This document shows, piece by piece, positions 1-64,000 of a stretch of DNA of 64,000 bases (positions within the stretch are counted from its first letter, which is position 1; every line of letters starts with the position of its first letter). Under the pieces are notes generated by a model that made no database searches, was not told where the DNA came from, and saw only the letters and a program-made list of their open reading frames with translations. Both the position numbers and the translations under genes were made by a program. The DNA is taken from assembly GCA_002721815.1 (NCBI GenBank), contig PBLQ01000061.1:108905-172904 (forward strand). Direction: 5' to 3'. The stretch is from Myxococcales bacterium (GTDB lineage: Bacteria > Myxococcota > UBA727 > GCA-2721815).

Positions 1-1035
1 TTGTGGCGAAGCGGCCAAGACGCGTGAAACTTTGGAGAGCGCTTTACCAGTTTGTTCTTGCTCCAGCAGTGTTTCCGCTTGCGCCATGGCATTGTTTTTC
101 AATTGGTCATTAAGCGTGGTGAGGCTTTCTTGAGGGCTTTGAAGTAGTTCGCACAATCCGTTGACCGTGGGTGCCAAACCCCATTCTGATAAATAAGCAT
201 CCAAGGCGTCGGCCAACCCTTTGGCGCTTTCGAATCTTGTTAAAGGGTCTGCAGCCATACATTGGGTGATGATTTGTGCCAAACCGTCGGGAATGCGTGG
301 CGAGATGTGTTGGGGAGGCGCATATTTATTTTCTGAGATGGCCTTTAAAAGGGCATGTGGGGTCGGGGCGTCGAAAGGCAACTGGCCCGTACACAGCCAA
401 TATAAAATTGTGCCCAAAGAGAAGAGGTCACTACGCTCATCTGCGGTTCGACCGTCTAAGTTTTCAGGGGCCATGTGGGCCGGTGAACCCAGCAAGGTGC
501 CGGTCACGGTGAGGCGATTCGACTCAGTGGCTCTGGCAATCCCGAAATCCATCAATTTTAAAACACCGTCTTGTCTGACCATGATGTTTTCTGGTTTTAG
601 ATCTCGATGAATAACGCCTTGTTGGTGTGCATGATGTAAAGCCAACGCCAGTTGCCAAACGATCATGGCACCTAATTCAGGGACTTCGGCAATGGGGACG
701 TTTTCAGCCAAGGTTCTCAGTGTGACCCCATCAACGAATTCTGAAATAAGAAAAATTTCGGGTTTTTCTTCTTCGCCTTCGGCGGTCTCAATGGCGCTTT
801 CTTCTTCAGAATAGTCAAAGATTTTTAAAATGTTCGGATGCTGCAGGCGCGCCACCAGTCGGGCTTCTCGGTTGAGGCGATCGCGACATTCTCCTTTTTG
901 GGCCAAAAAAGGATGGAGCACTTTGATGGCCACCAGCCGGTCCAGGGTTTCATCGGAACCCTTGTAGACCACACTCATGCCCCCCTGACCGATTTCTTCC
1001 ACCACACGGTAGTGCAGCAGTTTACGGCCGATCAT
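1..1035 (-). CDS. Eukaryotic-like Ser/Thr protein kinase. N-terminal ~345 aa; the C-terminus runs off the left edge of the window.
   Basis: My own reverse-complement translation reads MIGRKLLHYRVVEEIGQGGMSVVYKG...AIKVL...HRDLKPENIMV...DFGIARA...GTLLGSPAHMAPE, i.e. Hanks subdomains I, II, VIb, VII and VIII. The ORF is absent from the track only because it has no stop inside the window. Confidence 0.8.
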   Translation of the reverse strand, partial: MIGRKLLHYRVVEEIGQGGMSVVYKGSDETLDRLVAIKVLHPFLAQKGECRDRLNREARLVARLQHPNILKIFDYSEEESAIETAEGEEEKPEIFLISEFVDGVTLRTLAENVPIAEVPELGAMIVWQLALALHHAHQQGVIHRDLKPENIMVRQDGVLKLMDFGIARATESNRLTVTGTLLGSPAHMAPENLDGRTADERSDLFSLGTILYWLCTGQLPFDAPTPHALLKAISENKYAPPQHISPRIPDGLAQIITQCMAADPLTRFESAKGLADALDAYLSEWGLAPTVNGLCELLQSPQESLTTLNDQLKNNAMAQAETLLEQEQTGKALSKVSRVLAASPQ

Positions 1036-1144
1036 GGGATCGCGCTGAGAACTGCTCGAAGGCTTCGTTTGAATTTCCAGGGTGCTCACCTATGTCACCA
1101 ATTTCCTTTGTGCCGATAAGGGTAAGGACAAAAAGGGCTTGGGA

Positions 1145-2329
1145 TCAAGCGACGATCGTCGGCGCATCTCCAAAAGAGATGCCCACCGAACGTGCGGCCT
1201 GTATCCAGGCGGAGGAAGGCTCAACGGGACGCGGGGTTCGAATACTTTCCAGGAGTGGTACGCTGACCACTTGGGGGGTTTTGAGGGCCACCATACGCCC
1301 CCAATCGCCATTGGCGGCCAAATCCGCCGCTTTTGCGCCGAAGGCGGTGGCCAACATGCGATCGAAGGCCGTTGGGGAGCCGCCCCGCTGTAAATGGCCC
1401 AAGACTGTTACGCGGGTTTCCATTTCGGTGGCGGCAGATAATTTTTCAGCCACCCACTGGCCAATGCCCCCCAATTTAACCTTTCGTCCTGCTTGTTGTT
1501 CAGGACTCAGTGTTTGGGTGATGGAACTGCCATCTTGGGTTTTGGCACCTTCGGCCACCACCACGATGGAGAAATGGCGCCCATACTGCTTCCGTCTTTT
1601 GATTTTCTGAACCACCGGTTCCCATTGGAAGGGGATTTCGGGGATTAAAATGACGTCGGCACCGCCAGCGAGGCCCGCTGCGACAGCAATGTGACCCGCG
1701 TCGCGGCCCATCACCTCTACCACCATGATTCGGTCGTGGGCCTCCGCGGTGGAATGGAGCATGTCGATACAATTGGTGGCGGTTTGAACCGCCGTGTGGT
1801 GACCAAAAGTCCAATCGGTTTGTGAAACATCATTATCAATGGTTTTTGGAACACCCACCATGGGGATTTGGTGCTCCCGGGACAGTCGCTCCGCAATACT
1901 CAATGTGCCGTCACCGCCGATGCAAATGAGACCTTCCAGCCCCGAAAGGTCGAAGTTTTTCTTTAATTTTTCTGATAAATCAGTGAGTTGGATGGTGCCA
2001 TCCTTTTGTTGGACGGGAAAACCGAATGGGTCGCCATGGTTGGTGGTTCCCAAGATGGTGCCGCCCATGGATAAAATACCACTCACATTGCCCAAATTAA
2101 GGACTTTAAGGCGGGTGGGAGATTCCATGAGACCATTGAAGGCATCTTCGATGCCCACCGGTCGGATTTGATAGTGCCGAATCAGCCGGTGGACTGCTCC
2201 GCGAATGACGGCATTGAGCCCTGGGCAATCACCGCCGCCAGTGAGAATCCCGATTTTGCGCTGTAAACTGTGTTCAATAGATTCTTCGGCCATTTTTGCG
2301 TCCTTTAGCCATTTAAGCCCCCTTTTCAA
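1145..2329 (-). CDS. pfkA: 6-phosphofructokinase (ATP- or PPi-dependent; cannot be told apart by eye).
   Basis: 394 aa with PFK family motifs: GGDGTLS, CIGGDGT-like, MGR and the IPKTIDND-like VPKTIDNDV. Same strand as the kinase 110 nt downstream. Confidence 0.8.
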   Translation of the reverse strand: MKRGLKWLKDAKMAEESIEHSLQRKIGILTGGGDCPGLNAVIRGAVHRLIRHYQIRPVGIEDAFNGLMESPTRLKVLNLGNVSGILSMGGTILGTTNHGDPFGFPVQQKDGTIQLTDLSEKLKKNFDLSGLEGLICIGGDGTLSIAERLSREHQIPMVGVPKTIDNDVSQTDWTFGHHTAVQTATNCIDMLHSTAEAHDRIMVVEVMGRDAGHIAVAAGLAGGADVILIPEIPFQWEPVVQKIKRRKQYGRHFSIVVVAEGAKTQDGSSITQTLSPEQQAGRKVKLGGIGQWVAEKLSAATEMETRVTVLGHLQRGGSPTAFDRMLATAFGAKAADLAANGDWGRMVALKTPQVVSVPLLESIRTPRPVEPSSAWIQAARSVGISFGDAPTIVA

Positions 2330-2394
2330 GGGGACCGGGGCATGGCAGCCTGCGTCCCGAAATAATGTTTAACATCAAATAAGGAGGGGGAACC

Positions 2395-4185
2395 ATGACA
2401 ACCACCGTATATAGCATTTTTAAGGACACTGTCTCAAACATGGGCAGCCGTGTGGCGGCCAGGTATAAAAAAGACGGTCAATGGCATGATGTGACATGGA
2501 GCGAAATGAACGCTCAAGTCAATCAAATCGCAGCCGCATTGGCAGCACTTCAAATTGAAAAAGAAGAGCGTATCAGTATCATTTCAAATACCCGGTATGA
2601 GTGGGTGGCAGCGGACATGGGCATCTTGGGGGCCTGTTGTACCACAGTACCGATTTATCAAAGCAGCATTCCCGGCGATATCGAATACATCCTTAACGAT
2701 GCGGGTGTGGTGGCCATATTCGCTGAAGACAGCATTCAGCTCGAGAAACTAAGAGGCCTGCGCAAAGAGATCCCAAATGTCAAAAAGGTGATTTGCTTTA
2801 ACGACGCAGACGTAGACACGAGCAGCGATTGGGAAATTAGCTGGTCACAATTCCTCCAAGGGGGGTCAGACTACTTGGTTGAGAACCCCTCGGTGGTGGA
2901 ACAACGTACCGCCGCCATCAAAGCAGATGATTTGTTGACCTTGGTTTACACGTCCGGCACCACTGGGCGCCCCAAAGGCGTGATGATCACCCACGACAAC
3001 ATGGTGTATGAAGCTGAGGCCATCTACAAAGTGGGCCTCATTGGACAAGACGACAACCAGTTATTGTTTTTGCCCCTGGCCCACATTTTCGCCAAGGTCT
3101 TAGAAGTCACTTGGCTCAAAGCGGCACATGTCATGTCTTTTGCTGAGGCCATCGACAAAGTGGTAGAGAATATGGCCGAAGTGCGACCGACTTTCATGGC
3201 CTCTGTGCCTCGTATTTTCGAGAAAGTTCACGCCAAAGTGGTGGGGGGCGCCAGTTCCGCACCCGGCATCAAGGGTAAGTTGGCACGTTGGGCATTGGCC
3301 AAGGGTGAAGAAGCAGCCAAGCAATCCATGAAAGGTGAGACGCCGAGTGGTTTGGGCTGGGCGTTGGCGCAAAAGCTGGTCATTTCCAAGATTGCCGTCA
3401 AACTCAAAGAGCTTTTCGGCGGGCAGCTGCGCTTCTTTGTTTCCGGCGGTGCACCCTTGTCTCCCGATATTGCTTATTTCTTTGCGCAAGCCGACGTGAC
3501 CATCCTCGAAGGCTATGGCCTTACAGAGACATCCGCAGCCACTTGTGTAAACAATCCAGGTGAAGAGCGTATTGGCACTGTGGGTAACGCATTGCCTGGC
3601 ACCGAAGTGAAAATTGCCGAAGACGGAGAAATTCTGATCCGCGGTCGTGGTGTGTTCAAGGGGTACTGGAACCGCGAAGAAGCCACCGCTGAGGCCATCA
3701 CTGAAGACGGCTGGTTTAAAAGTGGCGATATTGGCGTCATTGAAGATGGCTATGTTCGCATCACCGACCGTAAGAAAGACATCATTGTGACTGCCGGTGG
3801 TAAAAACATCGCGCCGCAAAACATTGAGAACCTTGTTAAAAGCAAGTGTCCCTTGATCAGCCAAGTGGTGATTCACGGTGACAAACGCAAGTTTCTTTCA
3901 GCGTTAATCACTCTAGATGAAATTACGTTGACGGACTGGGCCAAGAGTAATGAAATTTCTGGTGATTACGGCTCTTTGACTCAAAACGATCAAGTTCGCC
4001 AAGTGGTGGACAGTGCCATCGAAATCGTCAACAACGATTTGGCGCGTTATGAAACCATCAAGAAATATGATGTGCTGGAGAAAGATTTTAGCATTGAGTC
4101 CGGCGAGCTGACACCTTCCATGAAAGTGAAACGCAACGTCATCAACAAAAATTACCAAGAGCGCTACGACGCCTTTTACGCTTAA
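2395..4185 (+). CDS. Long-chain fatty-acid--CoA ligase (AMP-binding / FACS family).
   Basis: 596 aa. AMP-binding motif YTSGTTGRPKGVMITHDNM and the TGD...GY...ITDRKKD C-terminal core. RBS AAGGAGGGGG before the ATG. Confidence 0.85.
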   Translation: MTTTVYSIFKDTVSNMGSRVAARYKKDGQWHDVTWSEMNAQVNQIAAALAALQIEKEERISIISNTRYEWVAADMGILGACCTTVPIYQSSIPGDIEYILNDAGVVAIFAEDSIQLEKLRGLRKEIPNVKKVICFNDADVDTSSDWEISWSQFLQGGSDYLVENPSVVEQRTAAIKADDLLTLVYTSGTTGRPKGVMITHDNMVYEAEAIYKVGLIGQDDNQLLFLPLAHIFAKVLEVTWLKAAHVMSFAEAIDKVVENMAEVRPTFMASVPRIFEKVHAKVVGGASSAPGIKGKLARWALAKGEEAAKQSMKGETPSGLGWALAQKLVISKIAVKLKELFGGQLRFFVSGGAPLSPDIAYFFAQADVTILEGYGLTETSAATCVNNPGEERIGTVGNALPGTEVKIAEDGEILIRGRGVFKGYWNREEATAEAITEDGWFKSGDIGVIEDGYVRITDRKKDIIVTAGGKNIAPQNIENLVKSKCPLISQVVIHGDKRKFLSALITLDEITLTDWAKSNEISGDYGSLTQNDQVRQVVDSAIEIVNNDLARYETIKKYDVLEKDFSIESGELTPSMKVKRNVINKNYQERYDAFYA

Positions 4186-4208
4186 GCCTTTAAGCAACTG
4201 GAGGCGCA

Positions 4209-5156
4209 TTGGCCTTGGTTGATAAAAAAAGCGTGGATGAACTCCTGTTGAGCCGCTCCCTCATTTTGGTGAGCGGCAAGGGAGGCGTTGGGAAGACTGC
4301 CATCAGTTCTGCATTGGCCTGCCGGGCCAAGGAACTGGGGCGGCCCGTCTTACTCTTTTGTTGTGATGCACCTTCTGAATTAAAACCTTTTGCCAATGGC
4401 AAGGTCTTGAATGCCGAGGTGCGAGAAATCCTTCCACGGTTGTGGGGGGTGAACCAGCAAACCGAAGAGGCGGTCTATGCCTATTTGGTGGATGCACTCA
4501 AATCCAAAAAACTTGTGGATGTGATGTTTCGCAACAAAGTCGCACGAGCATTTTTACAGGTGGCACCCTCAGTTGGTGACTTGGCAATGATGGGTCGTAT
4601 TTTTCAGCTGGCCCAATCATTTACTAAAAAACACCAAGGTCTGTTGATTGTGGATATGCCCGCCACGGGGCATGCACTGGCCATGTTAAAAAGCCCAGAG
4701 GCCATTGCGAATATTTTGGTAGCGGGTCCTGTTTACGATCGTGCGCGCGAAATCGTGGATTACTTTAAAAACCAAAATAAAACCACCTTCCTACCGGTTA
4801 CTTGGCCAGAAGAGTTGCCCATTACTGAAGTGATCGAATTAATTGACGGGGTGCTACAGACTGGGGTCGGGGTGGGACCGGTACTGCTCAACGGAGTGGT
4901 GTCCAACCCAATCCCTTCGTTGCCCGAAAATGCTTGGTCCCAAATGCGAGAATTGGGGGCCTTGGCCGAGCATCAAAAGTGGGTAGATTACCTTCGGGTT
5001 TGGTCTCACCGGGTGAACCGCGAACGCAGCCGTTTGTTGGTCGCCCTCAAAGAAAAACTACCAGAGGAAAATGCACTTTTAGATTTTCCATTTTTGAGTC
5101 GCGTACCGCCAACCAGTTCTTTGGGTGCTGAGTTGGCCAATGCATTGGCAGGGTGA
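4209..5156 (+). CDS. ArsA/Get3-family P-loop ATPase, half-size, with the DTAPTGH-like motif.
   Basis: TTG start with GGAGG 6 nt upstream. Deviant Walker A GKGGVGKT; the DMPATGHALAML signature resembles ArsA DTAPTGH. 315 aa, about one ArsA half. Confidence 0.7.
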   Translation: MALVDKKSVDELLLSRSLILVSGKGGVGKTAISSALACRAKELGRPVLLFCCDAPSELKPFANGKVLNAEVREILPRLWGVNQQTEEAVYAYLVDALKSKKLVDVMFRNKVARAFLQVAPSVGDLAMMGRIFQLAQSFTKKHQGLLIVDMPATGHALAMLKSPEAIANILVAGPVYDRAREIVDYFKNQNKTTFLPVTWPEELPITEVIELIDGVLQTGVGVGPVLLNGVVSNPIPSLPENAWSQMRELGALAEHQKWVDYLRVWSHRVNRERSRLLVALKEKLPEENALLDFPFLSRVPPTSSLGAELANALAG

Positions 5157-6339
5157 TGTTTTGTCCGTAAAAAAAATCATCAGCGAAAGTCAAATTGTCG
5201 TCGTGGTAGGCTCCGGCGGTGTGGGCAAAACCACATCTGCATGTGGATTGGCATTGGCATCGGCCCGGACGGGAAAAAAAGTGGCGTTGCTGACCATTGA
5301 TCCCGCCAAACGCTTGGCGCAAGCCTTAGGGCTCGATGCGTTGAACAACCAGCCCCAAGCCTTGCATGCCGACTTGGTGGGAGAGGGCGCAGTGGATGCC
5401 ATGATGCTCGAGCCCGCGGAGACTTTTGATAACCTCATACGCAGCGCTGTGGCCACTGAAGCGTTGGGTGAGAAACTACTCAAAAATCGTTTGTACCAGC
5501 TCATTGCGCGCACGCTCGGCGGCATGCAGGAATACATGGCAGTGGAGAAATTGTACGATCTGACAGAGTCTCAAAGATATGACATGATCGTGGTGGATAC
5601 GCCGCCATCCGTGAATGCGCTCGTATTTTTAGACGCGCCACGCAGGATGTATACATTCTTCTCAGACAAGATTGTTCGGTTTTTTGTGCGTGAAGAAAAA
5701 AAGAAATCCAACTTCATCAAAAGGATGAAAGACAAAGTGGGTGACGTTGCTATTTCGGTTTTACGCAAAACGCTTTCTGAAACTTTTATGGATGATCTGA
5801 TTGAAATGGCCACAGCCTTTCAAAGCCTATTTGTAACTTTTCGTCGCCGTGGGGAAACGGTCGAGCGTTTATTGCGGGCGCGAGGAACCAATTTCGTTTT
5901 GGTGACGGGACCCGATCCGCTTCGCGTTCAAGAGGCGTCTGATTACCTGACCATCTTACGCCAATTAGGCGTCGACCCCAACCTGTGGATTGTCAATCGC
6001 GTCCATTGTTCTCCAGATAAAGAATGCTCGTTTGAAGACAGTGATGTTCAAGAATGGATAGATGCTTTTTCTCCTGAAGAAGAGGCAGCGTTCGCTGACA
6101 TGAATGCCACAAGCCTTTGCAAAGAATTCAATGCCGCTGCTCAGTTGGCCACTGACTTAAAGCAACGCGATGACCTCGGACTGCGCCAAATTAAACAACT
6201 GATTGGCGGCACTCCCATGATTAGAGTGGAAGCATTCACGGAAGAAGTGGAAGACGGACAGGCGGTTGAACAGTTTGTTCAAGCCCTGAATTCCTTCGAT
6301 CAGGGGCTCACCGTCACCCAAGCAGCCACGCCCAAGTGA
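5140..6339 (+). CDS. Second ArsA/Get3-like P-loop ATPase, divergent half.
   Basis: Deviant Walker A VVVVGSGGVGKTT, and VVDTPP in place of the DTAPTGH motif. The start overlaps the upstream ArsA-like gene (ATG 5140; GTG 5125 is an alternative). Confidence 0.65.
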   Translation: MHWQGDVLSVKKIISESQIVVVVGSGGVGKTTSACGLALASARTGKKVALLTIDPAKRLAQALGLDALNNQPQALHADLVGEGAVDAMMLEPAETFDNLIRSAVATEALGEKLLKNRLYQLIARTLGGMQEYMAVEKLYDLTESQRYDMIVVDTPPSVNALVFLDAPRRMYTFFSDKIVRFFVREEKKKSNFIKRMKDKVGDVAISVLRKTLSETFMDDLIEMATAFQSLFVTFRRRGETVERLLRARGTNFVLVTGPDPLRVQEASDYLTILRQLGVDPNLWIVNRVHCSPDKECSFEDSDVQEWIDAFSPEEEAAFADMNATSLCKEFNAAAQLATDLKQRDDLGLRQIKQLIGGTPMIRVEAFTEEVEDGQAVEQFVQALNSFDQGLTVTQAATPK

Positions 6340-7595
6340 TCACTGGGTTCTGTGGCTTCTTCCAAATCTCCAAAGGTGCGACGTTCTGTGAAGACGATTT
6401 CGCTTTTCGTAACGTAAACTCTTTTTTCGGTATCGCGCACAAACAGGTGATCCATTCGAGATGGGAACTCGGTCCCTCCGTATTGTTCAAAATACAGTGC
6501 GTTGCAGTCTGAGGCGGTAAAGTTGACAGCATTGTGCGTTTCACACCAATCGGCTTCACCACCAGGGATGTCTAAACTCTGCTCTGGATTATTCACCACT
6601 GCCTGTCCCTCGGTGATGTCGAGCAATGCTTTTTCAGGGGTTCGGCCCATTTGCACGAGGTCAACAAAATCTGCGTAATGGGTGAACAAGGTATAGCTGA
6701 TGGTATTTGCCCACCATCCGTCCGTTTCCTCGTTGGCACCGGTGGTCCAGACATCCGTGTCGTAATAGGAGCCCGCATTCATATCACCGCCCAAAAAGAC
6801 CACATCTTCGGCATTTGAGTGATCCAAGACGTGCAGGGATAATTCTCGTGCCTCGGCCATGCGGACGCCCCAGTTGTACCACCATGGCATCATGTGAGTG
6901 TTGTACACATGAAAAGTACCCAAGGTTTCATGTTCAAAAGATAGGTGTATGAAGCCGCGTTTGATTCCCGGTCCAGGAAAATATTCCAAGCCGTCGCGTT
7001 CTGCGTAAGCAACGCCGCCGGTGGTCACAAAGGCCTCATCTTTAACGATGTCTTTTTTGACCAAAGTGAGACAGCCATCGTTGTATTCGTTGCGGGGGCC
7101 GACGTGGACCATATATCCGGCTGCTTCGCCCACTTCGGTAAAGCGCGTCACATCCGCATCGAGCCAAACCTCTTGGAGCATGAGAATGTCATAATCCTCA
7201 TTGATGATGAGGTCTGGGAGTTCTTTTTGACGCTCAGCCAAATCAGGGCTTTGGGACCAATCGATGAATCCAAAGATTTGGGCATCTAAAAGCGCCACAT
7301 TATAACTGAGAACACTAAGGGAGCCCGATGACTCGGATCGTTGCGCATTGGCTTCTTGATGGCTTTGAAGAAGTGCGGTGGGGTCGGGGGCGCTCTCAAA
7401 CGCCACATGATTGGGATCGAAAAGGTCAGCCACTGTGAGGTCTGCGGAGTTTACCAGGGCGCTATGGATGTGCGCCAGGGCGGAGGCATCCGATAGTTTT
7501 ACCTGATCCTTATCGTGCTCCCCCACGCCTTTAGGCAAAGAATCACAGGCCGTCCAAAGGCCCAACACCAATGATAATCCAACAATTTTAAGCAT
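6300..7595 (-). CDS. Endonuclease/exonuclease/phosphatase (EEP) family lipoprotein.
   Basis: Internal start MLKIVGLSLVLGLWTAC (signal plus lipobox) with a GGAGGG RBS. EEP motifs LMLQEVW, SYNVALLD and DHLGVAAWV. The longer upstream ORF extension is unlikely to be translated. Confidence 0.65.
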   Translation of the reverse strand: MLKIVGLSLVLGLWTACDSLPKGVGEHDKDQVKLSDASALAHIHSALVNSADLTVADLFDPNHVAFESAPDPTALLQSHQEANAQRSESSGSLSVLSYNVALLDAQIFGFIDWSQSPDLAERQKELPDLIINEDYDILMLQEVWLDADVTRFTEVGEAAGYMVHVGPRNEYNDGCLTLVKKDIVKDEAFVTTGGVAYAERDGLEYFPGPGIKRGFIHLSFEHETLGTFHVYNTHMMPWWYNWGVRMAEARELSLHVLDHSNAEDVVFLGGDMNAGSYYDTDVWTTGANEETDGWWANTISYTLFTHYADFVDLVQMGRTPEKALLDITEGQAVVNNPEQSLDIPGGEADWCETHNAVNFTASDCNALYFEQYGGTEFPSRMDHLFVRDTEKRVYVTKSEIVFTERRTFGDLEEATEPSDHLGVAAWVTVSP

Positions 7596-7712
7596 CTTCC
7601 CTCCGTATTCTAGTGGTTTAGCGTTTTTGGCGTCTTCTTCCAAGGGGGAGGTGATTGACGGAGGCATTCCCCTTTGGGCAAACTGGGACCAACCCTTACA
7701 ACGTGGTGACAA

Positions 7713-9869
7713 ATGGCTGAAAACAAAGAAAAGCATTGGAAAAACACGCCTTCTCATTGGCAGCAAAAAGCCCAAAAAGAGTTGCGCGACCGCCCCTTAG
7801 ACGACTTGCTCTGGGAGACACTGGAGGGCATTCCCCTCAAACCGCTCTACACAGCTGAGGACCTTGAAGGTCTGGAGGGACTGGATGCCTTACCCGGTGA
7901 TGCACCCTTTACGCGGGGACCTAGGGCAACCATGTATGCCAACCGACCTTGGACCATCCGCCAATATGCAGGGTTTTCCACGGCCAAAGAATCCAACTTG
8001 TTTTACCGAAAAAACCTGGAAGCCGGTCAAAAGGGATTGAGTGTTGCTTTCGATTTGGCCACCCACCGCGGCTACGACTCTGACCACCCACGGGTGCAGG
8101 GCGATGTGGGCAAGGCAGGTGTGGCCATCGACAGTGTTGAAGACATGAAAGTTTTGTTTGATGGGATTCCTTTGGACAAAATGAGTGTGTCCATGACCAT
8201 GAACGGGGCTGTTTTACCCATCATGGCGGCCTACATTGTGGCGGGTGAAGAGCAAGGTGTGCCCACCGAAAAATTATCTGGCACCATCCAAAACGACATT
8301 CTCAAAGAGTTCATGGTTCGGAACACTTATATTTACCCGCCCGCGCCATCCATTCGTGTCATCGGCGATATCATTGCTTATACGGCTGAAAAAATGCCCA
8401 AGTTCAATTCCATTTCCATCAGCGGTTACCACATGCATGAAGCGGGCGCTGATTGCGCCTTGGAATTGGCCTACACTTTGGCTGATGGGCTGGCTTACGT
8501 GCGCACCGCTTTGGCTCGCGGTCTTCCCATCGATAGTTTTGCGCCGAGACTGTCCTTTTTCTTCGCCATCGGAATGAATTTTTACATGGAGGTGGCGAAG
8601 TTGCGGGCTGCCCGAATGCTCTGGGCCAAGCTCATGTCACAATTCAATCCTCAAAATCCCAAGTCTCTGATGTTGCGAACGCATTGTCAGACCAGTGGGT
8701 GGAGTTTGACGGCCCAGGATCCGTACAACAACGTCATTCGAACCACAGTTGAGGCCATGGCGGCTGTCTTTGGTGGAACGCAAAGTTTACACACCAACGC
8801 ATTCGATGAAGCACTGGCTTTACCCACGCCTGAATCAGCGCGGATTGCACGTAACACCCAACTGATTCTTCAAGAGGAAACCGGATTGCCCAAAATCGTC
8901 GATCCCTGGGCGGGTTCCTATTTTATGGAAAAGCTCACCCGAGATTTGGCGGACCGCGCACAGGTTATCATTGATGAGGTCGAGGATTTGGGGGGCATGG
9001 TCAAAGCCCTCGCTGCGGGTGTACCGAAGCTTCGCATTGAAGAAAGTGCGGCCAAACGGCAGGCACGTATTGATTCAGGGAAAGAGGTCATCGTTGGTGT
9101 GAACAAATACCAACCGGCAGAGGAATCTCCGATCAACCTGCTCGACATTGACAATGCAGAGGTGCGTGACCAGCAGGTGGCTCGTTTACAAACGCTCAAA
9201 GCAAATAGAGACGAGGCCAAGGTTCAAGCGGCACTCGATGCACTTACTGATGCTTGCGACGACGAACAGCAAAACTTACTTTCGCTGACCGTGACAGCCA
9301 TGCGCTGTCGCGCTACAGTGGGAGAAGTTTCCAACGCACTCGAGAAAAAATGGGGGCGGTACAAGGCGGAGGTTCAAACGGTGGCAGGGGTCTATCGCGC
9401 ACAATATGGCGATGAAGATGCGTTTCAAGCGTTCCTTACCCGGGTCGAGGCTTTTGAAGAACAAGCCGGTCGTCGGCCACGTATTTTGGTGGTGAAGCTG
9501 GGGCAAGACGGCCATGACCGAGGCGCCAAAGTGGTGGCCACTGGTTTTGCCGACCTGGGATTCGATGTGGATGTTGGACCACTTTTTCAAACGCCCGAAG
9601 AGGCCGCTCGACACGCGGTGGAAAATGACGTCCATGTGGTTGGGGTATCTTCCTTGGCAGCGGGCCATCAAACACTGGTGCCCCAATTGGTGAAGGCTTT
9701 GGCCGATGCGGGAGCCAGTGATGTGGCCGTGGTCGTAGGTGGGGTTGTCCCCAAGGATGATTACGAGGCGCTCAAAAGCAGTGGGGTAGACGCCATTTTT
9801 GGTCCTGGTACCCCTATCATCGAGGCGGCGGGCTCAGTTTTAGACGCGATATCGAATAAAGGGGGCTGA
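7713..9869 (+). CDS. Methylmalonyl-CoA mutase, single-chain (catalytic TIM barrel plus C-terminal B12-binding domain).
   Basis: 718 aa. FTRGP...[13 protein letters not shown]...[15 protein letters not shown] mutase core, and the C-terminal [30 protein letters not shown] (DxHxxG B12 motif). Confidence 0.9.
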
Positions 9870-9875
9870 TGGCCT

Positions 9876-10859
9876 ATGGGCACAGAAGAGCTCGTACAAT
9901 CCATTCAAAGCGGATCCAGACGCGCACTGGCCAAGGCCATTACGCTGGTGGAAAGTCAAAAACACCATCACATTTTAGATGCCCAAGCTTTGTTGGCCCA
10001 GCTCGACCAATCCCAAAACAATACATTGCGTGTGGGCATCAGCGGCCCGCCGGGCGTTGGAAAGAGTACCTTTATTGAGGCTTTGGGCTTGTATTTAATT
10101 GGGCTTGGCAAAAAGGTTGCGGTGTTGGCTGTAGACCCCACAAGTCCCATCAGTGGTGGGTCCATTTTGGGTGACAAAACCCGAATGGAGCGATTGAGTC
10201 AGAATGAATCGGCTTTCATTAGGCCTTCGGCTTCTGGGGGCCATTTGGGTGGGGTGGCCCGTCAAACTCGCGAAGCTTTGGTTCTGTGCGAAGCAGCTGG
10301 CTATGATGTCATCCTGATCGAAACGGTCGGTGTCGGTCAATCTGAAATTGAAGTGGCCCACATGGTGGATTTCTTTTTGTTGCTTCTGCAGCCTGGTGGG
10401 GGTGATGAGCTTCAAGGTGTGAAGAAGGGCATCTTGGAAATGGCGGACTTGCTGTTGGTAAACAAGGCCGACGGTGAGTTGGTTGATATCGCCAAAAAGA
10501 CCCAACAAGAATACAAACGGGCAGCCTCTTTGTTGCGTCGCAGTAAAAACAGTGCACTGGTCACTTTTTCAATTAGCGCGCTTTCTGAAGTCGGCATTGA
10601 TAAAGTGTGGGATTGGTTGGTTCAAAGCCATGATGCTGCTAAAGCAGCAGGCACCTTGGCGGAGAATAGAAGTCTCCAAGCTCAGCATTGGATGCGCGCC
10701 ACCGCCGAAAAAGAATTACTTCAGCGGTTTTGGAACCATCCTCAGGTCGCGCAACTGGTCACCGGCAAACAGCACCAGGTCCAAGATGGAACATTACCGC
10801 CGACCCAAGCAGCATTGGACCTCCTTCAGGCCTTCGGGTCTCCAAATTCCAGCAAATAG
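9876..10859 (+). CDS. meaB: Methylmalonyl-CoA mutase-associated GTPase MeaB/ArgK.
   Basis: P-loop GISGPPGVGKST and VDPTSPISGGSILGDKTRM are typical of MeaB. Sits immediately downstream of the mutase. Confidence 0.9.
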   Translation: MGTEELVQSIQSGSRRALAKAITLVESQKHHHILDAQALLAQLDQSQNNTLRVGISGPPGVGKSTFIEALGLYLIGLGKKVAVLAVDPTSPISGGSILGDKTRMERLSQNESAFIRPSASGGHLGGVARQTREALVLCEAAGYDVILIETVGVGQSEIEVAHMVDFFLLLLQPGGGDELQGVKKGILEMADLLLVNKADGELVDIAKKTQQEYKRAASLLRRSKNSALVTFSISALSEVGIDKVWDWLVQSHDAAKAAGTLAENRSLQAQHWMRATAEKELLQRFWNHPQVAQLVTGKQHQVQDGTLPPTQAALDLLQAFGSPNSSK

Positions 10860-10864
10860 GTTTC

Positions 10865-11791
10865 ATGCCCGTGAAGAAATTTCAGCTAACCCAGCACGCT
10901 GCCGAGATGGCCTCATATTATAAAGAGAACGGGTATGTTGTTATTGAGAATTGCATCAATGACGATGACATCAACCAGTTTTTGACGGCATACGAACGGA
11001 CCAAGCGAAGTCGGACGTTTGTATATTACTCCCAATCCATCCATAAATGGATCAAACCTCAATTGTCTTCGGCGGGCTACATCGTCGAGTCTTTCGAGAA
11101 TGCCACCCGCTTGGTCAATGCGCCGTCTTTTGCGCAAGCCATAAAAAAGATTTTGTTTCATGAGAAAATATCGGAAGCTCTTACCGCTGTAAGTGGTTTT
11201 GAGCAGTTCGTCTCGTGGCAAGATATGTTTTTTGACCGATCCACTGGGACCATTGATCACCAAGATTCATGGTATCTCGACACCAGGCCCAATGGGTATT
11301 TGGTGGGGGCTTGGTATGCGCTCGAGGACATCCACCCGGAGTGCGGTCCCTTTTACGTTTATCCAAAAAGCCACGCGCTCCCCAGGCTTGAACGGCATTT
11401 AGACCATGATGAGTTCAGAAAAAAATCCTTAGATCAGATCACAGCGGCGAAAATTACCAAGGAAAAAGCCATGCTGCGTAAAGGCGATTTGTTGCTGTGG
11501 CACCCCTTTTTGTTGCATGGATCCGAAAGCTGCGAAAACGAAGCGCATTCCAGGAAATCATTTACCTCTCACTTTTTTCCTTTGGGGTTTGCTCGTGACA
11601 TGAAAGGGGAAACGTCAAGTCCGGTGGAGGTGTTGCGACGCGACCTCAACCGTTTAGAGCCAACTTTCAATCGGAATATTTTTCAAATACACGACGTGAA
11701 CCCTTACATATTTACGGGTAAAGGAATCCTCAAGGCCCTGCTTCAAAACAGAGAGGCCATCAAAGACATGCGTCGCTCATCTTATGAGTAA
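10865..11791 (+). CDS. Phytanoyl-CoA dioxygenase (PhyH) family Fe(II)/2-oxoglutarate oxygenase.
   Basis: HQD (His-x-Asp) plus the distal WHPFLLHGS motif. Start trimmed to the ATG 6 nt after the meaB stop; the longer ORF overlapping meaB was rejected. Confidence 0.6.
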   Translation: MPVKKFQLTQHAAEMASYYKENGYVVIENCINDDDINQFLTAYERTKRSRTFVYYSQSIHKWIKPQLSSAGYIVESFENATRLVNAPSFAQAIKKILFHEKISEALTAVSGFEQFVSWQDMFFDRSTGTIDHQDSWYLDTRPNGYLVGAWYALEDIHPECGPFYVYPKSHALPRLERHLDHDEFRKKSLDQITAAKITKEKAMLRKGDLLLWHPFLLHGSESCENEAHSRKSFTSHFFPLGFARDMKGETSSPVEVLRRDLNRLEPTFNRNIFQIHDVNPYIFTGKGILKALLQNREAIKDMRRSSYE

Positions 11792-11793
11792 GA

Positions 11794-12279
11794 TTATTGT
11801 AAGACTTTCGCCGTCCCGAAGATAATGCGGTCAAAAGTGCGGTTTAAGCTTTTGGACTGAAAATTATCCATCACCATTTGCTGATTTACCTCAATTTTTT
11901 GACCTTGTTTTAAATCGATTTTTAGAATCGCAGCCCATAGTTCTTTCGCGCTGTCATCTTTAAATTTGACGTAGGTGTAAGAGGCTGCATTGAAAGTTTC
12001 GACCACCGTCCCCACCAGTTTGACATCCTGAGCTTGTTGCACTTGAACGCCGCCGTGGTTTGGCGTTGCGGGCAATTGCGGGGCCGCCGGTGCTTGGGCC
12101 TGATTGCCCACCGGCGGATGGCCCTGTGGAAGTGCTGGCGCTGCTTGCGGTTTGCTGCCTGCGAGTCCTGATGGCGGCACTGCGGCTGGGTTATTGCCTT
12201 GCGACTCACAGCCGATTTGAATGCAAAGGAAGGACACGAACAAAATAATCAAAGGGTGGGACATTTTTTTCTCCGTCAA
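11794..12279 (-). CDS. Hypothetical lipoprotein with a Pro/Ala/Gln-rich linker.
   Basis: MSHPLIILFVSFLCIQIGC signal/lipobox, a low-complexity PA-rich linker, and a ~80-aa C-terminal globular domain. Overlaps the SNF2 gene stop by 4 nt. Confidence 0.5.
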   Translation of the reverse strand: MTEKKMSHPLIILFVSFLCIQIGCESQGNNPAAVPPSGLAGSKPQAAPALPQGHPPVGNQAQAPAAPQLPATPNHGGVQVQQAQDVKLVGTVVETFNAASYTYVKFKDDSAKELWAAILKIDLKQGQKIEVNQQMVMDNFQSKSLNRTFDRIIFGTAKVLQ

Positions 12280-15182
12280 CTGGCCACCTGCTTGGCTTTG
12301 GCGCTTTGTGCTTCCAAATCCAGCAAGTTGCGAATTTCATCTAAACTGAGCGAACGTGGGCCTGGGGCATCTTTGCCCAGCACACTCTCGGCTGCCATGC
12401 GTTTTTCATCAGCCAAGGCCAGCATCCGTTCCTCGATGGTGTCTTCACACGCCAGTCGAATCACGTGGACCGGTTTTTCTTGGCCGATGCGGTGGGCCCG
12501 GTCTGTGGCTTGATCTTCGACCGCTGGGTTCCACCATGGGTCGTAGTGGATGACAGTATCTGCGGCAGTGAGTGTAACCCCCGTGCCACCAGCTTTTAAG
12601 CTAACCACGATAACCGGAGGACCATCTTCCCGTTGAAAGTTCGCAATAATATCTCCACGGTTTTTAGAGCCGCCGTGCAGCCACAATGCATTTTCAACGC
12701 CTTCCTCTTTGAGAACTTCATGGATGATTTCTTGCATCTTTACGAACTGACTAAAGACCACCACGCGTCGGTTAGAGGCCAAGCACTCACGAATAATCTC
12801 CGCGAACAGCGCTCGTTTTGCTGAGGAGACTTCGCCGCCCTTCTTTTTGCCCAACACCAGTTGTGGGTCGCAGCACGTTTGTCGCAACCGCATCAATGCT
12901 GCTAAAATAGGTGCACGTGCGCGCCCACCGCGGTGAATGGAGAGTGCTTGTTCCACATCGGTGCGAACTTCGGCAAGAATACGAAGGTAAAGGCCTCGTT
13001 GGTCGTTGTCCATATCGCAGCGGTAGACCGTTTCGATTTTGGGCGGCAACTCGCTGGCCACATCCTCTTTCTTACGTCTGAGAATGACGGTGCGGCACCT
13101 GCGTCGGAGTTCTTCCAGGCGCATTTGATTGCCTTTGGCGATGGGGATCCCGTAACGTTTTTTGAATACGCGTTCGGTACCAAATAAGCCAGGGGTGACC
13201 ACCTCTAGAATGCTCCAAAGTTCCTCAACTCGGTTTTCAATGGGGGTACCGGTAAGCGCTAAACGTTGTTCACTTTTTATTTGTTTAACGGCTTTCCAAG
13301 CTTCGGTTTGTCGATTTTTTACGTGCTGGGCCTCGTCCATGATCAGATACCGGAAAGAGATTTTTCCCAGTTGCTCATCCACATCACGCCGGAGTAATGC
13401 GTAACTGGTGACCACCAAATCGGCACTGTCCATCTCGCCGAACTGTTCTTTACGTTCGCGACCATGCCATTTAATCACCTTCAAACCGGTCACATGTTTT
13501 TTTGCCTCTTGAAGCCACACGTCGATCACGCTGGTGGGGGCCACTACCAAACTGGGTTTGGACCCTTGATTTTGTTTGGCCCAAGCAAGAACCGCCAATG
13601 TCATCAAGGTTTTACCCAGGCCCATGTCGTCGGCTAAGATGCGGCCCAGGTTGAGACGATGGAGATGACGCATCCAAGCCATGCCGTCTTGTTGGTACGG
13701 TCGGAGTTCGGTGAGCACCGAGTCGGGAACCAAATGATCTTCTTCGCTGGCTTCTGCGGTGAATGACTCCAACCGCTTTTTGAGGTCGGATTGGCAATCC
13801 AGTTCCACTTTATCTTGGAGGCTCGCGGCCAATAAAGCGAGCTCAGTGGTCCCGATTTCACGAGTGGCCTCACTGTCTTTGAGGTCTAAAACATCCACCA
13901 GGTATTCCAAGCTTTTTCCCGCCGCAGGATCGAGTGTGATGATGGTGTCCTCATCGAGGGCCACTGCTCGCTGACCCGCCAATGCGGCTTTGGCCAAGTC
14001 ATCGTAGGCCACGGCCAAGTGTCGTGCCTCTTCCCCGATGTCCAAACGCACGGACAGAAGGTCTTGGTACCCTTCTTCGGCGTGTTCTACCCTCAGGATG
14101 GGTTTTTGTGGCAGCTGGACCACGCGAGGCAAACAATCTTCATCAATTTCGAGGTATTCAGGGACACCTTCACGTTCAACCAACTGTGCCAGGATATTGA
14201 GTGCTTTGGGACCTCCAGCAAAAAAACCGCGGTGGTTGGCAGCGGGTGAAAGCCCAAGGTTATACAGGGCCATGCGCGCATTTTCCTCGAGAGAGGTGGG
14301 ACGTGAGATCAGGGTGGTGACCCCTTCATCATTCTTCTCGCCAGCCTTGTACAGTGCGTGTACGGGGGCCAGCGCGCCTCGTGCTGGGATTTCCACTTCA
14401 TCGACCATGTCGTCGTAGGATACCTCTGTCACAAGATGAGCCCGCAACCCAAAACTGTCCTCGCCGTTACCAGAAGCCAATAAGGCGCGAACCATAATTT
14501 TGGCATCGGGTTCTGAGGGAACCCCTAAATCAAGAAGCTCTGAGAGTTCAACACCCAGGCCAACCACCGCACCAAAGGCGGCTTCTCCTTCTTCGGTGGT
14601 TAAACCTGAGATCGGTAAAGGCGCGGATTGTAAAAGCGCCACCGCTTCTCCCGGCAAAATGGGGGGGGCAACACGATATAGATGATGGCCATCCACCAGG
14701 AGCATTGCTTCTTGTTCCCCAATCACTTCGGGAGATTCTAACATTTGGTCGTCGTCATCAATGGCGATAAAACCCATGCCCGGCCCATGCTCTTCTGATT
14801 CGGTGAGAATAGACTTAAAGTGGGCTGGCTGGGTCACCTGGACCAAGCCACCTTTGCCTTCAATTTCTAAAGCCAAATCCGCCGCGAAACTGAGCAAGCG
14901 GCCCACTTGTGCTTTGGTGAGCGCAAACCGACCTTTGAACGCACGCGAGATGCCGGCTTCGGCCAAAATATTGAGTGCCGCTTTTTCGCGTTCGGAAAGG
15001 CCTTCTTCACCTTCCAGTATTTCGTGGACATTCACCATGGGCATATTGTGCGGCCCCACGTAAAGTTTTGCGAATGCACGATCTCCAGTGAGTCCATCTT
15101 CGTTGAAGACAAGTCGAATTCGGCGATTCGGCGCGTGAAGAGCGTTTTGCAGGTGAACCCAGGGCAAAGGTGCGTATTTCAT
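12276..15182 (-). CDS. SNF2/SWI2-family ATPase (DEAD-like helicase N plus helicase C) with a ~500-aa N-terminal domain of unknown function.
   Basis: 968 aa. Motif I LADDMGLGKT, motif II DEAQHVKN, the helicase-C region, and motif VI QATDRAHRIGQ. Confidence 0.85.
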   Translation of the reverse strand: MKYAPLPWVHLQNALHAPNRRIRLVFNEDGLTGDRAFAKLYVGPHNMPMVNVHEILEGEEGLSEREKAALNILAEAGISRAFKGRFALTKAQVGRLLSFAADLALEIEGKGGLVQVTQPAHFKSILTESEEHGPGMGFIAIDDDDQMLESPEVIGEQEAMLLVDGHHLYRVAPPILPGEAVALLQSAPLPISGLTTEEGEAAFGAVVGLGVELSELLDLGVPSEPDAKIMVRALLASGNGEDSFGLRAHLVTEVSYDDMVDEVEIPARGALAPVHALYKAGEKNDEGVTTLISRPTSLEENARMALYNLGLSPAANHRGFFAGGPKALNILAQLVEREGVPEYLEIDEDCLPRVVQLPQKPILRVEHAEEGYQDLLSVRLDIGEEARHLAVAYDDLAKAALAGQRAVALDEDTIITLDPAAGKSLEYLVDVLDLKDSEATREIGTTELALLAASLQDKVELDCQSDLKKRLESFTAEASEEDHLVPDSVLTELRPYQQDGMAWMRHLHRLNLGRILADDMGLGKTLMTLAVLAWAKQNQGSKPSLVVAPTSVIDVWLQEAKKHVTGLKVIKWHGRERKEQFGEMDSADLVVTSYALLRRDVDEQLGKISFRYLIMDEAQHVKNRQTEAWKAVKQIKSEQRLALTGTPIENRVEELWSILEVVTPGLFGTERVFKKRYGIPIAKGNQMRLEELRRRCRTVILRRKKEDVASELPPKIETVYRCDMDNDQRGLYLRILAEVRTDVEQALSIHRGGRARAPILAALMRLRQTCCDPQLVLGKKKGGEVSSAKRALFAEIIRECLASNRRVVVFSQFVKMQEIIHEVLKEEGVENALWLHGGSKNRGDIIANFQREDGPPVIVVSLKAGGTGVTLTAADTVIHYDPWWNPAVEDQATDRAHRIGQEKPVHVIRLACEDTIEERMLALADEKRMAAESVLGKDAPGPRSLSLDEIRNLLDLEAQSAKAKQVAS

Positions 15183-15280
15183 GAAAATTCAATCCTTTAT
15201 TGGCGATCAAAGAAGTTGGTCAGTGTCAGCACAAAAACAGTTATTTGAAAAGGGGATGCAACCGGGGGTATGATGCCTGA

Positions 15281-15730
15281 GTGGAAAATAATAACGAAAT
15301 TCCAGAAAAAATCTGGGAAAAAATGACCGAAGTGGCGATCGAGGCCATGCAGAACGCCTATGCCCCCTATTCCCGCTTTCAGGTGGGGGCGGCGCTCTTG
15401 ACTGAAAATGGAGAAATTTTACCCGGCTGCAATGTGGAAAATGCCAGTTATGGGTTGACTTTGTGTGCCGAAAGAACGGCTGTGGCCGCTGCTGTTTCCC
15501 AAGGCCACAAAAAATTTATCGGGGTTGTGGTGGTCACGAACACGTCGCCACCGAGTTCCCCCTGTGGTGTTTGTCGGCAAGTCTTACACGAGTTTGCGCC
15601 CGATCTTCCGGTGCGGTTGGTGAATCCAGCCGGTGAAACTCTCACGGTTAGCTTGGCCGACTTATTGCCCATGAGTTTTGACAAGACAGAATTGTCCAAA
15701 GGTCAAAAGCAGTCACCGGGCGCTGAATGA
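15281..15730 (+). CDS. cdd: Cytidine deaminase.
   Basis: CAERTA (HAE/CAE zinc ligand) and PCGVCRQVL motifs. 149 aa. Confidence 0.85.
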   Translation: MENNNEIPEKIWEKMTEVAIEAMQNAYAPYSRFQVGAALLTENGEILPGCNVENASYGLTLCAERTAVAAAVSQGHKKFIGVVVVTNTSPPSSPCGVCRQVLHEFAPDLPVRLVNPAGETLTVSLADLLPMSFDKTELSKGQKQSPGAE

Positions 15731-17061
15731 CCGCTGCACCTCAAACGCTTTTAAAGGGGGGGACCTTGCTCACCATGGTGCCTGAAGAAGGACCGATGGT
15801 GGCGGACATTCTCTTTGGGCCGGAGGGCATCGTTCGGATTGCTCAAGATATCCAACCCATTGAAAATACGAATATTTTAAACGTTTCAGGGGCTTATGTG
15901 CTGCCCGGTTTTGTACAGGCCCACGTTCATTTTTGCCAGACGCTGTTTCGCGGGCGTGCCGAACAGGTTCCTCTTTTGGATTGGTTGGAACAGTTTATCT
16001 GGCCCATGGAAGCAGCCCATACTGCGGACAGTTTGCGGGTGTCTGCCCGTTTGAGCATGGCCGAACTTTTGTTGGGTGGCACCACGGCTGCCTTGGACAT
16101 GGGAACCGTGCACCACACCCAGGTTCTGTTTGAGGAAGCGAAGGCAGCTGGTTTTCGGCTTATCACCGGAAAGGCCATGATGGACAAGGGGCCCAACCCC
16201 ATGGGGGGTTTGTTGGAGCAAACCGAAGCCAGTCTACAAATGGCCGATGATTTGGCTGCGCAATGGCACGATGCAGAAGGGTTGGTTCAATACGCTTATG
16301 CACCGCGCTTCATTTTATCTTGCACCGACGAGCTGATGCGTGAAACAGCCCAATTAGCCAGAGCAAGAAAGGCCCTCATTCATACCCATGCTTCAGAAAA
16401 CCCCGGCGAGTTAGATGTGGTTCGTGAGCGTTATGGGCGGGGGAACATCGGTGCTTTGGAAGATTTGGGTTTGGTGGGTCCAGATGTGGTTTTGGCCCAT
16501 TGTGTGTTGCCCGATGTGGATGAAACACAAATATTGCAGCAGTCCCAAACTGGTGTTGCCCATTGCCCCAGCACGAACCTCAAATTGGCATCCGGCGTGG
16601 CGCCCATCCCCGCTTATTTAAGCGATGGAATTCGTGTGGGCATCGGCGCAGATGGTGCACCTTGCAACAATCGTTTGGACATGTTTGCTGAAATGCGGTT
16701 GGCAGGATTGGTACAAAAGCCCTTACTGGGGGCGGCGGCTTTACCGGCCAAAAGGATTCTCGAGCTGGCCACGGTGGGTGGTGCCGATTTGGTGGGCCTT
16801 GGAGATCGAGTGGGGCAACTGAAAACAGGTTTTTCCGCTGATATTCAGGTGATCAGGCCTCAAGGGCCCCATATGTGGCCTGGTGCGGATCCATACACAG
16901 ACTTGGTGTACAGCGCCCAAAGCACAGATGTCGATGCCGTTTGGGTTCGTGGGTGCCAAAAAGTAGAAAATGGCGCTTTGATGGGTTGGGATATGGACGC
17001 GCTTTTTGAAAACGCGCGCACGGCCATCTCTGATTTACGGGAGCGTCTTGTCAGCAGCTGA
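15727..17061 (+). CDS. Amidohydrolase-superfamily deaminase (MTA/SAH deaminase MtaD-like or guanine-deaminase-like chlorohydrolase).
   Basis: Metal ligands HVHFCQT and HTHASE, and the ...D(G)APCNN aspartate. ATGA overlap with cdd. Confidence 0.7.
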   Translation: MTAAPQTLLKGGTLLTMVPEEGPMVADILFGPEGIVRIAQDIQPIENTNILNVSGAYVLPGFVQAHVHFCQTLFRGRAEQVPLLDWLEQFIWPMEAAHTADSLRVSARLSMAELLLGGTTAALDMGTVHHTQVLFEEAKAAGFRLITGKAMMDKGPNPMGGLLEQTEASLQMADDLAAQWHDAEGLVQYAYAPRFILSCTDELMRETAQLARARKALIHTHASENPGELDVVRERYGRGNIGALEDLGLVGPDVVLAHCVLPDVDETQILQQSQTGVAHCPSTNLKLASGVAPIPAYLSDGIRVGIGADGAPCNNRLDMFAEMRLAGLVQKPLLGAAALPAKRILELATVGGADLVGLGDRVGQLKTGFSADIQVIRPQGPHMWPGADPYTDLVYSAQSTDVDAVWVRGCQKVENGALMGWDMDALFENARTAISDLRERLVSS

Positions 17062-17104
17062 TTTTTAAGACATCCTCGCGACGCCTACAGACAGGAGTGC
17101 TCCC

Positions 17105-18388
17105 ATGGCGTTGCATGGAACCCGGTTCGGAAAATACAATTTACTCAAGCGCATCGCCGTGGGGGGCATGGCTGAAATCTTCTTGGCCAGGCAAGAGGGC
17201 CTAGAAGGCTTTGAGAAGATGATTTGCATCAAGCGAATTCGGCCTCACCTATCCAACCAACCCAATTTTGTGACAATGTTTCTCAATGAGGCCAAATTGG
17301 CGGCGCGACTGAATCACCCCAACATTGCGCAAATATACGATTTGGGCCGCATCAACGATTCATATTTTATTGCCATGGAGCACATCAGCGGTCGGGACAT
17401 GAGTCGCATCATTCCCAAGGCACAGACCAAAGGCATTGGGTTTCCCATGGTCTACGCTCTCAAAGTGGCGGCCAACGTTTGTGACGGACTGAACTACGCT
17501 CACACCAAAACGGATGCGTACGGCAACCCACTCCATATTGTTCATCGCGATGTGACCCCCGAGAATTGCTTGGTGGGATTCAATGGCACGGTCAAGCTGG
17601 TGGATTTTGGTATTGCTAAAGCGAACACACAGTTAGAAGAAACCCAGGCGGGCGAATTAAAGGGCAAGTTGTCTTATATGAGTCCTGAGCAAGCCATGGG
17701 AGAGCCCTTAGACCATCGCTCCGATATCTTTTCCTTGGGCGCGATTTTATACGAATGGATCACCAGCGCGCGTATTTTTACCGGCGAAAATGAGATGGCC
17801 ATCCTAAAGGAAATTGTGGACGGTCATATTTATCGTCCATCCTACTTCAAAGATAACGTCCCTGAGCCCGTCGAGAATATTTTAATGCGCGCGTTAGAAA
17901 AAGATCGGGAGAAGCGCTATCAAAGTGCGTGGGAGATGCAGTATGACATCGACACTTATTTGGCATCTTGCGAATTCACCCCATCCAATATTCATCTCGC
18001 AAATTTCTTAAAGCAAATTTTCGAAGATGAAATCCAAGACGAACAAGAGCAATTGGTGCGATTGCGAAATGAGCAAGTGTACCAAGAACCCAGCGCCTAT
18101 GATGACGTGCTGAATGAAGAGGTCTTAGACATAGATGCGCTGAGTGGCGAAATGGTGGCCGCATCCTTGGAAGGGGCCCCCTTGGTGGAGGGAGCTCCAG
18201 AGTTAGGGGAAAGTCCTTTTCATCGTACCCCAACACCTTCAGGGCGATTCACCCAGGGGACCACTGAGCTCACGGTTCAGTTCAGCCAAAAAGAAATGAA
18301 TTCCATAAAGAAAATGGCTGAACACAGTGGGTTAGAGCCGGATCAAGTGGTTCGCGAATTGGTGCGGCAACAGGGGCGATGGACCTAA
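17105..18388 (+). CDS. Eukaryotic-like Ser/Thr protein kinase.
   Basis: GKYNLLKRIAVGGMAEIF, AIKRI-like, HRDVTPENCLV, DFGIAK and SPEQ. RBS CAGGAG. Confidence 0.85.
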   Translation: MALHGTRFGKYNLLKRIAVGGMAEIFLARQEGLEGFEKMICIKRIRPHLSNQPNFVTMFLNEAKLAARLNHPNIAQIYDLGRINDSYFIAMEHISGRDMSRIIPKAQTKGIGFPMVYALKVAANVCDGLNYAHTKTDAYGNPLHIVHRDVTPENCLVGFNGTVKLVDFGIAKANTQLEETQAGELKGKLSYMSPEQAMGEPLDHRSDIFSLGAILYEWITSARIFTGENEMAILKEIVDGHIYRPSYFKDNVPEPVENILMRALEKDREKRYQSAWEMQYDIDTYLASCEFTPSNIHLANFLKQIFEDEIQDEQEQLVRLRNEQVYQEPSAYDDVLNEEVLDIDALSGEMVAASLEGAPLVEGAPELGESPFHRTPTPSGRFTQGTTELTVQFSQKEMNSIKKMAEHSGLEPDQVVRELVRQQGRWT

Positions 18389-18435
18389 GGACATTTAATT
18401 CCTCTTCGAGCCCAAAAGACGCTATAATTTAGACA

Positions 18436-19905
18436 ATGAGTGAATCGAAGAAAAAAGGGCCAGCACCCGTTCCTTTGGATGTTCCGTTGCCTGAGTTGGA
18501 AGTGTCCATTCCTTTGGCCAAGCCCGCCCTGGTCCCGGAGGCCTTTGATATAGGCCAACCCGTCGAAAAAAAAGGGAATTTAGACGCTGTTGCCCCGGAC
18601 AACACGGCGGCGCCGGACCTGAGATTGGCGCCGGAAGTGGCGCAAGCGCCCCAGGCTCAACCTCAAACCGCGGTTGAACCAAGTCCCGCGAGCCAAACGC
18701 CCGCCAAACAGCGTGACACTTCACGGGCGATTCCAAAAATGAAGGCCATTGAGAGCGATGACCCCTACCTGAACGGACTTCGGCCCCTGCGCCAAGCGGA
18801 GTTTTCTGAGGCCACCGAAAAATACGTGGGCCCTCAAGCGGTGGGGCCGATGAAATTGATGGCGTCTCGGGCCATGGCGCCTTTGGCGCCGCGAGATTTG
18901 ATTCGCGTGGTCTATCAGCTGATCTTCGACGATGAGGACAGAATCGCTGCAGCCGCATTACGTGCCTTTAAAGATCTCGATGATCGTGTTTTGTCCGCCG
19001 TATTGGGCGAGGCGTTACCACCCACTGTTTTGTTATTGTTGGCCAGGACATTGGTTCGAAGAAGCCTTCATCTTGAACGGGTTTTGCTCAACCGTGATAC
19101 GCCCGACGATGGTTTTGTTTACGTCGCCAACCATTGCGAAGATGCCGCAATTCTTTCCATTGTTGCGGGCAACCAAGAACGGATGTTACGCGAATACAAT
19201 ATCATTCGTGGTTTAACGAATAACTTGGCCACGGCACGGATCGACTTGGATCGCGCCATTGACTTCTTGGTTCGTGAAGGGGTCTTCTTAGAAGATCTGC
19301 CCCAATTTACCGAGGCATTTAATCGCTTGGGTAAAGCAGAGGCCATGGAAGCATTGAAAAATGTGGAAATCAGCCACACCTTGCTCACCGAAGAAGAGCA
19401 ACTGTTGTGTGCCCAGCACGGATTGACCGCCGAACAACTGCTGCTGGGTGGCATGCGCGATATCGGCAGTTTGCTCGAAGCGGAAGAATTAGATCTTCAG
19501 TCAAGACGCCGACAGCCTCTCAACACCTATCCCATCTCTGTGCAGATCAAGATGGCCATGTTGGGTGATCACATGTGCGTTTTGGAAGGACTTCACTCGT
19601 CTAACCGGATGGTGGCGTCAGCCGCCATTCGAAATCCCAAGGTTCGAGAGGGCGATATCATTAAAATCGCTAAAATTAAGTCAATTTCCGAAGAGGTGGT
19701 TCGTTACATCGCCAACAGTAAAGACTGGACCAAGTCTTACAAGGTGAAACATTCACTTATTTCTCACCCCAAGACACCACCTTCGATGGTGAAACGGTGG
19801 ATGCCCCTTTTGCGTACCACAGACCTCAAAACGCTGGCCAAGAGCAAGCAAGTGCCCATTCACGTGTCAAGAAACGCCAAAAGAATCCTGCTCAACAAAA
19901 GATAA
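18436..19905 (+). CDS. Hypothetical protein (Pro/Ala-rich N-terminus, helical repeat middle, basic C-terminal repeats).
   Basis: 489-aa ORF downstream of the kinase on the same strand. No motif I recognise. Confidence 0.45.
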   Translation: MSESKKKGPAPVPLDVPLPELEVSIPLAKPALVPEAFDIGQPVEKKGNLDAVAPDNTAAPDLRLAPEVAQAPQAQPQTAVEPSPASQTPAKQRDTSRAIPKMKAIESDDPYLNGLRPLRQAEFSEATEKYVGPQAVGPMKLMASRAMAPLAPRDLIRVVYQLIFDDEDRIAAAALRAFKDLDDRVLSAVLGEALPPTVLLLLARTLVRRSLHLERVLLNRDTPDDGFVYVANHCEDAAILSIVAGNQERMLREYNIIRGLTNNLATARIDLDRAIDFLVREGVFLEDLPQFTEAFNRLGKAEAMEALKNVEISHTLLTEEEQLLCAQHGLTAEQLLLGGMRDIGSLLEAEELDLQSRRRQPLNTYPISVQIKMAMLGDHMCVLEGLHSSNRMVASAAIRNPKVREGDIIKIAKIKSISEEVVRYIANSKDWTKSYKVKHSLISHPKTPPSMVKRWMPLLRTTDLKTLAKSKQVPIHVSRNAKRILLNKR

Positions 19906-19968
19906 GGGCAAAGGGATTGCAAGACCCTGGTTTTTTCGCCATGCTTTCGAGGCGATGGCGAGGGAAAA

Positions 19969-22710
19969 ATGAGCAAAAAAGCAAAAGAAAAAGCGTTACA
20001 GGCAAAAGAAGACGCGCTTTTAATTCGAGCGTCCGGTGTCATTTGGCCGGAAGACGCCAAAATCACTCCCATGATGCGTCAATGGCTCAAGGCCAAAGCC
20101 CAATCGCCTTCTTCCATTTTGCTTTTCCGCATGGGGGATTTTTACGAGCTTTTCGGTGATGACGCTGTTTCGGCCGCGCCCGTTTTAGAGTTGGCCTTGA
20201 CCAGCCGTGACAAAGGTAAAAACGGATTTCCCATGGCTGGGTTTCCGCACCATGCCGCTCCGGTTTATATTGCCAAACTCATCGAAGCTGGCCTCAAAGT
20301 GGCTGTCTGTGATCAAATGGAAGACCCTGCTTTGGCGAAAGGAATTGTCAAAAGGGATATCACTCGCATTGTAACGCCCGGTCTTATTTTAGAAGATGAA
20401 AGTTTAACCGCTGGCAACAATAACTATTTAATGGCCATCCACGGTGATGCCCATCAAATGGGTTTGGCCGCTTTAGATTTGTCCACCGGTGATTTTGTGT
20501 GCACCGTAACAGCTGACTATGAATCAATTTGGGATGAGGTTTTACGTCTCAACCCTGCAGAATTGGTGGTGGTGGACCAACCCTGGCAGCGGGCACAATT
20601 TGAAGGCATGGTACAAGCGCACCCTGGAGCACTGACCTGCCGAATAGAGTGGAAAGAAACGAAGCGCCTAGACGTGGCGGTGTTCGAACCACTCGGCCTT
20701 TTAGATCCTGTTTTAGAAACCGATTCATTCAAAGAAGGCTTGACCGCAGCTGCTTTGGTTTTATCTTACGTCCAAGAGAATCAAAATGGCTTACCACCTC
20801 ATTTGTCGACGCCGCGGCCTTACGCTATCGATCATCAATTGATTATTGATGAAACCACCCGAACCCACCTGAACTTGGTTGGTTCCTCCCGCCAGCGACG
20901 TAAAAAGGGAACGCTCCTGTGGGCGCTCGACCGAACATTGACCGCTATGGGGTCCAGGCATTTGCAAAGACGTTTGCTGGCGCCTTCAACAAATCTTGAA
21001 AAAATAAACAACTGGCAAGATGAAGTGGCCGAGATGGTGGCGAAACCAATGGTTGTCGAAGGTCTCAAAACCGCGTTGCGTGACGTTTATGATTTAGAAA
21101 GATTAACCGCGCGTGTGGCCAGCCAACGTGCTTCCCCTCGTGATCTTGGTCAACTACGTAAGTCTATGAGCGCTTTGCCTCGTTTGCAACAGGCTTTGGG
21201 GCTGAGTAAAAAAGGTGTGTTGGCAGCCCGGGGCAAAGCACTGGATATACTTGACGACGTGTACGCCGAGTTGGATAAAGCGTTGGCCGAAACGCTGCCG
21301 CTCACCCAAAAAGAGGGCGGTTTGTTCAAAGAAGGGTTTAACGCCGAACTTGACGAATTGGTGGGCTTGGCCACAGGTGGACGACAAGCCATTGTACAGG
21401 TTGAAGAACAAGAAAGGGCCCAAACGGGAATCCCAAACCTCAAAGTTAAGCACACCCGTGTTTTTGGATACTACATAGAAGTGACTCGCAGCCATTTGTC
21501 CCGGGTGCCGGAACATTATCGACGTAAACAAACGATTGCCAATGGCGAACGATATATTACTGAAGAACTCAAGTCGCTTGAAGAGCGGGTGGCGTCGGCA
21601 GAAACCCGGCGCGTGGCCAAAGAAGCACAGCTTTTTGAAGCGTTGCGAGCCATGTTGGCCTCTCACGCACAACGTTTTTTAAAGGTGGCACAAGATGTGG
21701 CGTCTCTTGACGTTGCTTTCTCCTTTGCGACCATCAGCCAAGAGCGCAACTACAAGAGACCCGAACTGTTGCCCGCCGATCAAAGAATCATGATGGTCGA
21801 AAGAAGCCGTCACGCTGTGTTGGAACTTCTCAGCGAAGAATTGGCAGAGCCTTTCGTGCCCAATGACATTCACCTGGATTCGCAAGAGCGACAGATGTTG
21901 CTGGTGACGGGACCCAATATGGCGGGGAAAAGCACGGTAATGCGCCAGGTGGCACTGATTCAAATTCTCGCACAAATGGGTTGCTTTGTCCCAGCGGAAG
22001 TCGCCAATTTGTCTTTGTGCGATCGGGTCTTTGCGAGGGTCGGCGCCTCTGATGATTTGGCGCGCGGACGGTCTACCTTTATGGTGGAAATGGCAGAGAC
22101 CAGTCACATCCTTAAAAACGCGACGCCTTTTTCTTTGGTACTTTTGGACGAGATCGGGCGAGGCACCAGCACTTATGATGGCCTGGCCATCGCTTGGGCC
22201 GTGACGGAATATTTACACCAGCAGGTGGGTGCACGTACTTTATTCGCGACCCATTATCACGAACTCACCAGTTTATCGACGAAGCTCGAGCGTCTCCAAA
22301 ACATGCATGTGGCGGTCCATGAAAAAGATAAAAAGATAACATTTTTACGATTGCTCAAAGATGGACCTGCGGGCCGCAGTTATGGGGTACATGTGGGAAA
22401 ACTGGCCGGCCTCCCTGATGCGGTGATCGAACGCGCCACTGGGCTGTTGGAGCTTTTTGAGTCTGACCAGGGTCCAAAGAGCGGTCCCTCTGTGCAAGAA
22501 AATCAACTGCTCTTATTCAATGGCCCCAAACCGGAAACCAGTGATGCCGTATCACCCGTTCATCGCTGGCTCGAAGAAGAGCTGGCCGCCTTGGATTTGA
22601 ACGCGCTTACCCCGATCGATGCTTTGAACGCATTGGCAAGGCTTCAAGCCGGTGCGAAGAAAAAATCACCCAAGAAGGCGAAACCCTCCAAGAACATTCG
22701 TCGCGTTTAA
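19969..22710 (+). CDS. mutS: DNA mismatch repair protein MutS.
   Basis: N-terminal TPMMRQWLKAKAQSPSSILLFRMGDFYELFGDDA mismatch-binding domain, Walker A GPNMAGKST, and STFMVEM. Confidence 0.95.
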   Translation: MSKKAKEKALQAKEDALLIRASGVIWPEDAKITPMMRQWLKAKAQSPSSILLFRMGDFYELFGDDAVSAAPVLELALTSRDKGKNGFPMAGFPHHAAPVYIAKLIEAGLKVAVCDQMEDPALAKGIVKRDITRIVTPGLILEDESLTAGNNNYLMAIHGDAHQMGLAALDLSTGDFVCTVTADYESIWDEVLRLNPAELVVVDQPWQRAQFEGMVQAHPGALTCRIEWKETKRLDVAVFEPLGLLDPVLETDSFKEGLTAAALVLSYVQENQNGLPPHLSTPRPYAIDHQLIIDETTRTHLNLVGSSRQRRKKGTLLWALDRTLTAMGSRHLQRRLLAPSTNLEKINNWQDEVAEMVAKPMVVEGLKTALRDVYDLERLTARVASQRASPRDLGQLRKSMSALPRLQQALGLSKKGVLAARGKALDILDDVYAELDKALAETLPLTQKEGGLFKEGFNAELDELVGLATGGRQAIVQVEEQERAQTGIPNLKVKHTRVFGYYIEVTRSHLSRVPEHYRRKQTIANGERYITEELKSLEERVASAETRRVAKEAQLFEALRAMLASHAQRFLKVAQDVASLDVAFSFATISQERNYKRPELLPADQRIMMVERSRHAVLELLSEELAEPFVPNDIHLDSQERQMLLVTGPNMAGKSTVMRQVALIQILAQMGCFVPAEVANLSLCDRVFARVGASDDLARGRSTFMVEMAETSHILKNATPFSLVLLDEIGRGTSTYDGLAIAWAVTEYLHQQVGARTLFATHYHELTSLSTKLERLQNMHVAVHEKDKKITFLRLLKDGPAGRSYGVHVGKLAGLPDAVIERATGLLELFESDQGPKSGPSVQENQLLLFNGPKPETSDAVSPVHRWLEEELAALDLNALTPIDALNALARLQAGAKKKSPKKAKPSKNIRRV

Positions 22711-22719
22711 AGAGGGGGC

Positions 22720-24450
22720 GTGAGTTTGAGTTCACCAGTCATATCTACCAAGTGGAAAATACGCTCCGGGCGTTCTGATGCGGCTTCCGTTTTTTCCGAC
22801 GCTTTGGGGGTGGGTCCCCTGCTGGCACAGGTGATGGCCAATCGTCGACTTGAAGAAGTGGATGCGGCCGAAGCATATCTTGAACCGAGATTGAATTCAT
22901 TGCCTGATCCTGATGCGTTGGCGGGAATGGCTGAGGCAGTGGCACTTTTGGAATTGGCCCTGGAACGAAAAGAGACCGTTGGCATTTTTGGGGATTATGA
23001 CGTGGACGGCGTGACTTCAACAACGCTGCTCGCCGAATTTCTAAGTGCTTGTGGTTTGCATGTGGTGACCACCATTCCCAACCGATTACTCGAAGGTTAC
23101 GGATTGTCTCAAGCTGGCGTCTCGCGGTTAGCAGAGGCTGGGGCACAGCTGATCGTCACCGTGGACTGCGGTGTGACCGCTCATGAAGAGGTCGCTTTTG
23201 CACGGGAAAAAAATATTGATGTCATTGTCATTGATCACCACACCGTACCTGTAACCTTGCCCGAGGCTGTGGCCATCATTAACCCCCATCGACCCGATTG
23301 CACGCGCAATGCGGAACATTTGTGTGCAGTGGGAGTGACCTTTAATCTTTGTGCTTCGCTTCGCCGTTCGTTGCGTGAAAAGAATTATTTTAACGAAATA
23401 GATGAACCAGATTTGCGACCGCTCTTAGATTTGGTGGCGCTCGGAACGGTTGCTGATGTCGTTCCTTTGGTGGCGGATAACCGTGTTTTTGTGCGTCACG
23501 GCTTGCGCATGATCAGTCGGCAACAGCGTCCAGGGTTTTCGGCACTCATGGAGGTGGCAGACATCCAGCCTCAGCGTATCACGTCGGGGCATCTGGGTTT
23601 TCATTTGGGTCCCCGGGTAAATGCGGCAGGTCGTTTGGCCGATGCGGGGCGCGCGGTTTCTTTGTTCCAAACCTCAAATATGAAAGAGGCGCGCCTTTTG
23701 GCCCAGGAATTGGACCGAGAAAATCAAGCGCGGCGAACCCTGGAAAAGCAGATCACAGAAGAAGCCATTGCGGAAATCGAAGGTCATGACGAACTTCGAA
23801 AAGCAAAAGTTTTGGTGGTGGCGAAAACACATTGGCACCCAGGGGTGGTGGGCATCGTGGCGTCCCGACTGGTGGACCGATTTGGCCGACCCGCTTTGGT
23901 CATCGGAGAGGGGGGCAAAGGTTCAGGACGAAGCATCCCTGCGTTTCATTTGCATCAAGCGCTTTGCGCTGCATCTGAGCATCTGTTGGGTTTTGGAGGC
24001 CATGCCCATGCTGCGGGCGTCCATTTGGATTTTTCGGCTCTTAAGCCGTTGCGGAGTGCCTTAAATAAATTTGCCAGTGAACACCTCCCAGATGATGCGC
24101 TGGGACGCGTTTTTCAGTACGATGGAACCATGGCCATGGAAAATGTCACTTTTGGAAATGTCAGTGAGCTGAGCCGCGCGGCCCCTTTTGGGAGGGGGAA
24201 CCCCGAGCCACTTTTTCGATTTGATGGGTTGCAGGTGGCAAACTTACAAATCCTTAATGGAGGACATCTCAAAGCGTATTGCGGCGAGGGGAATACTTTT
24301 GAACTCATCGCATTCGGACAGGCCGATAAAGAAGATTTGTTTGCTGGTTCCGTAGATGTATTGGCCGTTCCTGAAATCAATCGCTGGCGGGGAAGAGAAA
24401 AGCTGCAGTTGCGTGTCAAAGACGTGATGCCCGCGGGGGTGATGCCATGA
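22720..24450 (+). CDS. recJ: Single-stranded-DNA-specific exonuclease RecJ.
   Basis: DHH motifs GDYDVDGVTS, VDCGV and IDHH, plus the DHHA1 GGHAHAAG. Confidence 0.9.
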   Translation: MSLSSPVISTKWKIRSGRSDAASVFSDALGVGPLLAQVMANRRLEEVDAAEAYLEPRLNSLPDPDALAGMAEAVALLELALERKETVGIFGDYDVDGVTSTTLLAEFLSACGLHVVTTIPNRLLEGYGLSQAGVSRLAEAGAQLIVTVDCGVTAHEEVAFAREKNIDVIVIDHHTVPVTLPEAVAIINPHRPDCTRNAEHLCAVGVTFNLCASLRRSLREKNYFNEIDEPDLRPLLDLVALGTVADVVPLVADNRVFVRHGLRMISRQQRPGFSALMEVADIQPQRITSGHLGFHLGPRVNAAGRLADAGRAVSLFQTSNMKEARLLAQELDRENQARRTLEKQITEEAIAEIEGHDELRKAKVLVVAKTHWHPGVVGIVASRLVDRFGRPALVIGEGGKGSGRSIPAFHLHQALCAASEHLLGFGGHAHAAGVHLDFSALKPLRSALNKFASEHLPDDALGRVFQYDGTMAMENVTFGNVSELSRAAPFGRGNPEPLFRFDGLQVANLQILNGGHLKAYCGEGNTFELIAFGQADKEDLFAGSVDVLAVPEINRWRGREKLQLRVKDVMPAGVMP

Positions 24451-25430
24451 AAACAGGGCTTCAATTATTGGGCGGTCTCTTTGTGGTGTGCTGCTTGGCT
24501 TGGGTTTCAAATGTCCATGCAAAAAAAGCGAAAAACCCATTTTTGCCAACGAGAGCTCACATACCCAAAGGGCAGCAACTGGGAGTTTACTTCTTGCCCT
24601 GGGATGACAATGGCCCGGTGTTGGCCGTTCGGTTTTTTCTTTCAAAAGATAACGTGAAAGGCTCTCTTCCTTTAGAGGCTGCCTTCGTCGATGACTCTGG
24701 GTCCGACATTTGGCGGGAAGAAATTTCCGGGGCGGTGGATTTGGCTTTTTGGGGTGAAGCACCACTGGGGGGTAATCGCGTACATATCGACTTTGCGGAT
24801 GATGGAGCCATTCTGATTTCCTTGAAAGACGTCGCCGAATGGGGAAAAGAGAACCCTCAATATCAGCCGGGTGGGGGGTGGCACGTGGCGCCCATTGATA
24901 AACGCGTGGGTGCCCAACTCATGATTGCTGCGCCGCCACCGTCTCTCGACGAACTTAAAACCAACTGGCGGGTCCGTAGGGGGCTATTGGCCGGAAAACA
25001 TCGTCGTTCCTACGGATGGGTTGTGGTCCGCGAACTTAACACATCGGAACCAGTTTCCGCTTTGGTATGGCCCGCCGGTGAAGGTGTAGCGTGGGCCCAA
25101 ATGAATCACAAAGGCGAGATTGAGTTGGAATATTTAAATGCGTTGGCATCCCAATATCGTCGTAAATACTTTAAGGGCGGGGTGCCAGAGCGAGACGCAT
25201 CAAAATGGGAACGCGCACGGTATGACCTGTTGAATGTCACCGAGAAAGACAGGTGTATCATTCCTGCGACGTTTGTGATTTCTGGGTTTCAGGACATGAG
25301 TGGCTATCAAATCAGCGACGCCATTTATACCCGGTGCGAAAAAGACTCTATTTACGGGAGATTGACCATCAAAAGGATGTGGGGCCAGTATCAAAAACTG
25401 GCCACCCAAGGCCTTTGGGTTCAGTTTTAA
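24447..25430 (+). CDS. Hypothetical secreted protein.
   Basis: N-terminal signal peptide MKTGLQLLGGLFVVCCLAWVSNVHA. ATGA overlap with the recJ stop. Confidence 0.5.
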   Translation: MKTGLQLLGGLFVVCCLAWVSNVHAKKAKNPFLPTRAHIPKGQQLGVYFLPWDDNGPVLAVRFFLSKDNVKGSLPLEAAFVDDSGSDIWREEISGAVDLAFWGEAPLGGNRVHIDFADDGAILISLKDVAEWGKENPQYQPGGGWHVAPIDKRVGAQLMIAAPPPSLDELKTNWRVRRGLLAGKHRRSYGWVVVRELNTSEPVSALVWPAGEGVAWAQMNHKGEIELEYLNALASQYRRKYFKGGVPERDASKWERARYDLLNVTEKDRCIIPATFVISGFQDMSGYQISDAIYTRCEKDSIYGRLTIKRMWGQYQKLATQGLWVQF

Positions 25431-25841
25431 CTAAACAGTGCGGCCCTCGCGATAGGCACGCACTGATTCTAACAACCAATCTCTCAGTCGCTTTTCATCG
25501 CCGGGTGCAAACTTGCGATACGCCGCACCAACCATCCATGAGCCGTCTTGATCTTCGACCCAGACCACATCGGAAGAAACCTTCAGAAGCTCGAGCTCTT
25601 TGTCCACTGGAAGATAAAGAATCAGGTTGATGGGATCACCCACATGCAGTTCTTCGAGGATTTCAAAAGAGATGCCTCCCACCGCCATGTTTCTGGTGGT
25701 GGTGGTAAAACTTTGGGAGCCACATGACACTTCCACACGGACTTCAATTGGGGCCCTCAGGTGGCGTGTTTTTTTCGATTCGACTTCGGTTCCAGCTTCC
25801 TGGGTCATTGGGGTATCCTTTATTGAGGTGCACGATTCCAA
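25431..25841 (-). CDS. PilZ-domain protein (c-di-GMP binding).
   Basis: RxxxR (RHLRAPIEVR) and N/DxSxxG (NMAVGGISF) motifs. Confidence 0.55.
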   Translation of the reverse strand: MESCTSIKDTPMTQEAGTEVESKKTRHLRAPIEVRVEVSCGSQSFTTTTRNMAVGGISFEILEELHVGDPINLILYLPVDKELELLKVSSDVVWVEDQDGSWMVGAAYRKFAPGDEKRLRDWLLESVRAYREGRTV

Positions 25842-26047
25842 GTTGTCAGATCCTCGCGTTCCCCCGATGACGCGCTAAACCCTTTGTCCTGGAAGTGCGC
25901 CATTCTACTGAGGTGTAGCCGATGGATGCAAATTATTGGGTTTTGGATTTTTTAGCCGGTAATGTTGTATAAATGGCCGTTTTTAAATATGATTTTCTAA
26001 ATAATCATCGGGGCATGACGCAAGTGCTGGAAAAAGAGATATCAAAA

Positions 26048-27574
26048 ATGGGAGATCCCCAGAAAAAACCAACTGAAATTCAGGCCCTAGCAGGCCGTCG
26101 TTGGAATATTTTGTGGGTTCTGAGCCTCTTTTTCACCGTTGGAATTACGCCGGCTCAGGCTGATGAAGGCCGTTACCAAGATTATGTTTTTGGCGCACGG
26201 GCCATTGCTTTGGGTGGGGCTTTCACCGCGATATCAAACGACGCTTCGGGTATCTTTTACAACCCAGCAGGCTTGGTAGATGTGAGTCGATCGAACCTCT
26301 CCATTGCGACCAGTTTTTACGGGATTGAATTAGGCGGTCAGGATTTTGCTGAGAACGCAGGCTTTTTAAGCTCAGGCAATTTCTCCGCCGCAGATCTAAT
26401 TATTCTTCCTTCGGCATCGGGGGGGGTCATTGGTTTAGGGCGACCCTTATCAAATGGTGCGTATCGCCATGCCGTTGCATTTGGAACGGCTGTACCCAAA
26501 TACACCTACCGGGTTTTTTCGACCCCTCTTTCAGAGCTGGCAACCGACGCCAATGGCATTATTACCCATTACCGCACAGCATTGGTGGATCGAACATTAC
26601 ATGCAGGTGGGGGTTATGCATACCGTCCTTCTCCCTGGTTACGGATGGGCGCTTCACTTCAGTACGTTTTAAGAACGTTAGATGCGACCGAAGGGTTGAA
26701 TGCTTACGAAGAATCGAACACCCGGTCTTTTTTGTCCTCTAACTCACATTTGCGTGCAACGAACCACAGTTTGCGATCTGCTTTGGGAATTAAACTTCAT
26801 CTGGGTTCGCGTTGGTTGGCCGGACTTTCTGTGACCACTCCATCGTTGGGCTTATACGAAAGCGTGTCATTAGAGTCTTATACGGTCACGGGGGCACCGA
26901 ACCTGCCACCCTCATCGCTTACACCGATTTTGTTTGAAAATGATGCTGTGATTGGCGGTGATGGGCTTGGGACGAACCCTGGTGTTGCCTCGGTGGGTAG
27001 CCAGCAACCGGGCTTTGTGCGGGCAGGGATGGCCTTTGTTCAGCCGTCTTCATTTACGTTGGCATTTGATCTCACAGGATACGCGGCCAACGAATATAAT
27101 TTGCTGCCCATCAATTTCATGGAAGGTGTTTATGACGATCGCAGTGTTCAAGAATTATTGAAGCGCATTCCGATATCTATGGCGGTTTCTCGTAAATCAG
27201 TGGTGAATCTCAACATGGGTTTTGAAAAATTATTTGGCGAAAACAAAAGTGCATCTTTCGGTTTCTTTACCGATTTTTCCTCTGCCCCTGAATTAACGGT
27301 AGATGAAAACGGCTTCTTGCCGGCCGGAGAGAATTCCAGGCTCGCGAATCTAGATATGTTGGGGATTGTTTTAAGCTACGGGCAGTTTTCGGAGCATACA
27401 TTAGGAAGATACGGGGTCATGATTTCTACTGGGAAAGGGAACGTGGTCTCATCCTCAGATCCCAGTGGATCATTGGGTGAGGGGTTGCCTCCCTTGGCTG
27501 TGGCCGAAGCCACGGAGACATTCGTTTACTTTTTCGTTTCTTCCAGTTTTCGATACAGCAAGGCGCGCCAGTAG
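26048..27574 (+). CDS. Outer-membrane beta-barrel protein, FadL/TodX/TbuX-like hydrophobic-compound transporter family.
   Basis: Signal peptide ending ...TPAQA. N-terminal GARAIALGGAFTAISNDASGIFYNPAGL hatch motif typical of the FadL family. Confidence 0.55.
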   Translation: MGDPQKKPTEIQALAGRRWNILWVLSLFFTVGITPAQADEGRYQDYVFGARAIALGGAFTAISNDASGIFYNPAGLVDVSRSNLSIATSFYGIELGGQDFAENAGFLSSGNFSAADLIILPSASGGVIGLGRPLSNGAYRHAVAFGTAVPKYTYRVFSTPLSELATDANGIITHYRTALVDRTLHAGGGYAYRPSPWLRMGASLQYVLRTLDATEGLNAYEESNTRSFLSSNSHLRATNHSLRSALGIKLHLGSRWLAGLSVTTPSLGLYESVSLESYTVTGAPNLPPSSLTPILFENDAVIGGDGLGTNPGVASVGSQQPGFVRAGMAFVQPSSFTLAFDLTGYAANEYNLLPINFMEGVYDDRSVQELLKRIPISMAVSRKSVVNLNMGFEKLFGENKSASFGFFTDFSSAPELTVDENGFLPAGENSRLANLDMLGIVLSYGQFSEHTLGRYGVMISTGKGNVVSSSDPSGSLGEGLPPLAVAEATETFVYFFVSSSFRYSKARQ

Positions 27575-27598
27575 TTTTTCGGTACCATGGCAATCGAA

Positions 27599-28564
27599 TT
27601 ATTTTTTGAGGCGCTCTGCGTAATCCCAAATCAGGGATTCCAATAAAGAGTTTCCTTGACGATTTTCGAGTCCATTGATTTCGCGAATGCCGGTTGGGCT
27701 GGTCACATTCACTTCGGTAAGTCGGTCACCGATGACATCAAAACCAACAAAATGGAGACCTAGCTCTTCCAAGTGAGGCTTGAGGCGCGCAGCGATTTCT
27801 TTGTCCCGTTCATCCACTTGGGTGAGCGCGGCATTGCCACCCACATGTAAATTTGCGCGATGGTCAGTGGCACCCGGTAAACGCTTTAGGGCACCCAAAC
27901 ATTCTCCGCCCAAGAGCAAAACCCGTTTGTCACCCTTATTGATTTCTTTCACATACTCTTGGGCGATAATGGGCGTTGTTCCCCGTTGCGTGAGCACTTC
28001 AATGGCCGATTTAAGGTTTTTGTCTTCATGTGAAAAAACGAAAATGCCGTAGCCACCCGCCGCATCGATGGGTTTTAATACCACTTGTTCCATTTCCTTG
28101 GCTGCATTCAGGAGCTGCTTCGCATCTGCACTGACGATTGTGCGTGGATATAAATCACTGGCAAAATGAGCCCACAATTTTTCGTTGGCGATACGCATGG
28201 ATGTGGGATTGTTTAACACCAAGGTTTTCTTGGGGTCATGACGGTCCAAAATAAAGGTCGCCGTGATAAAGGCTTGGTTCACTGGTGGGTCTTTGCGCAT
28301 CCAGATGAAATCGAAGTCATCAAAGAAGAGTAAGGTTTCCTCCGCGAGCCATTCAAATTCGACTCGTGTTTGCGGGGTGGATTGGAAGGCCAAGGGTCTG
28401 CAGAGGGCGTAACCATTCGCGCCTTCTAAGCCCAGCTGATGGATGCCGCAGAAAAAACTCTCATAGCCTCGTTTTTGGCTCTCCCACATGAGGGCCAGAG
28501 TGGTGTCGCCCTGAGGATCCACATGGTCAAAAGGGTCCATGACATACAAAACGCGTTTGGACAT
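27599..28564 (-). CDS. gshB: Glutathione synthetase (prokaryotic ATP-grasp type).
   Basis: From the internal start MSKRVLYVMDP: MRKDPP, KPIDAAGG, GDKRVLL and VGFDVIGDRLTEVNVTSPTGIRE align closely with E. coli GshB. Confidence 0.9.
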   Translation of the reverse strand: MSKRVLYVMDPFDHVDPQGDTTLALMWESQKRGYESFFCGIHQLGLEGANGYALCRPLAFQSTPQTRVEFEWLAEETLLFFDDFDFIWMRKDPPVNQAFITATFILDRHDPKKTLVLNNPTSMRIANEKLWAHFASDLYPRTIVSADAKQLLNAAKEMEQVVLKPIDAAGGYGIFVFSHEDKNLKSAIEVLTQRGTTPIIAQEYVKEINKGDKRVLLLGGECLGALKRLPGATDHRANLHVGGNAALTQVDERDKEIAARLKPHLEELGLHFVGFDVIGDRLTEVNVTSPTGIREINGLENRQGNSLLESLIWDYAERLKK

Positions 28565-28662
28565 AACTATTTCCTTTGCCGCATTGAAAAGCTTCTTTAA
28601 GAAATCACCAAAAATGGTATGACACAAGCACCCTAACATTTAGTGGTGGTTAAAGGGATGTT

Positions 28663-30030
28663 ATGACGCAGCAAGAACCTCAAAAGCTCACTATGGAAAT
28701 GCTCATGGAATACCTGGCCTCTGGAGAGAAGCCTAAGGAGGCATTCCGCATTGGCACAGAGCATGAAAAATTTGGGTTTCATATCCCCACGCGAACACCT
28801 TTGGGGTTTGAAGGGCGTAAGGGCATTCAGAGCCTTTTAGAAGCCATTTTAAAAGATCCGCAAAGTGCGCCTCGCGGTGAACCCTGGAAGCCGCTGCGCG
28901 AAGCAGGTAAGCTGGTCGGTCTGGCGTCAGGAAGCATGTCTATTTCTTTAGAGCCCGCGGGCCAGTTAGAGCTGTCTGGGGCACCGTTGAAAACCATTCA
29001 TGAAACTGCGCACGAAGTGCGGCAACACTTTAGGTTGCTGCGGCGTTTTTGTGGGCCGAACAACGTTGGCTTTTTGGCTACTGGCTACCATCCTTTTTAC
29101 CATTGGTCCACGTTGCCCCAAATGCCAAAGGCCCGTTACGGCATCATGCGAAACTATATGCCCACAAAGGGCAGACGTGGTTTAGAAATGATGCATGCCA
29201 CCACGACCATTCAAGCGAACTTGGATTTCAGCTCTGAGCAAGAAATGGTAGAGATGTTCAAGCTTGCGCTGGCCATCACGCCGTTGGTGACGACTCTTTT
29301 TGCCAACAGCCCTTTTCTCGAGGGCAAAGCGAGCGGGGCATTGAGCGAGCGCTCTTTGGTTTGGATGGATACTGACCCTGACCGTTCCGGTTTCCCAAGT
29401 TGCGTGTTTGAGAAAGATTTTGGTTACGAAAAGTGGATGAACTGGGTGTTGGATGTCCCCATGTATTTTATTCACCGTGATGGTGAGTATCATGACGTGG
29501 CTGGGGCTTCATTTAGAGATTTTATGTCGAATGGTTTGTTGGGCCATGAAGCCACAATCATCGATTTTGAAAATCATTTATCCACCGTATTTCCTCATGT
29601 CCGGCTCAAGAAATTTTTGGAGGTGCGTTGCGCAGATGGGGGACCCATTAAATTTATTTCTGCTTTACCGGCATTGTGGAAGGGGTTGCTCTACGATGAG
29701 ACGGCCCGACAGCAGGCTTGGGCCCTGATGGACGACCCGTCGTTAGACGAGCTTAACTCTTTCCAAAAAGAGGTCGCCATCAAAGGCTTCGATGCAGTCT
29801 ATCGAGAGCAAAGCTGTCATGATTTGTGCGCTTCACTTGTTGATTTGGCAAGGGACGGCTTGGTTCGACAGGGCGCAAAAAACGATGATGGTGAAGATGA
29901 AACCATCTTCCTCAGAGCTGTTGAAGAGGTGGTACAGCGACGACAAACCCCCGCAGAGCGTCTTCTGTGGAAGCTCAACACTTTTTGGGATGGTGATTTG
30001 CAGCGATTGTGGAAATCACGCGTAGACTAG
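28663..30030 (+). CDS. gshA: Glutamate--cysteine ligase, plant/alphaproteobacterial type.
   Basis: 455 aa. GTEHEKFGF N-terminal motif of plant-type GCL. Divergent from gshB. Confidence 0.75.
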   Translation: MTQQEPQKLTMEMLMEYLASGEKPKEAFRIGTEHEKFGFHIPTRTPLGFEGRKGIQSLLEAILKDPQSAPRGEPWKPLREAGKLVGLASGSMSISLEPAGQLELSGAPLKTIHETAHEVRQHFRLLRRFCGPNNVGFLATGYHPFYHWSTLPQMPKARYGIMRNYMPTKGRRGLEMMHATTTIQANLDFSSEQEMVEMFKLALAITPLVTTLFANSPFLEGKASGALSERSLVWMDTDPDRSGFPSCVFEKDFGYEKWMNWVLDVPMYFIHRDGEYHDVAGASFRDFMSNGLLGHEATIIDFENHLSTVFPHVRLKKFLEVRCADGGPIKFISALPALWKGLLYDETARQQAWALMDDPSLDELNSFQKEVAIKGFDAVYREQSCHDLCASLVDLARDGLVRQGAKNDDGEDETIFLRAVEEVVQRRQTPAERLLWKLNTFWDGDLQRLWKSRVD

Positions 30031-30908
30031 CTTTTTTTACGCGAGATTTTTTTGGTTCGCTTCAGTTTCCATTCACCGAGCTTTCGCCGAATGGTGTGTT
30101 CGGACAGTCCCGTCGATCGTGCCAATTCTCGGTTGCTCATGTTGTCGAAGTTTTGCCGAATAAAGGTGTTTGGATCGTCGATGGGATTGGCCGGTTTGCT
30201 GGGAATCGGCATGTCTGCAATTTGCTTTGCACGCTTTTTTCGACGGTCCGTGGCGTTGCCTGCTTCCACCGGTTGGGCCTTGGCCGCTTTGGCTTTGGAT
30301 TTTGCTTTTTTAGCCTTGGATTTTTTGGCGGCTTTCTTTTCCGCCGGTGCGGAGGCCGTATCTTCGGCGAGGCTGCCAAGAAGGTTCTCAGCATTTTGAG
30401 CGGCCAGATCTTCATCGGACATGGGGGCCGCTGCCTGCGCATCCGCGGTGCCTTCAGCCACATTGGGATTCAGGCCAAGAGAGATGAGTTTGGTTAGAAT
30501 TTCACTCTCTTGGAGATCCAAACATCTGGCTAATTCTGTCACGGTTTTGGATTCGCCGAACTCTTTCAAGAATGCTTTGACATTGAGCTTACCGAATTCC
30601 CGCTCTCCACCCACGAGGTAGGAGATGTCCAAGAAGCCCGGGACTGAGCGTTTGACGCGTCCGTAATTCCGTTGTTCACGGTCAAACAATAATGAACCGA
30701 TTTCGTAAGTCATGGAGGGATCAACGGGGCGCGCGGCGGATCGTTTCACGTTTGCGAGCGCTTCTTCTAAGACCGTTCGTCGCCAAGCCAACGCTGTTTC
30801 GCTGGAGTCATTGGATGTGGAGGATTCATCTCCGGGGTTCTCGAAAATATTGGATGTCCCGTCGTTTACATTATCGAGTTCTTCCAGCTGTTTGCTGTTA
30901 AAAATCAA
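30027..30908 (-). CDS. Hypothetical DNA-binding protein with a histone-H1-like Lys/Ala-rich repeat and a C-terminal HTH (sigma-70 region-4-like).
   Basis: PAEKKAAKKSKAKKAKSKAKAAKAQ, and the C-terminal NMSNRELARSTGLSEHTIRRKL. Also an internal IF2_N-like segment TVTELARCLDLQESEILTKLISLGL. Confidence 0.5.
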   Translation of the reverse strand: MIFNSKQLEELDNVNDGTSNIFENPGDESSTSNDSSETALAWRRTVLEEALANVKRSAARPVDPSMTYEIGSLLFDREQRNYGRVKRSVPGFLDISYLVGGEREFGKLNVKAFLKEFGESKTVTELARCLDLQESEILTKLISLGLNPNVAEGTADAQAAAPMSDEDLAAQNAENLLGSLAEDTASAPAEKKAAKKSKAKKAKSKAKAAKAQPVEAGNATDRRKKRAKQIADMPIPSKPANPIDDPNTFIRQNFDNMSNRELARSTGLSEHTIRRKLGEWKLKRTKKISRKKS

Positions 30909-31230
30909 AGTGTCCTCCTAAGGCTCTCACTGGGTCCGATCGCTCCAATATATACGGGCCAGCAGCCCCATTTGGCGCGATTTTCTCGGTGCGAACAAGC
31001 GGGTAACAACCACGGCGATGCCCGTCAAGCAGTGCCAAAGGGTGAGATTTTGCTGGATTAGCCCGTTGACCTTTGGGAGAAGTCTGTTAGATCTTCTCAC
31101 GTTTCGGGCTTACCCAAGTCTGAACCCAAGTGGTGAATGGCCGCATCGGTGTGTCACCGTATTCGATGGTCGAATATGGGAACCCCGGCCCTCTGGCCCA
31201 CGGAGACAGCGTTCTCCCCGAAGGTACAAA

Positions 31231-31590
31231 ATGTCTTTTATCGAAAAAATCCAACAAAATTACTTACGTAGCGACCATCCTGAGTTTCGCGTGGGCGACT
31301 CTTTGCGTGTTCACTTTCGCATTAAAGAGGGCGAAAAAGAGCGTGTTCAGGTCTTCCAAGGCCTGTGTTTGGCCATGAGCCGCAACAGCCATGCTGGTAC
31401 CATCACCGTGCGAAAGATCTCTTTTGGTCAGGGCGTCGAGCGTATTTTCCCCATCTCATCTCCCCGAATCGAAAAGATTGAAGTGGTTCAAAGAGGCCGC
31501 GTGCGTCGTGCCAAGTTGTACTACCTCCGTGCGCTTCGCGGTAAGAAAGCGCGGATTAAAGAACGCCAAGACTGGGGAAAAAAGAAATAA
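31231..31590 (+). CDS. rplS: 50S ribosomal protein L19.
   Basis: MSFIEKIQQNYLRSDHPEFRVGDSLRVHF...GKKARIKE from an internal start in the longer ORF. Confidence 0.95.
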   Translation: MSFIEKIQQNYLRSDHPEFRVGDSLRVHFRIKEGEKERVQVFQGLCLAMSRNSHAGTITVRKISFGQGVERIFPISSPRIEKIEVVQRGRVRRAKLYYLRALRGKKARIKERQDWGKKK

Positions 31591-31627
31591 AAACAGGTGC
31601 TTAAATGTACTTGCCAAGCCGGTGAAG

Positions 31628-31661
31628 CCAGCCTTCCACCGGCTTTTTTTTGAGCAAAAGG
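31628..31661 (+). terminator. Rho-independent terminator after rplS.
   Basis: GCCGGTG ... CACCGGC stem followed by T8. Confidence 0.6.
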
Positions 31662-31675
31662 GTTGGGTTTGAATC

Positions 31676-32725
31676 GTGCAGCATGATCTTTTTTCTAAGT
31701 CGGAGCACAAATCCTATCCCTTCGCCGCGTGGTATATTGAAAATATCAGTAAAATCGCGGGGATAGATGAGGCAGGGCGCGGTCCATTGGCGGGACCCGT
31801 GGTGGCGGCTGCGGTGGTGCTCGATCCCAGCACCACTTTTTTGGCGGAGTTGGGTGATTCGAAAAAGCTGTCCGAGAAAAAGCGCGACGTCCTTTTTGAT
31901 CTGATTCACCAAGAAGCAATAACCGTGGGCGTTTCGGTTGTGAGCCCAGCTGAAATTGATCAATTGAACATTTTACAGGCCACTTTGTTGGGCATGAAAA
32001 ACGCTTTCGCGCGTGCGGAGCAAGAACGGGGCCGTAACATCTTGGGTGCCATCGTCGATGGTAACCAGAGAGTCATGCTTCCCCACAGGGTGGTTCAACA
32101 CACGCTGGTGGGTGGTGATGCCAAATGTCCGTCGGTGATGGCGGCATCGATTATTGCGAAGGTCACGCGAGACCGCCTCATGAAAAAAGCAGACATCGAT
32201 TACCCCGCATATGGGTTCGGAAAACACAAAGGGTACGGAACCAAAGCTCACATCTCGGCACTTCAGGAACATGGTCCTTGTGAATTACATCGAACAAGTT
32301 TTCGCCCCGTCAAGGATGCACTCGTCAAAGCGGAGGGCCGTCTTTCCGTGACCACGACTACCGAAGTGGGTCGAACGGGAGAAGACGAAGCTTCCAATTT
32401 TTTGAAAGCGCAGGGCGTCAGCATTCTCGAAAAAAATTATAAGATGGCACGGGGTGAAATCGATCTCATTGGCATGGATCAAAACACATTGTGTTTTGTC
32501 GAAGTCAAGACGCTTCGCAAAGCTGGATTCAAGCCAGCCCACCACCAAGTGAATGCACGGAAGCAAAAGCATCTCATTCAAGCTGCACAGTCCTACCTTC
32601 AGCGACACCAACGTTATCGTGATCATTCCTGTCGGTTTGACGTTATCTCTGTGGAAGGACCGGTTGAGCGTCCTCAGATCCAATGGCACCGAGCTGCTTT
32701 TGAGAGCCCGGTAAAAGGAATTTAA
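31676..32725 (+). CDS. rnhB: RNase HII fused to a C-terminal YraN/UPF0102-family endonuclease domain.
   Basis: N-terminus IAGIDEAGRGPLAGPVVAAAVVL...DSKKLS is RNase HII. C-terminus EASNFLKAQGVSILEKNYKMARGEIDLIGMDQNTLCFVEVKT is YraN-like. The 349-aa ORF is continuous. Confidence 0.75.
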   Translation: MQHDLFSKSEHKSYPFAAWYIENISKIAGIDEAGRGPLAGPVVAAAVVLDPSTTFLAELGDSKKLSEKKRDVLFDLIHQEAITVGVSVVSPAEIDQLNILQATLLGMKNAFARAEQERGRNILGAIVDGNQRVMLPHRVVQHTLVGGDAKCPSVMAASIIAKVTRDRLMKKADIDYPAYGFGKHKGYGTKAHISALQEHGPCELHRTSFRPVKDALVKAEGRLSVTTTTEVGRTGEDEASNFLKAQGVSILEKNYKMARGEIDLIGMDQNTLCFVEVKTLRKAGFKPAHHQVNARKQKHLIQAAQSYLQRHQRYRDHSCRFDVISVEGPVERPQIQWHRAAFESPVKGI

Positions 32726-33601
32726 ATGACGGGTCGTTTTTTTGTTGTGGCAACGCCCATCGGCAACTTAGGTGATCTCACTTTACGAGGCCAAGAGGTC
32801 CTGTCGGAAGCGGCCGTCATTTTGGCGGAAGATACGCGGCACAGTCAGAAACTGTTAAGAGGTTTGAGCATTGCATTTGAAGAGAAGCAGTTAATTTCTT
32901 GTCATCAGCACAATGAGCTGGATCGATTGAACCTGGTGCTGGATGCATTGGCGGAAGGCAAATGTGTTGCACTGGTTTCCGATGCTGGAACGCCCACCCT
33001 CAGTGACCCCGGTGGACGGCTGATTGAAAAATTAATCCACCAAGGCATAAAAATAGAGGTGTGTCCTGGTGCCAGTGCCTTGTTAGCTGCCTTAATGGGG
33101 GCGGGTTTAAACACCACGCGTTTTGCTTTTTTGGGATTTTTGCCGAAGAAGGGGAAAGAACGCGAAACACGAATCACTTCGGCGTTGGTCGCTGGTTTGT
33201 CGGTGGCATTTTACGAAGCACCAGAGCGCATCGAGAAAACGCTTCAAGATTTAAACCAATGGGTGGGGCCCATCAAAGTAGTGGTGGCCCGCGAACTCAC
33301 CAAAAAATTTGAAACGTTTCACCGGGGTGTATTGGGTTCAGAGCTCGCACCACCCCTGGTGCTCAAAGGTGAGATGGTGGTGGTCCTAGAAGCGCCCCAG
33401 GCGCCTGCCCAAGCCTGGTTGATGGGACTGAGCGAAGAGGCCCAACAAGAAGCCACGCGGGCACGTGTGACTGCTCTGGCTGCAGATTCGTCGCTGTCAC
33501 CAAAGGCTGCGGCGAAAGAATTGATGGTGGCCACGGGGTGGTCACGAAAAGAGGCCTATGATGCCATTGTCGCTGCGCGAAAAGACGAGGGCGAGACCTA
33601 G
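32726..33601 (+). CDS. rsmI: 16S rRNA (cytidine1402-2'-O)-methyltransferase RsmI, with a C-terminal extension.
   Basis: MTGRFFVVATPIGNLGDLTLRGQEVLSEAAVILAEDTRHSQKLL tetrapyrrole-methylase fold. Confidence 0.85.
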   Translation: MTGRFFVVATPIGNLGDLTLRGQEVLSEAAVILAEDTRHSQKLLRGLSIAFEEKQLISCHQHNELDRLNLVLDALAEGKCVALVSDAGTPTLSDPGGRLIEKLIHQGIKIEVCPGASALLAALMGAGLNTTRFAFLGFLPKKGKERETRITSALVAGLSVAFYEAPERIEKTLQDLNQWVGPIKVVVARELTKKFETFHRGVLGSELAPPLVLKGEMVVVLEAPQAPAQAWLMGLSEEAQQEATRARVTALAADSSLSPKAAAKELMVATGWSRKEAYDAIVAARKDEGET

Positions 33602-34854
33602 AAGGTTAAGCCACCGTGAATCATCAGTTCCCAGCCGAGAGATTCTTCAACATAGAGTCGACGGCCGGGTGTGTCTAAGATGGGATTGTACCAATGATTG
33701 ACTTCATTGCTGCTTAAGTCATCGAGGTCAACGTAACCATTACTGTTTTTGTCGGTACCAATGTCTTCGGCAGTAACCATGTGATCGGAGTCGTAGGTAA
33801 AGAGGAAGTCCACATCAAAATGGACAAAAGGCCCTGCTTTAAAATAAAAGCCGGCACCTGCCTCGGTGCGCATGAACTGCTCCACATAAGTGAGGTCGTT
33901 AAAAAGATCGGATATCTCAGAGTAATTGCGGCCTTCCGAAAAATATTCAGTTCCGCCGAACAGGTCGATGGCGAACTTTTGGTCGTAGGCTGGGTCTTCG
34001 TGCGCAATAATTTCAAGACCAGCTCGAACCCCGCCGTGATGCTGTCCGTGCAAGCCCCACAGGGCTTCGCTGGCAGGAATAGGCCCGGTGTAATGCATGA
34101 GGAAATGAGGATCCAAGAAGAGGAAACGTTTGGACATGGCCACCGCCAAACCGATGAGATGGGTCCCGTTGGCCACGTTACCCACGTCGGTGGAGTTGGC
34201 GGCTTCGGTCCACGGGTCCATGTAGGGGAAAAAGGGGGCCGTATAGGACAGATCGAGCGTGGTGGTCACTGAACTTGGTTGACGTTCGTTGTTACTGGGG
34301 GACCATCGGAACCCAAAGGTGGGATTATTGGGACCCGCTCTTTCGGATGAAAATGCACCCGTTGCATTATCGAAACGCCAATCATTATAGGCTTGTCCTT
34401 CGGGAATCCCAAAGTTGCTGGTGGGCCAGCCGTCAACCAAGGTTGGCGAAGCGTTGTTTTGGTCTTGGGCCAAGGACGAATTAGAAGCATTGGTCCCGTT
34501 TGCGTAGATACTGTTTTGATTCCAAGACAACACAATGGGAATTTTGAGATAAAGTGCCAAATCTCTAAACAATCCCAATTCGAGACGGGGTTGAATCATG
34601 TGTTGTGTGCTTTCGTAATTCAGTTCTTTCACTCGCATCACACGGTTCACTTTGTTGGTAGTGTCTTGCTGATAGTTTTCTCGGGTAATGCTCGCGGTGT
34701 GGGTGCGCAAATCGTATTGCATTTCGATGTTAGCATCGAATGGATCGTTATCGTCCATGGCATCGGCCACTTCAGTTATTCGTGCTGAATGTCCAGGGGC
34801 GCACCAAACGGCTGCCATGAGAGCGAAACCCAAAGCAAAAGGCTTAAACCGCAT
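33598..34854 (-). CDS. Putative outer-membrane beta-barrel protein (hypothetical).
   Basis: Signal peptide MRFKPFALGFALMAAVWCAPGHSA, Asn/Gly/Tyr-rich, C-terminal ...IHGGLTF (terminal Phe OMP signature). GGAG RBS. Confidence 0.5.
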   Translation of the reverse strand: MRFKPFALGFALMAAVWCAPGHSARITEVADAMDDNDPFDANIEMQYDLRTHTASITRENYQQDTTNKVNRVMRVKELNYESTQHMIQPRLELGLFRDLALYLKIPIVLSWNQNSIYANGTNASNSSLAQDQNNASPTLVDGWPTSNFGIPEGQAYNDWRFDNATGAFSSERAGPNNPTFGFRWSPSNNERQPSSVTTTLDLSYTAPFFPYMDPWTEAANSTDVGNVANGTHLIGLAVAMSKRFLFLDPHFLMHYTGPIPASEALWGLHGQHHGGVRAGLEIIAHEDPAYDQKFAIDLFGGTEYFSEGRNYSEISDLFNDLTYVEQFMRTEAGAGFYFKAGPFVHFDVDFLFTYDSDHMVTAEDIGTDKNSNGYVDLDDLSSNEVNHWYNPILDTPGRRLYVEESLGWELMIHGGLTF

Positions 34855-34876
34855 TTTCAACTCCAACCCGTTAAAA

Positions 34877-36389
34877 TTAATCAGTTTCGGCCTCATTTTG
34901 CCCTTTTTTTGTTTCGCTGGTCAAGTTTGCGTCCACCTCACCTTTGTCTCGCAGGCCCATTTCCTTCATTTTGAGCTGTAAGCTCTTTCGCGATATTTTC
35001 AATCTTTTCGCCGCTTGGGTAACATTTCCGGTGGTTTCTTCCAATGCGCGTGCGATCAGGTCTTTTTCGATTTCTACGGTGGCCTGTCGAACGATGTCCT
35101 TCATGGAGGCATCTTTTTCGAGTCCTTCTTGAACCGCCGCTTGTACTTGTGTGACCATTTGATGGGCATTTTCGTCTTCTTTACTCATTTTTGCTACAAA
35201 ATCAGGCGGAAGATCGCCAGGTTGCAAAACGGCACCCTCTGCAAAGAGCAAGGTTCTTTCAATGGCATTTTCAAGCTCCCGAATGTTCCCTGGCCAAGGG
35301 TAGACTTTTAACATTTCGAGTACGGCCAGGGATGCTTTTTGCACCGTTTTTTGCAAGCGTTCGTTGTAAATGCTGATGAAGTGGCTCACCAATTCATCGA
35401 TGTCCTCTGGTCGATCGCGCAAAGGGGGCAGGTGCATGGGCACCACATTCAAACGATAGAAGAGATCTTCTCGGAAGGCGCCTTCTTCGATGGCTTGAGA
35501 GAGGTCTTTGTTGGTGGAGGCAATCAATCGGACATTGACATCAATGGTCTTGATGCCTCCGACCCGCTCGAACGAGGCGTTTTGCAGGACCCTCAAGAGT
35601 TTGACTTGGAGCTCAATGGGCATATCGCCAATTTCATCCAAAAATAGTGTGCCCTCATGGGCCAGTTCAAATCGGCCGGGCTTGGCTCCCACGGCACCCG
35701 TGAATGCACCTTTGTCATATCCAAACAGCTCCGACTCAAGGAGGTTTTCTGGAATGGCCCCACAGTTGATGCTGATAAAGGGTTTGTTTTTACGGGAAGA
35801 ACCCTCGTGCAAGGCTTTGGCCACCACTTCTTTACCCGTTCCGGACTCGCCGGTGATGAGAACTGTTGAAGGGGTATCGGCCACCTTTTCGATCATTTGA
35901 TGAATTTGGTCCATGGCGCTGGACTGTCCAATTAAGGACGTCACAAAACCGTCGATATTGCCAGCACGAACACGTGAGCGCGCGTGTTGCCGTTGGCCTA
36001 AGGCTTTTTGCACCACCGTAAGGATTTCTTCTCGCTCGTAAGGTTTGCTCAGAAAATCAAAAGCACCCTTTTTGAGCGCCTGGACGGCCAAGTCCACCGT
36101 TCCGTGAGCGGTGAGCATGATCACCGGTAAATCAGCGTAGGTCAGTACCACTTGTTCCAGTAACGTCATGCCATTCATTTCGGGCATGCGAATGTCGCAA
36201 ACCAAAACATCAAAAGCGTTGTTGCCTTGTGCTTCGGCGGCCGCCAATTGTGCGAGGGCATCGGGCCCGCTTTTGGCCGTTTCGATGTTATACCCGGCAC
36301 GTTTGAGCGTTGCCTTTAAAACCTTCCGTAACGATGCTTCATCATCAACAATGAGGATTCTGCCGGTTTGTTTTTTCTGCTGCAGACAT
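34877..36389 (-). CDS. Sigma-54-dependent response regulator (NtrC family: receiver, AAA+, Fis-HTH). The N-terminal ATG is out of frame by 1 at an A6 run.
   Basis: GESGTGKE Walker A, GAFTGA, ELFGY, FRELFYRLNV and a C-terminal HTH. The receiver RILIVDDE...VLVCDIRMP lies upstream of the table's TTG start. Confidence 0.7.
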
Positions 36390-36418
36390 GAGGGTTCCTT
36401 TAGATTTCTTATGCAACG

Positions 36419-38563
36419 TTAGCCTTTGAGAGACAAGGGTGAGGAACCCATTGGCTTCATCGCCAGGCCCATTTTGGCTTTGAGAGAAGGAAAACGGATG
36501 GCAAAGGTGGTGCCTTCATTGAGGCTGCTCTCTGCACGAATGGAGCCGCCGTGGTGGGTGACGATTCGTTTGCATAGAGCCAGCCCCAGCCCTGTCCCTT
36601 TTTGTTTGGTGGTGAAAAAGGGAATGAATATTTTATCTTTGAGGTGGGGAGGAATGCCAGGCCCTTGATCTTTGATACGAATTTCGATGTGAGTGACATC
36701 ATCGGGGTTATCGGTGATGACGCGACCACCAAAATCAGTGCCGTAACACGTGATGCTGATTTGGCCTTGGCGGTTCATAGCGTCCGCCGCATTAAGAATA
36801 AGGTTCAAAAAAACTTGTCGCAGCTGCTCCGCATCTCCATTAATCTCTGGAACTTGTTCGTCTATGTCCACATGTACTTCAACCGCTTCTTCTAGGTCAT
36901 GCTTGAGGAGTTGAATGGTTTTTTGCAGGGCCACTTGGACAGAGATTGCCGAGAAAGTCCCACCGAAGGGGCGCGCGTAATCTAAGAATTCCACCACCAC
37001 AGTATTCAAGCGATTCACTTCTTCGATCATTATTTCAAAAAGTTCACTGTCTTCTTCAGAAACGTGTTGTGGATCGATGGCCTGGGCGGCCCCTTTGATC
37101 GCAGCGAGAGGGTTTCGGATTTCATGGGCCAAACCCGCACTCATTTCCCCCAGTGTGGCCAGGCGGTCAATTTCTTTAAGTTCGCCAAACATGTGACTGT
37201 TGGCAGTGGTGATGGCCAGTTGCTCGCCGATTTGGATCAACGCGGCTATCTCGTCATTGGTGAAGGCGGCCGTCATGCGTTCGTCGCGAAGGCACAATAA
37301 CCCTACCAAATCATCGGCGCTTTTTAGTGGGAGGATAATATCGGCATTGACGGCCATCATGCCAGTCAGCAAAGCTTCTTCCTCTGCCATACCACCTTCT
37401 TCATTGGCCAAGTTCTCGGTCAAAAAACGGTCACCTTTTTTTTGGTTGATTTGATGTTGTAATGCTTCCTTGATGAGCGGGGTTGGAGATGGCCCCATCC
37501 AGTATCTAAAAAAAACAGGCTCTTTTTTTCCGCTTACAAAATTTTGGGGTCGGGGACCACGGTACATCTGTCGGTTGAATCCCAGGCCGGCGCGGTCCAA
37601 TAAATAAATGCTGGCGTGGGTGGCTCTTTTTTGGTCGTAGATATCATCCAAAACCATTTCAAAGGCTTGGGTTAAATCGATGGTGGTCGCGAGGCGTCTG
37701 GCGATTTGACGCAGTTCACGCTTGAAGGTCACATGCTCACGAAAAAACAAACGGGTGGTGGTTTCTTCTAAATAGGCACGCATGGGATCGTAAAGAATCA
37801 AAATGAGAGATGAGGCTAAAAAGGTATTGAACAAGAAGATGGGCGCGGTCCCCGCCCAGATGACCAACAGGCCGTACAAGAGCGCCAATACCAATGCCAA
37901 CGTACCGAAGACGATGGCCTTGCCGAGCAGCTCGTGAAGATCGAGTAAACGAGAAAAGAGGAGGGCTTGGCTGAGAAAATACAAGTAGACAGCCACGCCC
38001 AAGCCGCCCAACGCCGGCAAAGGCAAGTTGAGCAAATAGGCGCAATCAAAAAGTATGCCCAGCAAGGTGCCCAAGCCGCCGTAGGAAAGGTAACGCAATC
38101 GGGTGCGTTCCGCCAAGCTCTCCACCTCTACGGCCCGTTGACTCACCGCTTGAATGCGCGCCACCAAGAAGGCCAACACAATTACCCCAGAGCCAACTTG
38201 AACCCACAACATGCGTGCCAAAGGCGTCAACCCGCAAAGAATGATTAGGACCCCGACGAAAGTGGTTTTTCGTCGACGTTCGCGGGCCATTAAGCCGGCT
38301 TCCCCCATGAGTGCGTCGAAAAAATAAGTGGCTGTTACCACGATGAGCCCGGCCAACATGATGCGTACATGCATGAGCCAGATTTTTTGGGCGATGACCG
38401 TATCTAGAAGTATGGTGGCGTAAAAAAATGAAATACTGGAACTGAAATAGGCGAAGCGCAAGTTGAGTTTTCGCCGCGAGCGCAAGAGCAGGGCGATGGT
38501 ACTGGCAATGGCCACAATGATGGCCACCAAGGCCGATTGGGTTGAAAAATTCCACATATTCAT
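36419..38563 (-). CDS. Sensor histidine kinase with a multi-TM N-terminal sensor, a GAF-like domain, HisKA and HATPase_c.
   Basis: About 8 hydrophobic segments in the first 300 aa. H-box LAHEIRNPL; N, G1, G2 boxes (DAMNRQG, GTGLGLAL). Confidence 0.85.
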   Translation of the reverse strand: MNMWNFSTQSALVAIIVAIASTIALLLRSRRKLNLRFAYFSSSISFFYATILLDTVIAQKIWLMHVRIMLAGLIVVTATYFFDALMGEAGLMARERRRKTTFVGVLIILCGLTPLARMLWVQVGSGVIVLAFLVARIQAVSQRAVEVESLAERTRLRYLSYGGLGTLLGILFDCAYLLNLPLPALGGLGVAVYLYFLSQALLFSRLLDLHELLGKAIVFGTLALVLALLYGLLVIWAGTAPIFLFNTFLASSLILILYDPMRAYLEETTTRLFFREHVTFKRELRQIARRLATTIDLTQAFEMVLDDIYDQKRATHASIYLLDRAGLGFNRQMYRGPRPQNFVSGKKEPVFFRYWMGPSPTPLIKEALQHQINQKKGDRFLTENLANEEGGMAEEEALLTGMMAVNADIILPLKSADDLVGLLCLRDERMTAAFTNDEIAALIQIGEQLAITTANSHMFGELKEIDRLATLGEMSAGLAHEIRNPLAAIKGAAQAIDPQHVSEEDSELFEIMIEEVNRLNTVVVEFLDYARPFGGTFSAISVQVALQKTIQLLKHDLEEAVEVHVDIDEQVPEINGDAEQLRQVFLNLILNAADAMNRQGQISITCYGTDFGGRVITDNPDDVTHIEIRIKDQGPGIPPHLKDKIFIPFFTTKQKGTGLGLALCKRIVTHHGGSIRAESSLNEGTTFAIRFPSLKAKMGLAMKPMGSSPLSLKG

Positions 38564-38666
38564 AGTCTTCTACCTGATATTTGTGTTTCAAACCTCATTT
38601 TCTTGTGTTTTCATTGGCCTAGACCTATTCATGGGGTAGAAGCAAAGCGACATTTGAGGAATTTTA

Positions 38667-38938
38667 TGGGTCATCAAATCTCACAACCAGAAGTAGCCAA
38701 TCGCCTGGCGCGCGCCATCGCTTCAGATATCTCCATTTTCCACGAGCACCAAATCGTCAGAGGGATTCAAGAGGATAATCTCTTTGAAGTTCTGGCCGAG
38801 CCTCTTGCGGAGGGCAGGGCCCTATACGAACAACGGGTCGAAGAACAGATTTGTACCGAGCAAGACTTTTATGAGCGCGCGGTGGTGGACATTATCTTTA
38901 AGCTCAAGGGCCAGCAGGTACGTTCGGAAATCTGGTGA
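38667..38938 (+). CDS. Hypothetical small protein (~90 aa), translationally coupled to rluD.
   Basis: GAGGA RBS 5 nt before the ATG. Its stop overlaps the rluD GTG start. No motif I recognise. Confidence 0.4.
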
Positions 38939-39939
38939 GCGGTTCAGTCCCCCCCAAGCAATTTGTTTTCGAAGTGTCCCCCGAAACGCCCATTGAGCGC
39001 TTGGACGCATTTTTGAGTAAACAAACGGAAGAACTGTCTCGTTCTCGCGTCAAAAGTTTGATCGCCAACGGATGCGTTTCCGTGACACCCGCTTCCCAAA
39101 AAGCCATTAAAGCCAGCATGATGATCGCCTCTGGGCAGACTTGGGTGATAGAGTTGCCCCCTGCACAAGCGAGCGATTTGGTACCCGAAGAACTGCCCTT
39201 GTCGATCCTTTATGAAGACGAGGACATTATAGTTGTCAACAAGGCGGCTCACATGGTGGTGCATCCTGGCGCGGGTCAGCCTCAGGGGACTTTGGCCAAC
39301 GCATTACGTTTTCATTTTCCCGACATCCAAATTGGAGATGCACAGCGCCCGGGTTTGGTGCACCGTTTGGATAAGGAAACATCTGGCGTCATGGTCGTGG
39401 CTCGCAATGCCCATGCCCATCGCGTGTTGTCTGAGGCCTTCGCTCATCGCGAAATCCAAAAAAAATATTTGGCTTTTTGCTACGGCCGTCCAAAATCCGT
39501 TCAGTTTTCCTTACAAACGGGGCATCTCAGACACGATAAGGACCGGCGCCGTTACAACACCCGCCTGCCCCCACCCGAGGCTGATGATGAAATGGTTCGT
39601 TTCGCCCACACGGATTTTCACGTTCAGGGGTTTGCCCATGGTGTCAGCTTGGTGGAAGCCGTCTTACACACCGGTCGGACCCATCAAATTCGGGCCCATT
39701 TGGCGGATCACGGTCACCCCATTCTCATGGACGCCATTTATGGGGGGCTCAAACCAGAAAAACGCATCGGTCAAAGCCCCGTTCGGCAGGCGGCCGTCCG
39801 GTTGGAGCGTCAAGCCCTTCACGCTGCGGTTTTGGGCTTTAAACACCCGAAAAGTGGAGAGAATTGCCGGTTTGAGGCCCCTTGTCCCGAAGATCTTTTG
39901 CCCCTTCAAAAGGCAATTTTGGACGCAAATTCCCTCTAA
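38935..39939 (+). CDS. rluD: 23S rRNA pseudouridine synthase, RluA/RluD family.
   Basis: S4 domain RLDAFLSKQ...SRSRVKSLIANG, catalytic HRLDKETSGVMVVARN, and TGRTHQIRAH. Confidence 0.85.
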   Translation: MSGSVPPKQFVFEVSPETPIERLDAFLSKQTEELSRSRVKSLIANGCVSVTPASQKAIKASMMIASGQTWVIELPPAQASDLVPEELPLSILYEDEDIIVVNKAAHMVVHPGAGQPQGTLANALRFHFPDIQIGDAQRPGLVHRLDKETSGVMVVARNAHAHRVLSEAFAHREIQKKYLAFCYGRPKSVQFSLQTGHLRHDKDRRRYNTRLPPPEADDEMVRFAHTDFHVQGFAHGVSLVEAVLHTGRTHQIRAHLADHGHPILMDAIYGGLKPEKRIGQSPVRQAAVRLERQALHAAVLGFKHPKSGENCRFEAPCPEDLLPLQKAILDANSL

Positions 39940-39982
39940 AGCCGATAGAATGGTTACACTATTGGACCGAGGCAAAAAATCG

Positions 39983-41146
39983 ATGAAAAACGGTAAAGAC
40001 AAAAACCAACCCAAAGTCACGGAGGCGCTGCTCAAGAGCTTGCCGAAAACCGATCTGCACTGCCATTTGGACGGTTCCCTGCGCTTAAAAACCATTCTCG
40101 AACTGGCCCAAAAGCACGCCGTGAAATTGTCCGCGTCCAATGAAGACGATTTGGCAAAAGCCATTCACATGGGTGAAATTTGTACCGACCTTCCAAGTTA
40201 TTTGAAGGCCTTTGATATTACCTGCAGTGTTTTACAGACCGCTGATGCACTGGAGCGGGTGGCTTACGAGTTGGTTGAAGATGCGGCGGCTGAAAATGTT
40301 TGGCATTTGGAAGTACGCTACGCACCGGTGTTGCACACCTTTCGCGGGTTGTCCCTGGCCCGTATTGTTGAATCGGTCCTGTCCGGGCTAAAGGCAGGCG
40401 AGCGAGACTTCGGTGTGAGCACGGGTGTTATCATTTGTGGCATTCGTAACATCGACCCTCAAGAAAGCTTTCGGTTGGCAGAGTTGGCAGCCGCCTATAA
40501 AAACCACGGTGTGGTGGCCTTTGATTTGGCCGGTGGTGAAGCGGGTAACCCAGCCAAAAAACATGCCGCGGCCTTCGACTTGGCTTTAGACAACAACATG
40601 AACAGCACCGTTCATGCCGGCGAAGCGTACGGGCCTGAGAGCATCAAGCAAGCTTTGCATTATTGCGGTGCCCACCGTATTGGTCACGGAACCCGTTTGG
40701 CTGAAGATGGTGACCTGCTCAATTACGTATTGGATCAACGCATCCCGCTGGAAGTCTGCTTGTCCAGTAATTTACAGACCAGCGTCGTCCCCGAACTCAA
40801 ATTGCATCCCTTGCGTTTGTTTTATGATTTGGGGGTTCGGGTTTCTTTAAACACCGACAATCGCCTGATCACCGATACCACCGTGACCAAAGAGCTCATG
40901 TTGGCCCACCAGCATTTGCGTTTTACTCTTGAAGAATTAAAGATTTTATTGGTGCAAGGATTCAAAAGTGCGTTTCTCCCTTATAAGTCGAAACGTGCCC
41001 TTTTGGTGCGCGTCAACGATCGCATTGAAGAGTTAACGGGAAGCTTGCCCCAAGGCGCCATTCTAAGTGAAGGCGTACAGACGGATGACTTACCGGATGC
41101 GTTAAAACCGGATGCGTTCGCGCACATTGAAACCGATCGCGTTTAA
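39983..41146 (+). CDS. add: Adenosine deaminase.
   Basis: LPKTDLHCHLDGS, VHAGE and SLNTDN metal/catalytic motifs. The upstream 250 aa of the tabulated ORF overlap rluD and were rejected. ATG at 39950 is an alternative. Confidence 0.8.
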   Translation: MKNGKDKNQPKVTEALLKSLPKTDLHCHLDGSLRLKTILELAQKHAVKLSASNEDDLAKAIHMGEICTDLPSYLKAFDITCSVLQTADALERVAYELVEDAAAENVWHLEVRYAPVLHTFRGLSLARIVESVLSGLKAGERDFGVSTGVIICGIRNIDPQESFRLAELAAAYKNHGVVAFDLAGGEAGNPAKKHAAAFDLALDNNMNSTVHAGEAYGPESIKQALHYCGAHRIGHGTRLAEDGDLLNYVLDQRIPLEVCLSSNLQTSVVPELKLHPLRLFYDLGVRVSLNTDNRLITDTTVTKELMLAHQHLRFTLEELKILLVQGFKSAFLPYKSKRALLVRVNDRIEELTGSLPQGAILSEGVQTDDLPDALKPDAFAHIETDRV

Positions 41147-41751
41147 GGCGTCGTTCCCGCATCCAGTTTTTTTTGATTTGCCTCTAACATTTTGACGGCC
41201 ACCACTGCTTGTTCCACCCGAGCAATTTCGGTGAGCGCTTTTTGATATTTGGGCATGAGCGCTTTCATTTGTTGTTTGCGCTTCACATAATTTTGAAAGG
41301 CGCCAGATTCATAAGCTGTTTGAGGAAAAGGTTCCGGGAAATCTTCTTGCATGCGCTTCCAAGTTTCATCGATGGCTTGCGCTTGTTGAACACGAACTTG
41401 GCTGCGGCTGCCCTCTTTTTGGGCGCGTTCCCGGGAGCGACTTTGAATGAGTATCAACAGGGTTTGAAGCTGAGCGGGGGGCATGGTGTTTTGGAAATGT
41501 TGAAAACGGGCCAGGGTATTTCGATGCTCAGCTTTGGTTTTTTGAGCCAGCTGGTGCGTGGTTTGCATTTGAGCCAAGGCCGAATCCAAGAGCTGAGCCC
41601 GTTCTTTGAGGTGACTTTGCCAGTTTTTCGAGGTTTGAACCGCTGCGGTAGGGACCCGGTCGGAGGACGCATCCTTGGGACAAGCGCTCGTACACGCCAC
41701 GACCACTGCCAGTGAGGCTCCTATTTGGGCCCAAGAACGGTAAAAATGCAT
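41143..41751 (-). CDS. Hypothetical lipoprotein (helical, Gln-rich).
   Basis: Internal start MHFYRSWAQIGASLAVVVAC, with lipobox VVAC. Confidence 0.45.
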   Translation of the reverse strand: MHFYRSWAQIGASLAVVVACTSACPKDASSDRVPTAAVQTSKNWQSHLKERAQLLDSALAQMQTTHQLAQKTKAEHRNTLARFQHFQNTMPPAQLQTLLILIQSRSRERAQKEGSRSQVRVQQAQAIDETWKRMQEDFPEPFPQTAYESGAFQNYVKRKQQMKALMPKYQKALTEIARVEQAVVAVKMLEANQKKLDAGTTP

Positions 41752-41873
41752 GAAAAACGCACTTTTAGAGCGAACAGGCCTTGCTTCCTTGGATTCTTTG
41801 GTGTTTTGATAGCCGAGCAAATCTTCCCTCGCCATAGGCGTTCATAAAGCTTCATACCCGAAGGAGCCAGCCG

Positions 41874-43703
41874 GTGTCAGCCTTTCTGCTCAAAAACCCA
41901 CGAAGTCACAATTGTAACCAACTCACCAAGGACAATCTCAACGAAGAAGTGGTCCTGATGGGCTGGGTGAACAGCTTGCGCGATCATGGCGGCCGACGCT
42001 TTGTTGATCTTCGCGATCGATACGGCTTAACGCAAATCGTATTTAAGCCCGAAACCGACGAAGCTTTGCATCAGTTGGGCCATGCCATGCGAAATGAGTG
42101 GTGCATCGGCATTCGCGGTGTGGTGGAAGATCGTGTGGCCAATGGTGGGGCACCCAACACCCGTCTGACCACAGGCGAAATCGAAGTGAACGTGTTAGAG
42201 GTGGAAGTGTTTAATGCCGCGGAAACACCGCCCTTCATGGTTGAAGATAATGTGGACACCCATGAAGAAAAGCGGTTGCAACATCGAACCATCGATCTGC
42301 GGCGTGCACCCATGCAGCGTAATTTCATCATGCGTCACAAAGTGGCCCAGGCGGCTCGACGCGCATTAGATGACGACGGGTTCTTAGAAATCGAAACGCC
42401 CATGCTGGTGAAATACACGCCAGGTGGGGCGCGTAACTTTATTGTGCCTTCGCGTTTACACCCAGGCAGCTTTTACGCCTTGGCTGAGAGCCCCCAGTTG
42501 TACAAACAAATGTTGATGATGTCGGGTTTCGATCGTTATTTCCAAGTGGTGAAATGCTTTCGTGATGAAGATTTACGCGGCGACCGTCAACCTGAGTTTT
42601 CTCAAATCGATTTGGAAATGAGCTTTGCTTCGGAACGTACGGTCCAAGAGGTGATCGAGCGGTTGGTTACTCGAATTTTTAAAGACGTACTCGATCATGA
42701 CTTGCCTCAAGTCTTTCCGAGCATGACTTACCATGAGGCCATGACCCGTTTTGGTTCGGATAAACCAGACACGCGATTCGGCTTAGAGTTGAAAGATCTG
42801 ACGGCTTGCCTCAAAGACATTGGGGGCGGCGGTGTTCCTCTGTTCGCTCAAACCATCGACCGGGGTGACATTATCAAATCCATGGTGGTGCCCAAAGCAA
42901 ACCCCATGTCACGCAGTGAAGTAGACAAGCTAGAGGGCTTGGTGAAGTCTTTAGGTGGTTTTGGTTTGGGACGGGCGAAAGTCGGGGAGGATGGCGCTTC
43001 TTGGACCCAATCACCGTTCTCCAAACACGTGACGCCGGAAGGCATTCAAGCCATTCATGAGGCCACGGGTGCACAGCCAGGCGATTTAATTTTGTTTCAA
43101 ATGGGTAAGGCCAAATTAGTGAACACCGTGTTCAATGGACTGCGACTCAAACTCGGCGCTCAGTTCGGTCTCATTCCTGAGAGTGGCCCCGATGCTTGGC
43201 ACGTGATGTGGGTCACTGACTTCCCGTTGTTTGAGCATGACGAAGAGAGCAATACTTTTGCTGCCGCGCACCATCCGTTCACATCCCCCCAAATGGGCCA
43301 TGAAGACAAGTTAAAAACCGACCCCGGTGCCTGTCTCAGTCGTGCCTATGATTTGGTGATTAACGGAAACGAAATTGGTGGGGGCTCCGTCCGGATTCAC
43401 GATCAAGAAGTTCAAGCCAAAGTATTTGATGCCATGGGCATCGGTGAAGAAGAGAAACAGGCCAAATTTGGTTTTCTCCTGGACGCGCTCAAATATGGTG
43501 CGCCACCTCATGCGGGCGTGGCGTTGGGCTTGGACAGGCTCTGTATGCTCTTGTCGGGGACTCAATCCATTCGAGATGTGATCGCATTTCCCAAAACACA
43601 GCGCGGACAAGACGCGGTGACTGGTGCGCCCACGCCTGTGGATCTACAGCAGTTGAATGAGGTTTATATCGCTTCTACCGCTCCTGACGATGAAGACGAT
43701 TAA
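41874..43703 (+). CDS. aspS: Aspartyl-tRNA synthetase.
   Basis: RSHNCNQL N-terminus, class II motifs FRDEDLRGDRQPEF (motif 1/2 region) and GGGSVRIHD...G(L)DRL (motif 3), plus the GAD insertion. Confidence 0.95.
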   Translation: MSAFLLKNPRSHNCNQLTKDNLNEEVVLMGWVNSLRDHGGRRFVDLRDRYGLTQIVFKPETDEALHQLGHAMRNEWCIGIRGVVEDRVANGGAPNTRLTTGEIEVNVLEVEVFNAAETPPFMVEDNVDTHEEKRLQHRTIDLRRAPMQRNFIMRHKVAQAARRALDDDGFLEIETPMLVKYTPGGARNFIVPSRLHPGSFYALAESPQLYKQMLMMSGFDRYFQVVKCFRDEDLRGDRQPEFSQIDLEMSFASERTVQEVIERLVTRIFKDVLDHDLPQVFPSMTYHEAMTRFGSDKPDTRFGLELKDLTACLKDIGGGGVPLFAQTIDRGDIIKSMVVPKANPMSRSEVDKLEGLVKSLGGFGLGRAKVGEDGASWTQSPFSKHVTPEGIQAIHEATGAQPGDLILFQMGKAKLVNTVFNGLRLKLGAQFGLIPESGPDAWHVMWVTDFPLFEHDEESNTFAAAHHPFTSPQMGHEDKLKTDPGACLSRAYDLVINGNEIGGGSVRIHDQEVQAKVFDAMGIGEEEKQAKFGFLLDALKYGAPPHAGVALGLDRLCMLLSGTQSIRDVIAFPKTQRGQDAVTGAPTPVDLQQLNEVYIASTAPDDEDD

Positions 43704-46435
43704 GAATTTTCGGTCATAAATTTGAGCCAGAGCAGGGTCCCATCCTGGTCGGTTTGCAGTGACGCTGGATGGCGAAGTTCAATGCGCAATGAAACGCGGT
43801 GCCGGCCATCTTCCTCCACATGGGGCAAGAGCCGCACCACGCTGGCATCAATATCCGAGGCGTCCAAAATACGTCTCACTTTCAGATTGCCTGCGCGTGT
43901 GTCTAAGAGTTCGACAATATAGGTTGTCGGACTTTCTTGTTTGACCGAATACTTTGCGCCCCCGCTGATTTGAACCCCAACGCTACTGCTTGCGTCTTTG
44001 TTTTTTACCACCATGAGACGGTTGAGCACGTTACGGCCCGGTTCATCATTTTTTGGGTTTGACAGCCCACCAAAGCGCCGCGTTGCTTTCTTTTCCACTG
44101 GAACCTGCCAGTATTGGTTTTTGAAATGTAGGATTTGTGCAGTGAGACGATCTTCATTGGGTGTGGGCTTCATTTGAGTCTCAGGGGTGTCAGCCCTATT
44201 GTCGCGGCGGGATAATTTGAGTTCTTCTTGTTTTTGATTTCGCAATTCGAAGATCTCTTTTTGCAAGTGATGTTTTTCCTGGGCCATTGTTTTCATCTGT
44301 TTTTGGACCTCTTCGAAGTGCTGGACTTGCGCCAATCGTTTTTTCTCATTCGCTTTTTCGAGGTCTTGGGTCTGTTGGAGCGATGTCCGAATGGCTGCTT
44401 CTTGGGTTTTTAAATCATTAAGAATCTTGGTCTTGGCTTTTTCTTGCGCCGCCCTTTGCTGGAGCAGTTCATCCATCTTCTTTTTTTGTTGGGATAAAGC
44501 CATGAGACGGGCTTCTTGTTCTGCTTGAAGGGACGATTTCTCTGCCAATGTTTGACTCAGTTCCGTTTCCTGCTTTTGTAGGTTTTGAAGCTGTTTCTTT
44601 TGCTGCTCTTGCTCAGCGCTGATGAGTTGGATTTCTTTTTCCATCTTTGCTTTCAGGCCCGCCAGGTGCTTCAGCTCTGTTTGGTGATTGCTTTGAATCT
44701 TTTGGTGTTGGGTTAACAAGCGGTCCTGATCGGTTTGGGCGATTTGTTGGTGTTCAATATAAGCCTGTCGCTTCGCTGCCAATTGTTGTTCAAGCGTCAC
44801 ACGCTCGGTCTTTAACCGACGCAATATTTGCTCTTCTTTTCGCATCAAGCGTCGCTTTTGCTGAAGTTTTTCTTGTTGTTCTTCTTCTGTTTCAGCGAGG
44901 AGGATTGCCTTTTCGTTTTGGGCCAACTGCAGTTCTGTTTGCAGCTTGAGCCTTTGGGCTTGAAGGAGGTTGACCGCGTGGGTCTCCTGTCGCAACAGTT
45001 GCTCCTTTTCTTCGATAATAAGTTCTTTCTCTTCTTTCGATTTCTTCAGAAAAGCTTTGTGTTGTGACTGGTATTGCTGGATTTCAGTCTTCAGTTTTTT
45101 TCGGGCCGTTCGCAATGTCTCTATTTCACTACGTTTTTGCTTGAGTTCCGCTTCTTTTTCGAGGAGTGCTGCTTGTCTTTCCAATCTGAGTGCTTCTCGC
45201 TCTTTTTGACCTCTGGCCAAAGCTTGTAAGAGCTCTTTGTGAGCGAGTGATTGGTTGTGCAGTTCCTGTTGCAGTCGCGTTTTTTCATCTACGAGAAATT
45301 CGAGTTCTTTTTGTTCCTTTTCTATATTGACCAAATTTTGTTGTCGCTTTTTGGCGGCTTGGGTGAGGGCCCGCAGACTGACTTCTTCATTCTTTTTTCG
45401 CTTCACCAAGGCGTTGATTTCATTTTGGAGCTTTTGCTTACGGTCTTTTTCATTGGCCCATTCATTGTCCATTCGCGTGTTGAGGGTTTGGGTTTGGATT
45501 TGGATGGTGGCGAGCGTTTCTTGTGCTTCTTGGAGTTCCCCTCTCAACTCAAAGAGCTGGTGAGAGGCGGTGTCACTCTTTTGCGTTAATTTTTCCAGTT
45601 CTGCTGATTTGCGTTCGTACATGCCTTCCAAGAGCTTGATGTCTTGCAGGCGTGCCTGACGCTCCGCTTGGTTTTTGGTCACTTCTCGTTGCTGAGTGTT
45701 TCTGGTTTGTCGTGTTTCTTGTAACAGGGTCAGCATTTCTTCCCGTTTTTCTTGGGTGGCTTGGAGCATGTCTCTGTGTCGTTGGTCTTGCTGCAAAACC
45801 TTCTCGTGCAACTGGGCCAACAGTTTTTCTTTGTTGGCTTGTTCCTGGAGCAGTTGTTTTTGGTGGGTTTCCAGGATTTTCGCGGTCCGGTTGACTTCTT
45901 TTTTGAGTCGTTGGAGTTCTTTTTGGGTTTTGGCCTGTTCCTGTTTGATGAGGCTTTGTTCGGCTCGAGCGGCTTTTTCCAGTTGGGTGCGGGCTTGAAA
46001 ACGCTTTTTCTTCAGGGTGATGAGGGCCTTTTTTTCTCCTAAGTAGTTGAATTCAAAAGCAATACCCCTTTTTTGGCCTTTGATTGCGTATTCCACCGGG
46101 CCATTGAAGATCAGCAGGGCGCGGGGGTTTTGAATGTGGCGCCCCTGCCGTTGCTCGAAAATGATGTCGTGCAATAAGAGCCCGTCGGGGATTTTCGGGG
46201 TGGGCAAGTCGGAAATGTTCACCCCGGGCAGATCAATGGCATAGCGATTGTCTTCTCCCAGACTGTAGATTTGAAAGCCGGGCAACTTATTGCCCTGAAT
46301 GCGAAAGACCGCTTTTTCGTGTCCGTCCAAATGAATGGAGACTTTTTCAATTTTGGATGGTGTGGCCCAGACCGTTTGCCCGGCGCAAACGGTGACCAAA
46401 AACAAAAACAAAGAAAGGCGGGTTAGGTGTTGCAT
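43700..46435 (-). CDS. Periplasmic giant coiled-coil protein: signal peptide, N-terminal AMIN-like domain, ~600-aa Q/E/K-rich coiled coil, C-terminal AMIN-like domain.
   Basis: MQHLTRLSLFLFLVTVCAGQTVWA signal. KVSIHLDGHEKAVFRIQGNKLPGFQIYSLGEDNRYAIDLPGVNI matches the AmiC/PilQ AMIN pattern (...RLVIDLPG...). Continuous heptad-like EQ/KL-rich sequence follows. Confidence 0.55.
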   Translation of the reverse strand: MQHLTRLSLFLFLVTVCAGQTVWATPSKIEKVSIHLDGHEKAVFRIQGNKLPGFQIYSLGEDNRYAIDLPGVNISDLPTPKIPDGLLLHDIIFEQRQGRHIQNPRALLIFNGPVEYAIKGQKRGIAFEFNYLGEKKALITLKKKRFQARTQLEKAARAEQSLIKQEQAKTQKELQRLKKEVNRTAKILETHQKQLLQEQANKEKLLAQLHEKVLQQDQRHRDMLQATQEKREEMLTLLQETRQTRNTQQREVTKNQAERQARLQDIKLLEGMYERKSAELEKLTQKSDTASHQLFELRGELQEAQETLATIQIQTQTLNTRMDNEWANEKDRKQKLQNEINALVKRKKNEEVSLRALTQAAKKRQQNLVNIEKEQKELEFLVDEKTRLQQELHNQSLAHKELLQALARGQKEREALRLERQAALLEKEAELKQKRSEIETLRTARKKLKTEIQQYQSQHKAFLKKSKEEKELIIEEKEQLLRQETHAVNLLQAQRLKLQTELQLAQNEKAILLAETEEEQQEKLQQKRRLMRKEEQILRRLKTERVTLEQQLAAKRQAYIEHQQIAQTDQDRLLTQHQKIQSNHQTELKHLAGLKAKMEKEIQLISAEQEQQKKQLQNLQKQETELSQTLAEKSSLQAEQEARLMALSQQKKKMDELLQQRAAQEKAKTKILNDLKTQEAAIRTSLQQTQDLEKANEKKRLAQVQHFEEVQKQMKTMAQEKHHLQKEIFELRNQKQEELKLSRRDNRADTPETQMKPTPNEDRLTAQILHFKNQYWQVPVEKKATRRFGGLSNPKNDEPGRNVLNRLMVVKNKDASSSVGVQISGGAKYSVKQESPTTYIVELLDTRAGNLKVRRILDASDIDASVVRLLPHVEEDGRHRVSLRIELRHPASLQTDQDGTLLWLKFMTENS

Positions 46436-47028
46436 GCGTCCCTCGTGTTTGAACAAGTTCTCGACATTAACAACCCGATCCTGATCGTCAACTTTATGAA
46501 CGTTTTTAAAGGGTTCGCAGCGTCGAGACTTGTAGTTTTTTCAGGGCCGAAGAAAAAGAGCGAGACCGCGTTTGAGAAAGTGTTGCGAGTTGATTGGAGT
46601 GGGAGGCGGCGCTCGCTCCAAGGGCATTCTTGCAGCACCACTTGAGGTTGCCCCTTTAAGTCCTTGAAAATGATCCAATTTTAAAATTTCGAGGGCTGGG
46701 TTTTGTGAGGCAAACCCCTGCTGCGGGCGCCGGGTCATCCAGTGGAAAAAAGGTGGGATAAACGCCTACTGTTTGCAAAGGTGGATGGCTCAGGCTGATG
46801 GAGTGGCTCTAATAGAGCCAAGGTGGAATGGCCGTGGTGGGATGTGCGTCAGAAGCCCAAAGCGGCTTTAATGAGTGTTTGAGGGCAAAAAAAGCGGTTT
46901 GGCACCCAATTTTTGCAAAAACCCATGGAAAACGAGGGGCATAATAGGTAGGTTTCACCGGATTTTGATTCAGGCTCGAGACCCCATCTGAGGGGATCAA
47001 GGCCCATTCGCTTATAAGGAGACAGATA

Positions 47029-47685
47029 ATGTCAGCAACCATGATTCAGCAGCCCGCCCCGAACTTTAAAGCCGAAGCCGTTTTGGCCAATGGTGAGTTC
47101 GGTGAAATCTCCCTCTCTGATTACAAAGACAACAAGTACGTGGTCTTGTTTTTCTATCCTTTGGATTTCACTTTTGTGTGCCCATCCGAGTTGATTGCGT
47201 TCTCCAACCGCATCGAAGAATTCGAGAGCCGTGGCGTACAAGTGATCGGTTGTTCCGTGGACTCCAAGTTCTCTCACTGGGCATGGCGTAACACTGCGGT
47301 GGACAATGGCGGTATCGGTGAGGTGAAATACCCATTGATTTCCGATATTAACAAAAGCATCGCTCGTGATTATGGTGTTTTGTTGGGTACCAAAGAAGCC
47401 GTTGTAGCCACCGAAAATGGCGAAATGGACACCACCATCGAAGGTGATGTGGCACTCCGCGGTACTTTCTTGATCGACAAAGAAGGCGTGGTTCGTCATG
47501 CCAACCTCAATGACTTGCCATTGGGCCGAAATGTAGACGAAGTGCTTCGTTTGGTAGATGCGCTTCAGTTCACTGAAGAGCACGGCGAAGTTTGTCCTGC
47601 CGGCTGGAACAAAGGCGCTCAAGGCATGAAGCCAAATGCCGACGGTGTGGCTTCCTACTTGGCAGAGAACGCATCCAACCTCTAA
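47029..47685 (+). CDS. ahpC: 2-Cys peroxiredoxin (AhpC/Prx1 type).
   Basis: Peroxidatic FTFVCPSEL and resolving EVCPAGW motifs. AAGGAG RBS. Confidence 0.95.
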   Translation: MSATMIQQPAPNFKAEAVLANGEFGEISLSDYKDNKYVVLFFYPLDFTFVCPSELIAFSNRIEEFESRGVQVIGCSVDSKFSHWAWRNTAVDNGGIGEVKYPLISDINKSIARDYGVLLGTKEAVVATENGEMDTTIEGDVALRGTFLIDKEGVVRHANLNDLPLGRNVDEVLRLVDALQFTEEHGEVCPAGWNKGAQGMKPNADGVASYLAENASNL

Positions 47686-47708
47686 GGTTGTGATGTTGCC
47701 CCAAAAAG

Positions 47709-47738
47709 AACCGGTCTCTAAGGCCGGTTTTTTTTTAC
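47709..47738 (+). terminator. Rho-independent terminator after ahpC; may act bidirectionally for the convergent deacetylase gene.
   Basis: AACCGG-TCTCTAAGG-CCGGTT hairpin followed by T9; an A-run lies on the other side. Confidence 0.6.
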
Positions 47739-48844
47739 CCTGAGATGTAATCGCCGCGAGCGGACTCTGAACCCGTGAGTACCAGTAGTGTTTCGTCCAA
47801 GGCAGAGGAAAGGCCTTGGAGCTCATAGGCTTCGAGAATCGGAGACTTTTTGGACAGCAACAGTCGGGGTAAGGCGTAAATATGGTCTCCAGGACGTGCG
47901 ACGCCTTCATCTGCATGCATGGCCCCCAAAAAACCAACTTCCATGGCTCTTTGAAGCAGTTCTGGCGCCAGTTGCTTTTGGTGGCCAAAAGGAAAACTTA
48001 AAACATCCACGTAACTTTTGCCGCAGGCGTCCCGTAAAATTTGTCGACATTGATGCAGTTCGTTGATGAGACGGTCGGGGGCCAAAGAGAGCAGCGGGGC
48101 ATGGGTGTGACCATGAGCACCAAAGGTCAGCAATGGGTGGTCGGCCAGTTCGCGAAGAGATTGAAGGTCCACGTGTTGATCGATCATGCTTGGTCTCGGA
48201 CCCTCAGGTGCAAGCTCCCTGAGAGTGGCCATGCGTTGCTCTCTCTTCTCATCGCTCAGATTGATGAGATGTTTAAGCAGATCCAAACCGGTTTGATACG
48301 CCTCTTCGGCTGGATATGTGGCCAGCTGGCGATCCATCCAAGGGAGGCTGAGATGGGCAGGGCTGATGGTGGCCAATAACCCGTGCACCTCTTCGTCCCA
48401 CATGAGCGTTTGGTCTTGTTCGAGGTGAGCGGAACAGAGGAAAAAAGTTGCGGGTACATTCAATTTTTCTAGAATGGGCAACGCTGCATCCAGTGACGAA
48501 CGGTACCCTTCATCAAAAGTTAATACCGCGTAGCTGCGATCCAGAACCTTACCCGCACGAAGCATCGCCATGGCTTCGCCCAGATAAAGAATGGGCATGT
48601 GTTTGCAGACCTCTTGAAGTAAACGCTCCAGTTGGTTCGGAAAGAGCGCTCCGGGATTGTGCGCCTCTCGGTGGTGCTCTCCAAAAGCATTTTGAGGCAA
48701 AACTCGCCGACAGCGCAAAATGACGATGGATGGTCCACGAAGCTTTTCCGATACATTGTGTAATAGTTTACGGGTGAGAGTGTATTTCAGCACCTTCTTG
48801 AGGGAATTCTGGGTTTTTTGTTTAAGCCATTTCCGCGGAATCAT
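47735..48844 (-). CDS. Polysaccharide deacetylase (NodB-homology, CE4) family protein.
   Basis: VLTFDEGY (DD/E-G motif), and FFL...H / HGHTHAP His-rich motifs of CE4 enzymes. Confidence 0.6.
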   Translation of the reverse strand: MIPRKWLKQKTQNSLKKVLKYTLTRKLLHNVSEKLRGPSIVILRCRRVLPQNAFGEHHREAHNPGALFPNQLERLLQEVCKHMPILYLGEAMAMLRAGKVLDRSYAVLTFDEGYRSSLDAALPILEKLNVPATFFLCSAHLEQDQTLMWDEEVHGLLATISPAHLSLPWMDRQLATYPAEEAYQTGLDLLKHLINLSDEKREQRMATLRELAPEGPRPSMIDQHVDLQSLRELADHPLLTFGAHGHTHAPLLSLAPDRLINELHQCRQILRDACGKSYVDVLSFPFGHQKQLAPELLQRAMEVGFLGAMHADEGVARPGDHIYALPRLLLSKKSPILEAYELQGLSSALDETLLVLTGSESARGDYISG

Positions 48845-49071
48845 GCCCGGTCCTTTTCATGGCTGTTATCGCAAAAAGGGGCTGAATCGGATTGGCGACA
48901 GTTACAAATCCTCACGCAAGCGGTTTTAGGTTGATAAAAAACCAATGGGGCCAGTTTATTTTCTTTTTTATGAGAGCCATCGCACCATGGTAGGTTTCGA
49001 GAGGCGCCACACCGGCACCAGGCATAGGTACCCACGGGCAGCTCGATTTGTAGCGGACCTATGGGTTTCAT
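48841..49071 (-). CDS. Double CDGSH iron-sulfur domain protein (mitoNEET-like Zn-finger/[2Fe-2S]).
   Basis: Two copies of C-x-C-x(8)-C-DGSH: CRCGASRNLPWCDGSH and CNCRQSDSAPFCDNSH. 4-nt overlaps on both sides. Confidence 0.75.
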   Translation of the reverse strand: MKPIGPLQIELPVGTYAWCRCGASRNLPWCDGSHKKENKLAPLVFYQPKTACVRICNCRQSDSAPFCDNSHEKDRA

Positions 49072-50627
49072 TGGCGCTGTCCCTTACGTGGGATGTATTT
49101 CTCTTTAACGCCCTGTCGTCGAAGGTATTGCTTGATCCGATCGTATTCGGGTTCGTCGCCCGGTAACTTCAAGTGGGCCAGATAGTGTCTTTTGGCGCGT
49201 CCAAAAATATCCAATCCGGCGTAGGCGTCGCCCAGGTGGCGATGCGCTGTGGGGTGCTTTGGGAATCGTTGGACGCATTTTTGAAGCTGCTTAATTCCTT
49301 TTTGCACCCGTGACGGATCTTGAAACGTGCGAACGGTCAAAAGCCAGCCGTAACGACAAGGCGCCTCTTGGGCTTTCAATTTTTTGAATACAGCGTCCAT
49401 GAGGTCAAGTTGACCCATCTTGGCGTGTAGCTCTGCCAATAAGAACTGGGCTTCTACCATTTTTGGGTGTTTTTTGAGCAGTCCTTCCACGTGATTTTGT
49501 GCCTTGAGAGGAACACCTGCATTCATTAAACCCAAGGCCACTTTATATTGTAGCATCGTGGATTCAGGGGCCAAAGCAGCAGCATCCATGAGATGGATGA
49601 CACTCATCTCTTTTTCCCCTTTTTGAAGTACGAGCTCTGCAAGGGCGAGGTGGAAACGGGGATCTTGGCTGTATAGTTTGCGACTGGCGCGGAGCACGGT
49701 CAGACTCTCAACGATGTTGGTGTCGCGTTTGTTGTAGGCGTGTAGCAAGGCCATTTGTGGCGAATCTCCCACCATTTCTGAATAGCGTTGCGCGGCGGCC
49801 TGAAGAAGTGATTTACTGTTCATGGCATGGGCCATTTCCCCGATCCAAAAAAGGGTTGCCGCAGGGAGTTCTTGGATATTTAAAGACTGAAGTAAGGCCA
49901 GTGATTGATGACGCTGATTGTTGTGTAGTAAATGCAATGCGCTTACAACTCGAATCCAGGGTGATGTGGCTTGTTGAGGCGTTACTTCATTGAGTATCTT
50001 GGTTGCTTCCTGTGTGTTGACCTTCTTTAAAGGTGCACCGTCAATCAGACTGAGCACCAGCAGAGATTGGCTGATGGGGTTTTGAGGGTTCAAGCTCACG
50101 GCCCGGCGAGCCGCTTTTTCTTGATTGATGAAATCGAGAAGACGCCGATGCAACAATGACTTTTGGTGCAGGATTTTGATGGCTTCGGGTCCCTGTCGCG
50201 CGAGCACCGAAATCTCGTTGAGTTGCTGGAGTGCTTTATCGTAAAACCCCTGCTGAACATCGATGCGAATGAGTCCCAACAAGGCTTTGGACTCAAACCG
50301 TTTCTCTTTGAGAAGCTCATTTAATGCTTGTTTTGCCTTGTCGTATTCTTCGAGCTGAATATTGACCAGGGCGATGTGATACTTCAGACGGAGGCTTTTG
50401 GGGTATTCGTGCATGCCTTCGCGAAGGTGTTGCCTCGCCTCAAGGGGTTGTCCCTCCGAAAGAAAACGGTTTGCCACACGAATGCGCAGCGAGATGTTTT
50501 GCTCGTGTCTGTTCTTCTCCTTGCGAACTTGTTGCAAATGCTCTCGTTGTGATTCCAGCGTGACGTCTTGATCATTACAACCGAACAGAATGGCGAGAAT
50601 GAAAAAAAAAGGAAGGGTTCTGTTCAT
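49068..50627 (-). CDS. TPR-repeat lipoprotein.
   Basis: MNRTLPFFFILAILFGC lipobox, then ~12 TPR-like 34-aa helical repeats (W/LG/Y/A/F/A/P patterns). Confidence 0.65.
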   Translation of the reverse strand: MNRTLPFFFILAILFGCNDQDVTLESQREHLQQVRKEKNRHEQNISLRIRVANRFLSEGQPLEARQHLREGMHEYPKSLRLKYHIALVNIQLEEYDKAKQALNELLKEKRFESKALLGLIRIDVQQGFYDKALQQLNEISVLARQGPEAIKILHQKSLLHRRLLDFINQEKAARRAVSLNPQNPISQSLLVLSLIDGAPLKKVNTQEATKILNEVTPQQATSPWIRVVSALHLLHNNQRHQSLALLQSLNIQELPAATLFWIGEMAHAMNSKSLLQAAAQRYSEMVGDSPQMALLHAYNKRDTNIVESLTVLRASRKLYSQDPRFHLALAELVLQKGEKEMSVIHLMDAAALAPESTMLQYKVALGLMNAGVPLKAQNHVEGLLKKHPKMVEAQFLLAELHAKMGQLDLMDAVFKKLKAQEAPCRYGWLLTVRTFQDPSRVQKGIKQLQKCVQRFPKHPTAHRHLGDAYAGLDIFGRAKRHYLAHLKLPGDEPEYDRIKQYLRRQGVKEKYIPRKGQRQ

Positions 50628-51622
50628 CGATGGGTACCGCAAGCATTGGCAATCGCTCGTTTTACGAAAACGCTAACCATCTCTTTGCGCCAATCTGGGT
50701 CGTCACATATGTTGGTAAGGGGTCGGCATCTTTTTTGAGCCAATGCAGCGATGTCATTAATGACTTCATCGTCCAAAATTTTACCAAAGAATGGGGCCAG
50801 TTTGATTGCGCGAGGTTTGGCCGCCAAAGCATTGACGATAAGGGCCGCGCTCTCAATGGTTTTATCGTCTTTCAGATCGATACGAACGCCAACAGAAAGC
50901 ATGGGGTAGTCAATACTTTTTCGGTGTCGCAGTTTAGCGAAACCCTCTTTGCGTGCCACGTTTTTTTTGGCTTTCGGAATACGTACTTTGGTGAGAATTT
51001 CTGTGGGCAACAATGTGAGGTTGTCTGCGCCATCTGATTTATAAAGGTCGGGAAGGGGGATCCAGCGCGGCCCGCTCGCATCGTTAATCTCTACTTCGGC
51101 GTCCAGGCACAGCAGCATGGTTGCCGTGTCGTTTGAGGTGGCTGCGACACATTTTTTACCCCCTTGTACAACATGACAGACGGAACCATCTTTTTTGAGA
51201 CAAAACCCCAATGCTTCGCGCCAAAAATAAGTCTGGTTGTAATACAAGCAACGGGTGTCGAGACAAAGGTTGCCACCTAAAGTCCCCATGCGCCGCAGCT
51301 GAGGCCCGGCGACAGCATCTGCCGCTGTGGCCAAACCGGGCACATATTTCAAGACCAAAGGATGGTGGGCAATGTTATGCAGGGTCACACCCGCACCGAT
51401 TTCGATGGCATCCGCGGTTTCTTCGAGGGTCACCAAATCTTTGATTCTGCCGATGTGGACCACTGCTTGGGGTTCATGCAAACCGTGTTTCAAGTTTGGA
51501 ATTAAGTCCGTACCCCCAGCGCATAGTTTGGCTTTACCTTGCAGGTTTTCCAAATGAGTAACTGCTTCATCAATGGTGGTTGGATAATGTGTTTCAAAAG
51601 GTTGCATGCGCAGCATGATCAA
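50624..51622 (-). CDS. Molybdenum hydroxylase (xanthine dehydrogenase / CO dehydrogenase family) FAD-binding medium subunit.
   Basis: LCAGGTDLIPNLKHGL FAD-binding motif. Lies downstream of the large subunit. Confidence 0.8.
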   Translation of the reverse strand: MIMLRMQPFETHYPTTIDEAVTHLENLQGKAKLCAGGTDLIPNLKHGLHEPQAVVHIGRIKDLVTLEETADAIEIGAGVTLHNIAHHPLVLKYVPGLATAADAVAGPQLRRMGTLGGNLCLDTRCLYYNQTYFWREALGFCLKKDGSVCHVVQGGKKCVAATSNDTATMLLCLDAEVEINDASGPRWIPLPDLYKSDGADNLTLLPTEILTKVRIPKAKKNVARKEGFAKLRHRKSIDYPMLSVGVRIDLKDDKTIESAALIVNALAAKPRAIKLAPFFGKILDDEVINDIAALAQKRCRPLTNICDDPDWRKEMVSVFVKRAIANACGTHR

Positions 51623-51627
51623 GATCC

Positions 51628-54129
51628 TTAGGAGGTTGTTTCGGCTTCAACAGTGGTGTTTGTAGAAGGCGGTGGGGCGGAGTGGGGTTGGGTTTGGCCA
51701 TTGGCGCCGGCGGCGGCTTGTCGTTGTTCACGCAATGCGGCCAAGACTTTTTGGGGCGAAAAGGGCAGTCGCGTTAATCGAATGCCCACCGCGTCGTAAA
51801 TGGCGTTGGCCACTGCAGGGATACTACTGTGCAACGGACCCTCGCCGGCCTCTTTGGCGCCATAAGGACCGTTTGGATCAGGCTCTTCCACGATAAGTGC
51901 TTCGATAGCGGGCGTATCAAGGGTGGTGGGAATACGGTAATCCAAAAGGGACGGCCCTACCAACATGCCATGGCGCACATCGTTCGGGCCGTAGTGCATT
52001 TCTTCTAGGGCCACTTCTGCCGCACCCATGTACGTGGAGCCTTCAATTTGGCCTTCCACCAAGACTGGGTTCAGGGCTTTGCCACAATCGTGAGCACACC
52101 AGATTTTATGAACGGTGATTTGGCCTGTTTCTTCATCCACAGAGACATCTGCCAAATGGGCGGTACATGAATAGGCGGGTGACGAACCAATGGTTCCGCC
52201 GCGGTAATCGCCGCCACGCATTTGTGTGCGATAGCCACCAGTAGCCCCCAGGGTACCATTTTCTGCCTCAGCCAGTTGGAAGGCTTTTGCCAGTGGCATT
52301 TGGAGTTGCGTATCGTACCGGTAAAAGGCTTTGGCGCCCGCGAGCAAGACATCTTTGGGGACGAAGCCTTCAGTCAGCACGGTTTGGGCCACTTCGTCAT
52401 CTTGCCAGAAATTGAAAACCGCCTCTTGGATCTGTTTGCGAAGGCTGCGACAGGCTTCTTGCGCGGCATGTCCCATCATCAGGGTGACACGTGAAGAATA
52501 GGCGCCCAGGTCTACCGGCGTGAGATCGGTATCGCTGCTCACCACTTGCACATCGCCAAGTTCAGTCCCCAGTTCTTCGCACACAATGGTGGCCAAAACA
52601 GAGTCGCTGCCCTGGCCAATATCGGAAGCCCCACTAAAAATGGTGGCGCGTCCGGAGCGGTCCAATTGCACCTGTACGCCTGATTGGGGCATTTGATTGG
52701 GGTAGATGGGATAGTTGGTGCCTGAGATATACATGCTGGTTGCCACACCCAACCCGCGGCCCCGTTGCTTGGTTTTTTGATGCTGATCCCATTGAGAGGC
52801 TGTTCGTACTGACTGCAGTACTTTTTCGAGCCCCAAGGTCCCCATTTGTTGCCCGTTCACTGTTTCGTTGAAATGGCCAACGAAATTTTTCTGCCGCAGT
52901 TCGAAGGGGTCCATGTTGAGCTTTTCCGCCATCATGTCGAGGAGAATTTCAAATGCAAATCGGGGTTGCACCGATCCGTGTCCTCGCTTGGGACCACAAG
53001 CTGGTTTGTTGGTGTAATAGCGGGTGGCAGTGAAGTGGTAGGTTTCATAACCCACCGGTCCTGTTAGTAATTGGCCTGCGTAATAGGCGGTGATCAAACC
53101 AAAGCTGGCGTAGGCACCACCGTCAATATCAATTTCGGAGCGCAAGCCTTTCAGTGTGCCATCCGTGCTGGCCCCGAGCTTCATGGCCATTTCCATCGGG
53201 TGTCGACCTCGGTGCGCGTAAAATACTTCTTCACGCTCATAGAGGCACTTAACGGGTCGGCCACATTTCATGGACAAATAAGCCACCACGAATTCAAGGT
53301 CGAATGGCTCGCTCTTACCGCCGAAGGCACCACCCACTGCCGGCTGAATTACGCGAATTCGGTTGGCTGGAATTTTAAGCACCCAAGCTAAATCACGATG
53401 CAAATAGTGAGGGACTTGGGTGGCAGAGATAACGGTGAGGAGGCCACGCGCATCCATGTGTCCGATGGCGCAATGGGGTTCGATGGCTGCATGGGTGGTA
53501 CCGCAGAAATAGAATTGGCCATCCACCACCACATCGCTGTTTTTAATGGCGTCGTCAGTATCACCAAATGCCAAGTCCACCCGTTTAGTGATGTTGCCGC
53601 GTTTGGCTTTGTCATTCACTTTGGTTTCGGGGGTGTCACCCGTTACTTTGGCTTCTTCACAAGACAAAATAGGTGGCAGGTCTTCGTAAGTCACTTCAAT
53701 GGCGCGAATGGCACGAATGGCAGTTTCTTCGTCAATGGCCGCTACGGCAGCGACACCCTCGCCCACGTGACGAACCCGTCCCACGGCCAGAGGTGTCTCG
53801 TCTTGGGTCCATGGAATAATACCATATTTAGTGGGCAACTCGTCTCCCACCATGACTGCATGGACGCCCTCCATGTCTTCCGCCGGTTTGGTGTTAATGG
53901 AGACAATTCGGGCGTGGGGTCTGATACTTCTTTTTATCTTACAGTGAAGCATGCCGGGGAGTGAAATGTCATCGGCGTAGAGCGTTTCTCCCGTCGCTTT
54001 GGCCGCGCCATCCACTTTGCGGGAACGGGTGCCAATGCTGTGATGGGTGTCTTGGTTTTGCTCCAAGGGATTGGGCACGGTGGTGCCGTGCGCCAGAAAA
54101 TTTACTTTCTTAGGAATGAAAACGGTCAT
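51628..54129 (-). CDS. Molybdenum hydroxylase large subunit (molybdopterin-cytosine dinucleotide binding; aldehyde oxidase/xanthine dehydrogenase a/b hammerhead plus MoCo domains).
   Basis: 833 aa with GGAFGGK and the conserved Glu-bearing C-terminal segment. TGA/ATG overlap with the small subunit. Confidence 0.8.
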   Translation of the reverse strand: MTVFIPKKVNFLAHGTTVPNPLEQNQDTHHSIGTRSRKVDGAAKATGETLYADDISLPGMLHCKIKRSIRPHARIVSINTKPAEDMEGVHAVMVGDELPTKYGIIPWTQDETPLAVGRVRHVGEGVAAVAAIDEETAIRAIRAIEVTYEDLPPILSCEEAKVTGDTPETKVNDKAKRGNITKRVDLAFGDTDDAIKNSDVVVDGQFYFCGTTHAAIEPHCAIGHMDARGLLTVISATQVPHYLHRDLAWVLKIPANRIRVIQPAVGGAFGGKSEPFDLEFVVAYLSMKCGRPVKCLYEREEVFYAHRGRHPMEMAMKLGASTDGTLKGLRSEIDIDGGAYASFGLITAYYAGQLLTGPVGYETYHFTATRYYTNKPACGPKRGHGSVQPRFAFEILLDMMAEKLNMDPFELRQKNFVGHFNETVNGQQMGTLGLEKVLQSVRTASQWDQHQKTKQRGRGLGVATSMYISGTNYPIYPNQMPQSGVQVQLDRSGRATIFSGASDIGQGSDSVLATIVCEELGTELGDVQVVSSDTDLTPVDLGAYSSRVTLMMGHAAQEACRSLRKQIQEAVFNFWQDDEVAQTVLTEGFVPKDVLLAGAKAFYRYDTQLQMPLAKAFQLAEAENGTLGATGGYRTQMRGGDYRGGTIGSSPAYSCTAHLADVSVDEETGQITVHKIWCAHDCGKALNPVLVEGQIEGSTYMGAAEVALEEMHYGPNDVRHGMLVGPSLLDYRIPTTLDTPAIEALIVEEPDPNGPYGAKEAGEGPLHSSIPAVANAIYDAVGIRLTRLPFSPQKVLAALREQRQAAAGANGQTQPHSAPPPSTNTTVEAETTS

Positions 54130-54743
54130 GAGCTTTTTCCGTTTAATGGTGTCGCCGTTTTATCAAAGGGTCCCAGCGCTTGCCCTTCGTCACGCATAGA
54201 CTCATAGGCCTTTTCGCTCTCGCAGGCTTCGGCCTCGGTGATGGATGCCATCAAACAGGCCTCAAGGATTTTGGTATAGCCAGTGCAGCGGCAAAGATTA
54301 CCACTCAAAGCCTTACGGATGTCTTCGAGACTCGGTTTTTTTGTCTCTTGTAACAGTGCGCGGGCGGAAAGCATCATTCCAGGTTGGCAAAACCCGCACT
54401 GCAGTGCGCCGCAGCGGTCGAATGCATCTTGCACCGGGTCGAGTCCGTCACCGGGGGCCAAGCCTTCGATGGTGGTTATTTCGGGGGTGTTGTGATCGTC
54501 GCACGACACGGCACCGCTCAAGGTTAGGCAGGAAAGGACGGGTTCGCCATCCACCAGGACTGTACAGGCACCACAATCACCCTTATCGCACCCTTGCTTC
54601 GTACCCGTTAAATTGAGTTTATAACGCAGAACTTCGCAGAGCGTATGATGGGTGGGGGCGGCCACATCTTGTTTGGCGCCATTGATCTTTAATGTCAGCA
54701 GCGCTGATTTCGCTGGGCTCATTTGACCTCCGGGTCTCCACAA
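54126..54743 (-). CDS. Molybdenum hydroxylase small [2Fe-2S] subunit.
   Basis: Plant-type ferredoxin Cys cluster CDKGDCGACTV, and the second cluster CGFCQPG...C.C. Confidence 0.85.
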   Translation of the reverse strand: MWRPGGQMSPAKSALLTLKINGAKQDVAAPTHHTLCEVLRYKLNLTGTKQGCDKGDCGACTVLVDGEPVLSCLTLSGAVSCDDHNTPEITTIEGLAPGDGLDPVQDAFDRCGALQCGFCQPGMMLSARALLQETKKPSLEDIRKALSGNLCRCTGYTKILEACLMASITEAEACESEKAYESMRDEGQALGPFDKTATPLNGKSS

Positions 54744-54805
54744 GCTTTTGAATTGGCTCTCGTTTTTGTATCGAGCTTCGCCTTCGAGAGCAACAACGAA
54801 GGGCC

Positions 54806-55675
54806 TTAATCCTGTCGAATGGATTGAAGATGGCCGCCCGCATTCATGGACAGCGCAATTCGAGTCCCAACGGCCTGTTTTTTATCGTTTTCTGGGTGAT
54901 CAGGGTGCCCCGGAAGTCGAAAGTCCATTTGACCTGACTCGTTCAGCTGTAGATCGGGGCAAATGAGTCGTTCGGGCCTGCTTTGTGCCACAAAGTCATC
55001 AAAATTAAGTGCTTGAGCCACATCCTCCATCACCGCAAAAGTGGGTGGGGCCAGAAAAAGGTCTTGGGCTTGGTAGGCATTAAAAAATTCACGGACGGGC
55101 CACCAACGGCCACCGTGGGTTTCCCGGTCGTCGGTTTTTGTCACGATGGGACCTTCAATTTGAGCCGCAAAAAACAGGGTGTCATATCGTTTCGGTTCTA
55201 CCGGTGGGGTGAGCCACCAAGCGATGGGATGAAGGGCTTCAAAGAAAGGTTGCCACTGACGCTCTTGGAGGATTTGATAAAAAGGGGTTCCCTCTTGAAG
55301 TGCTTTCTGTGCCTGTTGTTGTTCAGATGGTGTGGGCCATGCCTGGTTCGCCGAGCCACACAAGAAAATACCACTTTCTTCTGCAGTCTCTCGAACAGCG
55401 GCCCAGCACAAAGCGGTGGCCAACTCGGGGTCATCGGTCATGGGTGAACGTTCGGCACACCGGTTTTTTTGGGATGGGGCCGTTTCTTTTGCTGCCACCC
55501 TATCTGCGTCGTCAAGGCGCCCCCCAGGAAAGACGTGAGCATTGCCCATAAAGCCAGATTTGCGGTGCCGTTGAATGAGGAAAATTTCGGGGCCAGTGTC
55601 ATGGTTCCGCCATAAAACGAGGGTTGCCGCTTTTCGAATGGGAGCGCTTTCCATATTTATGTCCTTTTCACCCAA
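54806..55675 (-). CDS. NUDIX hydrolase.
   Basis: Nudix box GG(R/K)x5...AAVRETAEESGI (REx2EExGU). Alternative start MESAPIRK at 55654. Confidence 0.65.
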   Translation of the reverse strand: MGEKDINMESAPIRKAATLVLWRNHDTGPEIFLIQRHRKSGFMGNAHVFPGGRLDDADRVAAKETAPSQKNRCAERSPMTDDPELATALCWAAVRETAEESGIFLCGSANQAWPTPSEQQQAQKALQEGTPFYQILQERQWQPFFEALHPIAWWLTPPVEPKRYDTLFFAAQIEGPIVTKTDDRETHGGRWWPVREFFNAYQAQDLFLAPPTFAVMEDVAQALNFDDFVAQSRPERLICPDLQLNESGQMDFRLPGHPDHPENDKKQAVGTRIALSMNAGGHLQSIRQD

Positions 55676-55738
55676 AGACCTTGGAGGTCAGCATTGACAT
55701 TCAGGCCATCTCCAACAAAACTGGCTGCATAGACCAAC

Positions 55739-56158
55739 ATGGGGCCGAGCTTGAATTCTTTTGCGGGACGCATTTTTTTAATTTTTTTCATAGTCGGGGG
55801 TTCATCCTGCCTTTCATCGGCGCCCGTGGCAACCACTGGCCTTGCGGCGGGCGAATTGTGCCATGCTAATTTGGATTGTGCTCAGGGGCTCTTTTGTATG
55901 TGCAGCCGTTGTGTGGCGCACCCGGTTCAAATGTATCCTGCTCATTGCCCACAAACCTCTCATTTACTGGATTGTGCGACCGGGGCGGACATCTGTGTGG
56001 GGTCCTGTGAGAAAAGGGACAATTCGGTACGAGCAACGTGTAATTCTGGGCTGTGGTTCTGTCCAGAAACCCATGTCCTTGAACAGCTTTGTGAACCATT
56101 GCCCGCCAATGGGGGGGATGCAGGGCCTGAAGTTCTCACGGATGCTGCAGTTCCTTAA
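55739..56158 (+). CDS. Small Cys-rich putative lipoprotein (hypothetical).
   Basis: Signal/lipobox ...FFIVGGSSC, then about 13 Cys in ~110 aa (CHANLDCAQGLFCMCSRCVA...). Confidence 0.4.
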   Translation: MGPSLNSFAGRIFLIFFIVGGSSCLSSAPVATTGLAAGELCHANLDCAQGLFCMCSRCVAHPVQMYPAHCPQTSHLLDCATGADICVGSCEKRDNSVRATCNSGLWFCPETHVLEQLCEPLPANGGDAGPEVLTDAAVP

Positions 56159-56223
56159 AAAATGCTTTTTTTGTTGATTCGCGCTGGAGCACGGTGGCGT
56201 CTTTGACTAAACTTGTTAAATGA

Positions 56224-58413
56224 ATGCAGGAATTTATGTTACGTCTCAATGATATCCTGGATAAGGTAACAGCCTATTACCCCGAAGCGAATCTTGACGT
56301 GCTTCGTAAGGCATACATCTATTCCGCAAAAGTGCACGGTGGGCAGGTGCGAAAGAGCGGAGAACCGTACCTCACCCATCCGTTGGCTGTCGCTTTTATT
56401 TTAGCCGAGCTAGAATTGGATGAAGCCAGTGTGGCCACCGGTCTGTTGCACGACACCGTTGAAGATACTTTGGCGACCACAGAGGAAATAGAATCGCTGT
56501 TTGGGAAAGACATTGCCGCCTTGGTGGATGGCGTCACCAAGTTAGCGCAAATCCATTTTCAAAATCGTGAAGAGAAACTGGCCGAAAACTTTCGTAAAAT
56601 GTTGATCGCCATGTCTCAAGACATCCGCGTGTTATTGGTCAAGCTTGCCGATCGTTTACATAACATGCGCACGCTCGAACACATGCCATCGGACAAGCAA
56701 AAACGAATTGCGCGCGAGACCATGGATATTTATGCACCTTTGGCAAACCGGCTCGGTATTTCATGGGTGAAAGTCGAGCTTGAGGACCTCAGTTTTCGAT
56801 ACATCAAACCGTTGGATTATGGCGATTTATCGGACAAACTGGGAAAGACGCAAAAAGAGCGTGAAAAGTTTATTGAAGATGTCACAGCTGAAATCCGGTC
56901 CGTCCTCAAACGGGCGGGGCTGCCTGAGTTTGATGTCTCTGGTCGCCCTAAACATTTGTGGTCCGTTTTTAAAAAAATGGTCTCCAAAAGCATCCCTTTT
57001 GAAGAAGTGCACGATTTAATCGCATTCCGAATTATCGTCGACAATGTAGGGCAATGTTATGAAACACTGGGCCATATACACAGCATTTGGCGACCCATAC
57101 CGGGGCGATTCAAAGACTATGTCGCCATGCCTAAACCCAATGGTTACAAGTCTTTGCATACCACGGTGATCGGGCCCAAGGCCGAACGGATTGAAATTCA
57201 AATCCGAACCGACGAAATGCATCATGTGGCAGAGTCAGGCATCGCCGCTCACTGGAGCTATAAAGAGGCGGGTTCGGTTGCGACCATCGTGAAAGGTAAC
57301 GATTCTTTTGCGTGGCTGAGGCAACTCATGAATTGGCAACGTGAGCTGGTGGATCCCAACGAGTTCATCGATTCCGTGAAAGTGGATTTGTTTGCCGATG
57401 AAGTTTACGTGTTCACCCCTGGGGGTGACGTGCTTGAGCTGCCCCGGGGGGCGACGGCGGTAGACTTTGCTTTTGCGATCCACACTCAGGTGGGTGAGAC
57501 GTGCATCGGTGCGAAGGTGAATGGGCGGCTGATTCCATTAAAAACAGAGCTGCGTAACGGGGACACCATCGAAATCTTAACGCGCAAAGGACAAAAGCCC
57601 AATAAAGATTGGCTTGAGTTTGTAAAGACCACGCGGGCGCGCACCAAAATCCGTGCGTACCTTCGGATGCTCGAGCGCGAACGTTCTTTACAGATAGGCA
57701 CAGAACTGCTGGAGAAGGAGTTTAAAAGGTACGGGGCATCGCTATCAAAGTTCGTCAAAAGCAAAGCCATCGAAAAAGCTTACGAGGGCACCAAGCATGG
57801 CAGTGCCGAAGATGTGATTATCCACGTGGGTTACGGAAAAATGGCAGCACAAGCTGTTGCACAAAAAGTACTCCCTGACGACGTCTTTCGAAAACCGCAG
57901 GAAAAACCACCCACCAAAAGTCGCTTGGGGCAACTGATCGACCGTGTGGCGCGCCGTTCCTCATCTGGTGTGATTATCGATGGCATTGAGGACATGTTGG
58001 TTCATTACGCTCGGTGTTGTTATCCGGTCAAAGGCGATGCCATTATCGGTTTTGTCACCCGTGGGCGTGGCCTCACCATTCACCGCAGAGATTGTCAGAA
58101 GATTCACCAGTTGGACCCAGAACGTCGCATTACGGTGAACTGGGACAACAAAGTGGACTTGTCTCGGCCCATGAGCATACGTGTGGTTTCTGATGACCGG
58201 GAAGGTATGCTCTCCGAACTGTCTAACGCGTTCACCAAAAATAAAATGAACATCTCGCAGGCCATTTGCAAAAGCAGAGGGGACGGGACGGCTGTGAATA
58301 CCTTCAAATGTGGCGTGATCAGCCTGGATCAACTCCAAAAAGTGGTGAAAGCTTTAGAAGGGGTGAAAGGCGTTCGGTCCGTAGAGCGGGCGAAAAACGT
58401 AGAACCTCAGTAA
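56224..58413 (+). CDS. spoT: Bifunctional (p)ppGpp synthetase/hydrolase, RelA/SpoT homolog.
   Basis: HD hydrolase motif LHDTVEDT, the synthetase domain (RFKDY...), then TGS and ACT domains. 729 aa. Confidence 0.95.
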   Translation: MQEFMLRLNDILDKVTAYYPEANLDVLRKAYIYSAKVHGGQVRKSGEPYLTHPLAVAFILAELELDEASVATGLLHDTVEDTLATTEEIESLFGKDIAALVDGVTKLAQIHFQNREEKLAENFRKMLIAMSQDIRVLLVKLADRLHNMRTLEHMPSDKQKRIARETMDIYAPLANRLGISWVKVELEDLSFRYIKPLDYGDLSDKLGKTQKEREKFIEDVTAEIRSVLKRAGLPEFDVSGRPKHLWSVFKKMVSKSIPFEEVHDLIAFRIIVDNVGQCYETLGHIHSIWRPIPGRFKDYVAMPKPNGYKSLHTTVIGPKAERIEIQIRTDEMHHVAESGIAAHWSYKEAGSVATIVKGNDSFAWLRQLMNWQRELVDPNEFIDSVKVDLFADEVYVFTPGGDVLELPRGATAVDFAFAIHTQVGETCIGAKVNGRLIPLKTELRNGDTIEILTRKGQKPNKDWLEFVKTTRARTKIRAYLRMLERERSLQIGTELLEKEFKRYGASLSKFVKSKAIEKAYEGTKHGSAEDVIIHVGYGKMAAQAVAQKVLPDDVFRKPQEKPPTKSRLGQLIDRVARRSSSGVIIDGIEDMLVHYARCCYPVKGDAIIGFVTRGRGLTIHRRDCQKIHQLDPERRITVNWDNKVDLSRPMSIRVVSDDREGMLSELSNAFTKNKMNISQAICKSRGDGTAVNTFKCGVISLDQLQKVVKALEGVKGVRSVERAKNVEPQ

Positions 58414-58540
58414 AAACAGCTTCTTACCCGCATAGATGGCCGAAAACTTTGTGTAGAAAGTGCTCGTAAAAACATTGCACGGGCCTTGGCTTTTATTGCA
58501 TGATAATCGCCTGAACAAAGACGAATTTGGAGAACGTTGC

Positions 58541-60475
58541 ATGTACACGGTGACGCTGAAGGAAAAAGGCGGGACTGCCAAAGAATTGGATTTTGACCAA
58601 GAGCAAATCACGATTGGTCGAATTCAAGGCAATGATATCGTTTTGCCTAAGGGCAACATTTCCAAGAGTCACGCCAAGATCGTTTGCAAAGATGAAAAAT
58701 TCATTGTGGCCGATCTCAAATCAACCAATGGCACCTTTGTTAATGGCAAAAAGATCATGGCTCCCCAAGTGGTGATCGATACCGACAAAATCTACATTGG
58801 GGATTTTGTGATCACCTTACAAATGGTGTCTGCTGGTCAAGACGATGAAGATGAATTACACCCCATTGAAGAAACCGGTGACCCCGTTAAAGTCGACGAT
58901 GACGTTTTCGCCATGGACGAACCAGCGCCTCCTTTTGTCGACGATGACGATGTTGAAGAGGATTCAGACGAAGATCCCCGCGCAGCTTTAGAAGAAAGCT
59001 CGGATGAAAGTGATGGTTTTGACGCCGAACTGGAGAATATGGCGAACGATTTGTCTGTTTCACAGGATGACGAATCGGCAGAAAGCGACGAAGAGGCTGA
59101 TGAATTTGATTTGGCCGAGGCATCCGTTCCAGAAATAAGTCCACAGGAAAAAGCAGCGGCAAAACCTGCGCCGGAGTTTACTAAAGATGTGGCTGTGGAC
59201 ATGGATTACGAGCGTGAAAGACCCCCGGCGCACGTGAGCTTAGAGCCTCCGAATATCGATAAAGCTGCTTGGCAGGCTCGAGCCGCTGTTTATCGGTCCG
59301 TTTTTAAAGCGCTCAACACCATGGACCAAGCGCTCAATGGCGATCCCGACACCCACAAAAAGGCAGAAAATGCAGCGGCCAAAGCGTTGGAAGCGGTGGC
59401 CAAAAAGCTCGAAGGTGTGCAAGTTGAGCTTTGGGCCAAAGAAATCGCAGATGAGATTGCAGGTCTAGGTGTGATCGATTCAATGTTTACAGCGGGTGCA
59501 GAAGAAATATTGGTACGGGCCTACGACGATATTTTGTTCACCCAAGGGGGAGAACTGAAAACGGCTGACAGTTTCTTTTCAGCGCAAGAGGCGCTTGAAG
59601 AAATCGCCTACCGCATCGGTGGTCAAGAATTTCGTAAAGGTGAGGCCGCCGTCGTTTCAGGCACACACGTCTCGGGTATGCAATTCACGGTCATTGCCGC
59701 GGATGCGGCAGGCACGGGGCCCGTTTTGTGTTTGCGAAAAAAGCAAACCGAAAGCAAAAGCTTTGAAGAGCTCGAGCGCGATGGTGTTTTATCGCCGGCC
59801 ATGACTGATTTTTTGTTGGTCTGTCTCAAAGCCAAAAGAAATATTCTGATTTGTGCTGCCAATGGGGCCGATCTGAATGCTTTTCAAGGAAGTTTGGCAA
59901 AGCTGATTTCCAACCAAGAACGACTGTTGGTGTTACAAGCTCAACCCGCCTTGGCGCTTCCCCAAGAGCAAGTGGTTTCCATGATCGTTGACGATGAGAA
60001 TGCGGATGCATTGGCAAAATCCATGGTGTTTTCCCGCTTTGATCGGGTGGTCGCCAGTGGATTTGGTGGGCGTCTCTTGGGCGCGGTGTTGGTGCACGGT
60101 GGACAGGTGCAAGCCGGGAACATCGTGTCCTGTCACGCGGGATCGGTGCGACATGGTTTAAATCAAATGGTGTTGAGTTTGAGCGGATACGAACAAGAAA
60201 ATGGATTTGCATCTCAAGCCCAAGTGGCCAATGCCATCGACGTGGTCGTCCATCTCGCTCGTGATGTGACGGGGCAGGATCGCGTCACAGAAATTTCGGA
60301 AGTTCTGGATGTGGAAGTAGACTTCATCACCCTTCAATCGCTTTTTCGTTGTGATGTGGGGGCATCGAAAGCCAAAGGTGAAGGGGTTTTTCATCCATCA
60401 GGCCACCTGCCGCGATTCTATGAAGATTTGCAGCGCTGGGGTGTGGATGTGAATCTCAAAGTATTCAAAGTCTAG
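58541..60475 (+). CDS. FHA-domain protein with an acidic linker and a C-terminal CpaF/TadA-like secretion-ATPase fold lacking the Walker A lysine and the catalytic Glu (pseudo-ATPase).
   Basis: FHA: ITIGRIQGNDIVLP...SKSHAKIV...STNGTFVNG. The C-terminus aligns to CpaF (ILICAANGADLN versus IIVSGGTGSGKT; DRVVASGFGG versus DRIIVGEVRG; SCHAGS versus TIHANS). GGAGA RBS. Confidence 0.7.
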   Translation: MYTVTLKEKGGTAKELDFDQEQITIGRIQGNDIVLPKGNISKSHAKIVCKDEKFIVADLKSTNGTFVNGKKIMAPQVVIDTDKIYIGDFVITLQMVSAGQDDEDELHPIEETGDPVKVDDDVFAMDEPAPPFVDDDDVEEDSDEDPRAALEESSDESDGFDAELENMANDLSVSQDDESAESDEEADEFDLAEASVPEISPQEKAAAKPAPEFTKDVAVDMDYERERPPAHVSLEPPNIDKAAWQARAAVYRSVFKALNTMDQALNGDPDTHKKAENAAAKALEAVAKKLEGVQVELWAKEIADEIAGLGVIDSMFTAGAEEILVRAYDDILFTQGGELKTADSFFSAQEALEEIAYRIGGQEFRKGEAAVVSGTHVSGMQFTVIAADAAGTGPVLCLRKKQTESKSFEELERDGVLSPAMTDFLLVCLKAKRNILICAANGADLNAFQGSLAKLISNQERLLVLQAQPALALPQEQVVSMIVDDENADALAKSMVFSRFDRVVASGFGGRLLGAVLVHGGQVQAGNIVSCHAGSVRHGLNQMVLSLSGYEQENGFASQAQVANAIDVVVHLARDVTGQDRVTEISEVLDVEVDFITLQSLFRCDVGASKAKGEGVFHPSGHLPRFYEDLQRWGVDVNLKVFKV

Positions 60476-61109
60476 TTAGAAATTCTTTCAGCGTTTTGTT
60501 GGGCTCCGCGCTTTCGAAAGGTGCTCCCATGAATGCCAGTCCGTGGGCGCCAGCGCTCAGAACGCTTTGCGCATGTTTGGGAACGATACCGCCCAAGCCA
60601 ATGACAGGTATCTGGCATTGGGCAATCGCAGCGGACAATTGCGGCAGCCCCAACGCTTCCTCTTGCGACGTCTTGGAAATAGGCTGAAAAATAGGTGAGA
60701 AAAAAAGATAGTCAGCCCCCAACGCGCCTTCATCACCCTTCAAAGTGCGCTGATGCCGAGAACAACCCAAAAGGGGATTAGGCCCCAATGCCTGACGAAC
60801 AGGTGCCAGCGGAGTTTGATCGGGGCAGTGAAGACCCGCCAAGCCCAAGTCTTGCACCCATTTGGGGTCTCCATAGGTCATGAGCTGTCGGCCCCCTTCA
60901 GGTAATTGGTGCGTGAGCCACTCAAGGTGGCTGTATGCGATCTCGGGATCCTGCGTTTTTCCGCGGTACAACAGCATGATGCGGGCGCGTTGTTCCGCAG
61001 AGAGGGTTCCAAAAAGATCCGTAATGGCTGAAAGATCCAGCCCCTTTTTCTCTAAGAGCTGGGGGCAGATGAGCCAAAAAAGATGTGGAATGGTGTTATG
61101 GCGGCTCAT
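60465..61109 (-). CDS. Thiamine-phosphate synthase (ThiE/TenI family)-like protein.
   Basis: GADYLFFSPIF...SKT and IPVIGLGGI...GAHGLAF motifs. Confidence 0.55.
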   Translation of the reverse strand: MSRHNTIPHLFWLICPQLLEKKGLDLSAITDLFGTLSAEQRARIMLLYRGKTQDPEIAYSHLEWLTHQLPEGGRQLMTYGDPKWVQDLGLAGLHCPDQTPLAPVRQALGPNPLLGCSRHQRTLKGDEGALGADYLFFSPIFQPISKTSQEEALGLPQLSAAIAQCQIPVIGLGGIVPKHAQSVLSAGAHGLAFMGAPFESAEPNKTLKEFLTRL

Positions 61110-61196
61110 GGGGCCTCAATAATGAGCGGAATAGAAAAAACCAAGGTGGTTGGGCCTTGACCGATTCCGCTAAATTGTTCATGAAGGCACCACTTA

Positions 61197-61283
61197 GCGG
61201 CGGTGGCGGAACTGGTAGACGCGCTACGTTGAGGTCGTAGTGGCCAATTGGCCATGGGAGTTCGAGTCTCCCTCGCCGCACCA
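61197..61283 (+). tRNA. tRNA-Leu (anticodon GAG), type II with long variable arm, CCA encoded.
   Basis: Acceptor GCGGCGG/TCGCCGC. Anticodon stem CTACG/CGTAG with loop TTGAGGT. Variable-arm hairpin GGCCAATTGGCC. T-arm GGGAG-TTCGAGT-CTCCC. Discriminator A plus CCA. Confidence 0.9.
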
Positions 61284-61304
61284 TTCATTTCCCTACTCCA
61301 GGAT

Positions 61305-62366
61305 CTATTTCTCCAAGCCACGTAACATGTCTGCTTGGAAGTGGGCTCGAATGGCATCGATCAACTCTTCGAGCTCTCCAGAGAAAAGTTTGGGTAAGTT
61401 GTGTGCCGTCAGCGAAATTCGGTGGTCTGTGCAGCGATCTTGGGGGAAATTGTAGGTTCGAATCTTTTCGGAGCGATCGCCGCTTTTCACCATGGACCGT
61501 CGTTCTTCAGCCCGTTCTGCGTCTAGCTCTCCTTGCATCTTTTCGTAGAGCCGGGCGCGTAAAACTTTCATGGCTTTATTTTTATTTTTGAGTTGGCTTT
61601 TTTCATCTTGGCATTGCACCACCATGTTGGTGGGCAAGTGAGTGATGCGAACAGCAGAGTCTGTGGTGTTCACGCTTTGGCCTCCAGGACCACTGGCTCG
61701 AAAGACGTCCACTCTGATGTCTTTTTCGTCGATCTTGATATCCACTTCTTCTGCTTCGGGCATCACTGCGACGGTGCAGGCAGACGTGTGTACACGACCT
61801 TGTGTTTCAGTTTCGGGTACCCGTTGGACCCGGTGAACACCAGCTTCATATTTGAGGTAGGAAAATACCTGATCGCCATTGATGGCAGCAATAACTTCTT
61901 TGGTACCGCCTTTGGTGCCTTCGGACATGTTCATCACATCCACTTGCCAGCCTTTTTTGCCGGCAAACCGAGCGTACATTTGAAAAAGCTCTCCAGCGAA
62001 TAAAGCGGCTTCGTCACCACCCGTCCCGGCCCGCATCTCTAAAATGATATTTTTTTCATCGTTGGGGTCTTTGGGAAGCAACAAAATTTGAAGTTCGCTC
62101 TCTAAAGTTTCGATTTCTTCGTTGAGGCGCTGTATCTCCTCTTTGGCCATGGACTTTATTTCTTCGTCGTCATCTTCTAAAAGGAGTTCATTGTCAGCAC
62201 GTTCTTGGGTGCTGGATTTGAGAATGGTATATTTATCGACGATGGGCTCGATTTGGGATCGTTCTTTGTTCAGCTCCATCAGATCTTTAGGTGTCAAATC
62301 AGGGCGCATGAGCTGATCGTTAATGGCTTGAAAGCGGGCTGATACTTCGTCTAACTGTTCAAACAC
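61305..62366 (-). CDS. prfA: Peptide chain release factor 1.
   Basis: GGQ motif GGQSVNTTDSAVRITHLPT and RF-1 domain architecture. 353 aa. Confidence 0.9.
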   Translation of the reverse strand: MFEQLDEVSARFQAINDQLMRPDLTPKDLMELNKERSQIEPIVDKYTILKSSTQERADNELLLEDDDEEIKSMAKEEIQRLNEEIETLESELQILLLPKDPNDEKNIILEMRAGTGGDEAALFAGELFQMYARFAGKKGWQVDVMNMSEGTKGGTKEVIAAINGDQVFSYLKYEAGVHRVQRVPETETQGRVHTSACTVAVMPEAEEVDIKIDEKDIRVDVFRASGPGGQSVNTTDSAVRITHLPTNMVVQCQDEKSQLKNKNKAMKVLRARLYEKMQGELDAERAEERRSMVKSGDRSEKIRTYNFPQDRCTDHRISLTAHNLPKLFSGELEELIDAIRAHFQADMLRGLEK

Positions 62367-62369
62367 GAT

Positions 62370-62642
62370 TTAGACCTCAGAGGTTTCTGTGGTAGGTGGC
62401 GTTTCGGTGATGTTGGCGTTGGCAGTGGGTTCGTTTTTTTCCAGGAGGGTTTTAACGATCACCCATAAGGCAACACACATGGGAAGCACGATCACCAACG
62501 TAAAAGCAAAAAAAGGCGAGACGATGTCGATCCAATCTGGCTCCGACAAACGCTCCACGGCGCCTTTGGCCGCTTGCATTGCACCTTGATTTGTTTGCTG
62601 ATGGACCAAAAATGGTTGGAGTGCCTCAATAACTGTATTCAT
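62370..62642 (-). CDS. Hypothetical small membrane protein.
   Basis: One TM segment IVSPFFAFTLVIVLPMCVALWVIV. Wedged between DUF1385 and prfA with 3-8 nt spacers. Confidence 0.4.
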   Translation of the reverse strand: MNTVIEALQPFLVHQQTNQGAMQAAKGAVERLSEPDWIDIVSPFFAFTLVIVLPMCVALWVIVKTLLEKNEPTANANITETPPTTETSEV

Positions 62643-62650
62643 AAGTGTCC

Positions 62651-63739
62651 TCAGGCCACTTGTTGGCGTACATGGTCAAAATTGTCGAAAGTTTCCAGTT
62701 GTCGAGAACGAACTTTCAGGGAGCCGCCTTTATCGGTGACTTGTTGTTCGCGCCAAATTGCTTTGCGCAAAGCGGTGAGGGCCACTTCCTGTTGATCTTT
62801 ATCGGGTCGCCGGGTGGTGAGACGCTGCATCATCATACCTGGTGCGATGATCGCACGGACCCAAAAGGTATCTGGGTTTTTGGCGGCCAACCGTTGGGCT
62901 TCATAGGCCAAGCCTGCCACTGGAAGCATCAGAGGGATTTTAATGGCGAAGGTAAACAGCGCTTGGAGCCAGGGGTGCATGTCCGGAGTTGGAATGAGCG
63001 GGAAAATGGCGGCAAAAACGAAAACTGAAACCGCGATGACCAAAAGGATTAAGCTGGTTCCGCATCGAGGATGTGCGGTGCTCTTGGGGTCGCAATGCGC
63101 CACGTCCAAGGGCTCTTTGGCTTCCCATGTGTGCACCGCCATATGCTCTGCCCCGTGGTACATGAACAGGCGTTTCACATCTTCCATCCTCGAGATGAGA
63201 AGAATGTAGCTGATAAAAATACCCAGCTTGATGGTACCGTCCACCAAGTGAAAGCCCACAGAGTCGATGGGCAGGGCGGATTCTCCATTGGCGCCCAAAA
63301 ACATGCCCAGCCCCCAAGCCAATCCGTGAGGGAGACCTTTGAAAAGCAAAATGGCCAATGCAAAACCCATCACCAAAGAAAGCACCAGCGCGAAACCCGA
63401 GTTGTCCTTTTCTATCTTTTTGGCTTCTTCAGGGTTTTCGTCTTCCATCATTTGGGCTGCAGAAAAATTAAGCGCGGAAATACCGTTGTACATGCTTTCG
63501 ATTAACATGGTGGCGCCACGCAAGAGTGGCCACTTAAGAAAGGTGAAGCGTTCAGATAGAGAGCGCCATGCGTCTTCTCGAACCACAATATTTCCGTTGC
63601 GTCGACGCACTGCCACGGCGAAGGAGTTGGGCGAACGCATCATGACACCTTCCATCACTGCTTGGCCACCCACGAGCGGTTGTGCTGCCAAAAGGATGGT
63701 CTTGATCGCTGATAGTTTGGGGCGTCGCGTTTGCGGCAT
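62651..63739 (-). CDS. DUF1385-family protein (conserved rpmE-prfA neighbour).
   Basis: Internal start MPQTRRPKL. N-terminal LVGGQAVMEGVMMRS and several TM segments. Synteny rpmE-X-prfA. Confidence 0.55.
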   Translation of the reverse strand: MPQTRRPKLSAIKTILLAAQPLVGGQAVMEGVMMRSPNSFAVAVRRRNGNIVVREDAWRSLSERFTFLKWPLLRGATMLIESMYNGISALNFSAAQMMEDENPEEAKKIEKDNSGFALVLSLVMGFALAILLFKGLPHGLAWGLGMFLGANGESALPIDSVGFHLVDGTIKLGIFISYILLISRMEDVKRLFMYHGAEHMAVHTWEAKEPLDVAHCDPKSTAHPRCGTSLILLVIAVSVFVFAAIFPLIPTPDMHPWLQALFTFAIKIPLMLPVAGLAYEAQRLAAKNPDTFWVRAIIAPGMMMQRLTTRRPDKDQQEVALTALRKAIWREQQVTDKGGSLKVRSRQLETFDNFDHVRQQVA

Positions 63740-63819
63740 ATCTTTCACCTCATAAAACAAAGGCTGCACCTGTGTTCGGAAAAGAACATCGGTACAGCCA
63801 GGTTGTAGTGGCGTGCACT

Positions 63820-64000
63820 ATTTCTTTTGGTAGCGTTTTTTGAAGCGCTCCACGCGGCCTTCGGCATCTAATAATCTTGCTTTCCCTGTGTAGTGAGGGT
63901 GACAGGCCGAGCATACATCGATGTTGTATTGCTTGATGCTCTTGGTGTTGAACGTGGCACCACATGCACATGAAATGGTGACTTCGTTGTATTCAGGATG
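63820..64000 (-). CDS. rpmE: 50S ribosomal protein L31 (C-terminal part; start beyond the right edge).
   Basis: Reverse-complement translation ...HPEYNEVTISCACGATFNTKSIKQYNIDVCSACHPHYTGKARLLDAEGRVERFKKRYQKK*, with the CxxC...CxxH zinc ribbon. Confidence 0.85.

Follow-up and report, generated by a model that had tools for sequence, protein, structure and literature searches.

We report that a 644-aa protein encoded in the window (the whole 64-kb stretch of DNA analysed here) belongs to a previously undescribed, conserved "dead motor" group in myxobacteria-like bacteria. It is, with high confidence, a conserved paralogue of KilF/CpaF that is catalytically dead and retains a competent FHA reader. 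The protein has three parts: an FHA domain, which is intact, is joined by an acidic, disordered linker to a complete CpaF/TadA-fold module. PilT/VirB11-like ATPases power type IV pili, Tad pili, type II and type IV secretion, and archaella. To our knowledge, such ATPases have so far been found to be regulated by separate small proteins, by c-di-GMP domains or by active paralogues, and full-text literature searches turned up no paper describing a PilT/VirB11-like family member that is catalytically dead.

Gene, FHA domain and acidic linker

58541..60475, + strand: gene for the 644-aa protein with FHA domain, acidic linker and predicted dead CpaF-like module (ORF, stop codon included)
58541..58831, + strand: FHA domain, residues 1-97 (Pfam PF00498, pLDDT about 90)
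58832..59233, + strand: disordered acidic linker, residues 98-231 (pLDDT below 50 in the AlphaFold2 model)
58865..58885, + strand: IEETGDP motif, residues 109-115, including T112, conserved in the three subclade members
58886..58921, + strand: acidic [LV]F short linear motif VKVDDDVFAMDE, residues 116-127, from the linker motif comparison

The best-supported start codon is ATG 58541, which has a GGAG 8 nt upstream, gives an N-terminus (MYTVTLKEKGG) that agrees with the homologue consensus, and is also picked by the ENA gene caller. Two upstream starts were rejected, as the extension they add is not conserved as protein and both the ribosome binding site and the homologue N-termini favour ATG 58541. 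GTG 58460 is the longest-ORF start. TTG 58496, 15 codons upstream, is implied by the 659-aa NCBI twin (MBL93222.1, named 'hypothetical protein [Myxococcales bacterium]'), and its extension contains a stop in the orthologous locus L002. A Tara Oceans contig of marine metagenome origin encodes an identical protein (P0001), and the 644-aa frame is unbroken in independent samples. PADLOC returned no anti-phage defence match for the window protein or for two clade members, and an anti-phage defence role was rejected on that basis.

The N-terminal FHA domain proposed in the initial annotation was confirmed by Pfam (PF00498, residues 23-87, E = 6.3e-17, 62.2 bits against a cut-off of 20.7). The pThr-binding residues G26-R27, S41, H44 and N63-G64 are all kept and are invariant across 23 homologues; because they are intact, a dependence of the protein on a Ser/Thr kinase is plausible. 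The domain shares 63-65% identity with the FHA domains of KilF-type proteins, compared to 36-41% with other FHA domains in a Kil cluster, and 62-67% with those of a related clade without the Walker A lysine (the Lys-less clade, described below). Between the window protein and its orthologue in locus L001 it is 90% identical. Strong FHA conservation could instead come from an intramolecular role and not from a common ligand. The N-terminal part was also matched by NCBIfam TagH, with E = 7.9e-18 but 65.5 bits against a cut-off of 120, and by Pfam Yop-YscD_cpl (E = 1.6e-10).

The linker had been described as D/E-rich and ~110 aa long; it is indeed acidic (38% D+E and 5% K+R in residues 99-235), but its length is ~135 aa. 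Only 40% of its residues are identical between the window protein and the L001 orthologue. Just past the FHA domain, in an acidic context, the conserved T112 of IEETGDP is a candidate phospho-site, and a comparable motif, DETGYAPDDEE, was found in 8 of 75 KilF-type proteins. The acidic [LV]F motif, which in the window protein takes the form DDDVFAMDE, is present in 29 of the 35 Lys-less clade members versus none of the 75 canonical KilF-type proteins.

The CpaF-like module and its nucleotide site

59246..59500, + strand: three-helix-bundle (3HB) region, residues ~236-320, aligned to the CpaF 3HB
59501..59785, + strand: NTD of the CpaF-like module, residues ~321-415, with the Arg fingers and the GRRxDExxP and DARLxDGSR motifs lost
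59786..60472, + strand: CAD, the C-terminal ATPase-fold domain, residues 416-644, predicted to be catalytically dead (alignment and AlphaFold2 fold)
59855..59878, + strand: Walker A remnant AANGADLN, residues 439-446, opposite GGTGSGKT in the alignments with CpaF and KilF-type proteins
59930..59953, + strand: Asp-box remnant VLQAQPAL, residues 464-471 (E308 to Q466, E312 to A470)
59987..60013, + strand: shortened extended pore loop, residues ~483-491 (8 residues deleted compared with CpaF T325-T337)
60041..60070, + strand: Walker B remnant DRVVASGFGG, residues 501-510 (E357 to G507)

A phmmer search against the PDB matched CpaF (9e24, 8rkd) over residues 238-637 with E = 2e-17. The NCBIfam TadA-family profile TIGR03819 gave E = 4.5e-22 at 78.7 bits, under its cut-off of 373, the VirB11 profile reached 47 bits against a cut-off of 250, and no match to PF00437 (T2SSE) was found in the protein, even at E up to 1. 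Judged by these searches, homology of the module to CpaF/TadA is significant although the curated thresholds are missed. The AlphaFold2 model of residues 236-644 has pLDDT mostly between 70 and 94 and places helices at 241-259, 269-290 and 298-317 of the 3HB region. Foldseek with this model gave CpaF, FlaI, GspE and VirB11 as the best matches, with E = 3e-28 and a target TM of 0.74 for CpaF 8rjf/9e24, so that the proposed CpaF/TadA-like nature of the C-terminal domain was supported by phmmer, TIGR03819 and Foldseek alike.

The module keeps its three-part fold and is under purifying selection. Between the window protein and the L001 orthologue the 3HB is 65% and the CAD 62% identical, while synonymous sites are saturated, which makes dN and per-domain identity usable and dN/dS not. 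The NTD is the least conserved folded region, with 37% identity (raw NG86 dN/dS ~0.5, where dS, at 1.25, is close to saturation). Strong conservation marks the C-terminal ~70 residues, even against KilF-type proteins, with which the ATPase module shares 25-28% identity. The NTD changes almost as fast as the linker, and part of the module may be weakly constrained.

Motif losses were read off the phmmer alignment to CpaF, whose numbering is given first. The roles of the residues concerned are known in CpaF, where K287A abolishes ATPase activity (PMC12019362). As the initial annotation had noted, Walker A has become AANGADLN, without lysine (K287 to L445, T288 to N446), and the Walker B region with its catalytic Glu, IIVGEVRG in CpaF, reads VVASGFGG within DRVVASGFGG (E357 to G507). 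The ANGAD core of the Walker A remnant is conserved across the window subclade (the window protein and its orthologues in L001 and L002), and the Walker B Glu position is G in all three members. The Asp box CEDAAEL of CpaF corresponds to LQAQPAL. All Arg fingers are replaced (R347 to F497, R223 to Q381, R217 to a gap), together with D215 to G374. The first His-box His is Q, and the second is kept as H532 in the window protein and is Y in L001. The 8-residue pore-loop deletion is also carried by L001 and L002, versus a full-length loop in the Lys-less core clade, and the CpaF elements that contact platform proteins in an AlphaFold3 model are degraded.

A motif scan detected neither GxxGxGK[ST] nor [GA]xxxxGK[ST] anywhere in the 644 aa, and the suggestion that this is a pseudo-ATPase stands. 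The CpaF-like module is predicted from its residues to be catalytically dead, with every nucleotide-site residue replaced, and more thoroughly so than first proposed, since the Arg fingers are lost and the pore loop is truncated as well. Among the three subclade members, it is the window protein that has degenerated furthest.

Genomic neighbourhood and the Lys-less clade

56224..58413, + strand: bifunctional RelA/SpoT homologue, upstream neighbour (HD, RelA_SpoT, TGS and ACT domains)
58474..58504, + strand: conserved cis-element, direct repeat ATTGCACG-N13-ATTGCATG, conserved in L001 and L002
60465..61109, - strand: TMP-TENI (thiE-like) gene, convergent downstream neighbour, synteny anchor with the wider Lys-less clade

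The distance from the spoT stop (58413) to ATG 58541 is 127 nt; the gap of 46 nt given in the initial annotation is obtained only from the unsupported GTG 58460. The spoT gene lies directly upstream on the same strand only in the window, L001 and L002, and because the SpoT proteins of this narrow subclade are 80-84% identical, the synteny carries little information. Within the otherwise diverged spacer of these three loci a direct-repeat element is kept, with the invariant block TTTTATTGCATGAT. It is unique in the window, among 91 loci it was found only upstream of this gene, and Rfam had no match for it. No terminator-like site was detected in the 127-nt spacer, and a sigma-70 scan of its + strand found nothing. 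A sigma-54 promoter reading of the TGGC...TTGCA element was rejected, as L002 alone has the correct GG-GC spacing, and the window and L001 fall 2 nt short of it. The private conserved direct repeat suggests a control region of the gene's own.

On the downstream side, a convergent thiE follows in the window, L001, L002, L003, L005 and L090, and it is the only neighbour common to the window gene and the wider clade. No tad, cpa, kil, prepilin peptidase, secretin, platform (T2SSF) or Kil FHA gene was found in the 64-kb window or in an extra 6.5 kb of contig flank, nor a pilin gene in the window, and none of the 8 related loci outside the window subclade is in a Tad/Kil cluster. At these 8 wider-clade loci a PATAN-REC response regulator adjoins the gene in 5, and a double-FHA protein and an ECF sigma factor in 2; the position upstream, never taken by spoT, is occupied by a gene for a PATAN regulator, an Omp85 protein or a double-FHA protein. 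Neither a PATAN-REC regulator nor a double-FHA/ECF-sigma pair is present in the window or flank; with four PATAN regulators as tblastn queries, the sole match was to a sigma-54 activator, in its REC domain, at about 35.6-36.4 kb. Pseudopilin-like N_methyl genes follow the homologue in L003/L004 and in no other locus examined. Two Hanks kinases had been reported in the window, and both are present: one at 17105-18388 (+), by Pfam, and a partial ORF at 1-1089 (-) with HRDLKPEN..DFG. They lie 40-57 kb from the gene, and no specific link to it was found.

The nearest relatives by sequence are the Lys-less clade, a group of KilF paralogues with the P-loop GGPGA[GQ]xGT that falls into some 65-70 protein clusters (90% identity), every one of MAG or metagenome origin. 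C-domain identity is 71-88% among its members and 31-36% between them and the window protein. The window subclade groups with this clade as its sister, on a long branch, in a rough neighbour-joining tree that is exposed to long-branch effects. The Lys-less core clade still matches PF00437, keeps the Walker B Glu, three Arg fingers and the full pore loop, and shows a coupled change, K287 to T/V/I with E312 to R. The window subclade differs from it in having neither GGPGA[GQ]xGT nor the Arg fingers, the Walker B Glu or the Arg at the E312 position, and is the branch of the whole group that has degenerated most. Both have in common the absence of the Walker A Lys, the acidic LF motif, the convergent thiE gene and a location outside Tad/Kil clusters. 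Active KilF, Lys-less proteins with Arg fingers and the fully dead protein would form a graded natural series from motor to scaffold. Members of the clade are named 'pilus assembly protein CpaF', 'TadA' or 'hypothetical protein' in databases; the names "CpaF" and "TadA ATPase" mislead, and genome surveys of Tad ATPases would over-count.

The dead motifs are the same in orthologues from independent metagenomes (L001, L002). The subclade is rare, with one 50%-identity cluster and fragments among 1.8 billion representatives, and a genome-collection scan with FHA-based patterns (at least 80 loci) gave no orthologue of the window protein among the matches listed. For the most part those matches were loci of canonical KilF or of other, likewise degenerate FHA-CpaF paralogues, the latter from Polyangia, Sandaracinus, Nannocystis, Sorangium and Bradymonadia; for cultured Myxococcaceae with Kil systems, only canonical KilF was among the matches listed. 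P0140, P0141, P0143, P0148 and P0163, which scored high in the representative search and matched in several stretches, were rejected as dead-clade relatives, as they are tandem fusions of canonical CpaF modules whose Walker A motifs are intact. Single chains with 2-3 fused CpaF modules occur in nature, and the third module of P0140 is internally deleted.

Proposed role and alternative explanations

Among known systems, KilF of the Myxococcus xanthus Kil machine (MXAN_3102-3108 cluster; PMC8460266) has the same layout of FHA domain, acidic disordered linker and 3HB-NTD-CAD, and comes from the same phylum, Myxococcota. KilF is the FHA-fused Tad-like ATPase of contact-dependent prey killing and is recruited to prey-contact sites, and the Kil FHA proteins were proposed to act in a phospho-signalling cascade (PMC8460266; PMC12428579). 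The motor motifs are retained in KilF-type proteins (GGTGSGKT, Asp box, Walker B, His boxes, Arg fingers), whereas the window protein has lost GGTGSGKT, the Asp-box and Walker B Glu residues and the Arg fingers. KilF-type genes adjoin prepilin peptidase, secretin and FHA protein genes, unlike the window gene, and KilF lacks the acidic LF linker motif. The best solved-structure match by both sequence and fold is Caulobacter crescentus CpaF/TadA (PDB 9E24, 8RJF, 8RKD), which also has an N-terminal disordered region followed by 3HB-NTD-CAD. However, CpaF is an active bifunctional motor without an FHA domain, encoded in a cpa/tad operon, while the window protein bears an FHA domain and is predicted to be dead.

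In the T6SS (Fha1/TagH with PpkA) and the T3SS (the cytoplasmic domain of YscD), an FHA domain reads a kinase-made pThr mark and licenses assembly of an envelope machine. These proteins have no CpaF-like module, in contrast to the window protein, and no T6SS or T3SS genes were found in the window; the Kil authors themselves compare Kil with the T6SS (PMC8460266). In Synechocystis, PATAN domains bind PilB1, a related ATPase (bioRxiv 10.1101/2021.06.11.447907). This PATAN/PilB pairing resembles the PATAN-REC adjacency of the wider clade and may offer a lead at the level of the family only.

The most likely function, put forward as a whole with slightly less than even confidence, is that of a non-motor scaffold or adaptor recruited through pThr. 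A KilF-type, FHA-fused Tad/CpaF motor of Myxococcota would have given rise to a pseudo-ATPase that kept the fold and lost the engine, and the window protein would serve as a scaffold or adaptor that needs no ATP and is gated by phosphorylation. The pThr mark on which the FHA domain docks would be made by a Hanks-type kinase; this mark is probably of the same kind as the one that recruits KilF, because the window FHA is nearly as similar to that of KilF as to that of its own clade. The dead ATPase body and the acidic LF motif of the disordered linker would hold or sequester partner proteins, and the outcome would be a docking-level modulation of the recruitment or assembly of an envelope machine, with no subunit turning over ATP. 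A conserved KilF-derived pseudo-ATPase lineage would give the Kil/Tad field a new kind of regulator; in that field FHA proteins are the suspected link between prey contact and machine assembly.

A broader version of this scaffold model, possible but on the unlikely side, is that a motor ATPase of pilus and predation was turned within Myxococcota into a family of non-catalytic signalling hubs. These would have kept the KilF-type pThr reader, gained a private acidic LF docking motif and become mostly paired with PATAN regulators or double-FHA/ECF-sigma modules, integrating Ser/Thr-kinase and two-component signals so as to time or place the assembly of Kil, Tad, T4P or other envelope machines. 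In the core clade, the exchange of the Walker A Lys for Thr/Val/Ile and of the Mg-binding Glu for Arg would leave a nucleotide site with relocated charge and make these proteins sensors and not motors, and the window protein would be the fully nucleotide-independent end-point.

Other explanations were weighed against the scaffold model. The protein could be a poison or cap subunit whose dead module joins or stacks on the hexamer of an active KilF/CpaF-type ATPase encoded elsewhere, throttling a Tad/Kil-like machine under kinase control. The three-domain fold as in CpaF, the conservation of the C-terminal ~70 residues with KilF-type proteins and an FHA domain almost the same as that of KilF agree with this, and the fusions of 2-3 CpaF modules, including P0140 with its deleted third module, make rings of non-equivalent modules conceivable. 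We regard it as unlikely, however, as there are no Tad/Kil genes near the window gene or at the 8 related loci, and of all folded parts it is the NTD, through which subunits pack against each other, that is conserved least. Such a subunit could not support catalysis by its neighbour, because the Arg fingers that complete the neighbour's active site are lost; the pore loop is shortened, the platform-contact elements of the CpaF model are degraded, and in cultured Myxococcaceae with Kil systems only canonical KilF was among the matches listed. It is improbable that the remodelled pocket binds a nucleotide or another small molecule non-canonically and works as a ligand-gated switch. The wider clade does keep a glycine-rich P-loop, the Walker B Glu and three Arg fingers, its coupled change at K287 and E312 looks like remodelling and not decay, and the ANGAD core is conserved within the window subclade. 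In the window protein, though, the corresponding positions are non-functional (F, Q or a gap at the Arg fingers, G at the Walker B Glu and A at position 312), and this protein is the most degenerate of its subclade.

An accessory role in the stringent response, in which the gene would be co-transcribed with the RelA/SpoT homologue and couple Ser/Thr-kinase signalling to (p)ppGpp metabolism or sensing, is the least probable reading. The gene does follow spoT directly and in the same orientation in the window, L001 and L002, across a 127-nt spacer without a terminator-like site, but this adjacency is limited to three closely related genomes with SpoT proteins 80-84% identical; the upstream gene in the wider clade is never spoT, the private repeat of the spacer suggests separate control, and thiE, on the other side, is the sole neighbour common to the wider clade. 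There is also a small chance that the FHA domain alone matters and that the C-terminal module is a slowly decaying, inert bulk, in line with the long branch of the window subclade, the undetectable PF00437, the 37% identity of the NTD between orthologues, and the rarity of the subclade (one 50%-identity cluster and fragments in 1.8 billion representatives). Against such a relic, the 644-aa frame is intact in independent samples, the CAD and 3HB remain 62% and 65% identical despite saturated synonymous sites, the AlphaFold2 fold is confident, and high conservation of the C-terminal ~70 residues extends even to KilF.

Gene structure and upstream region

The longest open reading frame at the locus is 58460-60475 on the forward strand, with a GTG start. 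The supported start is the ATG at 58541, which gives a protein of 644 aa. A GGAG lies 8 nt 5' of this ATG, and the N-terminus MYTVTLKEKGG agrees with the consensus of 23 homologues and with the two closest orthologues. The metagenome gene caller also begins the gene at this codon, and a stop codon falls inside the upstream extension of the frame in the orthologous metagenome locus L002. An identical protein is encoded on a marine metagenome contig of 84.8 kb from Tara Oceans, and a twin more than 90% identical is found in GenBank as 'hypothetical protein [Myxococcales bacterium]' (MBL93222.1).

The initial annotation placed the gene 46 nt downstream of spoT and suggested co-transcription. From the supported ATG, the spacer to the stop codon of spoT (RelA/SpoT homologue, 56224-58413) is 127 nt, and spoT lies upstream solely in the narrow subclade formed by the window protein and the orthologous loci L001 and L002, leaving the operon unsupported. 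No terminator-like site was found between the two genes, so read-through from spoT is possible. The spacer contains the following element:

about 58474-58504: direct repeat ATTGCACG-N13-ATTGCATG, the two copies beginning 21 bp apart, ~37 nt 5' of the ATG

A 14-nt block of the repeat, TTTTATTGCATGAT, is unchanged in both L001 and L002, in a spacer that has otherwise diverged. The repeat is single-copy in the window, and among the 91 fetched loci it was found solely 5' of the window gene; no Rfam family matches it. It is most simply read as a putative operator or promoter region belonging to the gene itself.

Domain organisation and the ATPase site

Three regions were distinguished in the protein:

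residues 1-97: FHA domain (Pfam E-value 6.3e-17, pLDDT about 90)
residues 98-231: predicted disordered linker (pLDDT <50)
residues ~236-644: CpaF/TadA-like three-helix bundle (3HB), NTD and C-terminal ATPase domain (CAD), a confident AF2 fold

The phospho-threonine-binding residues of the FHA domain (G26-R27, S41/H44 and N63-G64) are all present and invariant in the family alignment, and Asp and Glu make up 38% of residues 99-235. The proposed similarity to secretion ATPases was significant in a phmmer search against the PDB (CpaF, E 2e-17, residues 238-637), with the NCBIfam TadA-family profile (E 4.5e-22) and in a Foldseek search of the AF2 model, where CpaF 8rjf/9e24 came out on top (E 3e-28, target TM 0.74), followed by FlaI, archaeal GspE, VirB11 and PilT. 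The Pfam T2SSE model did not detect the CpaF-like module in this protein.

Catalytic positions were read from the phmmer alignment with CpaF, whose residue roles were established by cryo-EM and mutagenesis (PMC12019362).

Table. Functional residues of CpaF and their counterparts in the window protein
K287 (Walker A): L445
T288 (Walker A): N446
E312 (Asp box, Mg2+): A470
E308 (Asp box): Q466
E357 (Walker B): G507
R347 (inter-subunit Arg finger): F497
R217 (NTD Arg finger): gap
R223 (NTD Arg finger): Q381
D215 (NTD): G374

The replacement of Walker A, Asp box and Walker B residues argues that the C-terminal module is a dead ATPase, as had been proposed, with losses exceeding those originally described. 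A motif search of the whole protein for an intact P-loop elsewhere found neither GxxGxGK[ST] nor its relaxed form [GA]xxxxGK[ST]. Eight residues of the extended pore loop (CpaF T325-T337) are deleted, and the alpha5/loop-8 motif GRRxDExxP is lost. In the AlphaFold3 model of the CpaF-CpaG/H motor, a prediction of that paper and not an experiment, the pore loop and this motif provide the platform-protein contacts.

The L001 and L002 orthologues (56% and 52% identity), from independent metagenomes, have the same architecture and share the ANGAD P-loop, the Gly in place of the Walker B Glu and the pore-loop deletion.

Table. Identity between the window protein and the L001 orthologue, by region
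FHA: 90%
Linker: 40%
3HB: 65%
NTD: 37%
CAD: 62%

Since identity in the 3HB and CAD is retained although synonymous sites between the window and L001 are saturated, these regions are under purifying selection. The NTD appears to be weakly constrained. The protein is conserved and not a wreck. The subclade is rare: 1.84 billion representatives yielded a single cluster at 50% identity and some fragments.

Relatives and genomic neighbourhoods

The FHA-linker-CpaF architecture was found in all of the 120 best database matches, which fall into two clearly separate groups. A perfect GGTGSGKT is present in about 75 of them, from Myxococcaceae, Archangium, Hyalangium and related taxa, whose genes cluster with those for an FHA protein, a prepilin peptidase, a secretin and a large double-FHA protein. 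This is the arrangement of Kil cluster-1, whose FHA-fused ATPase, KilF, is needed for contact-dependent prey killing (PMC8460266).

The closest matches to the window protein all lack the P-loop lysine and carry GGPGA[GQ]xGT. This Lys-less clade comprises roughly 65-70 clusters at 90% identity, exclusively of MAG or metagenome origin, with a C-domain identity of 71-88%. In its core members K287 is replaced by T, V, I or A, T288 by G and the Mg-binding E312 by Arg, and neither His-box histidine remains; these members keep all three Arg fingers as well as the Walker B Glu. A rough neighbour-joining tree placed the window subclade as the long-branch sister of this clade, and the window protein stands at the end of a degeneration series running from KilF through the Lys-less proteins to a fully dead form. 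Many further degenerate paralogues were found in the tree, from Polyangia, Sandaracinus, Nannocystis, Sorangium, Kofleriaceae and Bradymonadia. Such proteins seem to have radiated widely in Myxococcota.

At loci L009-L052, which include Nannocystis punicea, many paralogues have independently degenerate P-loops (e.g. GAMGSGVSS, GPSDAGVAQ, GTRDAGTSW and GATGSGRST), and among the matches listed most lack a secretin or peptidase within 10 kb. Five proteins from the representative search (P0140, P0141, P0143, P0148 and P0163) contain two or three tandem canonical CpaF modules per polypeptide, and the third module of P0140 is missing the stretch that separates Walker A from the His box. Unless these tandems are assembly artefacts, they could represent ATPase rings whose non-equivalent modules are joined covalently.

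Fold and ancestry place the C-terminal module of the window protein in the KilF sub-branch of CpaF/TadA, within the PilT/VirB11-like superfamily. It departs from a Tad ATPase at the Walker A, Asp-box, Walker B and Arg-finger residues and in genomic context, and should therefore not be filed as one. This anatomy and family assignment are solid. FHA-CpaF-like proteins are labelled 'CpaF', 'TadA' or 'hypothetical' in the databases. Full-text literature searches turned up KilF, CpaF structures, PilB cofactors and PATAN regulators; a dead FHA-CpaF paralogue was described in none of the texts retrieved.

The window consists overall of housekeeping genes. Around the FHA gene the order is NUDIX-like gene, small Cys-rich ORF, spoT, FHA gene, thiE-like (convergent), prfA and DUF1385, followed past the window edge by rpmE and a PAS histidine kinase. 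Genes for a pilin, platform protein, secretin or peptidase were found nowhere in the 64-kb window, and none of eight separate loci examined in the wider Lys-less clade lies in a Tad/Kil cluster. The convergent thiE downstream is common to the window and some wider-clade loci, supporting orthology.

A PATAN-REC response regulator gene lies directly upstream at five of the eight wider-clade loci, several of which share a block running in the order pntB, Omp85/POTRA, CarboxypepD_reg, PATAN-RR, the FHA-CpaF-like gene, in some thiE/G/S, and Mrp/ParA. Omp85 is directly upstream at one locus, and a divergent double-FHA protein and an ECF sigma factor are encoded at two, one of them also with an anti-sigma factor. 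PATAN domains bind the PilB1 ATPase and PilC in Synechocystis (bioRxiv 10.1101/2021.06.11.447907). By analogy with the related PilB1, a PATAN/pseudo-ATPase pair is a reasonable lead at the family level; no PATAN gene was found in the window or the contig flank. At L003 (11975-16284, equivalent to L004 2036-6345) three prepilin-type N_methyl (pseudopilin-like) genes and the gene for a 777-aa protein of no recognised family separate the FHA-CpaF-like gene from thiE. This arrangement, unique among the loci, may be left over from a type IV filament system or reflect an acquired connection to one.

Candidate function and other genes of the window

The FHA domain of the window protein shares 63-65% identity with its counterparts in KilF-type ATPases and 62-67% with those in Lys-less proteins, versus 36-41% with other FHA domains encoded in a Kil cluster. 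For the ATPase module, identity to KilF is 25-28%, indicating that the reader domain stayed near-constant while the engine was dismantled. Such constancy suggests a conserved and probably shared phospho-ligand. Two motifs follow the FHA domain:

58865-58885, forward strand (residues 109-115): IEETGDP motif with T112, right after the FHA domain, conserved in the subclade
58886-58921, forward strand (residues 116-127): acidic [LV]F short linear motif DDDVFAMDE (V122-F123), in the disordered linker

The acidic [LV]F motif was found in 29 of 35 Lys-less clade members, the linkers of P0004-P0033 included, versus none of 75 canonical KilF-type proteins, and looks like a candidate partner-docking motif gained with a new function. 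IEETGDP resembles DETGYAPDDEE, present in 8 of the 75 KilF-type linkers; T112 is a possible kinase target or intramolecular FHA self-ligand.

As to function, we infer from these sequence features that the protein may be a scaffold or adaptor recruited by phospho-threonine and independent of ATP. The initial annotation had envisaged a dead motor with an FHA reader that caps a real secretion ATPase. The replaced catalytic residues and the intact FHA residues agree with its first part, but the cap, or a subunit that poisons the ring, is not supported by the present evidence: the Arg fingers and NTD, from which inter-subunit packing units are built, are lost or show poor conservation, and the platform-contact loop is truncated. 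For these reasons we favour the ATP-independent scaffold or adaptor. Demonstration of a partner, such as a PATAN regulator or KilF docking site, or, in the core clade, of a nucleotide site with relocated charge, would raise the significance of the finding.

Other genes of the window include:

1-1089, reverse strand: Hanks-type Ser/Thr kinase, partial at the window edge (HRDLKPEN..DFG)
17105-18388, forward strand: complete Hanks-type Ser/Thr kinase (Pfam Pkinase)
31676-32725, forward strand: 349-aa ORF with RNase HII (residues 28-211) and UPF0102/YraN-like (residues 235-326) regions
43700-46456, reverse strand: 918-aa protein with a signal-peptide-like N-terminus
55739-56158, forward strand: 139-aa ORF rich in Cys, located between the NUDIX-like gene and spoT; its N-terminus is hydrophobic

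The two kinases noted initially are thus present, but they lie 40-57 kb from the FHA gene with no evident link to it. The 349-aa ORF is an apparent gene fusion. Neither the 918-aa protein nor the Cys-rich ORF has a Pfam match. By eye, the former has small beta-rich, AMIN-like end domains around ~650 aa of Q/E/K-rich probable coiled coil, and its composition accounts for the AT skew of -0.49 and low GC at 44-46 kb. The Cys-rich ORF is also called as a gene in the metagenome annotation (L091 7199-7618).
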